Origin: Terriglobia bacterium | Lineage (GTDB): Bacteria; Acidobacteriota; Terriglobia; 20CM-2-55-15 | Assembly (NCBI GenBank): GCA_965218585.1 | Contig: CBDCLE010000010.1 | Location: 32,001 to 96,000, forward strand | Direction: 5' to 3' | DNA length: 64,000 nucleotides | Part shown: in pieces, positions 1 through 64,000 of the stretch | How positions within the stretch are numbered: position 1 is the first letter of the stretch | Layout: each line of letters begins with the position of its first letter | Notes under the pieces: model-generated | What the model saw: only the letters and a program-made list of their open reading frames with translations | Database searches by the model: none | Told to the model about the DNA's origin: nothing | Position numbers and translations under genes: made by a program

Positions 1-327
1 GCCCAGCAGCACAACGTTCTCGCGCCGGGTGATGTAGCCGCACTCGGCATAGTCGCGGACCTGAACCGCATCCAGCGCCGGCCACTTCTTCAGGTCGGTC
101 GTTTCCAGGGTCTTGAGCAGTGGAAACCGGGCCTCGCGCAACCGGCGCTGGACCTGATTGGCTTGGCGCTGTTCCAACTCGCGGCTGGCCAGAGCCAGCA
201 GGAAGCCGGTGTACCCCTCTCCGGCCTCCTTGGCCTGCCGGGCGTGTTCGCGCCACTCCCGTCCCATGGCCGGAAGCCGAAGCTGCCGTAATGCGTCGTC
301 CAGAACGATCTCCTGGCCCGGTGTCAT
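1..327 (-). CDS. istB: IS21 helper ATPase IstB, N-terminal part (truncated by window edge)
   Basis: ATG at 327 overlaps the istA stop (ATGA). Manual translation gives MTPGQEIVLDDALRQLRLPAM...RRLREARFPLLKTLE...RENVVLLG, ending just before the expected Walker A. Confidence 0.9.
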   Translation of the reverse strand, partial: MTPGQEIVLDDALRQLRLPAMGREWREHARQAKEAGEGYTGFLLALASRELEQRQANQVQRRLREARFPLLKTLETTDLKKWPALDAVQVRDYAECGYITRRENVVLLG

Positions 328-1847
328 CGCACACCCCCAGTCAGGAGACGGTCGTATTGATCCAGATCGGCTCCAGCGATCGTCCGGTCGGTGATACCGG
401 GCATTAACCCGGACTCGAGCGGGGCATGGGCTCGGGCCGGGGATGCCTCCCGCATCAGAATGTGCTGGACCGCGTCCAGTTCGGCGCAGTGGGCATCGAG
501 CGCTTCCTGAAGGGCCGCCGAGACCCGGTCCAGAGCCCAGTCCTGGTGGAGTTGGAGGATGCCGATAAACTGCCGGGTGCCCCGGCTATACCCGTGCCGT
601 TCCCGCAACCGTTCCAGCGCCGTCTCGTAATGGGCGGGCCACTGGGGCCGCCACTGCCGAATCGGTCGGGCGCTTTCAAACGCCCCCACCTTCCGGCGGA
701 TCAGTTCCAGGTAGTGCATCGGATCAATCCGCCAGTCGCTATGACCGAAGGCTCGGGAATGTTCGGCCACCTTCTTCTGGTCCGCATAAAAGCGCACCCG
801 GTCACAGCCAATATGGGCCCAGAGACGGCGTCCCACATACGCGGTCGGCACCGAGTACCGGTTCGAATCCACCTGCGCGGTCTGGTACCGGCTGATCCGC
901 ACACCCACCACCTTGGTGTTCTCAAATGGCGTCTCGGGCAGTGCCAACAGCCGCTCTTGCTCGGCAGCATGCCGTTCCCCGATCGTGCGGTCGTCGGCCC
1001 GGCCGCCGATCCGGCGCTGGTCGTCGGTCGCGCAGCGTTCCAGCAGCTGCGCGTTCAGATCCTCCAAGTCGGCCACCTCGGGAACCGGCACCAGGAAGTT
1101 CCGGCGTGCGAAACCCTCCAGGCCTTCGACACCGCCTTTCTCCTGGCCCCGGGCCGGATTACAGAACCGCGCTTCAAACGTGTAGTGGGCTCGAAACGCC
1201 GTGAACCGGTCCTGCTCGATCCGGGCCTTCCCTCTCAGAACCCGCTTCACAGCCGTCTTCAGGTTGTCGAAGACCACGGTCGGGAATACGCCGCCGTACC
1301 AGCCGAACCCCCGGATCTGACCGTCCAGGAACATCTCCTGCCGTTCCCACCGATACGCCCGCACAAACGACTTGCCCGAGTACCTGCTCCGCATGCAGAA
1401 CAGTTTGACCTGAAGGTCTTCACCATTCATCCGGACCCCGGCCGTGCCCCAGTCCACTTCGGCTTCCGACGCCTGTTCCGGATCCAGCGGCACCACCGCC
1501 GCCGACCGGCTCCAGCCCAGCCGCATCTTCCGCTCCCGCACCCATCGCCGCACCGTCGGCTCGGCTCCGGTAAATCCATGCTCGTCCACCAGACGTTGCC
1601 ACACCCGGTGCGCCGTGTGTCGCTGCTTGACCGGCTGCTCCCGATCCGCCCGCAGCCAGCCCTCCACGATCCCGGCCACCGGATCCATCACCGGACAGGC
1701 CGGCTCCTTCTCCCGCCGATACTTCGGCTCCTGCCCGGCCAACGCCTTCCGGACCGTCCGTCTCGTGTGCCCGGTCTCCCGGGCGATCTGTCGAATGCTT
1801 TTCTTGTAAACCCGATGTGCGGTCCTGACCATCTCGTACTGATCCAT
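324..1847 (-). CDS. istA: IS21 transposase IstA
   Basis: N-terminal HTH (SIRQIARETGHTRRTVRK); rve core with EAEVDWG, VVFDN and EKGGVE; YSVP motif. Start placed at MDQYEM (ORF track starts at 1889). Confidence 0.95.
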   Translation of the reverse strand: MDQYEMVRTAHRVYKKSIRQIARETGHTRRTVRKALAGQEPKYRREKEPACPVMDPVAGIVEGWLRADREQPVKQRHTAHRVWQRLVDEHGFTGAEPTVRRWVRERKMRLGWSRSAAVVPLDPEQASEAEVDWGTAGVRMNGEDLQVKLFCMRSRYSGKSFVRAYRWERQEMFLDGQIRGFGWYGGVFPTVVFDNLKTAVKRVLRGKARIEQDRFTAFRAHYTFEARFCNPARGQEKGGVEGLEGFARRNFLVPVPEVADLEDLNAQLLERCATDDQRRIGGRADDRTIGERHAAEQERLLALPETPFENTKVVGVRISRYQTAQVDSNRYSVPTAYVGRRLWAHIGCDRVRFYADQKKVAEHSRAFGHSDWRIDPMHYLELIRRKVGAFESARPIRQWRPQWPAHYETALERLRERHGYSRGTRQFIGILQLHQDWALDRVSAALQEALDAHCAELDAVQHILMREASPARAHAPLESGLMPGITDRTIAGADLDQYDRLLTGGVR

Positions 1848-1981
1848 CCCTAACAACTCCTCACCCTCCTTCCCGCCTTGCCGGTTCATCCGGCGACACG
1901 CCGGGGGAGGCTATCAGGGGTGGGTCCCTTTTGCTCGATCAGAACCCCCTTGGGTGGGTCCCTTTTACGTTATCGAAATCA

Positions 1982-4172
1982 CGTTAAGTCAGTTCGGCAA
2001 AATACACCGATTCAGGCACCCGAACTCGTGTGGCCGTTTGGCGGCCGTGGTGTAGAACCGGCCGCCGGTCCAGACCCACTCGCGAACATCAACTCCAATG
2101 GATCGACACCTATCACGGACGTTGCTACTTACGCTGTAGACAACGCGGGCTCCTACGTCATCAACCACGACAAGGATAATGTCCAGCTGATGCATGCCCT
2201 AGGTCATACAGGTGACGGTGTGATCGTGGCCGTTGTCGACTCGGGCCTCCGTCCAGGATTCGGCCATTTTGACACTACCCTGGGCGGCCCCACAGTAGTC
2301 GGTTGTGAAGATTTCGTTGGGGATGGTAACGGCTGTATCGATCGCAACAATGATGGACACGGCACGTTTGTCGCCGGCGTCATAGCAGCTGCGACGGAGT
2401 TTCATTTTTCTCCCAACAATCTGTTCCTGCAGTCTGTGTTGCAGCATGCACCAGGGGCAGCCTTGGATCGCAGACCGAACCCTGCTTTTGACACTGTAGC
2501 GATGATCGGGAGTGCTCCTGACGCCCAGATCTATGCCTTCCGCGTTTTTGGAAGCACCTCCGGGCCGTCAGACACAGCAACCATCCTTCTTGCGGTCAAC
2601 CGGATCATAACTCTTAAAAACACTACACATCCCGCTATAGGCGTCGCGAACTTCAGCCTTGGTCGCCGGACGATTTACGCAGGATTGGACTCCTTTGACA
2701 CGATCTTCGATACTCTCCTGGCAAACGGAATTGTGCTTGTCGTTTCTACGGGTAATGCTGGGCCGGCACTTTTGACGACGGCTAGCCCCGCGAGTGCTTT
2801 CAGTGCGGTCGCAGTCGGCGCAGGAAGTCTCGTCCACCAGGACCGGATCACTGCGGACGTCGGTTTCTTCGGGGCAGCCGGGCCTGGGGACACCTTGCGC
2901 CCATTCACTCCGGGACAAACAGCGTGGTTCAGTTCGCGTGGCCCAAATGCAGACAGCCGGCGGGGACCGGGTGTCATGGCTGATGGTTTCGGCGTGTTTG
3001 GTGCCGGACTCGCCAACAACAGCGGTCGAGTCAGCCTGGGTATCGGTAGCAGCTTTGCCGCACCGAACGTCGCAGGAATTGCTGCCCTGCTATGGAATGC
3101 CGCACCCCCGTTAACGACAGCAACACAGATTCGGAATGCTATCGTTGGGACTGGCAATGAACTGATTATCCTCGGCGGTGAAACGGTCAATGATCAGGGA
3201 AATGGGTGGGTCGACGCGTCACAGGCACTGATTGATCTGCCCGGAGTATCTGGTACGCTGCCGACGCTTACAGCGCCTTTTCCTTTTCCGGATGTAGTGG
3301 ACAATGTCGGTCAGGCAACAGTATCAGCTTTAGACCCCCCGACACATCTCAAGAATCTCGAGCCTGGGGATCGTCAGGACGTGATCTATGAAGTCTTTCC
3401 GGGAGATACGGGAATAACAGTCGTGCTATCCGATATAGAAGAGGCCATGTGTAGCTCAAATCCTGCCCCATTCTTCGGCAACGAGTTGCAGGTCGCGATT
3501 CATACAGTTAAGACTTCGACGGTCGGACCCGCAGGGCAGTACTACGACCTAAATCCTACCGAGGGCTTCGAACACGCGTTCATAGGGGAATCGGATGCCG
3601 ACGGCACGAACGTTTCCGGAGTACTCCCCGAGGCGTGTGATTTTTTGACCGGGATCTGTTCTTTTCCGTTGGTAACACTGGAGCCGGGGCTCCTCAGGGT
3701 CAGCATCAATGGTGCCACGACGAATGCGTGCGAGATGTCGGTTAAAGTCGACTTCGACATGCCCACGACGGAGGGAACGCCGCTCGCTTATAGTTCTGGC
3801 TCCGTCCTTGATGGGGCCACCGTTTCTGCTGGCTCAATTCTGGTCGAGCCTGGTGACGGCGACATCGAGTTCCAACTCTCCTGGGACAACGACTGGACGA
3901 AGTATAAGGGCAGCGACCTTGAACTTCTCGTCGTTATGCCAGGTTTTCCTGCGTTGCCTCTGGGCCAGACGCTCGATGCACCCGAAAGGTTTGTCATCAA
4001 CTCAGAAGTTCTGACAGCGCTCCTAGGGTCCAAGAAGCCGGTGCCACTTCCCACCGGAACCTGGACCATGTCGGTTAAGGGATTCGAGGTCAACGAAGCG
4101 GACCCGCTATACCCCGTGGGGGAAAGCTGGAAACTGCGAGTGTGGATCGACAACTTCGCTCAGCTACCTTAA
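1982..4172 (+). pseudogene. S8 subtilisin-like serine peptidase, 5'-truncated by IS21
   Basis: Catalytic motifs VAVVDSG, DGHGTFVAG and GSSFAAPNVAG. The ORF-track N-terminus (1878-1981) lies inside the IS. No signal peptide remains. Confidence 0.8.
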
Positions 4173-4184
4173 ATCCGATTATCG

Positions 4185-4220
4185 AAAGAAAGGGCGGTCT
4201 CCGGACCGCCCTTTTTCTTT
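4185..4220. terminator. Bidirectional rho-independent terminator
   Basis: AAAGAAAGGGCGGTC-TCCG-GACCGCCCTTTTTCTTT between convergent genes. Confidence 0.85.
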
Positions 4221-4233
4221 TCTTATCTCAACG

Positions 4234-4935
4234 CTACAACCCTCCCGCAAACTCCATCGCAATCTGCGGCGCATCCGGATTGTCTTCGTGCTTGATGAAC
4301 GCGAAAACCTCGATGCCGTCCTCAGTCCAGCCTTGGATCCTATCCTGCCACTGGGCCCTCTCCTTCGCAGTGTAGCTCGACTTTCTCAGCCGCACGTACG
4401 TCTTCTCCGAAGTTAACCGAATTGGCGTCGTGTGGTCGTCTGCGTCGTGAATACAGAGTGTCGCACCATACTTTTCGAGCAAGCCATAAACTTCATTCGC
4501 AAACCACGACTCATTGCGAAATTCGAACGCTGCGGGAATATCCTTCGGCAGCCCAGCCAGAAAAAGCTCCAGACGTTCGAGATCCAGTTTGAAGTTGGGA
4601 GGCAGCTGATAGAGGACGATCCCCAGACGGTCTTCGAGGCGGGGAAGTGTGTCCAGCAGGTAATCCAGGGCTTCTGACGGCACACGGAGACGTTCCCAGT
4701 GGGTAATCTTCCGGGAGGCCTTGAGGGCGAACCGGAACCCGGGAGGCGTCAGGGCCTTCCAGTTGTCCAACGTCTTGGCCGTTGGCATCCTGTAGAACGT
4801 ATAGTCGATCTCGACCGCACGGAACCGTGAGGCGTAGTACTCGAGAAACAGCCGCTGGGGGACCTCCTTCGGATAGAAGGACGGTTTCCACTCCTTATAG
4901 GCAAAACCCGACGTACCCATCCACACATCTGCCAT
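4234..4935 (-). CDS. DUF72 (YecE-like) protein
   Basis: GTSGFAYKEW, VEIDYTFY, LYQLPP and AFEFRNESW motifs; GGGAGG RBS before ATG 4935. Confidence 0.9.
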   Translation of the reverse strand: MADVWMGTSGFAYKEWKPSFYPKEVPQRLFLEYYASRFRAVEIDYTFYRMPTAKTLDNWKALTPPGFRFALKASRKITHWERLRVPSEALDYLLDTLPRLEDRLGIVLYQLPPNFKLDLERLELFLAGLPKDIPAAFEFRNESWFANEVYGLLEKYGATLCIHDADDHTTPIRLTSEKTYVRLRKSSYTAKERAQWQDRIQGWTEDGIEVFAFIKHEDNPDAPQIAMEFAGGL

Positions 4936-5557
4936 AGAAACCTCCCTCAAATCGGCATCTGATGTCCCTCATCATATAACAGAGAATATCTTGTTCTTAA
5001 TACGGGCCTTATAGCGATATCCACCCTCTCCAGCCCTGACTGGCCGCCCAGATCCGCTCCGGTAAGACGGATTCTGAGAACCCTTACCGAACAAGCCTTT
5101 CCAGCCGAAAAGGCTCCGGTACCCTCGTCCCTTACACCTGCGGCTACTCCAGAAGCGTCTGGGGTGCCACAGACGGGCATTCGAGGCCACACGACTACTG
5201 AAAGGCCCGTCTGACAGTATCAACAAAAGTGTTACGCCGATGAAAACCCGATGCCTATTGATCCAAAAGGGACCCCACTTTTCAACAGGAAGCAAAAACG
5301 CCCAAATTCAGTGCAAAACGCTAGAAACGATCGCTTTAGAGGCCTACAGAGCGGCTCTGAGAGAGTTTTACACAGGTTTATTCACAGGACTTGTGGAACG
5401 AGGAAATGTCCCGCCATTTTTGCGGATCTGGGTAGGGAATTGCGACCCCGTGGAGCGAAGAGGACCGAAGAGCCCTGATGCTCGTCCCTAGACGACTTGA
5501 CATAATACTCATTATGCGACATTCGATCCCCGATTAACCACCCTTGAACCCAAACCA

Positions 5558-6589
5558 TTGAAGAGCCATAATTTCCATGTGCTCGTGGAAGATACACTCC
5601 AACGCCCGCTACGCGATCTGAGGATCTCGGTTACCGATCGCTGCAACTACCGCTGCAACTACTGTATGCCCTTCGACGAGTATGTCTGGACTGAACGATC
5701 GGAATTGCTCTCCTTCGAGGAGATTACCCGCCTGACAGCGATTTTCAACTCCCACGGGGTTAACCAGATTCGCCTGACGGGCGGTGAGCCGCTTGTCCGA
5801 CAGAATCTTCCCGATCTCGTGGAGCGCCTGCGTGGACTGGAGGGAGTCAAAGACATCTCCCTGACAACCAATGGCTCACTTCTCTCCGCGCATGCGGCCG
5901 ACCTGCATCGGGCCGGCCTCAATAGAATCAATGTGAGCCTTGACACCCTACAGGCAGATCGTTTCCGAGAAATGACTCGTCGGGGAGACCTCAACGAAGT
6001 TCTGAATGGAATCCGGACCGCTCGTCAGGTTGGCTTCGGGCGGATCAAGATCAACGCTGTCGTGATCAAAGGCGTCAACGATGATGAGATTCTCGATCTC
6101 GTCGACTACTCCAGGTCGGAAGGACTGGAAGTACGGTTCATTGAATATATGGATGTGGGTAACGCGAACGACTGGAGCCTCAAACGCACTGTTTCCAAGA
6201 AAGAGATTCTGGAAATCGTCGCGTCCCGCTATCCGTTAAAGGATATTGGCCGCCGCGAAGGCCGTGCACCTTCTTCTGACTATGCATTTGTAGACAGCAA
6301 AGGATCTGTTGGCGTTATCGGGTCTGTAACGGAGCCGTTCTGCTCAAGTTGCACTCGAGGACGCCTGACCGCGGACGGCCGACTCGTGACATGTCTTTTC
6401 TCAGAAACAGGGTTTGATCTGAAATCTTTACTTCGTGGCGGAGAAACCGACGACGTCATTGCTGGTGCGATTGGTTCCGCCTGGGGTCAACGCTCAGATA
6501 AATATTCCGATGAAAGATGGGATGCAATCAGAGCGGGGCGCAGCATTCAAAGCCGAAAAAAAATCGAAATGATCACGCTTGGCGGCTAA
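5558..6589 (+). CDS. moaA: GTP 3',8-cyclase MoaA
   Basis: LRISVTDRCNYRCNYC radical-SAM motif, FCSSCTR second cluster, C-terminal LGG; true start may be GTG 5579. Confidence 0.96.
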   Translation: MKSHNFHVLVEDTLQRPLRDLRISVTDRCNYRCNYCMPFDEYVWTERSELLSFEEITRLTAIFNSHGVNQIRLTGGEPLVRQNLPDLVERLRGLEGVKDISLTTNGSLLSAHAADLHRAGLNRINVSLDTLQADRFREMTRRGDLNEVLNGIRTARQVGFGRIKINAVVIKGVNDDEILDLVDYSRSEGLEVRFIEYMDVGNANDWSLKRTVSKKEILEIVASRYPLKDIGRREGRAPSSDYAFVDSKGSVGVIGSVTEPFCSSCTRGRLTADGRLVTCLFSETGFDLKSLLRGGETDDVIAGAIGSAWGQRSDKYSDERWDAIRAGRSIQSRKKIEMITLGG

Positions 6590-6639
6590 CGCGTCACCCC
6601 TTCCCCTTGCGCCATTCTAAAAGTCGCATTTCGCTTGAA

Positions 6640-6679
6640 ACTAAGAAGGGGGATTGCGGCCCGAAGCCCGCAATCCCCC
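6640..6679 (-). terminator. Rho-independent terminator
   Basis: Minus strand GGGGGATTGCGG...cTTCGg...CCGCAATCCCCC followed by TTCTTAGTTT. Confidence 0.75.
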
Positions 6680-6702
6680 GCTGCTTTCAAGTAAACCTCT
6701 AA

Positions 6703-6848
6703 GTGTGAGGCGTGGCGCTGGTATGGGTGCTTTCTGTTGTCGTGTCGCGAGGCGATTACCCAGCGCTGGAGTCAGGACTTACATCCTGAAGTAATCGCCA
6801 ACTCTACAGTGAACGCGTGCTTGAACGATAAGCGAACGCCCGTCACAC
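6703..6848. ncRNA. Putative rod-like structured RNA (6S-like architecture, unconfirmed)
   Basis: Nested pairings GTGTGA/TCACAC, GGCGT/ACGCC and CGCT/AGCG, a central bubble, then GGCGATTAC/GTAATCGCC and TCAGGA/TCCTGA. Confidence 0.35.
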
Positions 6849-6941
6849 CGCCGGAACGCCCCGTACTGCAAGAGATGCCGTCAATGTACCGTTGACGATC
6901 TTCTTTAAGGCGAATCGAACTCGGTCACTTTCGAAAAAACG

Positions 6942-7154
6942 TTACCGTCTCTTCTTCGCTTTCTTCTTGGCTTTCTTTTTGGCCTTTTTCTTAGCAACCT
7001 TCTTCTTAGCTTTCTTCTTGGCTGCTTTCTTCTGGGTGGCTTTCTTCTTCGCCTTCTTCTTTGCCACCTTCTTCTTGGCTTTCTTCTTCGTCACTTTCTT
7101 CTTAGCGGCTTTCTTCTTCGCCTTCTTTTTAGGCGCTTTCTTTTTTGCTGCCAT
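6942..7154 (-). CDS. Histone H1-like Lys/Ala-rich nucleoid protein
   Basis: 70 aa of KKKAK/KKKVA repeats; AAGGAG RBS upstream. Confidence 0.85.
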   Translation of the reverse strand: MAAKKKAPKKKAKKKAAKKKVTKKKAKKKVAKKKAKKKATQKKAAKKKAKKKVAKKKAKKKAKKKAKKRR

Positions 7155-7351
7155 ATTGAAGCTCTCCTTTTTCTTTTCTCTATTGTTGTTTTTATTCTTC
7201 TTCGTACTTTGCTGCGACGCTAAACAACGCGACGCACCTTGGTACTTTCCTACAATCGCGTTATGTTTTCCAGTAAAGAATAGAAGCTACACCTAACGCG
7301 ACATCATATTCTTTTCTTGTTCATTCCCAGATCAGGTCCCTGATTTTTCGA

Positions 7352-7852
7352 TTGTTGATTATGAAACGATCGTCACGTAGGGTTCTTTACGTGCGCTACT
7401 TACTTTTATTGACGACTCTTTTGTTTGTATCGACGGGTTGTTCACGTCTCGATGTATTGACTGAAGAAACTCTCCTCGATGCAGAAGCGCGTTGGAGAAC
7501 AAACACTCCGGGCCTGTATCGTGTCGTCGTTGAAATGAGTGGGGAGCGCGTTGAAACGGGAATCTTCGATGCTTTAGTGAGAGACGGACAGGTTGTAAGC
7601 TTGAAGAGAAATGACCAGGTGATCCTGCCCGATGGGGCACAGGATTATTCAATTGGAGGCCTGTTCCGCTTGCTTGGACAGGAATTAGCCTTAGCCGAAC
7701 AACCTTCCCTGCTCGGCGCACCGGCAGGATATGCGGCACACTTGCTGGCACGTTTTGACAGCGAAACGGGCCGACTGGAACGTTATCGACGAACTGTTAC
7801 AGGGGTAAACAACAACATTGAAATTACGATTCTGGAATTCGAACCGCAGTAA
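7352..7852 (+). CDS. Hypothetical lipoprotein
   Basis: Basic N-terminus, hydrophobic stretch, VSTGC lipobox-like site. Confidence 0.7.
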   Translation: MLIMKRSSRRVLYVRYLLLLTTLLFVSTGCSRLDVLTEETLLDAEARWRTNTPGLYRVVVEMSGERVETGIFDALVRDGQVVSLKRNDQVILPDGAQDYSIGGLFRLLGQELALAEQPSLLGAPAGYAAHLLARFDSETGRLERYRRTVTGVNNNIEITILEFEPQ

Positions 7853-7857
7853 GGAAC

Positions 7858-9405
7858 CTATTCTAGGCCGTAGCGCTTGACCTTGTTGATCAAGCCCTGA
7901 TGACTTAGACCAAGAAGCTTCGAGGCTTTGCGGCGATCACCTTCCGCTTCACTGAGGGTTTCCCGAATCATCTGAATCTCAAGTGTAGCCACACGGTCCT
8001 TAAGTAATTTTCTTGTGTCGGCAGAAACGGAGTCTCTTTCGGCAGGGAGCAGCGACGGATTATTTTCACGAATCGCTTCAGATAAATCATCGACCTGAAC
8101 GTGTTCTTCAGCAGAAAGAACCAGCGCCCGCCTGACTTCGTTCTCGAGTTCACGCACGTTGCCCGGCCACTCGTATGAAATGAGTGCTTTTATCGCTTCA
8201 GTCGAAAACCCTTTCGTCCGACTGCCAAGTTCCGGTCCGTATTTTTGCAGGAAGTGTGTTGCCAGCAAAGCAATGTCGCCGCGTATTTCACGCAGAGACG
8301 CCATCTTCAAGTGGACGATGTTCAGCCTGAAAAACAGGTCCTGCCGAAATCTTCCGGCTTCGATCTCTCCCGACAGTTCCTTGTTCGTTGCTGCAACCAA
8401 TCGAATATTGACAGGTACGGGTTTTCGACCTCCTACCCATTCGACTTCCCTTTCCTGAAGAACTCTCAGCAATTTTGCCTGGGCCGACATACTGAGATCA
8501 CCGATTTCATCTAGAAAGAGCGTCCCTCCCGAAGCAGATTCAATCCTTCCCACTCTGCGCTCAACGCCGGTGGCAACACCCTTTTCAATACCGAAGAGTT
8601 CCGCTTCGAGCAGAGATTCGGGTAGTGCCGCACAGTTGACGGCAACAAAAGGCTTGTCTCGTCTCGGTCCTCCATAATGAATCGCGCGTGCCGCGAGTTC
8701 TTTTCCGGTACCGTTCTCTCCAGTAATCAGAACCGAAATGCCGGTCGCTGACACTTTATCGATCAGACTCCGTATGTCATCGACTCTCTTTGTTGTCCCC
8801 AGAATGTTTCGAGATGAGAAACGTTCCGCCACTTCGTGCCGCAAAGACTGGTTCTCTTTGACCAACTCCTTTTGCTTCTCTTCCAGCTCCATCAATTGGC
8901 GAGCATTCCCCAACGCCACCGCCGCCTGAGAAGCCAGTGCTTCAACGAATTGGTCGTCTTCATTACTGAAACGACCATCCCGCTTGTTGAGAACCTGAAA
9001 CACTCTCACGACATCACCCTTGTAGTTCCGGATCGGAACACACAGGATGTTCCGCGTTCTGAAGCCTGTAAGAGAGTCGATAGCGGGATAGAAGAGCGGC
9101 GAATTATACGCATCTTCGACCGTCATGGTCTTGCCGGTCTTTATAACGGCGCCTGCGATGCCCAGTCGCGAATCAAATCGAATGACTTCTGACGTGCCCA
9201 GCGCAACCTTTGCCCAAAGCTCGCCCTTATCGTCATCGAGCAGAAAGATTGTTGCGCGCTCCGCGTCGACCAATTTAGCGGCCTCTGTAGCGATTATGTT
9301 GAGCAGTTCGTCAAAATTCTTTTCCGAGTTGATGCGCTAACAAACATCGAGGAGAGTGACGAAGCGGTCGATGACCATGTGGGGGGCGTGAAAGTCAGTT
9401 TTCAT
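7858..9405 (-). CDS. GAF-domain sigma-54-dependent activator (NifA/FhlA-like) with in-frame TAG at 9337-9339
   Basis: GENGTGKE, GVATGV (GAFTGA variant), LFLDEIG, WPGNVREL and a Fis HTH. The frame continues upstream of 9273 through a TAG to ATG 9378/9405. Confidence 0.85.
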
Positions 9406-9454
9406 GTCGTTGCAAAGGTAGACATCCCATCAAACAATGTCAATAATACGCCCC

Positions 9455-10168
9455 ATGACTGGGCATTTTCGAGGCTTTCCGGAAGAAGGACTGCGGTTCC
9501 TGAAAGGTCTAAAACGAAACAACAAGAGAGAGTGGTTCGAGAAGCGAAAGGACCTTTATGTTGCAAAGGTCAAGGATCCAATGGCATCCCTTATTGTCGC
9601 GATATCCGCCGACCTTGGAAAATTCGCTCCGGAGATGATCGGCACACCAAAGATCTCGGCGTACCGTATTTATCGGGATACACGATTTTCCCCGAATAAG
9701 GCACCGTACAAGACACACGCGGCAGCAGTCTTTCCCCGGCGCGGACTCGGGAAGCATGAAGGTGCAGGATTCTATGTCCATATTGCTCCGGATGAAGTCT
9801 TCGTGGGAGGAGGACTCTTCAGACCGGTTTCCGCCGATCTCCAGTCACTGCGCGAGCACATCGCGGTCAACCACAAATCGTTTCGTTCCACGATCGGCTC
9901 TCAGAAGTTCAGGAAATTTTTCGGTGAAATGTCGGGGGAACAACTGACACGAGTACCCCGCGGTTTCCCAAAAGACCATCCCGGGGCAGACCTCCTGCGC
10001 TACAAACAGTTTCTTGCGTTGCGGAGCTTCGACCCTCAGTTTGTCACCACACCTGGCTTCTATCCCGAAATCATCCGCACATTCAGAGCACTCCTCCCGA
10101 TGATTCGTTTCCTGAACGAGCCCATTGTCGGCCGGCATCAGCAATCTGACTTGAGCATCACGAAATGA
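9455..10168 (+). CDS. DUF2461 / TIGR02453 family protein
   Basis: NNKREWF, RIYRDTRFSPNKAPYKT and RVPRGFPKDHP. Confidence 0.9.
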   Translation: MTGHFRGFPEEGLRFLKGLKRNNKREWFEKRKDLYVAKVKDPMASLIVAISADLGKFAPEMIGTPKISAYRIYRDTRFSPNKAPYKTHAAAVFPRRGLGKHEGAGFYVHIAPDEVFVGGGLFRPVSADLQSLREHIAVNHKSFRSTIGSQKFRKFFGEMSGEQLTRVPRGFPKDHPGADLLRYKQFLALRSFDPQFVTTPGFYPEIIRTFRALLPMIRFLNEPIVGRHQQSDLSITK

Positions 10169-10258
10169 CACTGATAAAGTGAGCGGTCCGGAACCGATCT
10201 GATGGAAAAGAATGCTGGAACTTTAAACGTCCCTGCCGTCAACTGATCTAAGCGAGTA

Positions 10259-12221
10259 TTGAGGAACAACGGTTTGAAGCACACACCGCATATCAGGAAG
10301 CGACGTTGGACACGGGGAATATACGTTGTAGGAACCGGTGCCCTGCTCTGGCTCACAACATCGCTCTCCGGACAGTCGTTCGGCCTTCAAATACCGACGT
10401 CGGAGTTTGGCCTAAGTACATTTCTGCACTCGAGTGCGTTGACACCCTCGGCGGCCGAACAGCAAGCTGAACTTTCAGCAATAACAGAAAGCGTCGCTCA
10501 ATATATCAGTCCCGTCATCATACGCAGCGCTCCGGTATTACCCTCGCCGAGAAACAACTTCATCGATGAGCATATCTTCAGCCGCATCGAGAGCGCAGGC
10601 ATCGAACCGGCGCCGTTCAGTTCCGATACAGAATTTTTCAGACGCGTCAAAATGGATCTCACCGGACGCATCCCACAACCGAACCAGATCATTGATTTCG
10701 TCAACGATACCAATCCCGCCAAGCGGAATACGCTGATCGACGAACTCATTGGCTCTGCCGAATTCACCGACAAGTGGACAATGTTCTTCGGTGACTTGTT
10801 CAAGTTGAATGGGCCGGCCACAAACGTCAATCGGTTCACGCAGGGTCGGGACGCTTTCTATCTCTATCTCAAAGACTCGATCTCGCAGAACAAGCCTTAC
10901 GACCTTCTGGTCCAGGAGATGATCACCGCTACCGGCGACAACCACTCTTCGGGGGCGGTGAATTTCCCTGTCGGCGGCATCGTTCCCATGGGGCCACTCC
11001 AGGATACATATGATGGACAGGCGGTCCAGGTCGCGTCCATGTTTCTGGGAATCCAGGTTGTCGACTGTTTGCTCTGCCACGACGGTGTGGGCCATCTCGA
11101 AGAAGTCAACCTTTGGGGGTACCGCCAGACGCGCTCTAACATGTGGGGCCTGTCTTCCTTCTTCGCTCAAACACAGATGCGACGCGAAAGGCTCAGTACT
11201 CAACCGCGCCTGATTCGCTACAACGTTACAGACAATACGAATCCACGACTCGCCTACCGTCTCAACACGACCGACGGCAATCGTAGCATCCGGTCTGCAG
11301 TCGACGGGGTGAGCGTCGTTGTCCCCAAGTATCCGTTCACACTTTCCTCCACCGATACTGGAGAAGTAGCAGAAGGCGAAAACAGGCGTGAGGCCCTGGC
11401 CGACTTCATCACCGGAGATATCCAGTTTGCACGCGCGATCGTGAACTACATCTGGGAAGAGCTCATGGTGGAAGAGTTTGTAACTCCCTCCAACGCTTTC
11501 GACCTTGACCGACTGGACCCGAACAATCCGCCCCCGGAGCCATGGACGATTCAACCCACGAATCCGGAATTGCTTGAGGCCATGGCCGAGTGGCTCGGGC
11601 AGAACAATTTTGACCTGAGGCAATTGATCGCGCTGATTACAAAGTCCCGGACATACCAGTTGTCGGGGGCATACCCGACCGAATGGCTTCCCGAATACGC
11701 CGTATTACGCTCGGAAATTCGCCCGCAGACTCGACGCCGAAGAAATTCATGATGCAGTGATGATTGCCACCGGTGTCGGGGCCAACTATCCGATACGCGC
11801 CCGGACCGGAACCGTTCTGGGACCTTTTCAGTGGGCCATGCAGCTACCGGATACCCGAGAACCGCTGACAAACAGAAGGGTCCGGCTGTTTCTGGATTCC
11901 CTTGGACGGGGCGACAGGGATCAGACCACGCGATCCTCGGACAGTTCGGCGCTTCAGGCCCTCAATTTGATGAATCACAGTTTCGTCATGGACCGGATCG
12001 ACGCAGATATCCCAACCGGATCAATCGCAGAAATACTGTCTGCAACGCTGGATCCGGTTGAAATCATCAGGCAGCTGTACCTGCATACTCTCTCCAGGTT
12101 CCCGTCCGATGGTGAAATTACGTTGCTGCTTCCCATGATGGCGCAATTGGGCGCCGAAGCCGGCGCCGAATCGTTGCAGTGGGTACTGCTCAACAAGCTG
12201 GATTTTGTTTTTAATTATTGA
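10259..12221 (+). pseudogene. DUF1549/DUF1553 protein, frameshifted near 11699
   Basis: NFIDEHI, FFRRVKMDLTGRIP and CLLCHD. The conserved RRLDAEEIHDA continues in the shifted frame that joins ORF 11757-12221. Confidence 0.85.
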
Positions 12222-12231
12222 CGGAACACAC

Positions 12232-13572
12232 ATGACCACGCGCATCAACAGACGGACGCTCCTGAAGACGGCAATGGCCGGAATGACCGGCTACTTTGCG
12301 TCGCCGCTGGAAACACTCGCAGGATCGAGTGTGACCGCACAGGGCGTTCCAACGCTCGGCACGGCACGAAATGTGATTTTCATTCTAATGGCGGGCGCGC
12401 CGAGTCAGGTGGACACGTTTGATTTGAAGGTGGACTCGTCGACACCGGCCGATTTCAATCCAACGACGGTTGGCGCCATGGATTTCCCTGAAGGGCTGTT
12501 ACCGAACGTCACACAGCAGCTCGACAAGATTGCCGTCGTGCGCAGCATGCAATCGACTGCGTTGGTCCACCCGCTACTTCAACAATGGACCCAGATCGCG
12601 AGAAGTCCGACCAGTGCGACTGGCTCGATCGCACCCAACATAGGCTCGATCGTGGCTCTGGAGTCTGAAGCGGGCCGACGGAGCGACCAGCCCCTCCCCG
12701 GCTTCGTTTCACTCAACACGGGCGGCAGAATCGCGAAGCAAGGTTATTTCGGGGGACTCTACGCGCCGTTCGACGCCGTTGCCGACCCGGAAGGTCTGGA
12801 GGGACTGACCAACCCGGTAGGCGAAGATCTCTTCAATGCGCGCTACGACATGCTCCAGCTACTGGATTCGCGAAACCGACAACCGTCCGTGTACGGAACG
12901 GTTCTGGAAGAAATGCACGATTTCTATTCGAGTGCCCGCCGCATGATGTATGAACCTGAGGTTCAGGCAGCATTTGAGTTCACCACGTCGGACTCGGAAC
13001 GTTACGGCAGCACAAACTTCGGTGACTCGTGCGTGGTGGCCCGGAATATCCTTGCCGCAGACCTGGGAACTCACTACGTCCAGATTAATTCCGGAGGATG
13101 GGATCACCATCAGGACATCTACCTTGAAGGCGCGGGAATCTACGCTCGGGCCGAGGAATTCGACCCGGCACTTTCGAATCTCCTTGCCGACCTGGCCAGC
13201 ACACCGGGCAGCGCAGGAAATACATTGCTCGATGACACGCTAATCATTGCAAAGGGCGAGTTCGGACGCACGGTAGGTGGCCTGACCAGTCAAAGCGGGC
13301 GGGACCACTACTTCGTGCACTTCGCGATGTTCGCGGGTGGAGGCATAGTCGGTGGGCGGGTCGTCGGAAAGACCACACCAGACGGACGTTTTGTCGAAGA
13401 TCCCGGATGGTCCGGCAATCGGCCGGCAACCGCCGAAGATGTCGCCGCGACGATCTATTCCGCGTTGGGAATCGACCACACAACTGTCCTCGAGAACGAT
13501 CCGCTGGGACGCGGATTCCGTTACACTCCATCGACTCCCTGGGAGTCCACCCCGATCACGGAATTATTCTAG
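12232..13572 (+). CDS. DUF1501 family protein (Tat signal)
   Basis: NRRTLLK Tat motif, GAPSQVDTFD, GGWDHH, GEFGRT and GRDHY. Confidence 0.92.
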   Translation: MTTRINRRTLLKTAMAGMTGYFASPLETLAGSSVTAQGVPTLGTARNVIFILMAGAPSQVDTFDLKVDSSTPADFNPTTVGAMDFPEGLLPNVTQQLDKIAVVRSMQSTALVHPLLQQWTQIARSPTSATGSIAPNIGSIVALESEAGRRSDQPLPGFVSLNTGGRIAKQGYFGGLYAPFDAVADPEGLEGLTNPVGEDLFNARYDMLQLLDSRNRQPSVYGTVLEEMHDFYSSARRMMYEPEVQAAFEFTTSDSERYGSTNFGDSCVVARNILAADLGTHYVQINSGGWDHHQDIYLEGAGIYARAEEFDPALSNLLADLASTPGSAGNTLLDDTLIIAKGEFGRTVGGLTSQSGRDHYFVHFAMFAGGGIVGGRVVGKTTPDGRFVEDPGWSGNRPATAEDVAATIYSALGIDHTTVLENDPLGRGFRYTPSTPWESTPITELF

Positions 13573-13806
13573 GAAGATCTCCTCTTCTTCCTCAGGAAAA
13601 TCATCAAATATGTAGATGCCGCTCGCCCGCTGAAGCGCACAGAGTGGGCAATCCTCTTCAAAATATTCTCTCGGATCGAACGCTTCTGTTCGTGACCGAA
13701 CACGGGCACCGTCTGGATGGTCCAGATGTACGAGAACAAAACCATCCTTGCGAGACACGGTCGCATCAGCCCCGTAACGGGCACGGATCTCCTCGTCTGA
13801 AAACAT
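13564..13806 (-). CDS. Small acidic hypothetical protein with CPLC motif
   Basis: 80-aa ORF with protein-like composition, DCPLC and an acidic tail. Confidence 0.6.
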   Translation of the reverse strand: MFSDEEIRARYGADATVSRKDGFVLVHLDHPDGARVRSRTEAFDPREYFEEDCPLCALQRASGIYIFDDFPEEEEEIFLE

Positions 13807-13954
13807 GATGTTAAGTAATGAGAGCGCATCTCATCGCGGCTCGGTTCAACCAGCTGAGTGCACTCGAACAGGAAAGGGTGAGTACTATTCTAATGCAAAC
13901 TGAGCAGGGACAGAGAAACTTCGGGAAGGTCTGCCTCGATCTGACAGCTGACGA

Positions 13955-13993
13955 CTCGGCTCCGCCTCGTTGTCCATCCGCACCGGGAGACCG
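13955..13993 (+). repeat. Partial copy of the dispersed structured element
   Basis: 13955-13984 is identical over 30 nt to 18944-18973. Confidence 0.8.
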
Positions 13994-14031
13994 GGGTGGC
14001 GAAACGTCAACTGACTTGCTTGTCGACCAAA

Positions 14032-14388
14032 CTACACGCGCCCGTAATCATCCTCGAATCTTTCGATATCACCCTCACCCAGGTACGCTCCGCGTTGCAC
14101 CTCGATGAAGATCAGGTCGTCACTTCCCGAATTCTCGATGCGGTGCCGAGCACCGAGTGGAACATCCATGCTGTCGCCCGGCGACAATCTTGTTTCACGG
14201 CCATCCAATGTCGCCAATGCCTCCCCACTGACAACTGTCCAGTGTTCGGACCGGGATGCGTGGCGCTGATAACTGAGCCGGTTCTTCGGAAGAACGACGA
14301 TGCGTTTAACCTTGTATCCGGTGTCCTCATCGAGCACCGTGAAGGTTCCCCACGGACGATGGTCGGTCTTCGGATCAGATGCAGACAT
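14032..14388 (-). CDS. Mannose-6-phosphate isomerase type II C-terminal cupin protein
   Basis: RPWG, LSYQRH, SEHWTVV, HRIEN, IEVQRGAYLGEGDIERFEDDYGR. Confidence 0.9.
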   Translation of the reverse strand: MSASDPKTDHRPWGTFTVLDEDTGYKVKRIVVLPKNRLSYQRHASRSEHWTVVSGEALATLDGRETRLSPGDSMDVPLGARHRIENSGSDDLIFIEVQRGAYLGEGDIERFEDDYGRV

Positions 14389-14533
14389 CGGCTTTTTCCC
14401 TAGGACAATAATTCGGTTCAAGGAATTGCAGTAATTGACCGTATCCCTATTGAATAGGAACTTGACTCCACAACGCCATGTCGTAACCTATCTAAGATAG
14501 AAAACTTGCTTCTCTAACTGAGAAAGGATTCTC

Positions 14534-16803
14534 ATGCTTGTACGCTTCTGGGGGACCCGAGGCTCGATACCCACCCCCGGGCCGGGAACAGCCCGGTACG
14601 GGGGCAACACTTCCTGCGTCGAACTTCAAAGCGAAGACGGCAACCTGTTCGTCTTCGACTGTGGCACCGGCATCCAGGAGTTGGGGCTTTCGCTTCTCGG
14701 CAGGTCGGCCCCCCCCCCCCCGAGAATCCATATACTGATCGGACATACGCACTGGGACCACATCCAGGGTTTCCCTTTCTTCACGCCCGTGTTTCTTCCA
14801 GGAACTGAAATCAATATCTACGCTCCTCTGGGCTTCCAGAGAAGCCTTGAAGATGCGATGGCCGGGCAGATGCAGTACTCCTATTTCCCCGTAAAGCTGC
14901 AGGACCTGTCCAGCCGTATCCACTACACCGAAATGGATGAAGGATTTTTTCGCATCGGGAACTGCCTGGTAGAAACACAGTATCTCAACCATACGGCACC
15001 AACGATCGCATATCGTATCACCGAAGGATCGACCAGCGTCGCCTACGTTACCGACCACGAACCATTCTGGCAATCTTCGGGCCCGGTGTTCCGGCATCCG
15101 GGAGATCAACTCCATGTCGAGTTCATTCGCGACGTCGATCTCCTTATCCACGACGCTCAGTATTCGGAAGAAGAGTACAAAGGCAAGGTGGGGTGGGGAC
15201 ACAGCCCGATTGGATATGTCCGGGATGTCGCACTCGCAGCCGACGCCAAACGCCTGGCCTTATTTCATCATGACCCGACGCACGACGATGCCTGGATTGA
15301 AGAAGTAGAACAGGGCCTCCGCGAATCACTGGCTGGACACGATCCTCCTATTGACGTCTTCGCTGCCGCGGAACGCATGGAGTTGGAAATTCAGGGCAAG
15401 GGCCTTCATTCGGAGATCAGCCCCGAATCGGCATTGGTACATCGCTCCACCCTGGGCCAGCGCGTATTGCTCGTCAGCCCTGATCAAAACGACTTCACTT
15501 TGATGGAGCGCACGCTTGTAGAAGACGGTCTGATTCTGATGCCGGCCACGGACGCGTCAGGCGCACTGAAACGGGGAAAGGAATTCGCGCCTGCTGTGGC
15601 GATCGTCGATGGCAGTGCGTTGGAGGCCGACCCGCAGTTTGTTCAGACACTGCGGCAAAACATCGGAAATGCGGATTTGCCGGTTATTCTGCTGACAGAA
15701 GGTCACGACCTCGAAAGCACGTCATCTGGTTTCAACGAAGCCACCGACTACCTCGAGCGGCCGTTCAGTCCGCCGATGCTGCGATCTCGTGTCCGGGCAT
15801 GGATTTCCCGCACTGTCCTGGAGAAGGGGCTGGCACTAACTTCAGATGCCGGAAAAAGCAAGCCGTTAGCGCCGCCCGTCTCGGAAACAGCAGATAGAAA
15901 CTACACGGACGTTCTTCGGAAAACAGAACTCTTTCAGCACCTGGACCCGGCACAACTCGAGGACCTTATATCCAACGCGAGCGAACAGGTCTTCCCTCCC
16001 GGCTACCCGATCCTTAACGAAGGCGACAAGGGAACCAGCGTCTTCATCATCGCTTCCGGGCGCGTTCGAATCGTGGAAGCCGTACCGGACGGTCCTGCCG
16101 ACATGTTTCTGGACGAACTCGGACCGGGAGAGATTTTCGGAGAGATTGGCTTTCTCAGGGATACCCCCCGTTCGGCAACTGTCGCAACCCTGGAGCAAAC
16201 GAGGTGTCTGGTCCTGCCGCAGAAAGATTTCCTGACGACCCTGGAGGCCTCCCCCGCGTTGTGCATCGCGTTATTGCGAGTCCTGGCGGGTCGTCTGGCC
16301 GAGGCCGACCGCCTCCTGGCGCGGTACGCTCCCGATCCGCTGACCGGCCTAACCGGCCGTCGCGCGTTTCATGACCTGTACCACAAGCTTTCAGCGGGAG
16401 CTCGCAGACGCGGTAACGGAGCCATCCTTCTACTGATCGACATCGACAACCTGAGCGGTGTCAATGATGCGTTCGGATATGCAGTCGGAGATGATGTCCT
16501 GAAAGCGACGGCCGAGGCTCTGATGCAGTCCTCGAGAAGCACGGACCTGGTGCGCGGTATGGGAGTGATGAGTTTGCCGTATTGCTGATGGACGCGGACG
16601 CTGCAGTCTGCGATCAGATTACCGGAAGGGTCAGCGAACACCTGGCAAAGCTAGCCCAACGTAAGGAACTTCCCGTCGGCATCCGCTACGACGTCGGTAT
16701 CGCCATGAGTGATGAGGCACCGGAGACAGTGGATGGATTACTTCGGAAAGCCGACGAAGAAATCCAGAAGAAGAAAGCGCGAAAGACCCAGACGACACCT
16801 TAG
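14534..16803 (+). pseudogene. MBL-fold hydrolase + REC + cNMP-binding + GGDEF protein, frameshifted near 16553
   Basis: GTRGSIP, HTHWDHIQG and WGHS; REC-like region; FGEIG...PRSATV; DPLTGL and IDIDN; RYGSDEF appears in the shifted frame. Confidence 0.85.
14709..14721 (+). repeat. C13 homopolymer inside a CDS
   Basis: Run of 13 C encoding APPPP. Confidence 0.9.
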
Positions 16804-16903
16804 GTGTAAGACGACTTCCGCGTTCATTTCCGAAGAATTCACTGACAACTTCCTCCTGGATTTAGCTATCCTAGTTGGATTCTGAACCCACCGAGGAGGA
16901 AGC

Positions 16904-18832
16904 GTGCCCGATCAGAGTCCGGAGCATAAACCCTACATCTCCGCTTCAACTTCACTTCCCGAAATCACGATAAAGTCGCTCTTCCTCGGCATCATCCTTG
17001 CGATCGTCCTGGGTGCGGCCAATGCTTACCTTGGACTCTTTGCAGGCCTCACCGTCTCGGCATCGATCCCTGCTGCCGTCATTTCGATGGCTCTTCTACG
17101 GTCTTTCAAGAACTCGAACATTCTTGAGAACAACATTGTTCAAACTGCGGCCTCCGCAGGAGAAAGTGTGTCGGCAGGGGTTATTTTCACGATTCCGGCT
17201 CTGGTTATTCTTGGCACATGGACCGAGTTCAACTACTGGGAGACAACCATGATCGCGGGCTTTGGAGGGTTTCTGGGCGTCCTGTTCACCATTCCTCTCC
17301 GCCGCGCACTGATCATTGAAACCCCGCTGCGCTTTCCCGAAGGCGTTGCGACTGCGGAGGTTCTGAAAGTCGGTGAAGGTGGCGGCACGGGCGTTCGCAA
17401 CATCGCAGCCGCAGGAGCCATCGGAGCCATCTTCAAACTGGGTGAAACCGGCTTCCGCTTGTGGGGCGGTGTCATTGAACAGGCGACCTACGCCGGCGGT
17501 ACGATCCTTTATATTGGAAGCAACCTTTCCCCGGCCCTTATCGGTGTCGGCTACATCGTGGGCCTGAACATTGCCGCTCTCGTGTTTATCGGGGGCGCAC
17601 TCAATTGGTTCGTTGCTATTCCGATACTTGCCCTCGTGAACGGGATCGCTCCGGATGAATCCGCCGTCAGCGCGGCCGGTGTCCTCTGGTCCACCCAAAC
17701 GCGCTATCTCGGCGTGGGTGCCATGGTGGTGGGTGGTCTATGGGCCCTGGTAAAACTGCGGACCAGTTTGATTCAGGGAATCCGGTCCGGAGCTGCGGCT
17801 TACCGGAAGACGCGCGATGGCGGGATGGCGGCAACTGGTCGCACGGAGAGGGACATGCCCATGCAGTGGATTGGTATCGCCATAGCCCTATCGGTGATCC
17901 CTCTCTATTTCATCTTCAATCACATCACAGGAGAACCAGCGATCTCAGCTGCAATGGCGGTCATCATGCTCGTCGCGGGGTTCCTGTTTTCAGCGGTGGC
18001 GGCCTACATGGGTGGACTCGTCGGCTCGTCGAACAATCCGATTTCCGGTGTCACCATCGCCACGATTCTCAGTTCAGCGCTGCTACTGTTGGTGTTCCTG
18101 GGTGGAGACAGCCCTATTGGCCCAGCATCTGCGATCCTGATCGGTTCCGTGGTATGTTGCGCCGCGGCAATGGCCGGCGACAACATGCAGGACCTCAAGG
18201 CCGGATACCTGGTAGGAGCCACTCCCTACAAACAACAGATTGTTCAAGGAGTGGGCGTTATTTCAGCGGCAGTCGTCATCGCGCCGACGTTGACGCTCCT
18301 ACTGGAGGCTTACGGAATCGGCATCCCGACCGAGGCTCATCCCGAGCCTCTGGCGGCGCCCCAGGCCACTCTGATGGCTTCAGTGGCTCAGGGTGTATTT
18401 CGGGGAGGATTGCCAGTCGGCATCGTCGCCATCGGAATGGTGATTGCCGTCGCCGTTATCGCACTGGACCTTTACCTGGAGCGGAAACAAGCAAACTTCA
18501 GAACACCTGTGCTTGCTCTTGCCGTAGGCATCTATCTTCCCCTGGAACTTTCGGTGCCTATTGTTATCGGGGGATTGATTGCCCATCGTGCCGGACGCAT
18601 AAGAACTGGCACCGAAGATCGGGGCGTTCTGTTTGCAGCAGGTCTGATCACAGGGGAAGCCCTGATCGGGATCGCGATGGCGATACCGATCGTCATCTAC
18701 GGCCGTGCAGACATCCTGGCCTTCTGGGGAGTTTATGATGGGAATATTCCCGGGGTCGTCCTGCTTGCCCTCGTCGCTTTCCTTCTCTATCGCGCGGGTG
18801 TCTGGTCGGAATCGTCTGGGGAAAATTCGTAA
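16904..18832 (+). CDS. OPT family oligopeptide transporter
   Basis: SASIPAAVIS, ENNIVQT, FPEGVATAEVL, SSNNPISG and MQDLKAG; many TM segments. Confidence 0.95.
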   Translation: MPDQSPEHKPYISASTSLPEITIKSLFLGIILAIVLGAANAYLGLFAGLTVSASIPAAVISMALLRSFKNSNILENNIVQTAASAGESVSAGVIFTIPALVILGTWTEFNYWETTMIAGFGGFLGVLFTIPLRRALIIETPLRFPEGVATAEVLKVGEGGGTGVRNIAAAGAIGAIFKLGETGFRLWGGVIEQATYAGGTILYIGSNLSPALIGVGYIVGLNIAALVFIGGALNWFVAIPILALVNGIAPDESAVSAAGVLWSTQTRYLGVGAMVVGGLWALVKLRTSLIQGIRSGAAAYRKTRDGGMAATGRTERDMPMQWIGIAIALSVIPLYFIFNHITGEPAISAAMAVIMLVAGFLFSAVAAYMGGLVGSSNNPISGVTIATILSSALLLLVFLGGDSPIGPASAILIGSVVCCAAAMAGDNMQDLKAGYLVGATPYKQQIVQGVGVISAAVVIAPTLTLLLEAYGIGIPTEAHPEPLAAPQATLMASVAQGVFRGGLPVGIVAIGMVIAVAVIALDLYLERKQANFRTPVLALAVGIYLPLELSVPIVIGGLIAHRAGRIRTGTEDRGVLFAAGLITGEALIGIAMAIPIVIYGRADILAFWGVYDGNIPGVVLLALVAFLLYRAGVWSESSGENS

Positions 18833-18916
18833 CAGGCCAACTTTAGTCTTCAGCTGATTCCCAGACCCGACGATAGTCTTATTCGACTGAGTTGAGATCG
18901 AGCGATCATCGTGCTC

Positions 18917-19116
18917 GATTTGATCGTTTTCCGGCACCCACGCCTCGGCTCCGCCTCGTTGTCCATCCGCACCAGAGACCGATGCGGATCCTTCAGGACC
19001 TGCTTCAACGAACCGATATGCTGAAGGGCTTGCAATCAGGATGATTGCGAGCGTCGCCCTGCTTTCACATTAAAGACTCGGCCAGGATGGCCGTAAGAAC
19101 GACCGAGCGAAATCTT
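18917..19116 (+). repeat. Dispersed structured element, full copy 1 (two CAGGATG-capped hairpins)
   Basis: Collinear with 53158-53393 and shows compensatory stem changes; strand not established. Confidence 0.75.
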
Positions 19117-19136
19117 AGGTCGCGAACTACGGCTTC

Positions 19137-19967
19137 TTACCTCAGAACCTGTTCCAGCGAAGTCGACGCGTCGGTCTTTTCGTCGCGGTACTTGACGATT
19201 ACAGGCGCATAGACCGAGACACCGTTCTGGGCAGCAAAGTCACCCCTGGCAGGCCGCGTGCCCGGAACAAGAACGGCACCTGCCGGGATGGTCAGCGGAG
19301 TGTCGCCCGTGCGTTGGTAGATGGTCTCCCGGACGGTGTCGTATACGCGGACGCCGCCGGTCAGCAGAACTCCCGGCGCGAGCACAGCCCGTTCACCGAC
19401 GATGACGCCTTCATACACACCGCAGTTTCCTCCCACGAACGCATCATCTTCTACGATGACTGGAAGCGCCCCCGGGGGTTCTAAGACGCCGCCAATCTGC
19501 GCGGCAGCGGAGAGGTGGACCCTTTTACCTACCTGAGCGCATGAACCGACCAACGCGTGGGAGTCCACCATGGAGCCGTCATCGACCCAGGCGCCGATAT
19601 TGATGAACATCGGCGGCATACAGATCACGTTCTTCCCGATGTAAGCGCCATCACGAATGCTGGACCCACCGGGAACGACCCGGGGATCGGAATCGGTCCT
19701 ATGCCGAAGCGGCAACGTGTCCTTGTCCAGGAATCGAAATTCTTCAGATAAATCTCTTTCGGCGTTCGTCCCTACTCGAAAGGCCAGCAGAATACCCCGC
19801 TTCACCCAAGCATTGGTCCGCCATACGCCATCAACCTTCTCTGCGGCGCGGTAATGTCCCTGATTGAGTCCGTCCCGAAATTCGGCTACGACACCCAGCC
19901 CTTCTGCCCGGGCCTTCTCAGCCGGCATTGCTATCAGTCGATCTATGTCGTTCTGTATATCAGCCAT
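19137..19967 (-). CDS. dapD: Tetrahydrodipicolinate N-succinyltransferase
   Basis: WVKRGILL, VGSCAQVG and IGGVLEP hexapeptide region; in dap operon. Confidence 0.93.
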   Translation of the reverse strand: MADIQNDIDRLIAMPAEKARAEGLGVVAEFRDGLNQGHYRAAEKVDGVWRTNAWVKRGILLAFRVGTNAERDLSEEFRFLDKDTLPLRHRTDSDPRVVPGGSSIRDGAYIGKNVICMPPMFINIGAWVDDGSMVDSHALVGSCAQVGKRVHLSAAAQIGGVLEPPGALPVIVEDDAFVGGNCGVYEGVIVGERAVLAPGVLLTGGVRVYDTVRETIYQRTGDTPLTIPAGAVLVPGTRPARGDFAAQNGVSVYAPVIVKYRDEKTDASTSLEQVLR

Positions 19968-20880
19968 TCGTGCCCTTCGGGATGCCCTGCTCGACGCCCA
20001 ACTCCAGATCCGATGCAATCGCTCGCAAAATTTCCCGCGTCTCGGCCGAAGGTTTCGTCAGCGGCAAACGATAGGTTTCCTCCATGAGCCCCATCATGGC
20101 CAGAACAGCTTTGACGGGAACAGGATTACTCTCGATGAAATTCGCCTGCATCAGCGGAAGCAATCGATACTGCAGCTTCCGAGCCGCGGCAAAATCGCCC
20201 TCTAGCGCAAGGGTGACGAGTTCCCCAAACATCTGAGGAACCTCATTGGAAAGAACCGAAACAACTCCGTCCCCACCGGCCGCTATCATGGGGAGCGTCA
20301 GGGCATCGTCACCCGACAACACACGAAATCCGTCCCCTCGGCATCGGATGATCTCCATGATCTGGTCGAAATTTCTCGACGCCTCCTTCACAGCAACGAT
20401 CCCTGGAAGCTCAGCTAAACGCAGCGTCGTCTCAGCTGTGATGTTGCCACTGGTTCTCCCGGGAACGTTGTAGATCACGACAGGCAGATCGTTAACCTCG
20501 GTCACGGCTTTGAAATGCTCGTAAAATCCCTTCTGAGAAGGCTTGTTGTAGTAAGGACCCACCGACAGGATCGCATCGGCGCCAAGTTCCCCAGCACGCC
20601 GCGTGAGGCGCAGTGCCCGGGCGGTCGAATTGCAACCCGCACCGGCAATCACCAGAACCCTTCCCGCAACAAGTTCGACCACGCGCGCTATGACGCGCTC
20701 CCACTCGTCGGATTCCAGCGTGGCTCCCTCTCCGGTGGTGCCACAGGGCAGAATCATGTCGATGCCACCTTCAATCTGAAACTCGACCAGGCGGGCCAGG
20801 GCATCCTCGTCTACACTCATGTCCTGGGCAAACGGTGTCACTAGCGCGGTTCCCGTACCTTGAAATTTTTCTTTAGACAT
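19960..20880 (-). CDS. dapA: 4-hydroxy-tetrahydrodipicolinate synthase
   Basis: GTTGE, YNVPGRT, VKEAS and NPVPVK. Confidence 0.96.
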   Translation of the reverse strand: MSKEKFQGTGTALVTPFAQDMSVDEDALARLVEFQIEGGIDMILPCGTTGEGATLESDEWERVIARVVELVAGRVLVIAGAGCNSTARALRLTRRAGELGADAILSVGPYYNKPSQKGFYEHFKAVTEVNDLPVVIYNVPGRTSGNITAETTLRLAELPGIVAVKEASRNFDQIMEIIRCRGDGFRVLSGDDALTLPMIAAGGDGVVSVLSNEVPQMFGELVTLALEGDFAAARKLQYRLLPLMQANFIESNPVPVKAVLAMMGLMEETYRLPLTKPSAETREILRAIASDLELGVEQGIPKGTNG

Positions 20881-20909
20881 GCTTCGTTACCTGATTGATT
20901 AGTAACATC

Positions 20910-21620
20910 TTACAGCTCCACGTCATCCATGGTAAAGACGCCCTTTCGGCCCCGAACCCATCGGGCTGCGGCTAGAGCACCCATCGCGAACCCTGCCCTG
21001 TTCTTTGCCACGTGGCGCAATTTGATCGCATCCGCCTCAGAGTCAAACCCCACTACGTGCGATCCCGGCATGGTCCCGGCCCGGACTGAGGAAACCTGCA
21101 GTTCCTCCGGGGCGACAACACCCTCGGGTGCACCTTTAAGGGTCCGCGTCTTGCGCGAGATCTCCTCGATCAGGATCTCTCCAATACGGAGTGCGGTCCC
21201 GCTGGGACTGTCTACCTTCCCCTTGTGATGCTGCTCTTCAACAAACACATCGTACTCGGGCAAGGACTCCATCAGTTCCCCAGCCCTCTGAAGAATCCGG
21301 TAAAAGACGTTCACCCCGATCGAGAAGTTCTGTGCATACACAAGCCCGGAATCGGTAAACCAATCACGAACTTCTTCGAGATGCTCATACCATCCGGTCG
21401 TCCCCACAACGATATCCGCCCCATTGTCCGCTGCCAGCTTCATGTTCGCCATCACCGTCTCGGGTGTCGAAAACTCGATACAGACGTCCGCGCGTCGAAT
21501 CCCCTCAGCATTCGGGAGTGGATCCAGATCAAAGATCGAAACGATGTCGTCCCCCGCCTGGACGGCCAGCCGCTCGACCTCATGCCCCATTTTACCGTAA
21601 CCAATCAGAGCTATTTTCAT
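20910..21620 (-). CDS. dapB: 4-hydroxy-tetrahydrodipicolinate reductase
   Basis: GYGKMG, VGTTG and HHKGKVDSPSGTA. Confidence 0.96.
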   Translation of the reverse strand: MKIALIGYGKMGHEVERLAVQAGDDIVSIFDLDPLPNAEGIRRADVCIEFSTPETVMANMKLAADNGADIVVGTTGWYEHLEEVRDWFTDSGLVYAQNFSIGVNVFYRILQRAGELMESLPEYDVFVEEQHHKGKVDSPSGTALRIGEILIEEISRKTRTLKGAPEGVVAPEELQVSSVRAGTMPGSHVVGFDSEADAIKLRHVAKNRAGFAMGALAAARWVRGRKGVFTMDDVEL

Positions 21621-21640
21621 TCCGTGTCTTTCGTTCCGCG

Positions 21641-22633
21641 CTACCCGAGCAGTGATCGAGCCAGACGATCGTATAGTTCGACACCTTCGAGCAGGTCGCG
21701 CTTCGAGATCTTCTCGTGCGCCGTGTGCGCATCCAGTATAGAGCCCGGGCCGACAAGCAGTGGCTTTCCCAGATTTCCCAGGTACGGGATATCGCTTCCA
21801 AAGGAAACGACGGTCTCGGCAAATCCGGGAACAACGTGCATGTGCTGCGGTGACGACCCCGCCTGGACATCGATCACAGCGCGTCCCCCGACGACTTGAA
21901 GCAGCCGTTCGCGCACACCCTCCACGTTTTCGACCGTTCGCAGCATGATCGAAGCCATAGCATCCGGAGCCACGATGTTCGCACGTTCCCCCCCGCGGAC
22001 CACACCAACGTTGCAGGTGCCCTTTCCCAAGACCGGGTCCTGACCCCAGTCAGCCCTGACGCAATCATGTAAGACGTCAATGAGTGGGTGCAGGGCGGAT
22101 ACTCCGGCTTCGGGATATCCCGAATGGGCCGCCTTGCCTTCGACGCTTAGATCCGCCAACAGCGTTCCCTTCTGCGCCCTGGCCAGCTTGTTTTCGGTGG
22201 GTTCACCCACGATAACGAACTCCGATGACCAGTCCAGCTGATTGGCAGCCTTGGCGCCATCCCCTCCGGTCTCTTCTCCCACGAGCAGCAGGAAACCGAA
22301 ATTCTTGTGCCCATCCGCCCGCAAGCGTTCGCCTGCGGTGTACATCGCCGCGAAGATCCCTTTAGTATCGCAGGCTCCACGCCCGTATAACGCCTCGTCA
22401 TCTTCAGATACATCCAGGAACGGCGGAACGGTGTCGATGTGCGTGCAGAAGACGACCTTTGGCTCTTCGCCGGCATAGGCCATCACGTTGAAACGATCCT
22501 CTCCCACCGGCTGGGTCTCGACGCGGTAGCCTCCTTCCTTCAGAAAGGAATCGAGGAAACGTCCAACCTCCCCTTCGGTTCCAGTGACGGAAGGGATCAA
22601 CATCAACTGCCTGGTCAATTCGAAAGGATTCAT
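21641..22633 (-). CDS. M20 metallopeptidase (DapE/ArgE-like)
   Basis: HIDTV, GRGACDTKG, GEE, GEPT and GKAAHS; first gene of the dap operon. Confidence 0.88.
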   Translation of the reverse strand: MNPFELTRQLMLIPSVTGTEGEVGRFLDSFLKEGGYRVETQPVGEDRFNVMAYAGEEPKVVFCTHIDTVPPFLDVSEDDEALYGRGACDTKGIFAAMYTAGERLRADGHKNFGFLLLVGEETGGDGAKAANQLDWSSEFVIVGEPTENKLARAQKGTLLADLSVEGKAAHSGYPEAGVSALHPLIDVLHDCVRADWGQDPVLGKGTCNVGVVRGGERANIVAPDAMASIMLRTVENVEGVRERLLQVVGGRAVIDVQAGSSPQHMHVVPGFAETVVSFGSDIPYLGNLGKPLLVGPGSILDAHTAHEKISKRDLLEGVELYDRLARSLLG

Positions 22634-22686
22634 TCAGTGTCCCGAGACATCCATTATAGAGGCGGATGGATTACAATCGACCCGTG

Positions 22687-23019
22687 ATGACGGATGCAGA
22701 ATTCGGCAGGGCCAGTGATTCCGCCCTCGACGATCTCAATCGACGGATGGACACCATCGCCGACGAGCACGACGTCGAAATCCTCTTTCAGAGTGGAGTC
22801 CTTTCGCTGGAGATTGAAGAGCCCACCTTCTCAAAAATCATCATCAGTCCCAACAGTCCCGCCCGACAAATTTGGATATCGGCCCAATCCACCAGTTTCA
22901 AGTTGGACTGGTCTCGGGAAAAAGAAGCTTTCGTCTTATCGGCGACCGCCGAACCACTCGATGTACTGGTAGGTCGGCTCGTGGGCGAGGAGTTGGGTGT
23001 CGGTCCCGTTCACCTCTAA
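22687..23019 (+). CDS. cyaY: Frataxin-like iron donor CyaY
   Basis: GVLSLE...IIISPNSPARQIWIS frataxin signature. Confidence 0.8.
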   Translation: MTDAEFGRASDSALDDLNRRMDTIADEHDVEILFQSGVLSLEIEEPTFSKIIISPNSPARQIWISAQSTSFKLDWSREKEAFVLSATAEPLDVLVGRLVGEELGVGPVHL

Positions 23020-23024
23020 TACCC

Positions 23025-23537
23025 TCAGCGGTTCCGCTGTATCCAGAATGCGACAACCACACCGAGGCCCAGCTTGGCGAAGTCGGCAATGCTGTATGCG
23101 GCGTGCACCAGGCCAAACGTCGTCAGCTCAGGCGGCCGGGGGTCACGAGGAACGAAATCCAGAGAGCGCCCCACCGAGACGATCGGCGGCGTCAACCCCA
23201 GGGTAAGAACCACAGCAAGGGCCAACATGATCCAAGCGCCGGTGCGTACACTCCTGGACTCCGAATTCCAGACGAGCCACACAAGCAGAACGCCCATGCC
23301 AATCTGCACGATGCCCCATCCAACGAAAAACAGCCGATTCACTTCGGATGAAACGTAACGCAAGAACTCCCGTGCAGAGTCAGGGCCCAGAGATGCAACA
23401 GCACTGTTGAACCCGGGAACCGGCCCATCAGCCAGAAGACGATCGATCAGATAGAAGTTCTGCGTGGCCACGACGCCCATAAAAACGGTCCCCATAACCC
23501 ACGCGCCGATCACAAACAATGCCACGTCACGTTTCAT
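23025..23537 (-). CDS. DUF4149-like four-TM membrane protein
   Basis: Four hydrophobic helices, FGLVHAAY. Confidence 0.65.
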   Translation of the reverse strand: MKRDVALFVIGAWVMGTVFMGVVATQNFYLIDRLLADGPVPGFNSAVASLGPDSAREFLRYVSSEVNRLFFVGWGIVQIGMGVLLVWLVWNSESRSVRTGAWIMLALAVVLTLGLTPPIVSVGRSLDFVPRDPRPPELTTFGLVHAAYSIADFAKLGLGVVVAFWIQRNR

Positions 23538-23565
23538 AACTGGCTAAGACCGTCTCATTTCAAAG

Positions 23566-24282
23566 TCACCGGCGGCGAATCACACCCTTGGCATTCAAGA
23601 CAAACCCCTCGGGAAGAGTCTCCTCAACGGTTGGACGGTAGCCTTTGACCGGCCACCTCTGATCCGCGAAAATCTCTGTGATCCGGCGGCGAATTCGCGG
23701 ACGGTCGTCTGCCTCCAGAAACGCCTCCAGAAGCGTCTCCCGGACGGGTTCGCCGATGCTGGCTAATCCCTCAACCGCTGCGATCCGAACATCGTCATCA
23801 GAATCGTCGAGAAAACCTCGAAGGATAGGACTCATCTCCTCGGTGACATGGCCCCCGATCGCGCGGATCAGGCTGACCCTGTGTTCGGCCGCCGTGAATT
23901 CGCTCTCGGCTACAGTTTCGATGATCTCCATCAGATGCTCAACCAACGCCTCTTCCGGGAGAATCCGCTCCAGGGCCTGCATCGGCCAGTCCACCTGATG
24001 GTTGCTTTTCATGTAACGGAGAATGGGGGCGAGGGCATCTTCTCCCTTGCTGACCAGCATCTCGACAACCATCTGCTTTTCTTCGATATCCTGCGTGATG
24101 ACACGGCTCGACATGGTAAACCGCTTGACCAGACCGAAAAGCGCCTCTGGCGTCCCCCATTCCAGAAGCCTTTCCGCAGCTTCGATCCGGGGACCCTCTT
24201 CACCATGCGGTTCGGTGAGCCTCTTCACCGTACGGGCGATCTGCTTGGGCGAGGGACCACCTCGTCTGAAAAAATCAAACAT
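23566..24282 (-). CDS. HEAT-repeat protein
   Basis: LDDSDDDVRIAAVEGL-type repeats. Confidence 0.75.
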   Translation of the reverse strand: MFDFFRRGGPSPKQIARTVKRLTEPHGEEGPRIEAAERLLEWGTPEALFGLVKRFTMSSRVITQDIEEKQMVVEMLVSKGEDALAPILRYMKSNHQVDWPMQALERILPEEALVEHLMEIIETVAESEFTAAEHRVSLIRAIGGHVTEEMSPILRGFLDDSDDDVRIAAVEGLASIGEPVRETLLEAFLEADDRPRIRRRITEIFADQRWPVKGYRPTVEETLPEGFVLNAKGVIRRR

Positions 24283-24338
24283 GAACGGATGAAAACGAGT
24301 GTGCCTTTCCGGCAGGAACCTGGAGGATGCCTCTTAGG

Positions 24339-25175
24339 TTATTCCCCAATGCGTGTCAAAGAAAAGGGGTCGACCCGTGCGTTCTGAACGCGAAAACCCC
24401 AATGCAGGTGTGGCCCTGTGACCCGGCCGGTCGCGCCCACCAATCCCACGATCTCTCCTTTTTCCACCATCTGACCCGGCTCGACATCGATCTCGGACAG
24501 GTGAAGGTAGACCGAGTAGACACCCAGACCATGATCCACGATCACGGTATTCCCGTTGAAGAAGTAGTCGCCGGTCTCGACGACCTGGCCACGGTTCGTC
24601 GACCGTATCGGGGTCCCGGTCGTTGCAGATATATCTGCGCCGGAATGAGGATTCCTCGGCTGATCGTTGAAAACGCGTCGATGACCGAAATTGCTGCCTT
24701 CAGCATTGGGAATCGGAACCGCGAATACATCGTCCCAAAGAATATCAGGTGTAATCCGGCCAAATACTTCTCCAAGCCTTCGGCTCTCCCTCCCGGATCG
24801 CTCAAGATCCTCAGGGCTCAATTCGACGAAGCGAGGCTCTACAGTGAGACGGGTTATTGGAAACGATTTGGATTCGACCCGAATGATTTCATCCAGCGCC
24901 TCGGTTCGCCCATCCGAAAATTGGAACGTCACCGGCGCCGGGTAGTCTCCCGTAGCGAGATCCACATCCGCGCCGATGATGGCAACCCATTCATCGCCGA
25001 CCTGGATCAGAGGAATCGTTCGGTTCCGCCACTGCACCTCAATCTGCTCCAAACCGTCTCGGTTCGGATATTCCAGCTGCAGGGCATCCCCCTGAACGAG
25101 GGAAAACACTGTCAGCATAAGAGCCAGAAAGGACATATCGCCTCCGGTAAAGATTCTTACAGTCACAGACCGCAT
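24339..25175 (-). CDS. M23 metallopeptidase
   Basis: HSGAD, YLHL and TGRVTGPHLHW. Confidence 0.92.
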   Translation of the reverse strand: MRSVTVRIFTGGDMSFLALMLTVFSLVQGDALQLEYPNRDGLEQIEVQWRNRTIPLIQVGDEWVAIIGADVDLATGDYPAPVTFQFSDGRTEALDEIIRVESKSFPITRLTVEPRFVELSPEDLERSGRESRRLGEVFGRITPDILWDDVFAVPIPNAEGSNFGHRRVFNDQPRNPHSGADISATTGTPIRSTNRGQVVETGDYFFNGNTVIVDHGLGVYSVYLHLSEIDVEPGQMVEKGEIVGLVGATGRVTGPHLHWGFRVQNARVDPFSLTRIGE

Positions 25176-25225
25176 AGGCAGGGGCGCAACCGCCCAGGCG
25201 CATCTGAAATCATTCTACCCCCTTA

Positions 25226-27421
25226 TTGGGGAAAGATCAGGTCCTTGCCCCTATGCTTATGATGGATCTCGTGTCGAATACCGAAAACAACAGACTGCTG
25301 ACTCTCGAGGACATATTTCATCCCGAAGAGAAGGAAAACTTTGAGGGTCGGCTTTCCAAACAGAGGACGTGGGTTGACGATGACCACTACATCGAACGCG
25401 CGGACGATGACGATTCGCCCTGGGTGAGGATCGATGCCCGAAGCGGTGAAAGCACGACTCTTTATGATCCAGACACCCTGAAGGCCGCACTTGACGAAAT
25501 CGGAGAGATTTCGGCCACAGACTCCGTTGAGATGTCCCGCCCTTCGAAACACCAATTAAGCTCCGACCAAAAGACCGCTCTCATCCAACACAACGGCATG
25601 CTGATCTGCTACTGGCTCGATTCAGGTCGAGCCGTCTCGCTTAGCGACGACATCGATACGAAGGTGGGCGCCATTTTCAGTCCGAACGACAGACTGGCCA
25701 GCTACGTCAAGAACGACAACATCCACGTCACAGATCTTGAGACGGGAATGGCATACGCAATGACGAAGGGCGACGGAGGGTCGATTCTTTCCGGCTGTCT
25801 GGACTGGGTGTACCAGGAAGAAATATATGGCAGAGGTAACTTCACCGGTTATTGGTGGAGTCCGGATGCAACCCGCATCGCTTTCCTGGAGTTGGACACC
25901 TCCGAGGTTCCCCAACGTCGAATTATCGATCACACATCGGAGGGGAACGATCCCAAGACCCGGTACCCGAGGCCGGGCGAATCCAATCCGACGGTACGCC
26001 TGGGTGTGGTCAACGTCCCGAATGGAGAGGTGCGCTGGATAGATTCGTCACCGTACGCATCGATCGATCACCTGATCGTCCGGGTCGCCTGGAATGCGGA
26101 CGGGTCCTCCCTTCTCTATCAGGTCCAGGATCGGGAGCAGCAGTGGCTGGACCTGGTGAGGGCAGACCCGGACACCTGCCAATCCGTCACCGTCATGCGC
26201 GAGACTTCCCAGGCTTGGGTCCAGCCCCTCGATAACCCTTACTGGCTCGAAGACGGGTCTTTCCTGTGGATTTCGGAGCGCTCCGGAAGGAAACACATCT
26301 ACCACTACGGAAGGGACAACAAACTGAAAGGCTCCCTTACCTCCGGCGATTGGGACGTCACCGAAATATACGGGGTTGACCCGGGTCATGGATGGATCTA
26401 CTTCTCTTCGACCGAACACAGCCCGTTGGCTTCACATGTCTACCGGGCCCGGTTGAATGGTCGCGACCGGGAGAGACTCACCCAGACTGAAGGCAACCAC
26501 ACTGCCTCCTTCTCGCAAGATTTTCGATACTTTCTCGACACCTGGTCAAACATCCGAACGCCTCCTGAGGTCAGTCTGCGACCGGTTTCGCACGAAGGTG
26601 AAGCCGAGTCGAAAACCTTGGAAACAAATCTCGTTCAAGGTCTCGACACCTACGAGTGGGGTACTACCGAATACATTGAAGTCACATCGCGAGACGGACT
26701 TGGGCTTCCCACAATGATGATCAAACCACCGGACTTCGATCCCGATCGCCAGTACCCTGTCCTGTGCCATGTCTACGGCGGCCCTATGGCACCGAAGGTG
26801 AGGAACGCATGGGGCGGTGAGCTCGGAGCCTGGCACCACATGCTGGCCCAACGAGGATGCGTCGTCTGGATCTCGGACAATCGATCTTCAAGCGGCCGGG
26901 GCGTGGCATCCTCCTGGCCGATCTATCGCCGCTTCGGAGAGCAGGAACTGGCCGACATCGAAGACGGGATCACCTGGCTCAAATCACAGCGTTATGTCGA
27001 TCCGGAACGTTTCGAAATATGGGGCTGGAGCTTCGGTGGATACCTCACCGCTTACGCTATGACCCATAGCACTTTGTTCCGGATGGGAATTGCTGGAGCG
27101 CCAGTCACAGACTGGAGCCTCTATGACAGCATTTACACCGAACGATATATGTCACAACCCTCGACGAACGTCGAGGGCTACCGGAGCAGCTCCGTCCTGG
27201 CAGCTGCGGACCAGCTCCACGGAAAACTGCTGATCCTCCATGGAACGATAGATGACAACGTTCACATCGAACACTCTATGCGCCTGGTCCGCGAGCTCCA
27301 AAGAGCCGGCAAGGACTTTCAGACCATGTTCTATCCCCAATCCAAACACAAGATTGAAGATCCCGACCAGCGCTACCACATGCACCGGGTGATGACAGAT
27401 TTCGTCCTTGAAAACCTCTAG
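25226..27421 (+). CDS. Dipeptidyl peptidase IV (S9B)
   Basis: DWVYQEE, GWSFGG, DDNVH and C-terminal His; start probably one of the ATGs at 25253-25262. Confidence 0.93.
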   Translation: MGKDQVLAPMLMMDLVSNTENNRLLTLEDIFHPEEKENFEGRLSKQRTWVDDDHYIERADDDDSPWVRIDARSGESTTLYDPDTLKAALDEIGEISATDSVEMSRPSKHQLSSDQKTALIQHNGMLICYWLDSGRAVSLSDDIDTKVGAIFSPNDRLASYVKNDNIHVTDLETGMAYAMTKGDGGSILSGCLDWVYQEEIYGRGNFTGYWWSPDATRIAFLELDTSEVPQRRIIDHTSEGNDPKTRYPRPGESNPTVRLGVVNVPNGEVRWIDSSPYASIDHLIVRVAWNADGSSLLYQVQDREQQWLDLVRADPDTCQSVTVMRETSQAWVQPLDNPYWLEDGSFLWISERSGRKHIYHYGRDNKLKGSLTSGDWDVTEIYGVDPGHGWIYFSSTEHSPLASHVYRARLNGRDRERLTQTEGNHTASFSQDFRYFLDTWSNIRTPPEVSLRPVSHEGEAESKTLETNLVQGLDTYEWGTTEYIEVTSRDGLGLPTMMIKPPDFDPDRQYPVLCHVYGGPMAPKVRNAWGGELGAWHHMLAQRGCVVWISDNRSSSGRGVASSWPIYRRFGEQELADIEDGITWLKSQRYVDPERFEIWGWSFGGYLTAYAMTHSTLFRMGIAGAPVTDWSLYDSIYTERYMSQPSTNVEGYRSSSVLAAADQLHGKLLILHGTIDDNVHIEHSMRLVRELQRAGKDFQTMFYPQSKHKIEDPDQRYHMHRVMTDFVLENL

Positions 27422-27687
27422 TGGCCTGTACCACCCATATTGGGACCAGCGTTGCGGCCAAACGGCATTGGATTCTAGGAGTCGGCGACGAGGGAATGTT
27501 CCCCCATTGCGAGCCCACGACAACGAAGACGATGCCGTTTCGCCGCAACCCTGCGGGCCGATGGGGGTTGTGGGCGATATCTTTGTTGCGAGCCGTCATG
27601 GATGTGAAAACATCAATTTCCGTCTCGCGCCGCGATCTCGCCCGCAAGATCCGTCGGCGCTGGTCCCAATATGGGTGGTACAGGCCC
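27422..27687. mobile_element. MITE-A copy 1 (266 bp)
   Basis: ~29-bp TIR GGCCTGTACCACCCATATTGGGACCAGCG; flanked by CTAG at 27418-27421 and 27688-27691. Confidence 0.9.
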
Positions 27688-27691
27688 CTAG

Positions 27692-27813
27692 CAGCCTGTC
27701 GGGCTTTCGGCGTAAGTCCTTTGTGTTCAACGACACCCCTTTTCAGCTCGAAACTGTAAACACAATCATATGAATTGCTTAGATTTTCGATTTGGTGTTA
27801 GTCCGACAGGCTC
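27692..27813. mobile_element. MITE-B (122 bp)
   Basis: Imperfect TIR CAGCCTGTCGGGCT / AGTCCGACAGGCTC; flanked by CTAG at 27688-27691 and 27814-27817. Confidence 0.75.
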
Positions 27814-27817
27814 CTAG

Positions 27818-29367
27818 GAGCCTGCGCCGTAGGAAGTGAATGAGATAATAGTGTCGCAGTTAGGAGGAGAATGCGATGCCGACGACGTTTCGCCCGTACC
27901 AGCCGGAGCAGGGGTTGCTGCTGGCGCCGGATATACGGGATTGGTTGCCGGAGGGGCACTTGGCACACCATGTGAGCGATCTGGTGGACGGATTGGACTT
28001 GACGGCGTTTTACGCGCCTTACGAGGGGGACGGTCGTCGCAAGTCGCCGTATGAGCCGCGGATGATGGCGAAGGTGCTGATCTACGGGTACGCGACGGGG
28101 GTGTTTTCGTCCCGAGGGCTGGCGCGGAAGCTGGAGGAGGACGTGGCATTTCGGGTGTTGGCGGCGGGGAATTTTCCGAGCCATCGGACGATTTGCGAGT
28201 TTCGCCGGCGTCATTTGTCGGATTTCAAGGCGCTGTTTGTGGAGGTGGTCGGTCTGGCGCGCGAGACCGGGGTTGGGAACTTCGGCAAGTTGTCGATCGA
28301 CGGGACGAAGGTTCGAGCCAATGCCAGCAAGCGCAAGGCGATGAGTTACGGTCGGATGCAGGAGGAGGAGCGGCGCCTGGAGGGCGAGATCGAAGCGTTG
28401 CTGTCGCGCGCGCGGGAGACCGATGCGGCGGAGGACGCGCGTTTCGGGGAGGCGCATCGCGGCGATGAGTTACCCGAGGAGTTGCGCCGCCGGGAGGATC
28501 GGCTGGCGGCGATCCGGGCGGCCAGGGCGCGATTGGAGGCCAGGCAACGGGAGGCCGACGAGGCGCGGGGACGCGAGCCCGGTTCGAAGCGCAACCGGAA
28601 GAGCGGGCGGCCCTACAAGCGGGAATACGGCGAGCCGGACGAGAAGGCGCAGGACAACTTCACCGATCCCGAAAGCCGGATCATGAAGACCTCATCGGAG
28701 GGTTTTCAGCAGTGCTACAACGCGCAGGTGGCGGTGGAGGGAGAGAAGCAGTTGATCGTCGCCACCGAGGTGTCGTCGAACGCCAGCGACCAGGGTCGGC
28801 TGGTCCCGTTGGTGGACGAGGTGGAGGCCACCCATGGGGAACGGCCCGAGACGGTGCTGGCGGATGCGGGCTACTGCAACGAGGACGACCTGGAGGCGCT
28901 GGAGGCGCGCGGCGTGGACGGCTATGTGGCCTTGGGCCGGGAGGGCCGGCGCGCGGTCGCGGTAGACGCCGCCAGGCATCCGGCGAAGGCCCGCATGGCC
29001 GAGAAGCTGTCGATGGAGGCGGGACGGGTGCAGTACGCCCAGCGCAAATGGCTGTCGGAGGCGCCCAACGGGTGGATCAAGGAGGTGCTCGGCTTCCGCC
29101 GATTCAGCCTGCGCGGCCTGAACAAGGTCCAGGGCGAGTGGAACTTGGTGTGTCTGGCATTGAACGTCAAGCGGATGCAGGGGCTTCAGGCAGCCTGATG
29201 ACAGGGATACCGCCCGCAAATCAGGCCGAACGAGGGTCGATTCAAGCACCCGTGGCGCACCCATCGGCGCCTCGTCGTCCAAAACGCCCATTCCCCGGTC
29301 ACCGATACCGATCAATCGCCATATCGCGAAATTCGCCGAGTCGAAAATCGTCCTACGGCGCAGGCTC
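27818..29367 (+). mobile_element. IS1182-family IS, copy 1 (1550 bp)
   Basis: 17-bp TIR GAGCCTGCGCCGTAGGA; CTAG flanks. Confidence 0.92.
27876..29198 (+). CDS. IS1182-family DDE transposase
   Basis: WLPEGHLA, SSRGLA, IDGTKVRANAS, TDPESRIM and LADAGY. Confidence 0.93.
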   Translation: MPTTFRPYQPEQGLLLAPDIRDWLPEGHLAHHVSDLVDGLDLTAFYAPYEGDGRRKSPYEPRMMAKVLIYGYATGVFSSRGLARKLEEDVAFRVLAAGNFPSHRTICEFRRRHLSDFKALFVEVVGLARETGVGNFGKLSIDGTKVRANASKRKAMSYGRMQEEERRLEGEIEALLSRARETDAAEDARFGEAHRGDELPEELRRREDRLAAIRAARARLEARQREADEARGREPGSKRNRKSGRPYKREYGEPDEKAQDNFTDPESRIMKTSSEGFQQCYNAQVAVEGEKQLIVATEVSSNASDQGRLVPLVDEVEATHGERPETVLADAGYCNEDDLEALEARGVDGYVALGREGRRAVAVDAARHPAKARMAEKLSMEAGRVQYAQRKWLSEAPNGWIKEVLGFRRFSLRGLNKVQGEWNLVCLALNVKRMQGLQAA

Positions 29368-29371
29368 CTAG

Positions 29372-30921
29372 GAGCCTGCGCCGTAGGAAGTGAATGAGAT
29401 AATAGTGTCGCAGTTAGGAGGAGAATGCGATGCCGACGACGTTTCGCCCGTACCAGCCGGAGCAGGGGTTGCTGCTGGCGCCGGATATACGGGATTGGTT
29501 GCCGGAGGGGCACTTGGCACACCATGTGAGCGATCTGGTGGACGGATTGGACTTGACGGCGTTTTACGCGCCTTACGAGGGGGACGGTCGTCGCAAGTCG
29601 CCGTATGAGCCGCGGATGATGGCGAAGGTGCTGATCTACGGGTACGCGACGGGGGTGTTTTCGTCCCGAGGGCTGGCGCGGAAGCTGGAGGAGGACGTGG
29701 CATTTCGGGTGTTGGCGGCGGGGAATTTTCCGAGCCATCGGACGATTTGCGAGTTTCGCCGGCGTCATTTGTCGGATTTCAAGGCGCTGTTTGTGGAGGT
29801 GGTCGGTCTGGCGCGCGAGACCGGGGTTGGGAACTTCGGCAAGTTGTCGATCGACGGGACGAAGGTTCGAGCCAATGCCAGCAAGCGCAAGGCGATGAGT
29901 TACGGTCGGATGCAGGAGGAGGAGCGGCGCCTGGAGGGCGAGATCGAAGCGTTGCTGTCGCGCGCGCGGGAGACCGATGCGGCGGAGGACGCGCGTTTCG
30001 GGGAGGCGCATCGCGGCGATGAGTTACCCGAGGAGTTGCGCCGCCGGGAGGATCGGCTGGCGGCGATCCGGGCGGCCAGGGCGCGATTGGAGGCCAGGCA
30101 ACGGGAGGCCGACGAGGCGCGGGGACGCGAGCCCGGTTCGAAGCGCAACCGGAAGAGCGGGCGGCCCTACAAGCGGGAATACGGCGAGCCGGACGAGAAG
30201 GCGCAGGACAACTTCACCGATCCCGAAAGCCGGATCATGAAGACCTCATCGGAGGGTTTTCAGCAGTGCTACAACGCGCAGGTGGCGGTGGAGGGAGAGA
30301 AGCAGTTGATCGTCGCCACCGAGGTGTCGTCGAACGCCAGCGACCAGGGTCGGCTGGTCCCGTTGGTGGACGAGGTGGAGGCCACCCATGGGGAACGGCC
30401 CGAGACGGTGCTGGCGGATGCGGGCTACTGCAACGAGGACGACCTGGAGGCGCTGGAGGCGCGCGGCGTGGACGGCTATGTGGCCTTGGGCCGGGAGGGC
30501 CGGCGCGCGGTCGCGGTAGACGCCGCCAGGCATCCGGCGAAGGCCCGCATGGCCGAGAAGCTGTCGATGGAGGCGGGACGGGTGCAGTACGCCCAGCGCA
30601 AATGGCTGTCGGAGGCGCCCAACGGGTGGATCAAGGAGGTGCTCGGCTTCCGCCGATTCAGCCTGCGCGGCCTGAACAAGGTCCAGGGCGAGTGGAACTT
30701 GGTGTGTCTGGCATTGAACGTCAAGCGGATGCAGGGGCTTCAGGCAGCCTGATGACAGGGATACCGCCCGCAAATCAGGCCGAACGAGGGTCGATTCAAG
30801 CACCCGTGGCGCACCCATCGGCGCCTCGTCGTCCAAAACGCCCATTCCCCGGTCACCGATACCGATCAATCGCCATATCGCGAAATTCGCCGAGTCGAAA
30901 ATCGTCCTACGGCGCAGGCTC
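29372..30921 (+). mobile_element. IS1182-family IS, copy 2 (tandem)
   Basis: Direct repeat of copy 1 with 1554-bp period; CTAG at 29368-29371 and 30922-30925. Confidence 0.9.
29430..30752 (+). CDS. IS1182-family DDE transposase
   Basis: Same translation as 27876-29198. Confidence 0.93.
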   Translation: MPTTFRPYQPEQGLLLAPDIRDWLPEGHLAHHVSDLVDGLDLTAFYAPYEGDGRRKSPYEPRMMAKVLIYGYATGVFSSRGLARKLEEDVAFRVLAAGNFPSHRTICEFRRRHLSDFKALFVEVVGLARETGVGNFGKLSIDGTKVRANASKRKAMSYGRMQEEERRLEGEIEALLSRARETDAAEDARFGEAHRGDELPEELRRREDRLAAIRAARARLEARQREADEARGREPGSKRNRKSGRPYKREYGEPDEKAQDNFTDPESRIMKTSSEGFQQCYNAQVAVEGEKQLIVATEVSSNASDQGRLVPLVDEVEATHGERPETVLADAGYCNEDDLEALEARGVDGYVALGREGRRAVAVDAARHPAKARMAEKLSMEAGRVQYAQRKWLSEAPNGWIKEVLGFRRFSLRGLNKVQGEWNLVCLALNVKRMQGLQAA

Positions 30922-31054
30922 CTAGGCCCCTGGAAAGTTTTCTTTTCTAATGGAATACAGCTCACTTTTCCCTGAGATATCCGTCTTATACACTTTTTGG
31001 GGATTCGTGAATGATTCTTGGAACATTAACTCCTTTCGTGGAATAATTTAACCC

Positions 31055-31777
31055 ATGGATAGCGTCTCAGTATTTGCCGCTTTCGCGGCTGGAATCGTTT
31101 CCTTCTTGTCTCCCTGTGTTCTGCCTTTGGTCCCGGGCTACATCTCGATTGTTTCCGGTGTTTCCCTGGAACAACTGCAGTCGGATCGCAGTGCATCGAT
31201 GACCCGGATGGTTATTTTCAACTCTGTTTTCTTTATCTGTGGTTTTTCAGTGACGTTCATCGCATTGGGTGCCTCGGCGACGTTACTGGGACAGGTCATC
31301 ATGGGACAGATGGCTATCCTCTATCGAATTGCCGGCGTCGTGATCATCATTTTCGGCCTTCACCTGATGGGCATCTTCAAGATCCCTTTCCTTTACCAGG
31401 ACAAGCGATTCCATAATGTCGACAAGCCGAGGGGCATGTTTGGCGCCTTTATTCTGGGCCTGGCTTTCGCGTTTGGCTGGACGCCCTGCATCGGCCCGAT
31501 TCTGGCCGGCATCCTGACCTTCGCGAGCACCAAGGAAACTGTCTATCAGGGCATCTTTCTTCTGGCAATCTATTCGGCTGGCCTCGGCCTGCCCTTCCTT
31601 CTGACCAGCCTGGGACTCAATAAGTTCCTGTCCTTTTATGGCCGGTTCAAACACCACTTCCATACCGTGGAAGTTGTCAGCGGCGTTCTCGTTATTACTG
31701 TGGGCGTCCTGATCCTGACCAACAATTTCACCCGACTGTCGGGCTACCTGGGCTTCTTGAACCGCTTCGCACTGTAG
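31055..31777 (+). CDS. ccdA: Cytochrome c biogenesis protein CcdA
   Basis: SFLSPCVLPLVP and GWTPCIGP. Confidence 0.92.
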   Translation: MDSVSVFAAFAAGIVSFLSPCVLPLVPGYISIVSGVSLEQLQSDRSASMTRMVIFNSVFFICGFSVTFIALGASATLLGQVIMGQMAILYRIAGVVIIIFGLHLMGIFKIPFLYQDKRFHNVDKPRGMFGAFILGLAFAFGWTPCIGPILAGILTFASTKETVYQGIFLLAIYSAGLGLPFLLTSLGLNKFLSFYGRFKHHFHTVEVVSGVLVITVGVLILTNNFTRLSGYLGFLNRFAL

Positions 31778-31840
31778 ATCCGATCGGGGCCCTTGCTACG
31801 GACACTTTCCCGAGTCCCGGTGTGTTAGAATCACGCGCCC

Positions 31841-31990
31841 ATGGATGAACTCCTGGCACGTCTTCTGACCAGTGCTGAAGAGAGATACGACGCCGCGCGC
31901 ATTCAGGAGCTGAAGCCGTTTCTTGAACAGGCAGCTTCCGACCTCTACGAACTCTTCCAACACGAACTGGACCCTTCCGATGGCGAGTGA
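31841..31990 (+). CDS. 49-aa acidic helical protein, possible amidase accessory subunit
   Basis: Manual translation MDELLARLLTSAEERYDAARIQELKPFLEQAASDLYELFQHELDPSDGE; overlaps the amidase start. Confidence 0.6.
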   Translation: MDELLARLLTSAEERYDAARIQELKPFLEQAASDLYELFQHELDPSDGE

Positions 31991-33302
31991 AGAACTTTCC
32001 CTCAGCGCGATATCCGAACGGATCCGAAAGCGCGAATCCTCCGCCATCGAAACCACGACCTTCTTTCTGGATCGAATCGCGCGGTCGGATTCGAGGATCC
32101 AGGCGTGGACAACCGTAGATTCCGAGGGCGCCCTGAGACAGGCCGAACTTCTCGACAAGGAAACTGAGAAAAACCGGTATCGGGGCCCGCTCCACGGAGT
32201 CCCAATTGGCCTAAAAGACATCTTTGAAACACGTGGGCTCCGGACGACGATGGGATCGTCGTTGTTCGAGAACCACGTGCCGGACCGTGATGCTGTTGTC
32301 GTTGGGCAGCTAAAGGAAGCAGGGGCCATCGTTCTCGGGAAAACGGTGACGGCCGAGTTTGCCTACTTCGACCCGGGGCCGACGCGTAATCCCTGGAATT
32401 TGGACCATACGCCGGGTGGATCCAGCAGCGGATCGGCTGCCGCTGTTGCCGCAGGGATGTGTCCGGTAGCTACAGGGACTCAGACGGCGGGATCTATCGG
32501 CCGCCCAGCTGCCTTTTGCGGGATCGTGGGCCTGATGCCTACTGCCTCTCGAGTGTCGAGGGAAGGGGTCTTCCCTAATTCCTGGTCGCTGGATCATATC
32601 GGCTCATTTGGGCGCACTGTGGACGACGTGTCAATTATGACTTCCGTCATGGCCGGAGAATCTCTGTCGAATGCGACCGCGCTCGAGGGGAAAAACATCC
32701 GCATAGGTGTCGTGAGAGAGTTCTTCCAGGCACACTCGACTCCCGAAGCCTGGGCTGTTCATCAACAGCTGATCGATCAGTTGAAGAGGGCCGGTCTGGG
32801 GATCCGCGAACTGTCTCTTCCTCCAACATTCGGTATCGCCGTTGCAGCGCTTCGAACGATCATGCGCGTCGAGCTCGCCGCTGCTCACATGGACCTCCAT
32901 GCGCGACACAAGAACGAATACGGCGCCAAGCTGCGCGGAATGATTGAAAGCGGCATTCTTCTTTCTGCAACCGACTATCTTCGGGCCAGGCGCTTGCGAC
33001 GCCGCTATCAGAGGGAAATGCTTGAACTGTTCGACGGCTGTAATGTCATCCTGTCGCCGGGAGCCTGCGGTACAGCTCCGAAGGGCATCAGCACTACCGG
33101 AGATCCCATCATATCCACTCCCTGGACATTGGCAGACTTTCCAACGCTTTCGCTGCCTGTTGGACTCGGCCCGGACCGTCTCCCCCTGGGCATACAACTG
33201 AGCGCAGCACCGCTTGCGGAAGACCGGCTGATTAGAACCGGCAAATGGTTCGAACAGTTTGTGGGTTTCGAAGGACGACCAGTTCTCGAAAACGAAAACT
33301 AA
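31980..33302 (+). CDS. Amidase signature family enzyme
   Basis: GVPIGLKD, PGGSSSGSAAAVA and GTQTAGSI. Confidence 0.93.
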   Translation: MASEELSLSAISERIRKRESSAIETTTFFLDRIARSDSRIQAWTTVDSEGALRQAELLDKETEKNRYRGPLHGVPIGLKDIFETRGLRTTMGSSLFENHVPDRDAVVVGQLKEAGAIVLGKTVTAEFAYFDPGPTRNPWNLDHTPGGSSSGSAAAVAAGMCPVATGTQTAGSIGRPAAFCGIVGLMPTASRVSREGVFPNSWSLDHIGSFGRTVDDVSIMTSVMAGESLSNATALEGKNIRIGVVREFFQAHSTPEAWAVHQQLIDQLKRAGLGIRELSLPPTFGIAVAALRTIMRVELAAAHMDLHARHKNEYGAKLRGMIESGILLSATDYLRARRLRRRYQREMLELFDGCNVILSPGACGTAPKGISTTGDPIISTPWTLADFPTLSLPVGLGPDRLPLGIQLSAAPLAEDRLIRTGKWFEQFVGFEGRPVLENEN

Positions 33303-33323
33303 CAGGTTACGATAAGACACCCA

Positions 33324-34190
33324 ATGGTTCGCTCCTCTACAGCACTGGCACTCCTCAAAGTTCTTATAACTACGGCCTGGGCAGATTCAGAGCTATCGCA
33401 AGCCGAGTTGAATTACATCAAGGAACTTGCGCGGCGTTTCGATCTGGACGACTCGGACTGGTTTGAACTCCAGCCTTATATCGAAGACCCCGTATCTGAG
33501 GAAGAACAGATGGCGGTCATCCAGGATCTTCTGTCGAGAATAGGATCGTCTTCAGAACGCCAGACTGTTATCAAACACATCGAAGGGATCATTCATGCCG
33601 ATGACCGCGTGACCGAGGAAGAACGGAAACTCTTAGAGCGTTATGAAGCAGTACTCGCCAAGCCCTCGTCACTAGACCTGATGCTCAGCGGCCTGAAAAA
33701 TCTGTTCCAGTCGCCGCCACGCAAGTCGCAAGTAGATGTGGACGAATTCCTGAGAAACAAGATCCTTTTTAAACTGCGTCGACGGGCGGGAGATGACCAG
33801 ATTACTCCCGAGATGCATCGCCTGGCACTGTTAGGGGGTTTGATGGGTGTCGTCGCCCACGCCGATCACGACATCAACGAACGCGAACTGGCTGAAATTC
33901 GGCGACGGCTCTCCGAGCGCGGTGACTTCGATGACACGGCGCTGGACCTCCTGCTGACTATCATTCATGAAGAATCTGTCCGGGGACTCGATCGCTATCG
34001 TATGATCAACGAATACGCCGGAGACTCGAGCCTGGAAGAACGGGTTGAACTACTCGACCTGCTGTTTGCAGTGGCTTCCGCCGACGGCGGACTGACCCAC
34101 ACGGAACTGGAAGAATTGCGAGCTGTTTCTTCCGCCCTCCACCTGAGCCACAAACAGTACATCAACGCGAAGGTGCGCGCTAAAAAGTAA
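33324..34190 (+). CDS. Double TerB-like domain protein
   Basis: AWADSELSQAE, HADDRVTEEE, VAHADHDINERE and VASADGGL. Confidence 0.75.
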   Translation: MVRSSTALALLKVLITTAWADSELSQAELNYIKELARRFDLDDSDWFELQPYIEDPVSEEEQMAVIQDLLSRIGSSSERQTVIKHIEGIIHADDRVTEEERKLLERYEAVLAKPSSLDLMLSGLKNLFQSPPRKSQVDVDEFLRNKILFKLRRRAGDDQITPEMHRLALLGGLMGVVAHADHDINERELAEIRRRLSERGDFDDTALDLLLTIIHEESVRGLDRYRMINEYAGDSSLEERVELLDLLFAVASADGGLTHTELEELRAVSSALHLSHKQYINAKVRAKK

Positions 34191-34192
34191 CG

Positions 34193-34846
34193 CTAGGCCC
34201 GAGCCAGAGCCAGGACTCTCGGCTCGTGAATGACGAAGAGCGGCGCGACAGCCTTAAACGTCCCGAGGGCGATCCGTTTGAACCCCGCGGAATTCATTCG
34301 AACCATTTCATCCTGATCAATACGACGGCCGATCACCAGCTGACCGTCTCTTCGGCGCATCAACTCCTTGCCGAGTTCGACAAATTCTTTGCGCGACCAA
34401 CCTTTCAGTTCGGCTTCCGGGCGCTCGTTATGTTCGTCCCGGAACCACGCCAGCTTTTTCCCCCCGCCCACTGTTTCGGTAATGTGGGGAATGTCTCGCT
34501 TCCACTTCAGAGCCCATTCAGCCTTGTCGTAATATTCAGGTCCCACTTCGAACAGAAGTCGAACACAATTACGCGATACGGCAAGCTTGAAATGTACGTC
34601 CTTTTTGTAGCCCCGTTTGTCCCCACCCAGGGCGGCCCAGGTATCGTCGGGCGGGTTTACGGTCCGCCGTGCGTGCTTGGCTACATGCACGTAGAGAGGT
34701 TGATCCACGAGGCCGGCGACGCCTGGCGCGAGAGCCTCTCCCATTTCAGTCAGCCTGGGCCGGATCCGGCCGCGAATCGCCTCCATACGTTCCTCAAAAC
34801 CCTCGATGTCGAAAACCTTGAAATCCTTGGAAGTGAACAGTTCCAT
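34193..34846 (-). CDS. DUF1054 (YktB-like) protein
   Basis: HVAKHARRTVNPPDDTWAA and RGYKK. Confidence 0.85.
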   Translation of the reverse strand: MELFTSKDFKVFDIEGFEERMEAIRGRIRPRLTEMGEALAPGVAGLVDQPLYVHVAKHARRTVNPPDDTWAALGGDKRGYKKDVHFKLAVSRNCVRLLFEVGPEYYDKAEWALKWKRDIPHITETVGGGKKLAWFRDEHNERPEAELKGWSRKEFVELGKELMRRRDGQLVIGRRIDQDEMVRMNSAGFKRIALGTFKAVAPLFVIHEPRVLALARA

Positions 34847-34909
34847 AGTCTCCTCTTCTGTCGTTGGTTAATGCGATCATTCTAAAACATCGAATCGGAC
34901 GGCGTCTCA

Positions 34910-36823
34910 TTGTGTTCGATAAAGATGAAATTTCGTTTTATGCCACAACAATCCGCGACACCCGTCCCTGGATTCAGTAAACTTTTACGAATGTCCTCCC
35001 ATTCGCAATTGAGACGCCAAGGCCGGCTGCTGGGCTCGGTTGGGATTCTCGTTGGACTTCTGCTGCTCAATCCTTCGGCCAGTGCGGCCCAGGCGATCTA
35101 TGCAGCAAATCAGATGCCTGCCAACGGGGTCTCGATCGAATACGAAATCACAATCGACGACCCATCCTCCCACCTATACACCGTCGAAATGGACATTCGA
35201 GGAGTGCGGGACCAGACTTTGCAGTTAGCAATGCCCGCCTGGGCTCCGGGAGACCACAGGATTCGGGACTTTGCCCGTAACGTCCAGAACTTTCGGGTAC
35301 AGACCCGATCCGGAGAAAGAACTCTCAACTGGCAGAAGGCAGACAAGCAGACATGGGAGATCGTCAAAGGACTGGATGAGGATGTCGAGGTCACTTACGA
35401 CGTCTATTCGACGGAATTGACCTCCCAGATGGCGGATATTTCAGGTCCCGCAACTTACATGTACGTGGTTGGACACAAGCACGTCCCTGTCACTCTGCGA
35501 TACGAAAAGCCCGGCGCCTGGAACGTGTACACGGGCCTTCGAAACAGTCGGGGGACCTACCGCGCTCCAGATTACGACGTCTTCATCGATGCCCCTGCTT
35601 TTGTCGGGCCGTTCGGATTGCTGGAATTCACATTGGAAGATGTGGAGTATCGTCTCGTCTTCAGCGAACCCGACGTGGAATTCAACGAAGATCAAATTCT
35701 GACCGACATACGAGACATTGTCACCGCCGCCGTAGATGTGTTCGGGCCAGCGCCTGTTGACAGTTACACCTTTTTGTTCAAAGTCCTCCCGGCTCCCGGA
35801 AGCGGCGGACTCGAACACCTCAACTCGACACGCATAACCGTCGGAAGAAACGATTTCGCCAATGGGCCCCGATACGAACGTTTTCTTTTCGTAGTTGCGC
35901 ACGAATTCTTTCATCTCTGGAACGGAAAACGCATACGGCCCGCCGCTGAGAGCGCCTTCGACTATACGCGTGAAGCACCCTCCCGGCTTCTCTGGGCGAC
36001 GGAAGGATTGACCAGCTACTATGCTCGCCTGCTCCTCGCTCGCGCGCGAATTCTACCGATAGAAACCTACCTTGCCCAACTGGGACTGGAAGTGAATCGC
36101 TTTCAGCATCGACCTGGGCGTTTCCTGATGAACCTTGAGGAAGCCAGTTGGGAAGTCTGGGCGCCGAGTGACAACAGCGACAACAACAGTATTTCTTACT
36201 TCACGAAAGGCGAGATCGTGGGTTTCCTCCTCGACATGGAAATCCGAGCGCGGACCGGTGGAGATAAGAGCCTCGACGACGTCATGCGGTATCTGTTGGA
36301 AACCTACGCCGACCAAGGGGTCGGCGTACCTGAAGAAGGGTTTCTCAGCGCGTTGAACGAGGTCGCGGGATCGGATTTCGAGGAAGCCTACACGTCTCTT
36401 GTTCAGGGCCGTGCCGAACCCGATTACAACCGCTATGCCGGTCAGGCGGGCCTGAATGTAAGAGTCGACCGACAACTCCCGGCACTGTATATGGGAGTTC
36501 AGGTTCAAGAAGGTGAGGGTGGTACGGCACGGATCTCAAGGGTGGTTCCTGCCAGCCCTGCCGCGGAGGCCGGCTTCGACGCCGGAGACATTCTCTTGGC
36601 ATTCGCGGACCGGCGCATTACGTTCAACAATTTTCAGAGCGAACTCCGCCGACGAAAACTGGGAGAAACCATTGACGTCACAATCGCGCGAGGAGACCGG
36701 GTTCTCGCGTTGGAGTTCAGACCCGGTGAGAACCAGGAAACAACCTGGAGTATAGTAGAGACTTCGAACCCTACGCCGGAACAGTTGGAAATCAGAAATA
36801 GTTGGATCGGAGCTTTCAATTAG
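34910..36823 (+). CDS. M61 aminopeptidase with PDZ domain
   Basis: GGLEHLNS, AHEFFHLWN, EGLTSYY and C-terminal PDZ; start uncertain. Confidence 0.9.
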   Translation: MCSIKMKFRFMPQQSATPVPGFSKLLRMSSHSQLRRQGRLLGSVGILVGLLLLNPSASAAQAIYAANQMPANGVSIEYEITIDDPSSHLYTVEMDIRGVRDQTLQLAMPAWAPGDHRIRDFARNVQNFRVQTRSGERTLNWQKADKQTWEIVKGLDEDVEVTYDVYSTELTSQMADISGPATYMYVVGHKHVPVTLRYEKPGAWNVYTGLRNSRGTYRAPDYDVFIDAPAFVGPFGLLEFTLEDVEYRLVFSEPDVEFNEDQILTDIRDIVTAAVDVFGPAPVDSYTFLFKVLPAPGSGGLEHLNSTRITVGRNDFANGPRYERFLFVVAHEFFHLWNGKRIRPAAESAFDYTREAPSRLLWATEGLTSYYARLLLARARILPIETYLAQLGLEVNRFQHRPGRFLMNLEEASWEVWAPSDNSDNNSISYFTKGEIVGFLLDMEIRARTGGDKSLDDVMRYLLETYADQGVGVPEEGFLSALNEVAGSDFEEAYTSLVQGRAEPDYNRYAGQAGLNVRVDRQLPALYMGVQVQEGEGGTARISRVVPASPAAEAGFDAGDILLAFADRRITFNNFQSELRRRKLGETIDVTIARGDRVLALEFRPGENQETTWSIVETSNPTPEQLEIRNSWIGAFN

Positions 36824-36846
36824 AAGGAGATAGGAGGGGATTATCG

Positions 36847-37074
36847 ATGGAAATCGAACTCGTTTACTGTCAGGTGTGAAACTATGAGCCTCAGGCGGTC
36901 AGCCTGATAGAAAAGCTCAGTACCGAGTTTAAAACCCGGATCAAACGCTTCGTAATGGTTCCCTCCGACGGGGGACGCTTCGAAGTCAGCGTGAACGGCT
37001 CGCTGATCTATTCGAAACTGGAAACGGGCCGGTTCCCGGAATTTGACGAAATCTCCAAGAAACTGCCAGCCTGA
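36847..37074 (+). CDS. Rdx (SelT/SelW/SelH) family selenoprotein, CxxU
   Basis: RBS GGAGG; MEIELVYCQV-U(TGA 36877-36879)-NYEPQAVSL...GGRFEV...IYSKLETGRFP. Confidence 0.88.
36891..36907 (+). promoter_or_regulatory. Putative bacterial SECIS hairpin
   Basis: TCAGGC-GGTCA-GCCTGA stem-loop starting 11 nt after the UGA, with a G-led loop. Confidence 0.7.
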
Positions 37075-37079
37075 GAACC

Positions 37080-37105
37080 GAAGGGCGGCCCGAGAGCCGT
37101 CCTTC
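37080..37105. terminator. Putative terminator hairpin
   Basis: GAAGGGCGGC-CCGAGA-GCCGTCCTTC between convergent genes; weak U tail. Confidence 0.5.
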
Positions 37106-37202
37106 CGACACTCACGTCATACTCGAGATAACATCTACTAAGACACACTAGTACAATATGTTAGTAACTTCTGGTCTCTCGACAACAATTACCGGTAACA
37201 GA

Positions 37203-38045
37203 CTACGCCGGCCCCGCCAGATTCAACGGATCCGAAGGCCCATGGCCATGGCCTAGCTGAAGACGGTTCCGGATGGCGGCCAACGTGAATCTCTTCCCTG
37301 CACTGACTGCCTCCTGCATGGTCTCTCCACGCGCAAGATAGGCCGTAATCGCGGAGGAAAGAACACATCCGGTACCGCGGGATTCCGCATTCTCGATTCT
37401 TTCGCCTTCGAGACGATCCAACTTCTCGCCGTCAAAAAACACGTCGACGGCCATGTCACCTTCCAGGTGTCCGCCTTTTACGAGAACATTGGCGGCGCCT
37501 AGGTCGTGGAGTCGGCGGGCTGCCTTTTCCATCGCCGGCACGGTCCGAACAGGCTCCCCGACCAACGCTTCCGCCTCATCAAGGTTAGGTGTCACCAGTG
37601 TTATCAACGGGAACATACAGTCGCGAAAGACGTCTTGCGCATCGGAATCAAGCAGCATCGTTCCCGAACTGGACTTCATTACCGGATCCAGGACAACCTG
37701 ACGGCAATTGTATTCGGCTAACTTTCTGGAAACGATCTCGGCATTGGCGGCGCTGGCCAACATCCCAATCTTGACCCCGTCAGGTGAAATGTCACCCATC
37801 ACAGCGTCCAGTTGCGCCGTCAAAACGCTCCCTCCAACATCGAAGACTCCACTCACTCGCCCGGTGTTCTGGGCCGTGAGGGCTGTCACCACAGCCATTC
37901 CGTAGACTCTTAGAGCGGAAAAGGTCTTCAGGTCAGCCCCGATTCCAGCCGCGCCGCTGGGGTCAGATCCTGCAATGGCTAGTGCCGTGGGTATCACGAT
38001 GCTCTCGGGTTTGCTGATCGTTTGAGTTGCACGGTTCTGGGCCAC
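37203..38045 (-). CDS. thiD: Hydroxymethylpyrimidine/phosphomethylpyrimidine kinase
   Basis: IAGSDPSGAAGIGADLK, TAQNT, DPVM, TPNLDE, KGGH and GTGC. Confidence 0.95.
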   Translation of the reverse strand: MAQNRATQTISKPESIVIPTALAIAGSDPSGAAGIGADLKTFSALRVYGMAVVTALTAQNTGRVSGVFDVGGSVLTAQLDAVMGDISPDGVKIGMLASAANAEIVSRKLAEYNCRQVVLDPVMKSSSGTMLLDSDAQDVFRDCMFPLITLVTPNLDEAEALVGEPVRTVPAMEKAARRLHDLGAANVLVKGGHLEGDMAVDVFFDGEKLDRLEGERIENAESRGTGCVLSSAITAYLARGETMQEAVSAGKRFTLAAIRNRLQLGHGHGPSDPLNLAGPA

Positions 38046-38164
38046 ATCATCGCATTATATCGTTGGAAAGGAACGGTGAGGGCCGAGGATAAAACGGTCC
38101 CGGATAGAACGAACCGTATTCGGGAACACTTCAGGCTGAATAACAGGACTGCTACAATGTCCGC

Positions 38165-38773
38165 ATGTTGGCAAGAACCTTCACGTGTTTACTGGCCATG
38201 GGACCCGTCGGGTTTGCCCAGGTACCCGCAGGACCGCCTTTTGACCCGGATGTCCATCCCAATCCGATCGTTACTTTCGTTCGGAGCAGTGATTTTTCTC
38301 CGACGACATATGATGAAGCAGCAGACAACGCCGGCATTGAGATCGTTGGCCTGTCCTCGGGCACGGCAACCCGGGAAAGTATCGAGATTACCGAGGGTAG
38401 TGTGGAGGAAGTTAAGATCCTCGGTCGGGACATCGAAACTCTCTTCTTCCCTGTTGTGCGGCAACGATTTCAGTTGAACGCCGGCGGGACGCTGACGCTC
38501 TATTCATTCAGAAACCCGAGACCGGACATTGCAGATCGTTTTCTGACATCGGTACTCAACCAACACGCCTTCGCGTCCGAAGACGATCCCTAAAAAGCCC
38601 GCTTCGGAGGGATCGCTGCTCCTGAGCAACTCGGGGTCCTGGGCGTGCCCGCGCTGTTGTTTAACAACGATGGCGAGCTGACGCTGTTCTGGCAGGACCA
38701 GAATGCGTCCTATGTGGCGGACTCGACCATAGATACTGATGCGCTCCTGCGCCTGGTCGAAGACCTGCTCTAG
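38165..38773 (+). pseudogene. Secreted hypothetical protein with in-frame TAA at 38591-38593
   Basis: Signal-like N-terminus; the frame continues for 59 sense codons (KARFGG...VEDLL) to TAG 38771-38773. Confidence 0.65.
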
Positions 38774-39042
38774 TGACCTGTACCACCCATATTGGGACCA
38801 GCGTTGCGGCCAAACGGCATTGGATTCTAGGAGTCAGCGACGAGGAAATGCTTCGTTATTGCGAGGAGCTGACGACAACGAAGACGATGCCGTTTCGCCG
38901 TAACCCTAGGGGCCGATGGGGGTTGCGTGCGATATCTTTGTTACGAGCCGTCATTGATGCGATAACATCAATTTCCGTCTCGCGCCGCGATCTCGCCCGC
39001 AAGACCCATCGGCGCTGGTCCCAATATGGGTCGTACAGGCCA
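38774..39042. mobile_element. MITE-A copy 2 (269 bp)
   Basis: Diverged copy of 27422-27687; CTAG flanks at 38770-38773 and 39043-39046. Confidence 0.9.
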
Positions 39043-39081
39043 CTAGTGGGAAACACTGTATAGAGAATCCCTGAAAGCACT

Positions 39082-41379
39082 GTGAATCGCCTCGACAGAT
39101 ATATCTTCCGCGAAGTCCTCACTCCGACTCTGATCGCTCTGATCGCGCTCACCTTCGTGATCGTCGGCCGTGAGCTGAGCGCGTTGCTCGAACTGATGGT
39201 CCGCCGCTCCGCGACTGGCTACGAACTGTTTTCGATAACGGCGGCCATCATTCCCGGAGCTTTGATGTTCACGATTCCCACTGCGGTTCTCGTGGGTGTG
39301 TTGACCGGATTCGGGCGCCTTTCTTCCGACAGTGAAAGTGTGGCTTTCAGAGCTGCGGGTCTGTCCATGATGACGATCCTGCGACCCGTACTGACTCTGG
39401 GCCTCCTGGCATGGGGCGCTAATTTCTACCTGTCAGTCTGGGTTGCACCAACGGCAGCTGCCAACCTCCAGCAGATCACGCGATCCATCGGAATTCGACA
39501 ACTCGCTCTGGAACTTCAGCCCCGAGTTTTTAACGAAGACGTAGAAGATCTGGTCCTCTACGTTCAGGATGTTTCCCCGGACGGGAGCGAATGGCGGGGC
39601 ATTCTCCTCGCCGACCTGGAAAATCCAGACGAACCTCAGGTCACCTTCGCACAATCGGGCCAGTTGATCAGCGATCCTGAGAATGAGCAGTACCAGTTGA
39701 CGCTGCTGAATGCCAGCCGGCATGAAGTCTCTCCTTTGACACCAGATCGCTTTTCCTCAACTCGATTCGCCACATTGACGCTACCTATTCCGATTTCTAA
39801 CGAAACCATGGCCGCCCCGGAGTCGACGCCATTTGAATTGTCGACCCGGGCTCTCTGGAGTGCAGTTCAGGCCGGCTCGGCCACGTATGCCGAGCAGGTC
39901 GAATTTCACCGCCGTCTGGCACTTCCGTTTGCCTCGCTGGCCTTCGCCCTGATCGGCTTTCCTCTGGGTCTATCCACGAATAGAGGCGGCCGATCCATGG
40001 GACTGGTCATCAGCGCCGCGCTCATGCTGATCTACTACATGGTCTTCATAGGAGGGACGCGGATTGCGGGCAACGCTCAGATGTCACCCTTCCTGGGAAC
40101 CTGGGGGGCCAACCTTGGCTTTGCCCTGCTGGGAGTGTTCCTGATTCTCCGCTCGGAACGCGAGCGCACCAACCGAGTGCTGGACATCATTCTCGACACC
40201 GGTGAATGGCTCGGCCAACGCTTCTCATCCCTTCGGGGGGGACCCAAGCGAATCAGCAAATGGGCCTACTCGCTCACACACCATCCGACGTGGTTCCGAA
40301 CACTCGATGTCTACGTGCTGAAGAGCTTCTGGTTCTTCTTCCTTCTTGTCCTTGTCGTGTTCGTGGCGATGTTCGTCGTCGTGACTCTCTTCGAGTTACT
40401 ACCCGATATCGTCCAGAACAACGCGAGTGTCGAAGTCGTGGGCAGTTACTTCTTCTACCTTCTGCCGCAGATTCTCTATTGGGTCATTCCCCTCGCTGTC
40501 CTCGTAGCCGTCCTGGTCAACCTTGGAACGTTGACGAAGACGAACGAAACTCTTGCAGTCAAAGCCGGGGCCATAAGCCTCTACCGTATGTCTGTCCCGC
40601 TGCTCCTGACCGGCCTGCTGCTGTCGGGGGGCATCTACGTCATGCAGGACTTTCTTCTGCCCTACACGAACCAGAGGCAGGATGAATTCCGGAATCGAAT
40701 CAAGGGCAGGCCACCTCAGACTTATCGTGACCCATTGCGAAAGTGGATGGCCGGTTCGGACAACCACATCTACTATTACAATTACTTCGATCCCGAGCAG
40801 AACTTCTTCCCAGGCATTTCGGTGTTCGAGTTCGAGCCAGCCACTTTTTCTCTTCGGCGATGGACGTTTGCCGAACAGGCTGGCTGGAACGGCCAGTCGT
40901 GGGCATTCTCCAGCGGATGGACGGCTTCGATCGACGGCAACGGCCAGATGTCGGACTACGATTCGTTCGAACAGCTCGACTACGCCGAGATGAATGAGGA
41001 TCCCGACTATTTCAAAAAGGAAGTACTGACCGCATCTCAGATGAATTACCCGGAGCTGAGTCGCTATATCGACGACCTGAGCCAGAGCGGGTTTGATGTG
41101 AGCGGCCTGACCGTCGATCTATATCGGAAGCTGTCGTTTCCCCTGGTGTCGGCCATCATGGTCATCATTGCCATTCCCTTTTCGTTCACGACTGGCCGCC
41201 GAGGCACTTTTTACGGGATCGGCATATCCATCGTCATCGGAATCAGTTATTGGGCAGCCTTCGAGCTCTTCGACAAGCTGGGGGGAATAAACCAGCTCTC
41301 ACCTCTGATCGCTGCGTGGTTCCCCAACCTGATCTTCGGGTTCAGCGGATTCTGGCTGCTCCTGAAGGTCCGGACGTAA
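39082..41379 (+). CDS. Fused LptF-LptG LPS export permease
   Basis: Two YjgP/YjgQ halves, each starting with an LDxY motif and ending with WxxN. Confidence 0.9.
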   Translation: MNRLDRYIFREVLTPTLIALIALTFVIVGRELSALLELMVRRSATGYELFSITAAIIPGALMFTIPTAVLVGVLTGFGRLSSDSESVAFRAAGLSMMTILRPVLTLGLLAWGANFYLSVWVAPTAAANLQQITRSIGIRQLALELQPRVFNEDVEDLVLYVQDVSPDGSEWRGILLADLENPDEPQVTFAQSGQLISDPENEQYQLTLLNASRHEVSPLTPDRFSSTRFATLTLPIPISNETMAAPESTPFELSTRALWSAVQAGSATYAEQVEFHRRLALPFASLAFALIGFPLGLSTNRGGRSMGLVISAALMLIYYMVFIGGTRIAGNAQMSPFLGTWGANLGFALLGVFLILRSERERTNRVLDIILDTGEWLGQRFSSLRGGPKRISKWAYSLTHHPTWFRTLDVYVLKSFWFFFLLVLVVFVAMFVVVTLFELLPDIVQNNASVEVVGSYFFYLLPQILYWVIPLAVLVAVLVNLGTLTKTNETLAVKAGAISLYRMSVPLLLTGLLLSGGIYVMQDFLLPYTNQRQDEFRNRIKGRPPQTYRDPLRKWMAGSDNHIYYYNYFDPEQNFFPGISVFEFEPATFSLRRWTFAEQAGWNGQSWAFSSGWTASIDGNGQMSDYDSFEQLDYAEMNEDPDYFKKEVLTASQMNYPELSRYIDDLSQSGFDVSGLTVDLYRKLSFPLVSAIMVIIAIPFSFTTGRRGTFYGIGISIVIGISYWAAFELFDKLGGINQLSPLIAAWFPNLIFGFSGFWLLLKVRT

Positions 41380-41394
41380 AAAAGGGGAAATTTT

Positions 41395-42285
41395 TTACGC
41401 CCGCGGGTGATGGCTCTGGTAAATCTGCTTGAGTCGTTCGCGGATAACATGCGTGTAAATCTGCGTCGTCGAAATGTCGGCGTGCCCCAGCATCATCTGA
41501 ACGGAACGTAGATCTGCACCGCGTTCCAGCAAATGTGTTGCGAAGGAATGGCGTAACATGTGAGGCGAGATACGTTTCCCAATGCCGGCACGCCTGCCGT
41601 GTCCCTTCAGGATGAGCCAGAAACCGGCACGTGTCAGCCGCTGCCCCCGATAGTTCAGAAAGAGATAGGGGTTGGTCTTTTTCTGACGTCCCCGTTGGAT
41701 ATAGTCCCGAACCGCCTCAGCCGCAGACTCGCCCAACGGCACGATACGTTCCTTGCTGCCCTTTCCCATGGACCGCACAAATCCGTTCTCCAGGTCGATG
41801 GAATCCATCGTCAAGTTGACCAACTCAGATACCCGAAGTCCTGTGGCATAGATCACCTCGAGCATCGCACGGTCCCGGAGTCCCATCGGTTCGGATACAT
41901 CCGGCGCACCAAGGAGGCGATCTACTTCGTCGAACGTCAGAAAATGTGGAAGAGGTTTCCAGGCCTTGGGCACATCGACCCCGGCCGTCGGATTTTCCTG
42001 CATCGCTCCGTCGAGAATGAGAAAACGATAGAGCCCCCGGACCGCGCTCAGCGCCCGGGCAGCAGAACGCGCTCCCAAATCCTTCTCGTAGAGAAACGCC
42101 AGGAAAGCAGACACCTCCGTGGCATCGACGGTGAGAAGATCCTTCTTATCCAGATACTCGGTGTAGGCGGTGAGATCCCGACTGTAAGCCGCAATCGTGT
42201 TTGCCGACAGTCCTTTTTCGATACGGAGGTATTGAATGAACCGGTCGATCCACTGATCGTTCGTCACTGTTCTTTCGTCTGCCAC
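41395..42285 (-). CDS. xerD: Site-specific tyrosine recombinase XerD
   Basis: YATGLRVSEL, GKGSKERIVP, HMLRHSFATH and LGHADISTTQIYTHV. Confidence 0.93.
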   Translation of the reverse strand: MADERTVTNDQWIDRFIQYLRIEKGLSANTIAAYSRDLTAYTEYLDKKDLLTVDATEVSAFLAFLYEKDLGARSAARALSAVRGLYRFLILDGAMQENPTAGVDVPKAWKPLPHFLTFDEVDRLLGAPDVSEPMGLRDRAMLEVIYATGLRVSELVNLTMDSIDLENGFVRSMGKGSKERIVPLGESAAEAVRDYIQRGRQKKTNPYLFLNYRGQRLTRAGFWLILKGHGRRAGIGKRISPHMLRHSFATHLLERGADLRSVQMMLGHADISTTQIYTHVIRERLKQIYQSHHPRA

Positions 42286-42437
42286 TTCCGTCCTGCACTA
42301 AATATTAAAGGAGCCGCATTGGACAGATGCCCTCCGTTCGGCGATATTTAGAACGGCAACCAGGTTTTTTATCTACAGTCCGATAGCAGCGTTTGTAGGT
42401 GAAACACCACCGGCCACTCGGGACCGAGGAACTCATT

Positions 42438-42821
42438 ATGACCATACAACTCGACCACTTCATAGTGCCATCACGCGACGTCGATGCTGCGGCAAGGATA
42501 CTGGGAGAGCTTCTTGCGGCTCCGTGGGAAGGATCGCACGGAGGGTTGTTTTCTTATGTCTACGTTAACGACGGGTTGACGCTCAACTTCATCCAGGCCG
42601 GTGAACATCCTCCGATGCATCACTACTGCTTCCAGGTCAACGACGAAGAGTTTGATTCCATTCTCGATCGCCTCACCGAGGCCGGAATAGAGTATAGAAG
42701 CTCGCCGAAGGGGCCCACGGATATGCGAATCAACACTCGATACGGCGGACGCAATATCTACTGGGGAAATCCCGACAACCATGAATGGGAGATTCTGACC
42801 GTCAGTTATGCCCGACAATAG
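42438..42821 (+). CDS. VOC/glyoxalase family protein
   Basis: LDHFIV, HYCFQV and GGRNIYW...WEILT. Confidence 0.85.
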   Translation: MTIQLDHFIVPSRDVDAAARILGELLAAPWEGSHGGLFSYVYVNDGLTLNFIQAGEHPPMHHYCFQVNDEEFDSILDRLTEAGIEYRSSPKGPTDMRINTRYGGRNIYWGNPDNHEWEILTVSYARQ

Positions 42822-42831
42822 GCTCGTGCCT

Positions 42832-44394
42832 CTAACTTCGACGCTTCAGGAACGTATCGCGGAACTCTCCGACTTCCCGGCATCGGAGAAGAAAACAGCT
42901 CAGGAAGTAAACTCCGGCCGCGGCCCCGATCGTTGCCGACAGAGCGAAGACCTGCTGCGCGAACGCCTGGCCAAAATAGAAACCGGGCCGGTTGATCAAG
43001 ACATTCGCCGTCAATCCCAACGGAACGGATGCAACTAGAAAGCGCAAGAGCGAATCCACGATAGAACGCGCGTCGATACCCCCTTCCTTTCGGCTGAAGA
43101 TGACCAGCAACGCGATCGCGTTGAACACGCCCGCAAGAGACGTCGCCAGAGCCGGCCCTCCAACCTGGAGCGGCACGAAGAAGGCAAAGTTGAACACAAT
43201 GTTCAGGACCATGGCCACCGACGCAATTCGCACCGGCGTACGCGTGTCTTCCAGAGCATAGAAGGCAGGCACAATCACCTTGACCATTGAAAACGCCGAT
43301 AAACCCAGAGCGAAGAACAGAAGCGGCCAGGCCGTCAAAGTGGTCGAGGCCTGATCGAATTCCCCATGTTCAAAAAGAACTTCGATGATCGGCGTCCTGA
43401 GCACGATTAGTCCTACCGTCGAGGGAATCGTGATGAAGAGGATGATTCGAGAGGCAAAATTCAATGTGGAACGCATCTGCTCGATGCGCCCTGACGCCGC
43501 ATCGTGCGAGAGCATGGGCAGAACGACAGTGGCAATCGCAATGGCATACCCGCCCAGAACCAACTCCATCACCCGGTCGGACAGGTACAGAGCCATCTGC
43601 GGACCGTCGCCAGGAAGGAAAGAAGCGAACTGGCCACCGACGACAATATTGACTTGCACAACGCCGACTCCGACGACGACAGGTCCCATGAGCCGGACCG
43701 CACGACGGACGCCCTCGTTCGCGAAACCCAGACGCGGACGGAACCTCCAGCCGCTCTTCACGAGATGGGGAATCTGGATCGCGATCTGGGCAGCACCACC
43801 AACGACAACGCCGATCGCAAGTGCGCGTTCCGGACTCTCGAACAGATCAGTGACAAATGAAAAGGCAATAATGCTGATGTTTAACAGCACCGGTGCAAAC
43901 GCAGGTGCCGCGAACTTGTGAAAGCTGTTCAGAATCCCCATTGCAAGCGCTGAGAGGCTGACGAGAAAGATGTAGGGAAACATGATCCGCGTCAGGAGCG
44001 CCGTCATCTCGATCTTCCCGGGTGTATCGGCAAATCCATATGCGATCGCCCGAACCAACAGGGGTGCTGCGGCAATTCCAATGACGGTCACACCAGCCAT
44101 CAGGAGGGTGATGATCGTCAGCATCGAATTCGCAAACTCCCAGGCATCCTTGCGATGTTCTTCGCTGAGGTATTTTGAAAAGATCGGAATGAACGCCGCG
44201 CTCACGGCGCCTTCACCCACAAGCCGCCTCAGGAGATTGGGAATTCGATAGGCAATCGTGTAGGCATCGGCTTCGATACCTGCGCCGAGGAGAAACGCCA
44301 CTCTCTGGTCTCTGAAATAGCCGAAAACACGGCTGACGAGTGTAATGACGGTGATCAGTGAAGCCGAGCGGAGCAGCTTGCCTTGTTCGCTCAT
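42832..44394 (-). CDS. murJ: Lipid II flippase MurJ
   Basis: SRVFGYFRD and RIPNLLRRLVGEGAVSAAFIP. Confidence 0.95.
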   Translation of the reverse strand: MSEQGKLLRSASLITVITLVSRVFGYFRDQRVAFLLGAGIEADAYTIAYRIPNLLRRLVGEGAVSAAFIPIFSKYLSEEHRKDAWEFANSMLTIITLLMAGVTVIGIAAAPLLVRAIAYGFADTPGKIEMTALLTRIMFPYIFLVSLSALAMGILNSFHKFAAPAFAPVLLNISIIAFSFVTDLFESPERALAIGVVVGGAAQIAIQIPHLVKSGWRFRPRLGFANEGVRRAVRLMGPVVVGVGVVQVNIVVGGQFASFLPGDGPQMALYLSDRVMELVLGGYAIAIATVVLPMLSHDAASGRIEQMRSTLNFASRIILFITIPSTVGLIVLRTPIIEVLFEHGEFDQASTTLTAWPLLFFALGLSAFSMVKVIVPAFYALEDTRTPVRIASVAMVLNIVFNFAFFVPLQVGGPALATSLAGVFNAIALLVIFSRKEGGIDARSIVDSLLRFLVASVPLGLTANVLINRPGFYFGQAFAQQVFALSATIGAAAGVYFLSCFLLRCREVGEFRDTFLKRRS

Positions 44395-44484
44395 CTGGGC
44401 TGTTATACTAACAGTCTACGTACTATAAAAGGAACGGACACAGCATCTTATGCGGCATACAGGAAGACGGGAGGTCCCCTCGGA

Positions 44485-45492
44485 GTGAAACTCGAAGTCA
44501 TCGCTGAAAAACTCGGATGCGCGCTCGACGGCGATCCCGAAACAGAAATCACGGGTGTGTCGGGAATCGAAGAGGCCGGGCCGGACCAGTTGACCTTCGT
44601 TTCGAACCGCAAGTACGCAGCCAATGCCCGAACCGCTCAAGCTGGTGCGATTCTTGTCACCGAAGACTTCCCCAAACTTCAAACGCCCACTCTCCGAACG
44701 CCCAATCCCTACCTGGCGTTCGCGCGATCAATCGAACTGTTCTACACGCCTCCGCAACGGAAGGCGAGCATCGATCGAACGGCACGTATTGCTGCATCGG
44801 CCAACATCGGCCCCAACGCATCGGTTGGCCCGTATGCAGTCATAGAAGACGACGTTGAGATCGGCAGCGATGCCACGATTGGCCCGTTCACACACATTGC
44901 CAAGGGAACCCGGATCGGGGAGAGCTTTCGAACCTACTCCCACGTCTCTGTCCGTGAATATTCCCTCATCGGCAACAACGTCATCCTCCAGGACGGAGCG
45001 CGGATCGGGTCAGACGGATACGGCTACGCAAAACAAGATGACGGCAGTTATTACAAGATCGTCCAGTCCGGCATCGTCGTCCTTGAAGACGATGTCGAAG
45101 TTGGCGCGAACGCGACCATCGACCGTGCTACGGTCGGAGAGACACGCATACGGCGGGGAGCTAAGATCGACAACCTGGTTCAGGTCGGCCACGCTTCCGT
45201 CGTCGGGAAAAACACGTTGCTCTGTGCTCAGGTCGGACTGGGAGGCAGTTCCAAAATTGGTAAGGACGTCGTTCTCACCGGGCAAGTCGGCGTCGCCGGA
45301 CATCTGGAAATCGGTGACGGCGTCATCGCCACTGCACAGACCGGCATCCCCAACTCCGTGGAAGCCGGAACGATGGTCTCGGGATATCCGGCGATCGAAA
45401 ACCGCCTCTGGCTGAAATGTTCCGCCGTCTTCAAACGACTCCCCGAACTCCTCAAGCGAATCGAAGCTCTCGAAAAATCAAAACCCCGCTAG
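44485..45492 (+). CDS. lpxD: UDP-3-O-acylglucosamine N-acyltransferase
   Basis: IGSDGYGY, IDRAT, KIDNLVQVGH and hexapeptide repeats; GTG start inferred. Confidence 0.95.
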   Translation: MKLEVIAEKLGCALDGDPETEITGVSGIEEAGPDQLTFVSNRKYAANARTAQAGAILVTEDFPKLQTPTLRTPNPYLAFARSIELFYTPPQRKASIDRTARIAASANIGPNASVGPYAVIEDDVEIGSDATIGPFTHIAKGTRIGESFRTYSHVSVREYSLIGNNVILQDGARIGSDGYGYAKQDDGSYYKIVQSGIVVLEDDVEVGANATIDRATVGETRIRRGAKIDNLVQVGHASVVGKNTLLCAQVGLGGSSKIGKDVVLTGQVGVAGHLEIGDGVIATAQTGIPNSVEAGTMVSGYPAIENRLWLKCSAVFKRLPELLKRIEALEKSKPR

Positions 45493-45506
45493 AGAAACAT
45501 TTTTTC

Positions 45507-45652
45507 AACGCAGAGGCGCAGAGACACAAAGGGGAATAAGTTAGGTTGCCTACATCCTGCCATATCAAAGTCCTGGGGTTTATCAACAACTCCACCGGAA
45601 CATTAAGAGTTACAAGAGCCAAATCCTCTGCGTTCTCTGCGTCTCTGCGGTT
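45507..45652. repeat. Inverted CGCAGAG-repeat arms flanking an AT-richer spacer
   Basis: AACGCAGAGGCGCAGAGACACAAAGG (45507-45532) pairs imperfectly with CCTCTGCGTTCTCTGCGTCTCTGCGGTT (45625-45652). Confidence 0.7.
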
Positions 45653-45775
45653 GGTCTCCTCAGCCACGGAAACCCTATGTCTCGGCAACGCAAATTTCTC
45701 ACAACCTGCTGACTGATTGAGATCTCCGCAGTCTAATCCTAGTGACGGCGCACCGGACTCCATAGGGGGACTCTG

Positions 45776-46567
45776 ATGAAGTTCATCGTAACGACGTTAT
45801 TGGCTCTCGTTCTGACTGTTCCAACCCTGGCCCAGCGGCCTCTTGAAGGCAATCCGAGCTCCCGCTCTGCGGGGAGAACGTCTGAGGGCGCCTTCGATAT
45901 TTACGCACGTATAGACGGCGAGGTGTTCCTTTACATCAAAGGGACCGACCTCACTCATCTCATCGTGAGCGGCGGGCCACCGAGGGTCGACCGCACCACT
46001 TATTCTCAGTCGATTCCCGAGGCGGCGTTCGGGATTTTCGAACTCGATAAGATCGATGGCCGCGGGAGGGTCCAGCTGTTTGAAGCGCCTCTCCCCAGCA
46101 ACGACTACACAGCGATCATTCGGATTCATGACGAGGATTCAGGCCCTGACTCCTACCACCTTCGACTCAACTGGACCTGGAACCCGGATGATCCGACTCG
46201 ACCGCCGCGTGGGGGCGACACCGGAAATTTCTCCCGGATCGATTCGCCGCGGTTCTACGAGCCTCGCGAGGGACACTTCGACTTCAGCGGGCGGGTAGAC
46301 CAGATCACGGCCGTTACCATAAGGGGCCAGCGGGCGCGAAGCGAGGATTTCGCCGGCCGTCAACTTCGTAACGGACACTTTGATCTGTCCAGCCCCCTTC
46401 CCTCCTCTCCAATGGACATTGAATTGGTCAACGTTCGTGGCCGGGGCAGAGTGGAGTTGATGGAAAAACCATGGGAAGGCAACGGATACACGGCTGTGGT
46501 CCTGATCGAAGACGAGCGGGGAGGAGCAGCTGACTACAGTTTTAATCTGGTATGGCGTCGGCGATAG
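45776..46567 (+). CDS. Secreted hypothetical protein with two homologous domains
   Basis: Signal peptide; GRGRVxL...P...N.YTA...I.D...G...Y.....W occurs twice. Confidence 0.8.
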   Translation: MKFIVTTLLALVLTVPTLAQRPLEGNPSSRSAGRTSEGAFDIYARIDGEVFLYIKGTDLTHLIVSGGPPRVDRTTYSQSIPEAAFGIFELDKIDGRGRVQLFEAPLPSNDYTAIIRIHDEDSGPDSYHLRLNWTWNPDDPTRPPRGGDTGNFSRIDSPRFYEPREGHFDFSGRVDQITAVTIRGQRARSEDFAGRQLRNGHFDLSSPLPSSPMDIELVNVRGRGRVELMEKPWEGNGYTAVVLIEDERGGAADYSFNLVWRRR

Positions 46568-46579
46568 GCGTTAGTCTAA

Positions 46580-48640
46580 TCATGTCGAGACGACTACTTC
46601 TGAGATATCTGCCACCTCAAGAAAGGTATCGAACAGGCTTCTTAAAAGGTTTATCCGGCGTTGCCGGATTGCGGCGTCCTCGTGCATGACCAGAATCTTG
46701 TCGAAGAAATCATCCACAGTTGATCGCAGAGAAGCCATGGCTTCAAGGGCTGAGGCGTAGTCCCCAGCCTCGGCCCATTGCTTCACCTTGGGTCGGATCT
46801 CGTCTATCCGGCTGGCAAGAACCGACTCCTCAGGTTCTATTCCCTCATCGGTCGCGGGTTTCGATGCTTTCGCTGCGGCGTCCGACTGTTTCAGTATGTT
46901 CTTGATTCGCTTGAACGCTGCGGCGAGCGCGAGAAAGTCGAGGCTCTCCCGAATTGAGTGCACAGCCTGGACTCGATCCAGGACGCTGGCTGGATTGTCG
47001 GAATCCGTTGCGAGGACCGCATTGACCTCGTCATAGGCGAATCCGCAGCGGCCCAGAATATGGCGCATGCGATCTTCATAAAAGGAACGGAGCGCATCCC
47101 TCGCCTCGGCCTCCAGCCGCGAGTCGGCTTCCATCGCTGCCCCAAGCGAGAAAGCGATATCGTGATCCAACAGTATCTTGATAACTCCCTGCGTATGGCG
47201 CCGCAAACTCAAAGGATCTTCCGAACCGGTGGGGATCAAGCCGACTGAAAAACACCCAAAGAGGGTGTCGAGTTTGTCCGTCAACGCGAGGATGATCCCA
47301 GCCCGGGAACGGGGAGAATCTTCCTCAAGGCTCCGGGGACGGTAATGATCATAGATTGCTTCGGCTACCTCTTCGGGGGCACCTTCCCGTCTGGCGTAGA
47401 GTCCCCCGACAACCCCCTGGAGGTCCGGAAACTCTCCGACCAGATCCGTCATCAGGTCGGTTTTCGACCAACGGACGACCTTGTCCAGAACTTCGTCGTC
47501 GATTCCGCTTCCCGTGATCTGATTGAGGGCACGGGCCAGAGAGATCATCCGGTCAATCTTGTCCTTGTAGGTCCCCAGGGCCTTATGGAAGACGATGGTG
47601 TCGAGTGAGGGGACGCGTTGCTCGAGAGTTTGTTTTCCGTCCACTTCCCAGAAAAAGAGCGCATCACTCAGTCGCGCTCGCAGAACGCGTTCGTGTCCCT
47701 TCCGAATCAGCCCCTTCGTGTCACCGCGCGTGTTGATGACCGCCAGGAAATTCGGACGGAGAACACCCGCCTCATTTTCGACGGCAAAATACTTCTGGTG
47801 TTCTCTCATTACGGTGATCAGGACTTCGGCAGGCAGACCGAGAAAGCGTTCTTCGAATTCGCCGGCAATCACGGTGGGGTACTCATTGATGTAGATGACT
47901 TCTTCCAGCAACTTGTTGTCGGGGATGAGCCGTCCGCCGAGCATATCGGCAGCCGCACGCAGCTCGGATTCCACTTTCTCCCGCCGCACGGTCTGGGAAA
48001 CAAGAACACCGTTCTCTTCGAGCCGTTCCAGATAGTCCTTGAAGCTGCGGACCCGAACCGACTGGCTCCCGAGAACGCGATGGCCGGCTGATGAGGTGCC
48101 CGATCGGACGCCATACAGCTCCAGTGGAAGCGCGTTTTGGCCATGGAGCGCGATAACCCAGCGGACGGGGCGGGCAAACCTCTCGGCGCGGTCCGCCCAG
48201 AACATCGTCTTATGGAATGTCAGAGATCGCACAAGTTCGGGGATCGCTTCAGACAACACGTCCGGAGCGGCTTTTCCCCCGACCTCCGACTCAAAACCCA
48301 TGTACTTGCCCCGCTCAGTCTCAAACACTTTCAACCGATCGAGGGCGACGCCGGATTTCTTCGCAAACCCCTCGAGAGCCTTCGAAGCCTTCCCGTCCTT
48401 GAATGCGATCTTTTCCGGTGGACCCAGCGTCGTGACCATCTCGGTCTTCTGCGAACCGGCCAGGTCGTTTACGTGGACGACCAGTCGACGGGCAGACCCG
48501 AAGGTTTCAATACTGTCGAAATCGAGCTTGGAATTCGCCAGCAGTTCCTCGAATTTCTGTTTCAGTTCGCCGAGTACCGGGCCCATCGAGCGCGCAGGGA
48601 TTTCTTCGCACCCGACCTCCAGAAGGAATTCACTACCCAT
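46580..48640 (-). CDS. glyS: Glycine-tRNA ligase beta subunit
   Basis: [27 protein letters not shown] and PTGSEDP. Confidence 0.95.
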
Positions 48641-49529
48641 CGAAAAACTCTCCGGACTGCGTGTCTTTAAGTAATGGAAAACCTGCCTCTTCGCGGCTCT
48701 CCAGGTACGCCCGCGCCACGCCGCCAATGAGTTTGCGGACACGTCCCAGCATATGAACTCTTTCGGTCGGGCTAATTGCGCCTCGCGCGTCAAGGATGTT
48801 GAAAATGTGAGAACACTTCAGGCAGTTCTCATAGGCCGGAAGAACCAGTCCTTCCTTCATCAAACGTTCAACTTCCTTCTCGAACTCATCAAAAATCCTG
48901 GAGTAACGATCGATGTCGGCGATTTCGAAATAGTACTTCGAGAACTCGACTTCGTCACGATGGCGAACTTCCCCATAACTGATTTCGTCATTCCAGGGGA
49001 CGTCAAAGACGTTATCGACATCGTTCAAATACATCGCAATGCGTTCCAGACCGTAAGTGATCTCTCCGGAAATGGGCATCAGGTCCAAGCCTCCCACCTG
49101 CTGGAAGTATGTGAACTGCGTGATCTCCTGACCGTCGAGCATGACTTGCCACCCTACCCCGGTGGCCCCGCCCATAGGCCATTCCCAGTTGTCTTCTTCG
49201 AACTTTATGTCGTGTTCGTCCAGTCTTACGCCCATAGCCGTCAGAGACTCCAGATAGATCATCTGTATGTCGTCGGGAGGCGGTTTCAGGATGACCTGGA
49301 GCTGATGGTGTTTCTCCAGACGGTTGGGATTCTCTCCATAACGACCGTCGACGGGACGCCTGGAAGGTTCAACGTAGGCCACACGGTAGGGCTCGGGCCC
49401 GAGCGCCCTTAGAAAGGTTTCCGGATGCATCGTCCCGGCACCCACTTCCACGTCGTACGGCTGTTGCAGAATGCACCCCTGTTTCCCCCAGAAGTCCATC
49501 AAAGACTGAATAAGGTCCTGAAAATTCAT
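48633..49529 (-). CDS. glyQ: Glycine-tRNA ligase alpha subunit
   Basis: [18 protein letters not shown] and [10 protein letters not shown]. Confidence 0.97.
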
Positions 49530-50233
49530 CTTTCGAAATAGCGCTCGATCCAGATCTTATTGAGTTGCTGAACATGTTGAAGTCCCTCCACTCGGGGCGG
49601 CTTCTCTTCAGCACTCAAAGACCGTGTCATGATCCAATAAAAGGCTTCGACTGTCTCGGGCGGCACCTCGGTTCCCTGACCGTGGCCACAGTCGTTGCAG
49701 GCCAATCGGTTCAGGCCGGGCAAAAACACCCTGGCGTCTTCCATCGCCAATTCTTTCCCACACTTCGAACACCTGAAAACATCTGGAAAAACTCCTGCCA
49801 GCTTCAACATCCAGACTTCGAAATAGGACCTGGCCAGATCCAAAGGACACCCCGTCACAAGGCTCTCTCGTGCCAGGCCGAAAAGTCTGAAGACCGCATC
49901 CTGAACTTCGTGGTCTGGAAGAAAACGATCAACGAGGTCCGCCACGTGCGACGCGAGCAAGGCGCGGTCGTAGTCCTCAAACAGTTTCATCGGAGAGTCG
50001 ATCAATTCGGACGACCGTATCCGGACCAACTCCACGGTCTCCTTCTGAAAGAACGTCACCTTCGAGCGGGCCAGAGGTTCTAGGGAGGCACCGAAGCGGC
50101 TCTTGAGCCGTCGAACGCCGTTCGCCACGCCTCGGATTTTTCCGTAGTCGCGACTGAAAAACACGACAATGCGGTCTGCCTCTGCGAGGGGATACGTCTT
50201 TAGTATGATGGAATCGCTCTCAAACAGGGGCAT
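49526..50233 (-). CDS. recO: DNA repair protein RecO
   Basis: EADRIV, GKIRGVA and CxxC...CxxC zinc motif; upstream of glyQ. Confidence 0.92.
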
Positions 50234-50277
50234 AGCCGCTCATAGCCATCGGCTACCGATGAATCTCTGATTTAAAC

Positions 50278-51234
50278 ATGTCCAACCAACCCAGCGCCAC
50301 CACGATTCCCCGTTTTGATGTTGTCGGTCTCGGGTTGAATGCGATGGACTACATCACAGTATTACCGAGATTTCCCCAGCCTCACACCAAGGTTCCGATC
50401 CAGGAAGTCCGCCTGGAACCCGGCGGACAGGTGGCCACGGCACTGGCGACGTGCTGCCGGTTGGGCCTGGGCGGCTGCTACATAGGCTCTGTAGGCTCGG
50501 ACCACCTGGGCACGATCCAAATGGAAAGCCTCCGCCGGGAAGGAATCGACACTTCACTGGTGCGTGTCGTCGAGGGAGCTACCAGTCAGTTGGCGTTTGC
50601 ACTTGTCGAAGATGGGATCGGCGAACGAACCATCCTGTGGCACCGTGATCCGAAGCTCGTTTTTCCTCCGTCCGATCTTACCCGCGCTGCGGTCACCGCA
50701 GGACGCATCCTCCACCTGGACGGTCACGACAGCGGGGCGGCACTTCAGGCTGCCAAATGGGCCCGGGAGGCTAGCATTCCAGTGGTCATCGACATCGATC
50801 AGATCTACGATTCGACGACCGTGGAACTGCTCGCCCTCGTGGACTACCTGATTGCGGCAGAGGATTTCGCCCGAAACCTGACGGGCCGTGATGACGATGA
50901 AGGCGCATTGAGAGAACTGGCTGCGCGTTTTCCTCAGGCGCGAACAGGAATTACTCTTGGAGCGCGGGGCGCCATCTTCCTCGATGACGACGGGACTGTC
51001 CTGCGTTCTCCGGCCTTCGACGTTGCAGTCCGAGACACGACCGGTGCCGGTGACGTCTTTCACGGTGCGTTTATATTTGGAGTTCTCAAGGGTTGGGACC
51101 TCGACCGGATCGTCCGTTTTGCTCACGCGGCGGCTGCGATTAAGTGCACCGAGCTGGGGGCCCGGACCGGAATACCGAGTCTGGGGGGGATCGAAGATTT
51201 CCTGAAGACAGCTCGGGAACGAGTGCTCGACTGA
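50278..51234 (+). CDS. PfkB family carbohydrate kinase
   Basis: GGQVATA and DTTGAGDVF. Confidence 0.92.
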   Translation: MSNQPSATTIPRFDVVGLGLNAMDYITVLPRFPQPHTKVPIQEVRLEPGGQVATALATCCRLGLGGCYIGSVGSDHLGTIQMESLRREGIDTSLVRVVEGATSQLAFALVEDGIGERTILWHRDPKLVFPPSDLTRAAVTAGRILHLDGHDSGAALQAAKWAREASIPVVIDIDQIYDSTTVELLALVDYLIAAEDFARNLTGRDDDEGALRELAARFPQARTGITLGARGAIFLDDDGTVLRSPAFDVAVRDTTGAGDVFHGAFIFGVLKGWDLDRIVRFAHAAAAIKCTELGARTGIPSLGGIEDFLKTARERVLD

Positions 51235-51252
51235 GGGCTGTGGGCCGAGGCT

Positions 51253-52479
51253 CTATTCGCCTCGGAAGGGTTCTCGTTTGAATTGGCGCGCTTCGTCCAT
51301 CAAATTGTCGGCACAATCCAGGGACAGGACCATATCGTATTCTGCAATCGCCCGCCCGCGCTCCTGCATCGCGTCGTAGACCTTACCGATCCAGAGGTGC
51401 GCACGACCCTTTACATCCACGTTCTCGCTGTCCACGAGCGAGCTAAAGGCTTCCAGGGCCTCGTCCAGATCCGAGCGACGAACGTTGACCTCTCCGATCT
51501 TGAAAACGATGGGTTCGGGGTCCAGACGATCGTAATCATCTTCGCCTGTGACGACCTTGGTCAGGACGGTCTCATAGGTCTCGATCGCCTCTTCCCATGA
51601 CTCCAGGCGCTCGTATACCGAAGCCTTGTTGGTCTCCAGAAGGGCGTTTCGAGGATACCGGGCATGCAGATCCTGGAGAATAGCCAGAGACTTCTCGAAT
51701 TCCCGCTCGCGATTGTAGACGGTGACCAGAACGATCTTTGCGTTGGTCTGCGCGCGATCACCAAGTCGGGCTGCATACTCCAGCTCCTGAATGCCACCTT
51801 CCTTGTCGCCACCCCGGACTCCGAAAACACCCAGGACGAAACGGAGAAATCCCGGGATCACGCCAACGATGTAGTCGTAGGTTCCGATCGTCAGCCGAGC
51901 ATCGTTGTAAGAGGGATCCAGCTGCAGGACCCTCAGGTGGGCTTCGCGCGCTTTCTTGGCGGCGCTGTTGGCTGCAAGGTAGCCACGCTTGACGGTGGCC
52001 TCAAAAGCGGCGAGCATCCCATAGGCCACGCCCTGTGCGTAGAGTGCGTCTATGTCGTCCTCATCCTCTTCGAGCCTGGTCTCGGCGATTTCGATAGCGC
52101 GATCCAGAATTTCACGGAGCCGCGCTTCGGTCTCGGAATCCACTCGGTCGTTGGAGCCATCGCCGCCTAAACGGTTCCCCATATACCTGTCGAGTCCGAG
52201 TTTTTCCTGTTCGTATAAGAGCTTGAGCCAGATCGAGGAGGCCAGCAGGTTCCAGAGTCGCGGATTTTCCGGATTCTCATCCACCAGGACCTGCAACTTT
52301 GCCTCGGCTACTTCAAAATCGAGGCTGTACAATGCTTCAATGACCTCCGGAGGAACCAAATCCGGCTGGGACGCGACTTCCTGGCCTTGGGCCGGTCCGG
52401 CGTAAACCAATCCAAAGGACAAGACGAGAAACAGCGCCAGGGCCCGGCGGACTGCAATGATCCCTTTTCGAGACAACAT
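51253..52479 (-). CDS. Secreted TPR protein
   Basis: Signal peptide and TPR-like helical repeats; start uncertain. Confidence 0.8.
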   Translation of the reverse strand: MLSRKGIIAVRRALALFLVLSFGLVYAGPAQGQEVASQPDLVPPEVIEALYSLDFEVAEAKLQVLVDENPENPRLWNLLASSIWLKLLYEQEKLGLDRYMGNRLGGDGSNDRVDSETEARLREILDRAIEIAETRLEEDEDDIDALYAQGVAYGMLAAFEATVKRGYLAANSAAKKAREAHLRVLQLDPSYNDARLTIGTYDYIVGVIPGFLRFVLGVFGVRGGDKEGGIQELEYAARLGDRAQTNAKIVLVTVYNREREFEKSLAILQDLHARYPRNALLETNKASVYERLESWEEAIETYETVLTKVVTGEDDYDRLDPEPIVFKIGEVNVRRSDLDEALEAFSSLVDSENVDVKGRAHLWIGKVYDAMQERGRAIAEYDMVLSLDCADNLMDEARQFKREPFRGE

Positions 52480-53152
52480 TCGCTCTAGAACGACGCCGTT
52501 TGTCACAGTGGCTCTCATTGTCGTCAATTCACTCATCTTCCTCTACGAACTCTCTCTCGGATCGGATCTCGAGGCCTTTTTCTTCAGCTATGGTGTTGTT
52601 CCAAATAATGTATTCCAATGGCCCGCCTCAGGGCAATCTTTTGCGTCAATCACCGTTCCCTATTTGACGTCCATGTTCCTGCACGGTGGTTGGTTCCATC
52701 TGATCGGTAACATGTGGTACCTGTGGATCTTCGGGGACAACGTCGAAGATCGGTTGGGACACGGCCGGTTTCTCCTCTTCTATTTACTGGCCGGACTCGG
52801 TGCCGGCTTCATCCACACCGGTGTCAACTACTACGTCGAAATTCCCAGTGTAGGCGCGAGCGGAGCTATCGCCGGTGTCCTGGGAGCCTACCTTCTGCTG
52901 TATCCCTTTGCGCGTGTCCTGACCCTCATCCCGATATTCTTCTTCTGGCAAGTCATCGAGATTCCGGCTCTTATTGTCCTCGGCCTCTGGTTCGTCATGC
53001 AATTTCTCTCGGGCACGAGTTCCCTGGCCGTTGCCGACGCCTCGTCCGGCGGCGTGGCCTGGTGGGCCCATATTGGCGGATTCCTCGTTGGCATGGTCCT
53101 GCTCGCCGTATTCCGCCGGCCGAAGCGGGGCCCAACGTTACTTAAGGCTTAG
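52457..53152 (+). CDS. Rhomboid intramembrane serine protease
   Basis: HGGWFHLIGNM, GASG and AHIGGF. Confidence 0.93.
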   Translation: MIPFRDNIRSRTTPFVTVALIVVNSLIFLYELSLGSDLEAFFFSYGVVPNNVFQWPASGQSFASITVPYLTSMFLHGGWFHLIGNMWYLWIFGDNVEDRLGHGRFLLFYLLAGLGAGFIHTGVNYYVEIPSVGASGAIAGVLGAYLLLYPFARVLTLIPIFFFWQVIEIPALIVLGLWFVMQFLSGTSSLAVADASSGGVAWWAHIGGFLVGMVLLAVFRRPKRGPTLLKA

Positions 53153-53157
53153 ACGGG

Positions 53158-53393
53158 GATTTGGTCGATCGGGTACCAACGGGGAGGGTGGGACGGTTCC
53201 AGACTTGGCATGTGATGCGTCAGAAGCAGCCCTGAACCGCCTCGTTGTCCCCCCGCACGGGCGACCCGTGCGGGGCCTTCTGCAATGCCCGCCACGTTCC
53301 ACTGTGTCCCCAGAAAGGGCTTGCGATCAGGATGATCGCGAGCTCGCCGGTCGTTCGGACAGGATGTCCGATTGAACGACCGAGCGCAATCTT
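53158..53393 (+). repeat. Dispersed structured element, full copy 2
   Basis: Collinear with 18917-19116 and shows covarying stems; strand not established. Confidence 0.75.
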
Positions 53394-53433
53394 CGTTGGC
53401 GGTTAAGCCGCTATCAGAAGTTGGAGAAGACCT

Positions 53434-54762
53434 TCAACCCACAGCGATATACCTAATCAAGAAAAGACCCGTAAACACCCAGATCAACCAGTGCAGGTTT
53501 CGGAAGCGTCCGGACACGAGGCTCAAGAGCACATAGCTGATGAAACCGAAGGCAATGCCGTCGGTGATCGAGAACGTAAACGGAATCACCGTAATCGTAA
53601 TAAAGGCCAGGATGTATTCGTGGGCCTCGTTCCAGGCAATCTTCCCGACGTTTCGCATCATAAAAGCCCCTACGATGATCAGTGCGGGCGCGACGGTCGG
53701 ATAGAGGGTCAGGCCGGACTCATCGGTATATCCTGCGCCAATCATCCGGGCCAGAGGCGCAAAGAAGAGCGCGAGGAGAAACATTGCCGCCGTCACCACG
53801 TTCGCAAGACCCGTACGAGCCCCTTCCGCGACTCCTGTCGCGCTCTCGATGTAACTGACTACAGTGGAATTCCCTACCAGACCGGACGCGGTCGTTCCGA
53901 TCGCATCCGCCATCAGCGCCTGCTTGGCGCGTGGCAGGTCGTCACCCTTCATGAAATTGCCCTGATGTGCAATTCCTATGAGTGACCCGGTGCTGTCGAA
54001 GAGATCCAGAAAAAAGAAAATAAAGATAACAGGCAGAGCCCCGATGCTGAGCGCGCCCAGAATGTCCAGTTGGAGCGCGACAGGCGCCAGTGAGGGTGGC
54101 GGCGCGAACACTCCCTCGAACCGAACAACGCCCAGAAACAGTCCTAGGATTGTGCTGGTGAAGATCCCGGCAAGAATCGCGCCTCGCTGGCGTCTCGCCA
54201 GGAGAATCATCGTTACGACAATTCCAGCTGTCGACATCCAGACTGGCGGCGCACCCAGATCTCCAAGCGTGACCAGCGTGGTGGGATTACCGGCTACGAA
54301 GCCGCCCCACTCCAGTCCCACAAGAGTGATCAACAACCCGATGCCGACCGCTATACCGTGCTTCAGAGAAGCCGGTATCGCACGCACCAGGGCTTCCCGT
54401 ACTCCCCAGAGCGACATCACCAGAAATAGTACGCCGGAAATAAATACGGCACCCAACGCAACCTGCCAGGTGAATCCCATCGAACCAACAACCGTAAAAA
54501 CGAAGAAGAAGTTATGTCCCATCGCGGGAGCTACAGCGATGGGATAGTTCGCAAGGAACGCCATCAGGAGAGTACCGAAAGCACTGATGAGACAGGTCGC
54601 TGCCAGAACAGCATCGAAGTCCATTCCGGTCGTGCTCATCACGGCTGGCTGAACGAAGACGATGTAGGACATCGTCATGAACGTCGTCGCCCCACCAAGC
54701 AATTCAGTCCGGTAGGTCGACCCAGCTGAAGTTACGCCAAAAGTCCGTTCGATCCAATCCAT
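53434..54762 (-). CDS. NCS2/AzgA-type purine permease
   Basis: TFMTMSYIVFVQP, APAMG and YIESATGVAEGARTGL. Confidence 0.92.
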   Translation of the reverse strand: MDWIERTFGVTSAGSTYRTELLGGATTFMTMSYIVFVQPAVMSTTGMDFDAVLAATCLISAFGTLLMAFLANYPIAVAPAMGHNFFFVFTVVGSMGFTWQVALGAVFISGVLFLVMSLWGVREALVRAIPASLKHGIAVGIGLLITLVGLEWGGFVAGNPTTLVTLGDLGAPPVWMSTAGIVVTMILLARRQRGAILAGIFTSTILGLFLGVVRFEGVFAPPPSLAPVALQLDILGALSIGALPVIFIFFFLDLFDSTGSLIGIAHQGNFMKGDDLPRAKQALMADAIGTTASGLVGNSTVVSYIESATGVAEGARTGLANVVTAAMFLLALFFAPLARMIGAGYTDESGLTLYPTVAPALIIVGAFMMRNVGKIAWNEAHEYILAFITITVIPFTFSITDGIAFGFISYVLLSLVSGRFRNLHWLIWVFTGLFLIRYIAVG

Positions 54763-57700
54763 CAAAAACGGAATCTCAGACCCAGCTGGATCTGACGTGC
54801 AGAAAAGGCGGATGTAAAGCCGAGCGGGTCGGTCGTACGGCGCGAAGGATCACCTTCAACATCAAAGGAGTCGAGCGTAGTCCCCACAATGTAGTTGACC
54901 CCGGAATAGTTGACTCTGTTAAAGAGGTTGAACGCTTCGGCCATCGCCTCGATCTGGTAGTCACGGTCTCCAAAGACGAAACTCTTGGTCAGGCGCAGGT
55001 CAAAGCTGGCAAAGCCGGGACCGCGTCCCGTATTTCTTCCGGCTCCCGGAGGTCGATCGGTGTTGGCATTCGTATCTCCATTAGTGTCGAAACCCATCAG
55101 AAGATTGAAAGGGCGGCCACTGGAAATCGTTAGGATTGGAGACAGCGCAACGTCGGCCAGCACCTTTCCAATTCCAAAACTGCGTTCGAGGGGCGACGTG
55201 AATACACCGCTCACAACGAATCGATGACGTTGATCGAAGGCCGACAGGGAGCGTTCCGCTCGAAGATCCAGCTGGTTTGCAGCCTGAAGATCGGTGATGA
55301 AGTCGACGGTATCGTCAATACTTTTCGACAGCGTATAGGAAGCCTGAAACTGATAAAAATCACTGAATCGCTTCCGCAGGGTCGCGGTCATTCCATGATA
55401 AATGGAACTCCCGGACGATTCGACCTGGTTGTCTTGCAAAACCCTGGGATCGATGGGGCCGAAGGTCGGCCCGTATTGGTTGCTCCCCGTAATTCTCAAA
55501 TTCGTGTTGCGGGAACGGAGGAGCTTCGTACCCTTGTTCATCAGGTAGCTGATGCTGGCCACCACATCAGCCCTCAGTTCCCGCTCCACGTTGAAGCTCA
55601 CCTGCTGACTGTACGGGTTCACCAGATCCGGGGCCGAGCGCAACAGGAGCGGAGGCGTAATACCGGGCTCGAGACCAAGAGGTGCAATGTCGGCTTCGGT
55701 GACTTGCCGGGAACCGATAACCCCCTGCTGCTTCAACAGGCCCCACACCTCGGCTGACGTTGCCGTAATCCCCAACTGAGGCAGCCCGGTCAGGGGCACG
55801 AAGAGTTGAGATATCTGAGTTCCGTCCAGGACTCTCTCGATAAACACAACAGCCTGGTAAACCGATGAATAGTAAACGCCGTAACCACCACGGATGACGG
55901 TCTGCGAATCGGGGCTGTAGGCGAAACCGAACCGAGGCGCGAAATTGTTCGTGTCGCGATGCAAAGGGCTAGGCTGCAGCTCGACGTCATAGCGCAAGCC
56001 GAGATTCAGTGTGAGTTTCGGAGACAACCGAAATTTGTCCTGAACGTAGGCGGCAAGAAGTTTGTTCTTGAGATCCGCCACCGGATCTCCGAATCCCTGC
56101 TGATACACCAGCGGCAGACCGAAATTGAAAGCCTGTAGCGACGTGATCGGTTCCGACAAAGAGGGTAGGAGGTCCGCACGTCCCATACTGGCCAGACCCG
56201 ATCCAACCGCGGCCGAGGTGCCCGGGCCTCCGACGTTGTCCATCAATGACCACAACGGAATGGCCTCCCCAAAAATGAAGCGGCTGCCGAAGAAGATCTC
56301 TGTTTTCGTATTCAGTGGCAGGTAGTGAAAATCCCCTCCGAATTTCAACTCGTGATCGCCCGACACGAGAGTGAAGTTATCGACCCACTGGAATCTTTTT
56401 TCAGTTCGGAAGGAAGGCAGAAAGAAATCACGTCCCAGAAGGGCCGTGCCGTTGATGTTGATCTCCGGCCCAAACGGATCTGCAGGTATCGAATTGAACT
56501 CCCGGTGAGCGAACTGAAAGCGGAACTCATTCACCATGTTTGAACCGAAGAAATGAGAGTCGCCAAAGACCAGTCCGAAATCCTGAATCTGCTGATTGAC
56601 ACCCCTCGACGGCCCTTTGAGACCACCAAACGATCCACCTGTTGTATCCACATCGGAGAAATTCGTCCGGACGAACATCTGGTTGTTCGCCGTCACTTGA
56701 TGATCAATCCGAAGAGACGCCCGGTTGTCGTTGTTGCGGAACGGAAAGACGCCGCTGTTTTCACGCAGTAGTCGAATTGTCTCGGGGTACGTCGCTTCTG
56801 AAGTCGTCAAAGCACCCCTCAGGAGGGATCCAAGGAACTGGAAGGACGGAACCGGAGCTGCCCCGAGCGCCTGGATCAGAGATTCCTGCGAAGCTGTCGG
56901 TTCAAAAATCTCTTCGCTTTCGAGAAAAGTCGAAAAATTGGACTCCCGCTGGCGCAATCCTTCGTAAGACAAAAAGAAGAAGGTGCGATTCGGGATGATC
57001 GGTCCGCCAAGACTAAAGCCACTCTGCAGACGGGAGAACGGCGGGTCGATGTCAGAACCATCCTGTCCAAACGCAAACGGGTTGCGGGCATCGAGAGCCT
57101 GGTCCCGGACAAAAGCAAACACTGTCCCCGAAACCGCGTTGGTCCCGGACCTGGAGACGATATTGATCAATCCTCCGCGTGCCCGTCCGAACTCGGCCGA
57201 ATAGTTGGACCGATTGATTTGAAACTCCTGAACGGCTTCCTGGCTGAGCGTGGAGCGCACGGTCGCGACGGCATTGTCGTTGTTGTCGACTCCGTCTATG
57301 GTCACACTGTTGGAACGGCCGTCTTGACCTGTAAACGAAAGCCCGGAACTGGGCGTCTGTGGCAGCGTAAAGCCGATAAGAGCCTCTGAGTCCGAAACGC
57401 CCGGCGTCAGGAGTGAAAAATCGAGAAAATCACGTTGATTGATCGGCAGGTTGTCGATTCGGAGCTCGGTAACCGTATCCGCCTGCTGCGTCCTGTCCGA
57501 TTCGACCAGCGGCGCATCCCCTACAACAACGATCTCTTGCTGTAGGGCAGCGGGCGTCAATTGGACATCAACACTCCGGCTCTGCCCCACCTGGACTTGA
57601 ATCGGGCGGCGGGTCTGTATAGCGAAACCGGAAAGTTCGAATCGTATTTCGTAGGACCCCGGGCTGAGCAGGAAGAAGCGGTATACCCCTTCGTCCCCGG

Positions 57701-57878
57701 TCAGGGTATCGCGGCCGAGTCCAGTGTCGGGATTGACGATCGAAACCGCAACACCAGGCACGAGGGCGCCATCGGGGTCCCGAACCGTCCCGTTGATGTC
57801 TCCCGACGACATCTGAGCCTGCCCCATTCCGTATAGGGCAAAGGCTAGGATAAGACCAATGCTACTGACGACTCTCAT
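54762..57878 (-). CDS. TonB-dependent receptor with carboxypeptidase-regulatory-like N-domain
   Basis: Signal peptide, GTVRDPDGA, AVQEFQI...AEFG, YVQDKF...LNLGLRYD and terminal F. Confidence 0.9.
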   Translation of the reverse strand: MRVVSSIGLILAFALYGMGQAQMSSGDINGTVRDPDGALVPGVAVSIVNPDTGLGRDTLTGDEGVYRFFLLSPGSYEIRFELSGFAIQTRRPIQVQVGQSRSVDVQLTPAALQQEIVVVGDAPLVESDRTQQADTVTELRIDNLPINQRDFLDFSLLTPGVSDSEALIGFTLPQTPSSGLSFTGQDGRSNSVTIDGVDNNDNAVATVRSTLSQEAVQEFQINRSNYSAEFGRARGGLINIVSRSGTNAVSGTVFAFVRDQALDARNPFAFGQDGSDIDPPFSRLQSGFSLGGPIIPNRTFFFLSYEGLRQRESNFSTFLESEEIFEPTASQESLIQALGAAPVPSFQFLGSLLRGALTTSEATYPETIRLLRENSGVFPFRNNDNRASLRIDHQVTANNQMFVRTNFSDVDTTGGSFGGLKGPSRGVNQQIQDFGLVFGDSHFFGSNMVNEFRFQFAHREFNSIPADPFGPEININGTALLGRDFFLPSFRTEKRFQWVDNFTLVSGDHELKFGGDFHYLPLNTKTEIFFGSRFIFGEAIPLWSLMDNVGGPGTSAAVGSGLASMGRADLLPSLSEPITSLQAFNFGLPLVYQQGFGDPVADLKNKLLAAYVQDKFRLSPKLTLNLGLRYDVELQPSPLHRDTNNFAPRFGFAYSPDSQTVIRGGYGVYYSSVYQAVVFIERVLDGTQISQLFVPLTGLPQLGITATSAEVWGLLKQQGVIGSRQVTEADIAPLGLEPGITPPLLLRSAPDLVNPYSQQVSFNVERELRADVVASISYLMNKGTKLLRSRNTNLRITGSNQYGPTFGPIDPRVLQDNQVESSGSSIYHGMTATLRKRFSDFYQFQASYTLSKSIDDTVDFITDLQAANQLDLRAERSLSAFDQRHRFVVSGVFTSPLERSFGIGKVLADVALSPILTISSGRPFNLLMGFDTNGDTNANTDRPPGAGRNTGRGPGFASFDLRLTKSFVFGDRDYQIEAMAEAFNLFNRVNYSGVNYIVGTTLDSFDVEGDPSRRTTDPLGFTSAFSARQIQLGLRFRF

Positions 57879-58843
57879 TCAACTTTCGCCTGCCCTTGTT
57901 CATTGCCCTTCTTCAATTTCTTGTATTCATTCCGAAGGTTTTCAAGGTGTGATCTCTCTTCGTCCGCGAATTCACGAAACATCTTGCGGCCGCGGGGATC
58001 TTCCAGCTGCTTGGCAAAGTTCGTAAAAAAACGATGAGACTTCCGCTCGAGGTCGATTGCGATTTCCAGGGCCTCCAGGTGCGTCGTCCCATCCCTAACA
58101 TCAACGTTAAGCAGTTCTCTTTCCGGAAAAATATCGTCGGCTATCTTACGACTCACCGGAAGCCTGGCCGGCTCCCGCCGAAGCCAACCGTGCTCGTCGA
58201 TCAAGATCTGGTGTTCGCGCTGCAACTTGTCCAGGTGTTCTGACTCTTCTTCTGCAAGACTCTGAAACATCTGCTTTCCGCCAGGGTCTTTAGTCTTTTT
58301 CGACGCACTCATGTAGAAGCTGTAGCCCCTGCGTTCCACAGCCAGGGTCAGCTCGAGTGCATCCCGGGCAAGTATTTTCTGCTGACGGTCTCGCCTGTCA
58401 AGACCAGTCTGGAGCTCCTCCTGTGCGGCACAGTCCCGGCAGAATCCAAAGATGGCATACCGGCTATACAAGGGTTGAAAATCGTTTTTGTCGGTTTCTT
58501 CCCGAATAAGTTTCTCTATGCGACGCGAAGGAAATTCCTCGGTCTTGCCGCAACGATTGCAGATGAAGTGAATGTGGTTGGGCTGGTTGACCAAGAGCTC
58601 GTAGCGGGTCGAGCCCGCAAGCTTCGCCTGCCGAATCATTCCGGACTCAAGCAGGATCTTCAGGGTTCGGTAGATAGTGGACAGGCCAATCCGATGGCCC
58701 TGCTCGAGAAGACGTTCGCGTATATCTTCAACAGTCGGATGGTCCTCGGCCGTCAGCAGGACGTCCCAGACCAGCGCTCTCTGGGAGGTCTTCTTTAACT
58801 TGTTCTCGGACAGGAAATCCTGAAAGCGCTTTTTCTTCTTCAT
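57875..58843 (-). CDS. Fur-family regulator fused to a rubrerythrin/ferritin-like domain
   Basis: HPTVED, STIYRTL and HIHFICNRCG...CRDC, then E...EESEH and E...EERSH di-iron motifs. Confidence 0.88.
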   Translation of the reverse strand: MKKKKRFQDFLSENKLKKTSQRALVWDVLLTAEDHPTVEDIRERLLEQGHRIGLSTIYRTLKILLESGMIRQAKLAGSTRYELLVNQPNHIHFICNRCGKTEEFPSRRIEKLIREETDKNDFQPLYSRYAIFGFCRDCAAQEELQTGLDRRDRQQKILARDALELTLAVERRGYSFYMSASKKTKDPGGKQMFQSLAEEESEHLDKLQREHQILIDEHGWLRREPARLPVSRKIADDIFPERELLNVDVRDGTTHLEALEIAIDLERKSHRFFTNFAKQLEDPRGRKMFREFADEERSHLENLRNEYKKLKKGNEQGQAKVE

Positions 58844-58987
58844 CTGGCCCGAATTATACAAGGACACCGTAGGAATCACGAGGTTCTGAATCCCTATCGA
58901 CCGGGCGGAGCACGTCAACAGTCTTACGTTTGATAAGTAGGTCAATATGCTATAGTTTTTGTTTATAAATTGACGCGAGGGCCACAC

Positions 58988-59545
58988 ATGAAAAACATTC
59001 TGTTCTTGACTCTTCTTTCTGTCAGCTTGACCGCATGCACGTTTGAGATGCCGGAGGCGGCAGTCGACGGGACAACAGCGTTTCCTGGGTCAACGGCAAA
59101 CCTGCAGTCAGCTCCAGATTTCGATCTTGCATCTCTTGCGGGCGGGACACTGAACTCCGTAGAACTGGAGGGCAAGGTTCTCGTCGTGGATTTCTGGGCA
59201 ACATGGTGCAAACCCTGTATCGAAGAGATTCCGAACTTCAATACACTCAGTGCCGAACAGGATTCCGACAAGTTCGTAATGCTCGGCATTACCGTTGAAT
59301 CCGGATCATTTGAAGATGTCGAACCGTACATTGAACGTCTGGGCATTGAATACCCGGTCGTCATGGGAGATGAAGATGTCGTCGCGGGATTTGGAGGCCT
59401 CATAGGCTTCCCAACGACCTTCGTCGTGAGCCCCGACTGGAAGATTTATAAGAAGTACCTGGGAATGAAAACAGGCAAGAAAGAACTGATCGAGCAGGAC
59501 GTGATCGACCTGATTGGCCCCCAGGAGGTCGCAGAAATCTTCTAG
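58988..59545 (+). CDS. TlpA/ResA-like thiol-disulfide oxidoreductase lipoprotein
   Basis: LTAC lipobox, FWATWCKPC and FPTT. Confidence 0.9.
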   Translation: MKNILFLTLLSVSLTACTFEMPEAAVDGTTAFPGSTANLQSAPDFDLASLAGGTLNSVELEGKVLVVDFWATWCKPCIEEIPNFNTLSAEQDSDKFVMLGITVESGSFEDVEPYIERLGIEYPVVMGDEDVVAGFGGLIGFPTTFVVSPDWKIYKKYLGMKTGKKELIEQDVIDLIGPQEVAEIF

Positions 59546-59573
59546 GCCGGACCATTCAACCGAACCGTTCCAT

Positions 59574-59603
59574 AAGAAGGCGGCCAGCTGGCTGCCTTTT
59601 TTG
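59574..59603. terminator. Rho-independent terminator
   Basis: AAGAAGGCGGCCAGCTGGCTGCCTTTTTT between convergent genes. Confidence 0.65.
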
Positions 59604-59624
59604 TTGCGTCTTATAAGACCCGGA

Positions 59625-60434
59625 TTACAGAGGGAGACTCAGGGAAAAAAGAAGGAACTTGGAGAAGAACTCCCCGAAAAGGACAGCGACGACAGCCACA
59701 TAGAGTAATCCGGTCGCCGCCTGTGTATGGCGCAGTTTAACGGTGCTCCAGATCATCCCCCCGAGGACAATCGGAACGACCACACCGAAAATCATCCTCG
59801 GCCAGAAGAACAGCCCCTGCCGTACAAACAGCTCTGAAGCGACATTCGCGAACGAAACATCCTGCTGGATTTCCAACGCGACCAGGCTAAAAACGATCGT
59901 CACCACTCGAAAGACAATCGCGCCCATATAGACCTTAGTCAGGAGCCTCAATGGATCGATCGACAGTTTGGGGACGATCAGATACCAGTGTCCGAAGACC
60001 ATGGCCAGCATGACCGATCCCAGCAAAGCAGTTGCCCCGAGGTGATTGAGGGCCAGCACCCAATTCTCCCATCCTCCAAGCTCCATTAGCAGTGTGAACG
60101 AGAGGGAGTCCATCGTGATCGAGACCAGGCCGACCGCGGTCGCTAGGACAAGTAAGACCATGGCCGGGCGATACTTGTCGATATTAACGGTCCGGTTGTA
60201 GACACCTGCAAGAATCGCTGAAATCAGGAGTAGGCCGACAGGCCATGCGCTTTCGCGTACCGGAGAGACAAAAAGGACATCGAAACCGAGAGTCATGCCC
60301 ATCAGGATGGCGGCAGTCTGACTGCCGAATTTGAAAAAGCTGTTCCCGATAACGCGCGGCGATATGAACAACATCGTGCACAACATGCCCACCGATAGCT
60401 GAGAAAACAGAAAGAAAAACGTTGAGGAAATCAT
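59625..60434 (-). CDS. Multi-pass membrane protein (DmsC/NrfD-like anchor fold suspected)
   Basis: About 8 TM helices, GHWYL and QAATGLLY...GE. Confidence 0.65.
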   Translation of the reverse strand: MISSTFFFLFSQLSVGMLCTMLFISPRVIGNSFFKFGSQTAAILMGMTLGFDVLFVSPVRESAWPVGLLLISAILAGVYNRTVNIDKYRPAMVLLVLATAVGLVSITMDSLSFTLLMELGGWENWVLALNHLGATALLGSVMLAMVFGHWYLIVPKLSIDPLRLLTKVYMGAIVFRVVTIVFSLVALEIQQDVSFANVASELFVRQGLFFWPRMIFGVVVPIVLGGMIWSTVKLRHTQAATGLLYVAVVAVLFGEFFSKFLLFSLSLPL

Positions 60435-60489
60435 CTCTTAGCGGCCCGGGATCCGGCGCCGTTCCAATATAGCATTCATCAAACGGGCC

Positions 60490-61740
60490 TCACTTGGCAG
60501 GAATACCAAAATACTCTTCCGATGCGGCACACACCGCTTCGTTCGAATCCCAGGCAGCCCGATCGATCAGAACCAGAAACTTCCAGAGAGCCCGGTGTTT
60601 TTCCTTGAGGATCCGGATCTCTGAGTTGTTTGCGCCAGAGAGCGGCTGCAGCTCGCCCCCGTCGAGCCTGGCCGGGACCTCAGCCTCGGGAAGGGACATT
60701 CCGAGCGATGGGCAATAGACGATCACCTGGTACGGGTCCAGGCCCGCGGCCTGCGCAACGGCCTGCTCCGCTGCTTCCCTTTCAGATGAATCAAAATGAA
60801 AGCGTTCCTCAAGGCTTTTCTGCCTTTCTAGACCAATAGAAACAGTTAGGACGTATGCAGGTTTGTAGAGTTTACGGGTTTCGAGCCGGTCCAGAATGTG
60901 GACGATTCCGGCATGCTCCGAATAATCCTCGCCGAGGAGCCAGAGCAGGGTGTCATCCTTGAGCGTCCGTAAACGAACAGGATCCAGGCCCTGGGCCAGG
61001 GCCATCTCTACCGTCTTCGAGATCATCGCTCCGGAAGCGAGCTTCGTATGATGAAAGTAGACGCGTTCTGAGAGCGTGTAGCGAATCCTGAGCAGATTGA
61101 CTATTTCCGAGAGCGCGTCCCGTCGCAATTCGCCATGTTTTTCCAGCCTCACGATCAGTCGCCCGCTTTCCTCTTCAAAGGACTGGAAGATTCGATCGTC
61201 GTAGTACTGCGACAATCCACAGAAATAAGTGTCGCGACGAAGGTAGTCCAAAAGATCGGCGCTGATGGCCCCGCTGACGATGTCGGAAGCCAGACCTGCC
61301 CCACCTCTCAATATTGCACTTACGTCGTCATTCACACCGTGCCTCTCGAGAACAGCTCCGAGGGAAGAATTTTCCAAGAAATATGTGAAGCGGTCCGAAT
61401 CCTGGTCGTGCCGCGGGAGGACACGCCGCTCGTCTTCCAGAGTGTGTCCGAATGGGATGTGCGTAATGTCGTGGAGCAGAGCCGCGGCCCGGATCAGCCC
61501 TTCTTCCATTTCAGAGACACGCGTACTTCGACGAATCGCTTCGACAAAACGGTGTGCCATCCAGGCGGTCCCGACGGAATGTTCAAATCGGGTGTGCATT
61601 GCCGAGGGATAGACGAGATAAGCGGTACCCAGTTGCTTGATTCCCCGGAGGCGCTGAAACTCGGGCGTGTCGATCAGCTCCATCTCGAGGGGACCGAGCT
61701 CGATGTCGCCGTGAACCGCGTCTCTGACAAGCTTTCGCAT
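60490..61740 (-). CDS. HD-domain phosphohydrolase (SAMHD1/dNTPase-like)
   Basis: QRLRGIKQLG, HTRFEHS, LLHD, DLLDYLRRD and VYFHH. Confidence 0.9.
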   Translation of the reverse strand: MRKLVRDAVHGDIELGPLEMELIDTPEFQRLRGIKQLGTAYLVYPSAMHTRFEHSVGTAWMAHRFVEAIRRSTRVSEMEEGLIRAAALLHDITHIPFGHTLEDERRVLPRHDQDSDRFTYFLENSSLGAVLERHGVNDDVSAILRGGAGLASDIVSGAISADLLDYLRRDTYFCGLSQYYDDRIFQSFEEESGRLIVRLEKHGELRRDALSEIVNLLRIRYTLSERVYFHHTKLASGAMISKTVEMALAQGLDPVRLRTLKDDTLLWLLGEDYSEHAGIVHILDRLETRKLYKPAYVLTVSIGLERQKSLEERFHFDSSEREAAEQAVAQAAGLDPYQVIVYCPSLGMSLPEAEVPARLDGGELQPLSGANNSEIRILKEKHRALWKFLVLIDRAAWDSNEAVCAASEEYFGIPAK

Positions 61741-61830
61741 ACGTCACACAGAGTACCGCAAATCAGGCAACGAAGGTTCCCAGCGGCCAAAGACGCTATA
61801 ATGCGCTGTGATTCACACTGGAGGTGTTTT

Positions 61831-62202
61831 TTGAAGTTCTCTATCTTTGCAGTTCTCGTAATAGCTCTCGCCGTCTCCTGTGCACCGGCAGAAACCGAAC
61901 CGGAGCCCGCACCGGAAGCGGCGGCCCAGAGTCCCGCAACCGTCCCGACCGGAACTCGCGAAAGCCCCTTCGTCGGACACGGCGTCATCGTGGAAATAGG
62001 AGAGGATGAGCTCGTCATCCAGCACGACACGATCCCGGGTTTCATGGCGGCCATGACGATGGCCTTTCCCGCCGCAGAGGAAGCGATGATTGAGGAACTC
62101 GAGACGGGCGATGAGATCATGTTCGATATCGAGATGCTGGGCGACGCTTACCAGATCTTCAGCGTCGAGACGATGGAAGCCGAAGGCGAAGAAGACGAGT
62201 AG
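61831..62202 (+). CDS. CusF-like copper-binding lipoprotein
   Basis: GGAGG RBS and TTG start, AVSC lipobox, IQHDTIPGFMAAMTMAF. Confidence 0.8.
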   Translation: MKFSIFAVLVIALAVSCAPAETEPEPAPEAAAQSPATVPTGTRESPFVGHGVIVEIGEDELVIQHDTIPGFMAAMTMAFPAAEEAMIEELETGDEIMFDIEMLGDAYQIFSVETMEAEGEEDE

Positions 62203-62281
62203 CATAGGCGATTGAACCTGGGCCGTCGCTTGAAATGGTTTTTGACCGGGTGCTACGATTTGAAACGGTATATGTCCGCCT

Positions 62282-62352
<71 letters not shown>

Positions 62353-62595
62353 TTGTTCATTTAAAAAGACTTACTTCTCTAGAGAGACTCGCTCGAATTC
62401 CCACTATGGGGGATTCTAGGGGGACTCCCGGTCTTTTTCCGCACATCCCAGGCGCATTCTCGCGCTTCACAATCAAATAATTTGACCACGCAACGGCGTC
62501 GTAGGAGAATCTCTTAGGTGTTCCTGGCGTACTCCACAATAAACGTGCTGCCTGGAACGACTACTTACCGTCCCAAACGGAGGCTTAAGAAACAA

Positions 62596-62665
62596 ATGGC
62601 GAGACTAATCTGGAGCGTTGCAATCGGATTCGTTCTTCTTGCGGCCACCCCACAAACTCTATTCA
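62596..62665 (+). pseudogene. 5' fragment (signal peptide) of a gene interrupted by IS256
   Basis: GGAGG then MARLIWSVAIGFVLLAATPQTLF abutting the IS end. Confidence 0.5.
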
Positions 62666-64000
62666 GAGTTATTGTCAAAAGTGGTGTTTTGCCGATTGAC
62701 TCAAGCGGCGGCCTGATCGACGTGGGTCACTTCGATTCCATCGTTGAATTTCACTCCAGTAATCACCTTGGGCAGATCATCGAATCCTCGTAATCGTCGC
62801 CAGTTCTTTTGAGCGCACTGTCCCAGTTTGAACATCATGTGCAGCATGCCAACCCGCGTCAGGCAACCCCTGGATCGCTTGGTTCGGTGGCGAATGGTAG
62901 CAAAGGTCGACTCAATGGGATTGGTCGTTCGGATGCTCTGCCAGTGCTTGGCCGGGAAGTTGAAGAAGGCCAGCAGTTCTTCTTTGTCTTTCTGGAGGCA
63001 GCGAGTGGCTTTCGGATACTTCGGCTCATAGGTTTCAATGAACAGATCGAATGCCTTCTCGGCGTCTGCCTGTGTCTGAGCCCGCCAGATCGCGTGCAAA
63101 GCCTGTTTCGCCTTCGCCTGGGCCGACTTCGGGAGCCCGTTCAGTACGTTCATGGTCTTGTGCATCCAGCAACGTTGGTGACGTGTCTCGGGATAGATTT
63201 CCTCCAGTGCGGCCCAGAATCCCATCGCACCGTCTCCGATGGCCAACTTCGGGATATTCATCCCACGCGACTTCAGCTTTAACAAGACCTCGCGCCAACT
63301 CTGTGTCGATTCCCGGACACCGTCTTCGATTGCCAGAAAACGTTTCTCTCCGCGTTGATTCGCGCCGATCACCACCAGTGCGCACAACTTGGTTTCTTCG
63401 GCCCGCAGTCCGCTGTAGATACCGTCGGCCCAGACATAGACCCAGCGATCGGCATCCAATCGCTCCTCGCATCCCCGGCGGTACTGCTCGGCCCAGACCT
63501 GTTTCAACCGCGATACCGTGCTCGCCGACAGGCCCTGCGCCTGGGGTCCGACAAGAACTTTTAGAGCGTCACCCATCTCGCCGCTGGAGACGCCTTTCAA
63601 ATACAACCACGGCACCGCTGCTTCCAGCGATTTCGTTTTCCGAATGTAGGGAGGTACCAGGGCCGACCGGAACGTTACCGGGTCGCCAGTCTTCGCTCGG
63701 ACTTTCGGGATCTGGACCGTTACCGGCCCCAAACCGGTCTGCAGTTCACGTTCAGGCAGATAACCGTTGCGCACCACCCCGGCGTTGCCCGTCTCGGTTC
63801 TCCGATCGCCGTGGTGGGATAGCAGTTCCGCCAATTCGGTTTCCACCGCGCGTTGGATCAGTTGCTGAGCTCCAACTCGTAGTAGCTCTGTTATCGGATC
63901 CTCAATCGTCTCTCGACCCTCCGGTCCATTCACGTTACTCTTGCTCATAGTGGCGTATCTCCCTTGGTTGCTTTGAAGTCTGGTAAACAACAAATCAACC
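62666..64000 (-). mobile_element. IS256-family IS (other end outside window)
   Basis: IS256-like terminal sequence GAGTTATTGTCAAAAGTGGTGT at 62666-62687 next to the transposase stop. Confidence 0.88.
62701..63948 (-). CDS. IS256 family transposase
   Basis: RNGYLPER, WADGIY, IGDGAMGFW, QRCWMHK and RTTNPIES. Confidence 0.95.
   Translation of the reverse strand: MSKSNVNGPEGRETIEDPITELLRVGAQQLIQRAVETELAELLSHHGDRRTETGNAGVVRNGYLPERELQTGLGPVTVQIPKVRAKTGDPVTFRSALVPPYIRKTKSLEAAVPWLYLKGVSSGEMGDALKVLVGPQAQGLSASTVSRLKQVWAEQYRRGCEERLDADRWVYVWADGIYSGLRAEETKLCALVVIGANQRGEKRFLAIEDGVRESTQSWREVLLKLKSRGMNIPKLAIGDGAMGFWAALEEIYPETRHQRCWMHKTMNVLNGLPKSAQAKAKQALHAIWRAQTQADAEKAFDLFIETYEPKYPKATRCLQKDKEELLAFFNFPAKHWQSIRTTNPIESTFATIRHRTKRSRGCLTRVGMLHMMFKLGQCAQKNWRRLRGFDDLPKVITGVKFNDGIEVTHVDQAAA

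Follow-up and report, generated by a model that had tools for sequence, protein, structure and literature searches.

Conserved double hairpin within decayed, probably IS630-type MITEs of a Terriglobia genus and its possible role in 3′ untranslated regions

The Correia repeats (CREE/NEMIS) of Neisseria and the RUP repeats of Streptococcus pneumoniae are linked to TA targets and IS630-type enzymes. Both appear as MITEs in Table 1 of a review of such elements (PMC3184786), which also includes the ERIC (IRU) sequences of Enterobacteriaceae, about 127 bp in length, as a MITE with a terminal TA on either side. ERIC is described there as co-transcribed and as altering mRNA decay in an orientation-dependent manner, and repeats of this kind are described as co-transcribed at gene 3′ ends, where they alter mRNA stability (PMC3184786). 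For the IS630 family, the duplication of TA is presented as general in a paper on ISY100 (PMC2170065), and one title in its reference list states that IS630 transposes to the TA within CTAG.

The repeat family described here, found in the genome of a Terriglobia bacterium, is like ERIC in being small and non-coding, in its location at the 3′ ends of genes, in its conserved imperfect hairpin fold, and in its conservation across species. There is no sequence likeness between the two; the Terriglobia element measures about 276 bp and contains four internal hairpins as well as two nearly invariant CAGGATG loops, and, unlike ERIC, it is confined to one Terriglobia genus. With Correia and RUP it shares inverted-repeat ends, TA duplication, and a number of copies ranging from tens to hundreds, and the effects on neighboring transcripts listed for those repeats are predicted, by analogy, for this family as well. 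However, the hairpin of Correia and RUP is formed mainly by the terminal repeats, whereas in the Terriglobia family what is conserved is a distinct module in the interior, the ends themselves decaying. The likeness to the IS630 family (IS630 of Shigella, ISY100) consists of a TA target, a preference for CTAG, and ends that adjoin the duplicated TA; the MITE differs in lacking a transposase gene.

The window analyzed is a stretch of 64,000 nucleotides, positions 32001–96000 of contig C10, from a 4.55-Mb genome assembled in 26 contigs and 95.5% complete (G000; four sister species are denoted G001–G004). An unannotated multi-copy element had been proposed from this stretch, and its existence is borne out by the genome. 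An nhmmer profile of 167 positions, iterated to convergence, gave 68 matches at E ≤ 1e-3 in the genome of the window, 19 of them full length; after overlapping and opposite-strand matches were merged, the family comprises 62 loci, far above the chance expectation. The majority of the copies that are not of full length retain only the 3′ part. BLAST against the whole 4.55-Mb assembly likewise revealed dozens of additional copies. The remark that the element resembles no known family agrees with the Rfam check, since Rfam 15 at gathering score over the whole window returned only a tRNA (62282–62352) and nothing on the element, and the search at E ≤ 10 over 18700–19300 was also without a match. 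No description of the family was found in literature searches covering MITEs in Acidobacteria, IS630 MITEs with CTAG, and CsrA with MITE hairpins; the MITE sequences of a census are, as its text indicates, placed in supplementary files (PMC11602168), a catalogue beyond the scope of that search. The 18-nt tail motif of the element occurs in at least 14 stretches of public genomes, several of them from unrelated phyla. At one locus with evenly spaced partial matches (genome G022), no tandem repeats were found.

The ordered modules listed in the original prediction are all present, in the same order, in both full copies in the window. The conserved core begins with a 5′ segment (CGCCTCGGCT.CGCCTCGTTG), followed by hairpins H1 and H2 (the second of them variable), hairpin H3 with the loop CAGGATG, the two-storey hairpin H4 with the same loop, and a nearly invariant, single-stranded tail (GAGCGAAATCTT). 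Among the copies in the genome of the window, similarity breaks off sharply where the tail ends; on the 5′ side of the core it declines little by little. Two points of the predicted anatomy need correction. The GATTTGRTCG module is indeed present, but it lies in the less conserved 5′ arm, outside the core common to the family (from 18941 onwards); and the length of 200–240 nt is an underestimate, as the intact element, judged by sister-species copies, measures about 276 bp.

Copy A, a whole decayed MITE remnant on the forward strand at 18874–19136 (approximate ends), fills nearly the entire 304-nt spacer between an OPT transporter gene (forward strand, stop at 18832) and a convergent DapD-like gene (reverse strand, stop at 19137). 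Its segment 18911–19136 matches positions 44–262 of the 272 in a full-length MITE profile derived from relatives. The core lies at 18941–19116 (forward strand) and covers, in 176 nt, all 167 model positions (nhmmer positions 1–167, 131.9 bits). Within it, on the same strand, H1 (ATCCGCA...TGCGGAT) is located at 18965–18989 on the basis of sequence and fold, and 6 of its 10 pairs covary family-wide; H2 (CCTTCAG...CTGAAGG, with a variable interior) is placed by fold at 18990–19027, in a region poorly conserved across the family; H3, with the loop CAGGATG, occupies 19028–19052, where fold and a covariance model match agree and 7 of 10 pairs covary. The inner stem of H4 (CGGCC/GGCCG, loop AGGAT) is assigned by fold to 19079–19093. 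The outer stem of H4 is interrupted in this copy by a subfamily insertion at 19059–19078, which replaces the 5′ strand of the stem, and in the covariance model alignment (50.3 bits) the outer H4 pairs are non-standard. The tail GAACGACCGAGCGAAATCTT, at 19097–19116 (forward strand), is made of nearly invariant columns and forms the sharp 3′ edge of the core.

Copy B, delimited by sequence and open reading frames, is likewise a whole decayed MITE remnant on the forward strand (53151–53433), situated between a rhomboid gene (forward strand, stop at 53150–53152) and a permease gene (reverse strand, stop at 53434). Its first two nucleotides are the TA of a CTAG, the same CTAG in which the rhomboid gene has its TAG stop codon. 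Both full copies thus lie between convergent genes, as had been claimed. The core of copy B (53237–53393, forward strand) corresponds to model positions 11–167 (nhmmer 129 bits; fold z −4.16), and its best conserved module, the double hairpin H3–H4 with the tail, is at 53316–53393 (forward strand). A covariance model built on this 79-nt H3–H4–tail module (R1) matches it with 94.2 bits (E 5.9e-24), all pairs being standard. The partial copy predicted at 13955 is also real: the forward-strand fragment 13952–13998 aligns with family model positions 1–47 (nhmmer E 8.6e-6) and comprises half of H1 together with the part of the core 5′ to it. When single copies are folded as RNA and compared with shuffles, copy A is weakly better (z −1.3 forward, −2.1 reverse) and copy B clearly better (z −4.2 forward, −3.2 reverse).

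The ends of the element become visible in the sister species. From G003 and G001, 38 copies were taken with their flanks, and similarity among them extends well beyond the core on both sides. The 22 of them that were aligned span from CTAG-TGTCCTGAGTYAGAAGTTCG to CGAACTTCTGACTCAGGACAC-TAG, with the consensus C-TA-GTGTCCTGAGTYAGAAGTTCG ... core ... CGAACTTCTGACTCAGGACAC-TA-G; sister-species copies thus have 22-nt terminal inverted repeats starting with GTG and a flanking TA that usually lies inside CTAG. A motif scan allowing at most 6 mismatches of 23 detected, among 73 full cores from the four sister species, 25 with the 5′ repeat and 21 with the 3′ repeat, 11 cores being counted in both groups, and the same motif had 0/1560 matches in shuffled arms. 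The TA is retained beside 17 of the 25 5′ repeats and 12 of the 21 3′ repeats, and the median length of the repeat-bearing copies is 276 bp. Inverted-repeat ends with a target duplication, which the original prediction had named as the sign of a plain MITE speaking against its own reading, are therefore found in intact relatives. In the genome of the window, none of 19 full cores has either end repeat at the same mismatch limit, which suggests decay.

IS630-type transposase (PF13358) has 35 matches in G001, 59 in G002, 3 in G003, and 18 in G004, and none in the 95.5% complete genome of the window. IS630-family insertion sequences delimited in the sister genomes are 1104–1159 bp long (1.10–1.16 kb), bounded by CTAG, and have ends that begin, like that of the MITE, with GTG (GTGG or GTGT); their ends agree with that of the MITE over about the first 10 nt only, and among 10 loci examined for a parent insertion sequence no end came within 5 mismatches of the MITE repeat. 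The same core is bounded, in different copies, by three or more distinct pairs of ends. Because sister copies have terminal inverted repeats and TA flanks, and IS630 elements with similar ends are present in the same genomes, the element is identified as the decayed interior of an IS630-type MITE, an identification that for the window copies themselves comes from homology and insertion size. Taken as a whole, the reading of the family as a decayed, non-autonomous MITE of IS630/Tc1-mariner type, about 276 bp in length, with a retained interior whose hairpins may act in 3′ untranslated regions, is regarded as probable. The suggestion of a single-stranded mobile element holds in its first part, since the DNA is mobile, and fails in its second, since 22-nt terminal inverted repeats and TA flanks are the pattern of IS630/Tc1 cut-and-paste transposition.

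Comparison of orthologous sites supports the mobility of the window copies. No sister species has an insertion at the site of copy A; in each of the four, the flanking genes are adjacent, with spacers of 33, 47, and 66 nt and, in one case, a 5-nt overlap of the flank matches, against 342 nt here. At the site of copy B, G001 (104 nt) and G003 (123 nt) are empty, as compared with about 330 nt here; in G002 and G004 this site is rearranged on one side and uninformative. It follows from these spacer differences that both window copies are insertions of roughly 220–300 nt, most simply explained as having occurred in the lineage of the window species itself. Many sites filled in the relatives are empty in the window's genome. 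Orthologous spacers are too diverged between species for exact reconstruction of empty sites and duplications.

By BLAST, the family is present in all four other species of the genus; outside the genus, among 40 relatives searched, only a shared 5′ part was found, in one other genus. The 79-nt covariance model gives 58 matches in the genome of the window, 52 in G001, 46 in G004, 43 in G002, and at least 134 in G003, and beyond the genus one or two matches in four genomes belonging to two other genera of the family; nothing was found with it in 130 genomes from 12 other families of the class. In these stray outgroup copies the stems differ in sequence but the fold and the tail are retained, and their H3 loop reads CACGATG. 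The 15 public runs listed for this DNA include no RNA run; contigs from four of the DNA runs break at the repeat, and loose metagenome ends fall at the 3′ edge of the core.

Compensatory changes in the stems, together with invariant loops, had been put forward as a sign of selection on the fold. Full or nearly full copies number 87 (20 from the window's genome and 67 from sister species), and 64 of them, from five species, were used for the covariation analysis after 23 longer, insertion-bearing copies (L146, L150, and 21 loci from relatives) had been excluded by eye. In the resulting 32-pair structure, 20 pairs are changed on both sides. Standard pairs occupy 96.7% of cells compared with 87.4% in shuffles, and double-changed cells number 160 against a shuffle mean of 39. 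None of the 500 shuffles reaches the observed score or attains any of the observed covariation measures, although this count overstates the significance, because the aligned copies are related. When partner columns are slid by 1–3 positions, pairing falls to 30–43%. At one H4 pair, GC is present in 34 and AU in 28 of the aligned copies. That the fold is constrained is clear from the slide control and from the diversity of pair types. The loops are nearly as constant as predicted: CAGGATG is kept in H4 in 60/64 copies and in H3 in 37/64. The H3 loops without GGA include CACGATG (7/64) and CATGATG (2/64), and in some hairpins the loop is inverted and reads CATCCTG.

Selection on the fold is also supported by the conservation of the hairpins after insertion. 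Flank searches placed six copies of the window's genome at the same sites as sister-species copies and defined 11 orthologous groups among the relatives. For 12 orthologous pairs, mean identity in global alignments, with a chance level of about 0.58, is 0.68 in the 5′ arm, 0.64 in the 3′ arm, 0.69 and 0.74 in the outer, mostly coding flanks, 0.77 in the 5′ half of the core, and 0.89 in the last 79 nt, the H3–H4–tail module. Column identity in the full-length profile gives the same gradient (0.3–0.6 in the end repeats vs 0.8–1.0 in the core). At a site common to four species, the module is nearly identical and the spacer outside it cannot be aligned; the copy of the window's genome at this site has an H4 outer stem remodeled by compensating changes and a flipped loop. 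The strong covariation and these identities point to constraint on the 79-nt double hairpin at orthologous sites across species. The hairpins surpass the neighboring genes in conservation and so seem to be used by the host.

The same pattern could in part arise without any host function, if the core were kept uniform by gene conversion, or by descent from master copies with an element-only interior. Gene conversion among 50–130 copies could mimic purifying selection. The double hairpins of non-orthologous pairs are already 0.83 identical, so that the gap to the orthologues (0.89) is small; conversion might be seeded by the long stretches of identity in H4 and the tail; loops flipped end for end reveal rearrangement of DNA at the stems; and mosaic copies, together with the three end types, indicate recombination between copies. 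This explanation is nevertheless considered unlikely. Orthologues share site-specific paired variants: a GATC/GATC variant in the outer stem of H4 is present in three orthologues, from three species, at one site and is lacking in most paralogues, which argues against simple homogenization by gene conversion. Furthermore, the arms of the same copies decay and the core does not, and the window's genome still has its 58 covariance-model matches despite being without a transposase. Finally, the isolated single copies found in other genera differ in stem sequence and yet retain the fold; they count against conversion, a process that requires more than one copy.

Settings were surveyed for 140 copies, 62 from the window's genome and 78 from relatives, with gene calls that are crude (length of open reading frames and a codon score trained on long ones). 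Between convergent genes 60 copies are found, and between divergent genes 15; at co-directional sites, the strand whose loops carry GGA, hereafter the GGA strand, is antisense in 45 copies and sense in 16, and the setting of 4 copies was not assigned. The orientation split is significant (binomial p 2.6e-4) and persists when orthologous duplicates are dropped (36 vs 15, p 0.0046). The 3′ end of the core faces the stop codon of a gene, typically at 12–110 nt. Many copies abut the stop exactly, with core distances of 26–30 nt on the 3′ side or 69–74 nt on the 5′ side; these are the lengths of the arms and fit insertion into the CTAG of a TAG stop. Since the CTAG frequently holds the TAG stop of a gene, the element is placed at gene 3′ ends.

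By the orientation split, it is the reverse complement of the GGA strand that most often continues a gene's mRNA; its loops read CAUCCUG and have no GGA. In the window's genome, hairpin integrity is highest where the reverse complement is sense (0.92 vs 0.83–0.89 otherwise), the numbers being small. Other indications are of a different kind. G:T mismatches exceed A:C mismatches on the GGA strand by 43 to 6 in H3, an excess due mostly to two inherited variants, and in H1 the counts are 9 and 15; the RNAalifold energy is −40.8 for the GGA strand and −35.7 for the other. The clues to the working strand thus disagree: gene orientation favors the reverse complement, the H3 mismatches favor the GGA strand, and the H1 mismatches do not. 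A consensus scan for sigma-70 promoters found no pattern common to the copies, and no intrinsic terminator is common to them either, two terminator-like sites being specific to copy A. An intrinsic terminator formed by a reverse-strand hairpin followed by CCCTTTT was considered and dropped, because the T run is missing from the sister-species consensus.

The mechanism that best accommodates these data would begin with a MITE moved in trans by an IS630-family transposase. After insertion beside a stop codon, the hairpins would be read through from the adjacent gene and would for this reason come under constraint. As part of the 3′ untranslated region, they may act as protein-bound stem-loops that set or protect the 3′ end of the transcript. 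By analogy with ERIC and the Correia repeats, 3′-UTR stem-loops recognized by a protein are the most likely role. A more far-reaching version would make the element a domesticated protein-binding RNA module, spread by a transposon to the 3′ ends of about 40 to more than 130 genes per genome, bound by CsrA through the CAGGAUG loops, or by another protein recognizing loop and tail, and forming a genus-wide post-transcriptional regulon or sponge that has outlasted the loss of its transposase; we hold this extension to be decidedly unlikely.

The GGA hairpin loop CAGGA[U/C/A]G is the CsrA/RsmA site that is repeated in CsrB. With CsrB, RsmY, and RsmZ the family shares GGA in hairpin loops, and its loop equals the CsrB repeat as quoted in the original prediction, where the element was proposed to be a small RNA or protein sponge. 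In such a role the GGA strand would be transcribed and each copy would bind a CsrA dimer, so as to titrate CsrA or to control the flanking genes. The two GGA loops of a copy are separated by about 45 nt and sit in stable hairpins, the H4 loop being the more constant. The genome contains csrA: a flagellin-like gene is followed by fliW and csrA, and there is a second gene with a CsrA domain. Furthermore, CAAGGATG occurs in the leaders of 2 of 4 flagellin-type genes, in one of them in the loop of a small hairpin, which makes it plausible that CsrA uses GGA hairpins as sites in this bacterium. The excess of G:T over A:C in H3 and the lower RNAalifold energy also favor the GGA strand. Despite these points, a CsrA decoy is judged very unlikely. 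Unlike CsrB-type RNAs, the family has two sites per copy and consists of dispersed transposon copies in which the GGA strand is mostly antisense at co-directional sites, and hairpin integrity is highest where the opposite strand is sense. GGA is missing from H3 in the CACGATG and CATGATG variants and in the CACGATG loops of the outgroup, and CATCCTG flips occur as well; the G:T excess is mainly that of two inherited variants. The consensus scans found no promoter or terminator pattern shared by the copies, and there is no match to the Rfam CsrB/Rsm families. The element is probably not a stand-alone small RNA gene.

A role of the hairpins as single-stranded DNA, folding in replication or handled by a Y1 enzyme of the REP/RAYT or IS200/IS605 kind, is highly improbable: the GGA strand lies on the C-rich strand at 44/62 loci of the window's genome (p 0.0013), and at 25/36 of convergent and divergent sites, where gene direction is uninformative, the genome has two Y1_Tnp genes, and covarying stems with fixed loops resemble DNA hairpins recognized by proteins, but in G003, the best assembled relative, the counts are 34/77 by skew sampled every 114 kb and 9/23 by local skew, so that the link to strand composition is not general; neither Y1_Tnp gene (C10:115768–116097 and C3:160482–160829) has an adjoining copy of the family, and inverted repeats with TA duplications, features that single-strand transposons lack, are present in intact copies. 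Two named classes are rejected, REP/REPIN with RAYT, because no copy stands beside the Y1 genes and the element measures 167–276 nt with inverted-repeat ends, and an IS200/IS605-derived element, because of the inverted repeats and TA flanks of intact copies.

As a MITE, the family is ordinary, one more bacterial family of this kind, in poorly studied uncultured soil Terriglobia. For annotation it is of practical concern that its copies break assemblies and that the raw sequence can be mistaken for a small RNA gene. Less ordinary is that the 79-nt double hairpin outlasts the adjacent genes in sequence identity while the ends of the transposon decay, that the loops and tail are nearly invariant, and that the copies are oriented non-randomly with respect to the gene whose stop codon they abut. 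The conservation of the hairpins, the invariant loops and tail, and the orientation bias together point to use of a transposon's cargo by the host. If this is true, a mobile element would have been spreading a ready-made structural signal, in RNA or perhaps in DNA, to many genes.

Within the genome that contains the window, some of the family copies, each built on a 167-nt core of a decayed MITE of the IS630 type, carry additional sequence inside hairpin H3 or H4. Five copies outside the window (C21:9925-10011, C17:98317-98403, C10:17690-17781, C10:4892-4988, and C5:149854-149960) have in common an insert of 85-110 nt within H3, bounded from ...GCCGTGGGGGGACCGGACCGG to GGGCCCGACGCTAATGAC... 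in each case. At several of these five loci, the family is matched on both strands, and they are therefore long palindromic mosaics. In a variant of H4, an extra small hairpin (…CCACGCG…CGCGA…GGTC…) takes the place of the loop, both in this genome (C5:32494-32682) and in three loci of the sister species G001 (L058, L060, and L066), which shows that insertions are tolerated at the H4 tip or are drawn to it.

Signs of further elements are also present beside the copies. The 40 nt separating the tail of the copy between the rhomboid and permease genes from the permease stop codon (window 53394-53433) contain TCAGAAGTT, which is similar to the 5′-type end repeat of the MITE but is not oriented as a 3′ end should be; possibly an additional insertion, in inverted orientation, left this remnant. 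A different short repeat, TTGCTCACTGTCCCCGAATT, was found outside the window, repeatedly adjoining family copies of the same genome (C16:20990-21015, C5:149680-149708, C5:150010-150040, and C26:112690-112740), at one site as an inverted pair, and it looks like the end of another small mobile element. Also outside the window is a REP-like palindrome with the sequence GTGCGCTCATAGAGCGCAC and then CTACAGG, which lies immediately 5′ of three short family copies that retain only the 3′ part (C9:110300-110330, C9:114402-114430, and C16:20855-20885 for the palindrome); the genome has two Y1_Tnp genes.

In a relative from another genus (G022), BLAST gave 21 matches, at L014 (C70:191038-194086) and on other contigs, all limited to query positions 6-54, which span the 5′ arm and the first part of the core. 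The spacing between some of these partial matches is 280-284 nt, and Tandem Repeats Finder detected no array at the L014 locus. The matches may represent a separate repeat family that has the module of 5′ arm and core start in common with the one described here.

The orientation of the copies in the window's own genome tracks local GC skew, the strand bearing the CAGGATG loops being the C-rich one at 44 of the 62 loci (p 0.0013). Co-orientation with the G-rich strand holds for only 54.7% of the genes there. No such effect of skew on orientation was seen in the sister species G003.

Apart from the family, the leaders of two flagellin-type genes in the window's own genome (C4:30226-30378 and C2:378159-378311) contain CAAGGATG 5′ of a GGAGGA ribosome-binding site, and a flagellin-like gene, fliW, and csrA are consecutive at L001 (1405-3147). 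These leaders and this gene row make up the arrangement that would be expected for control of flagellin by CsrA partnered with FliW.
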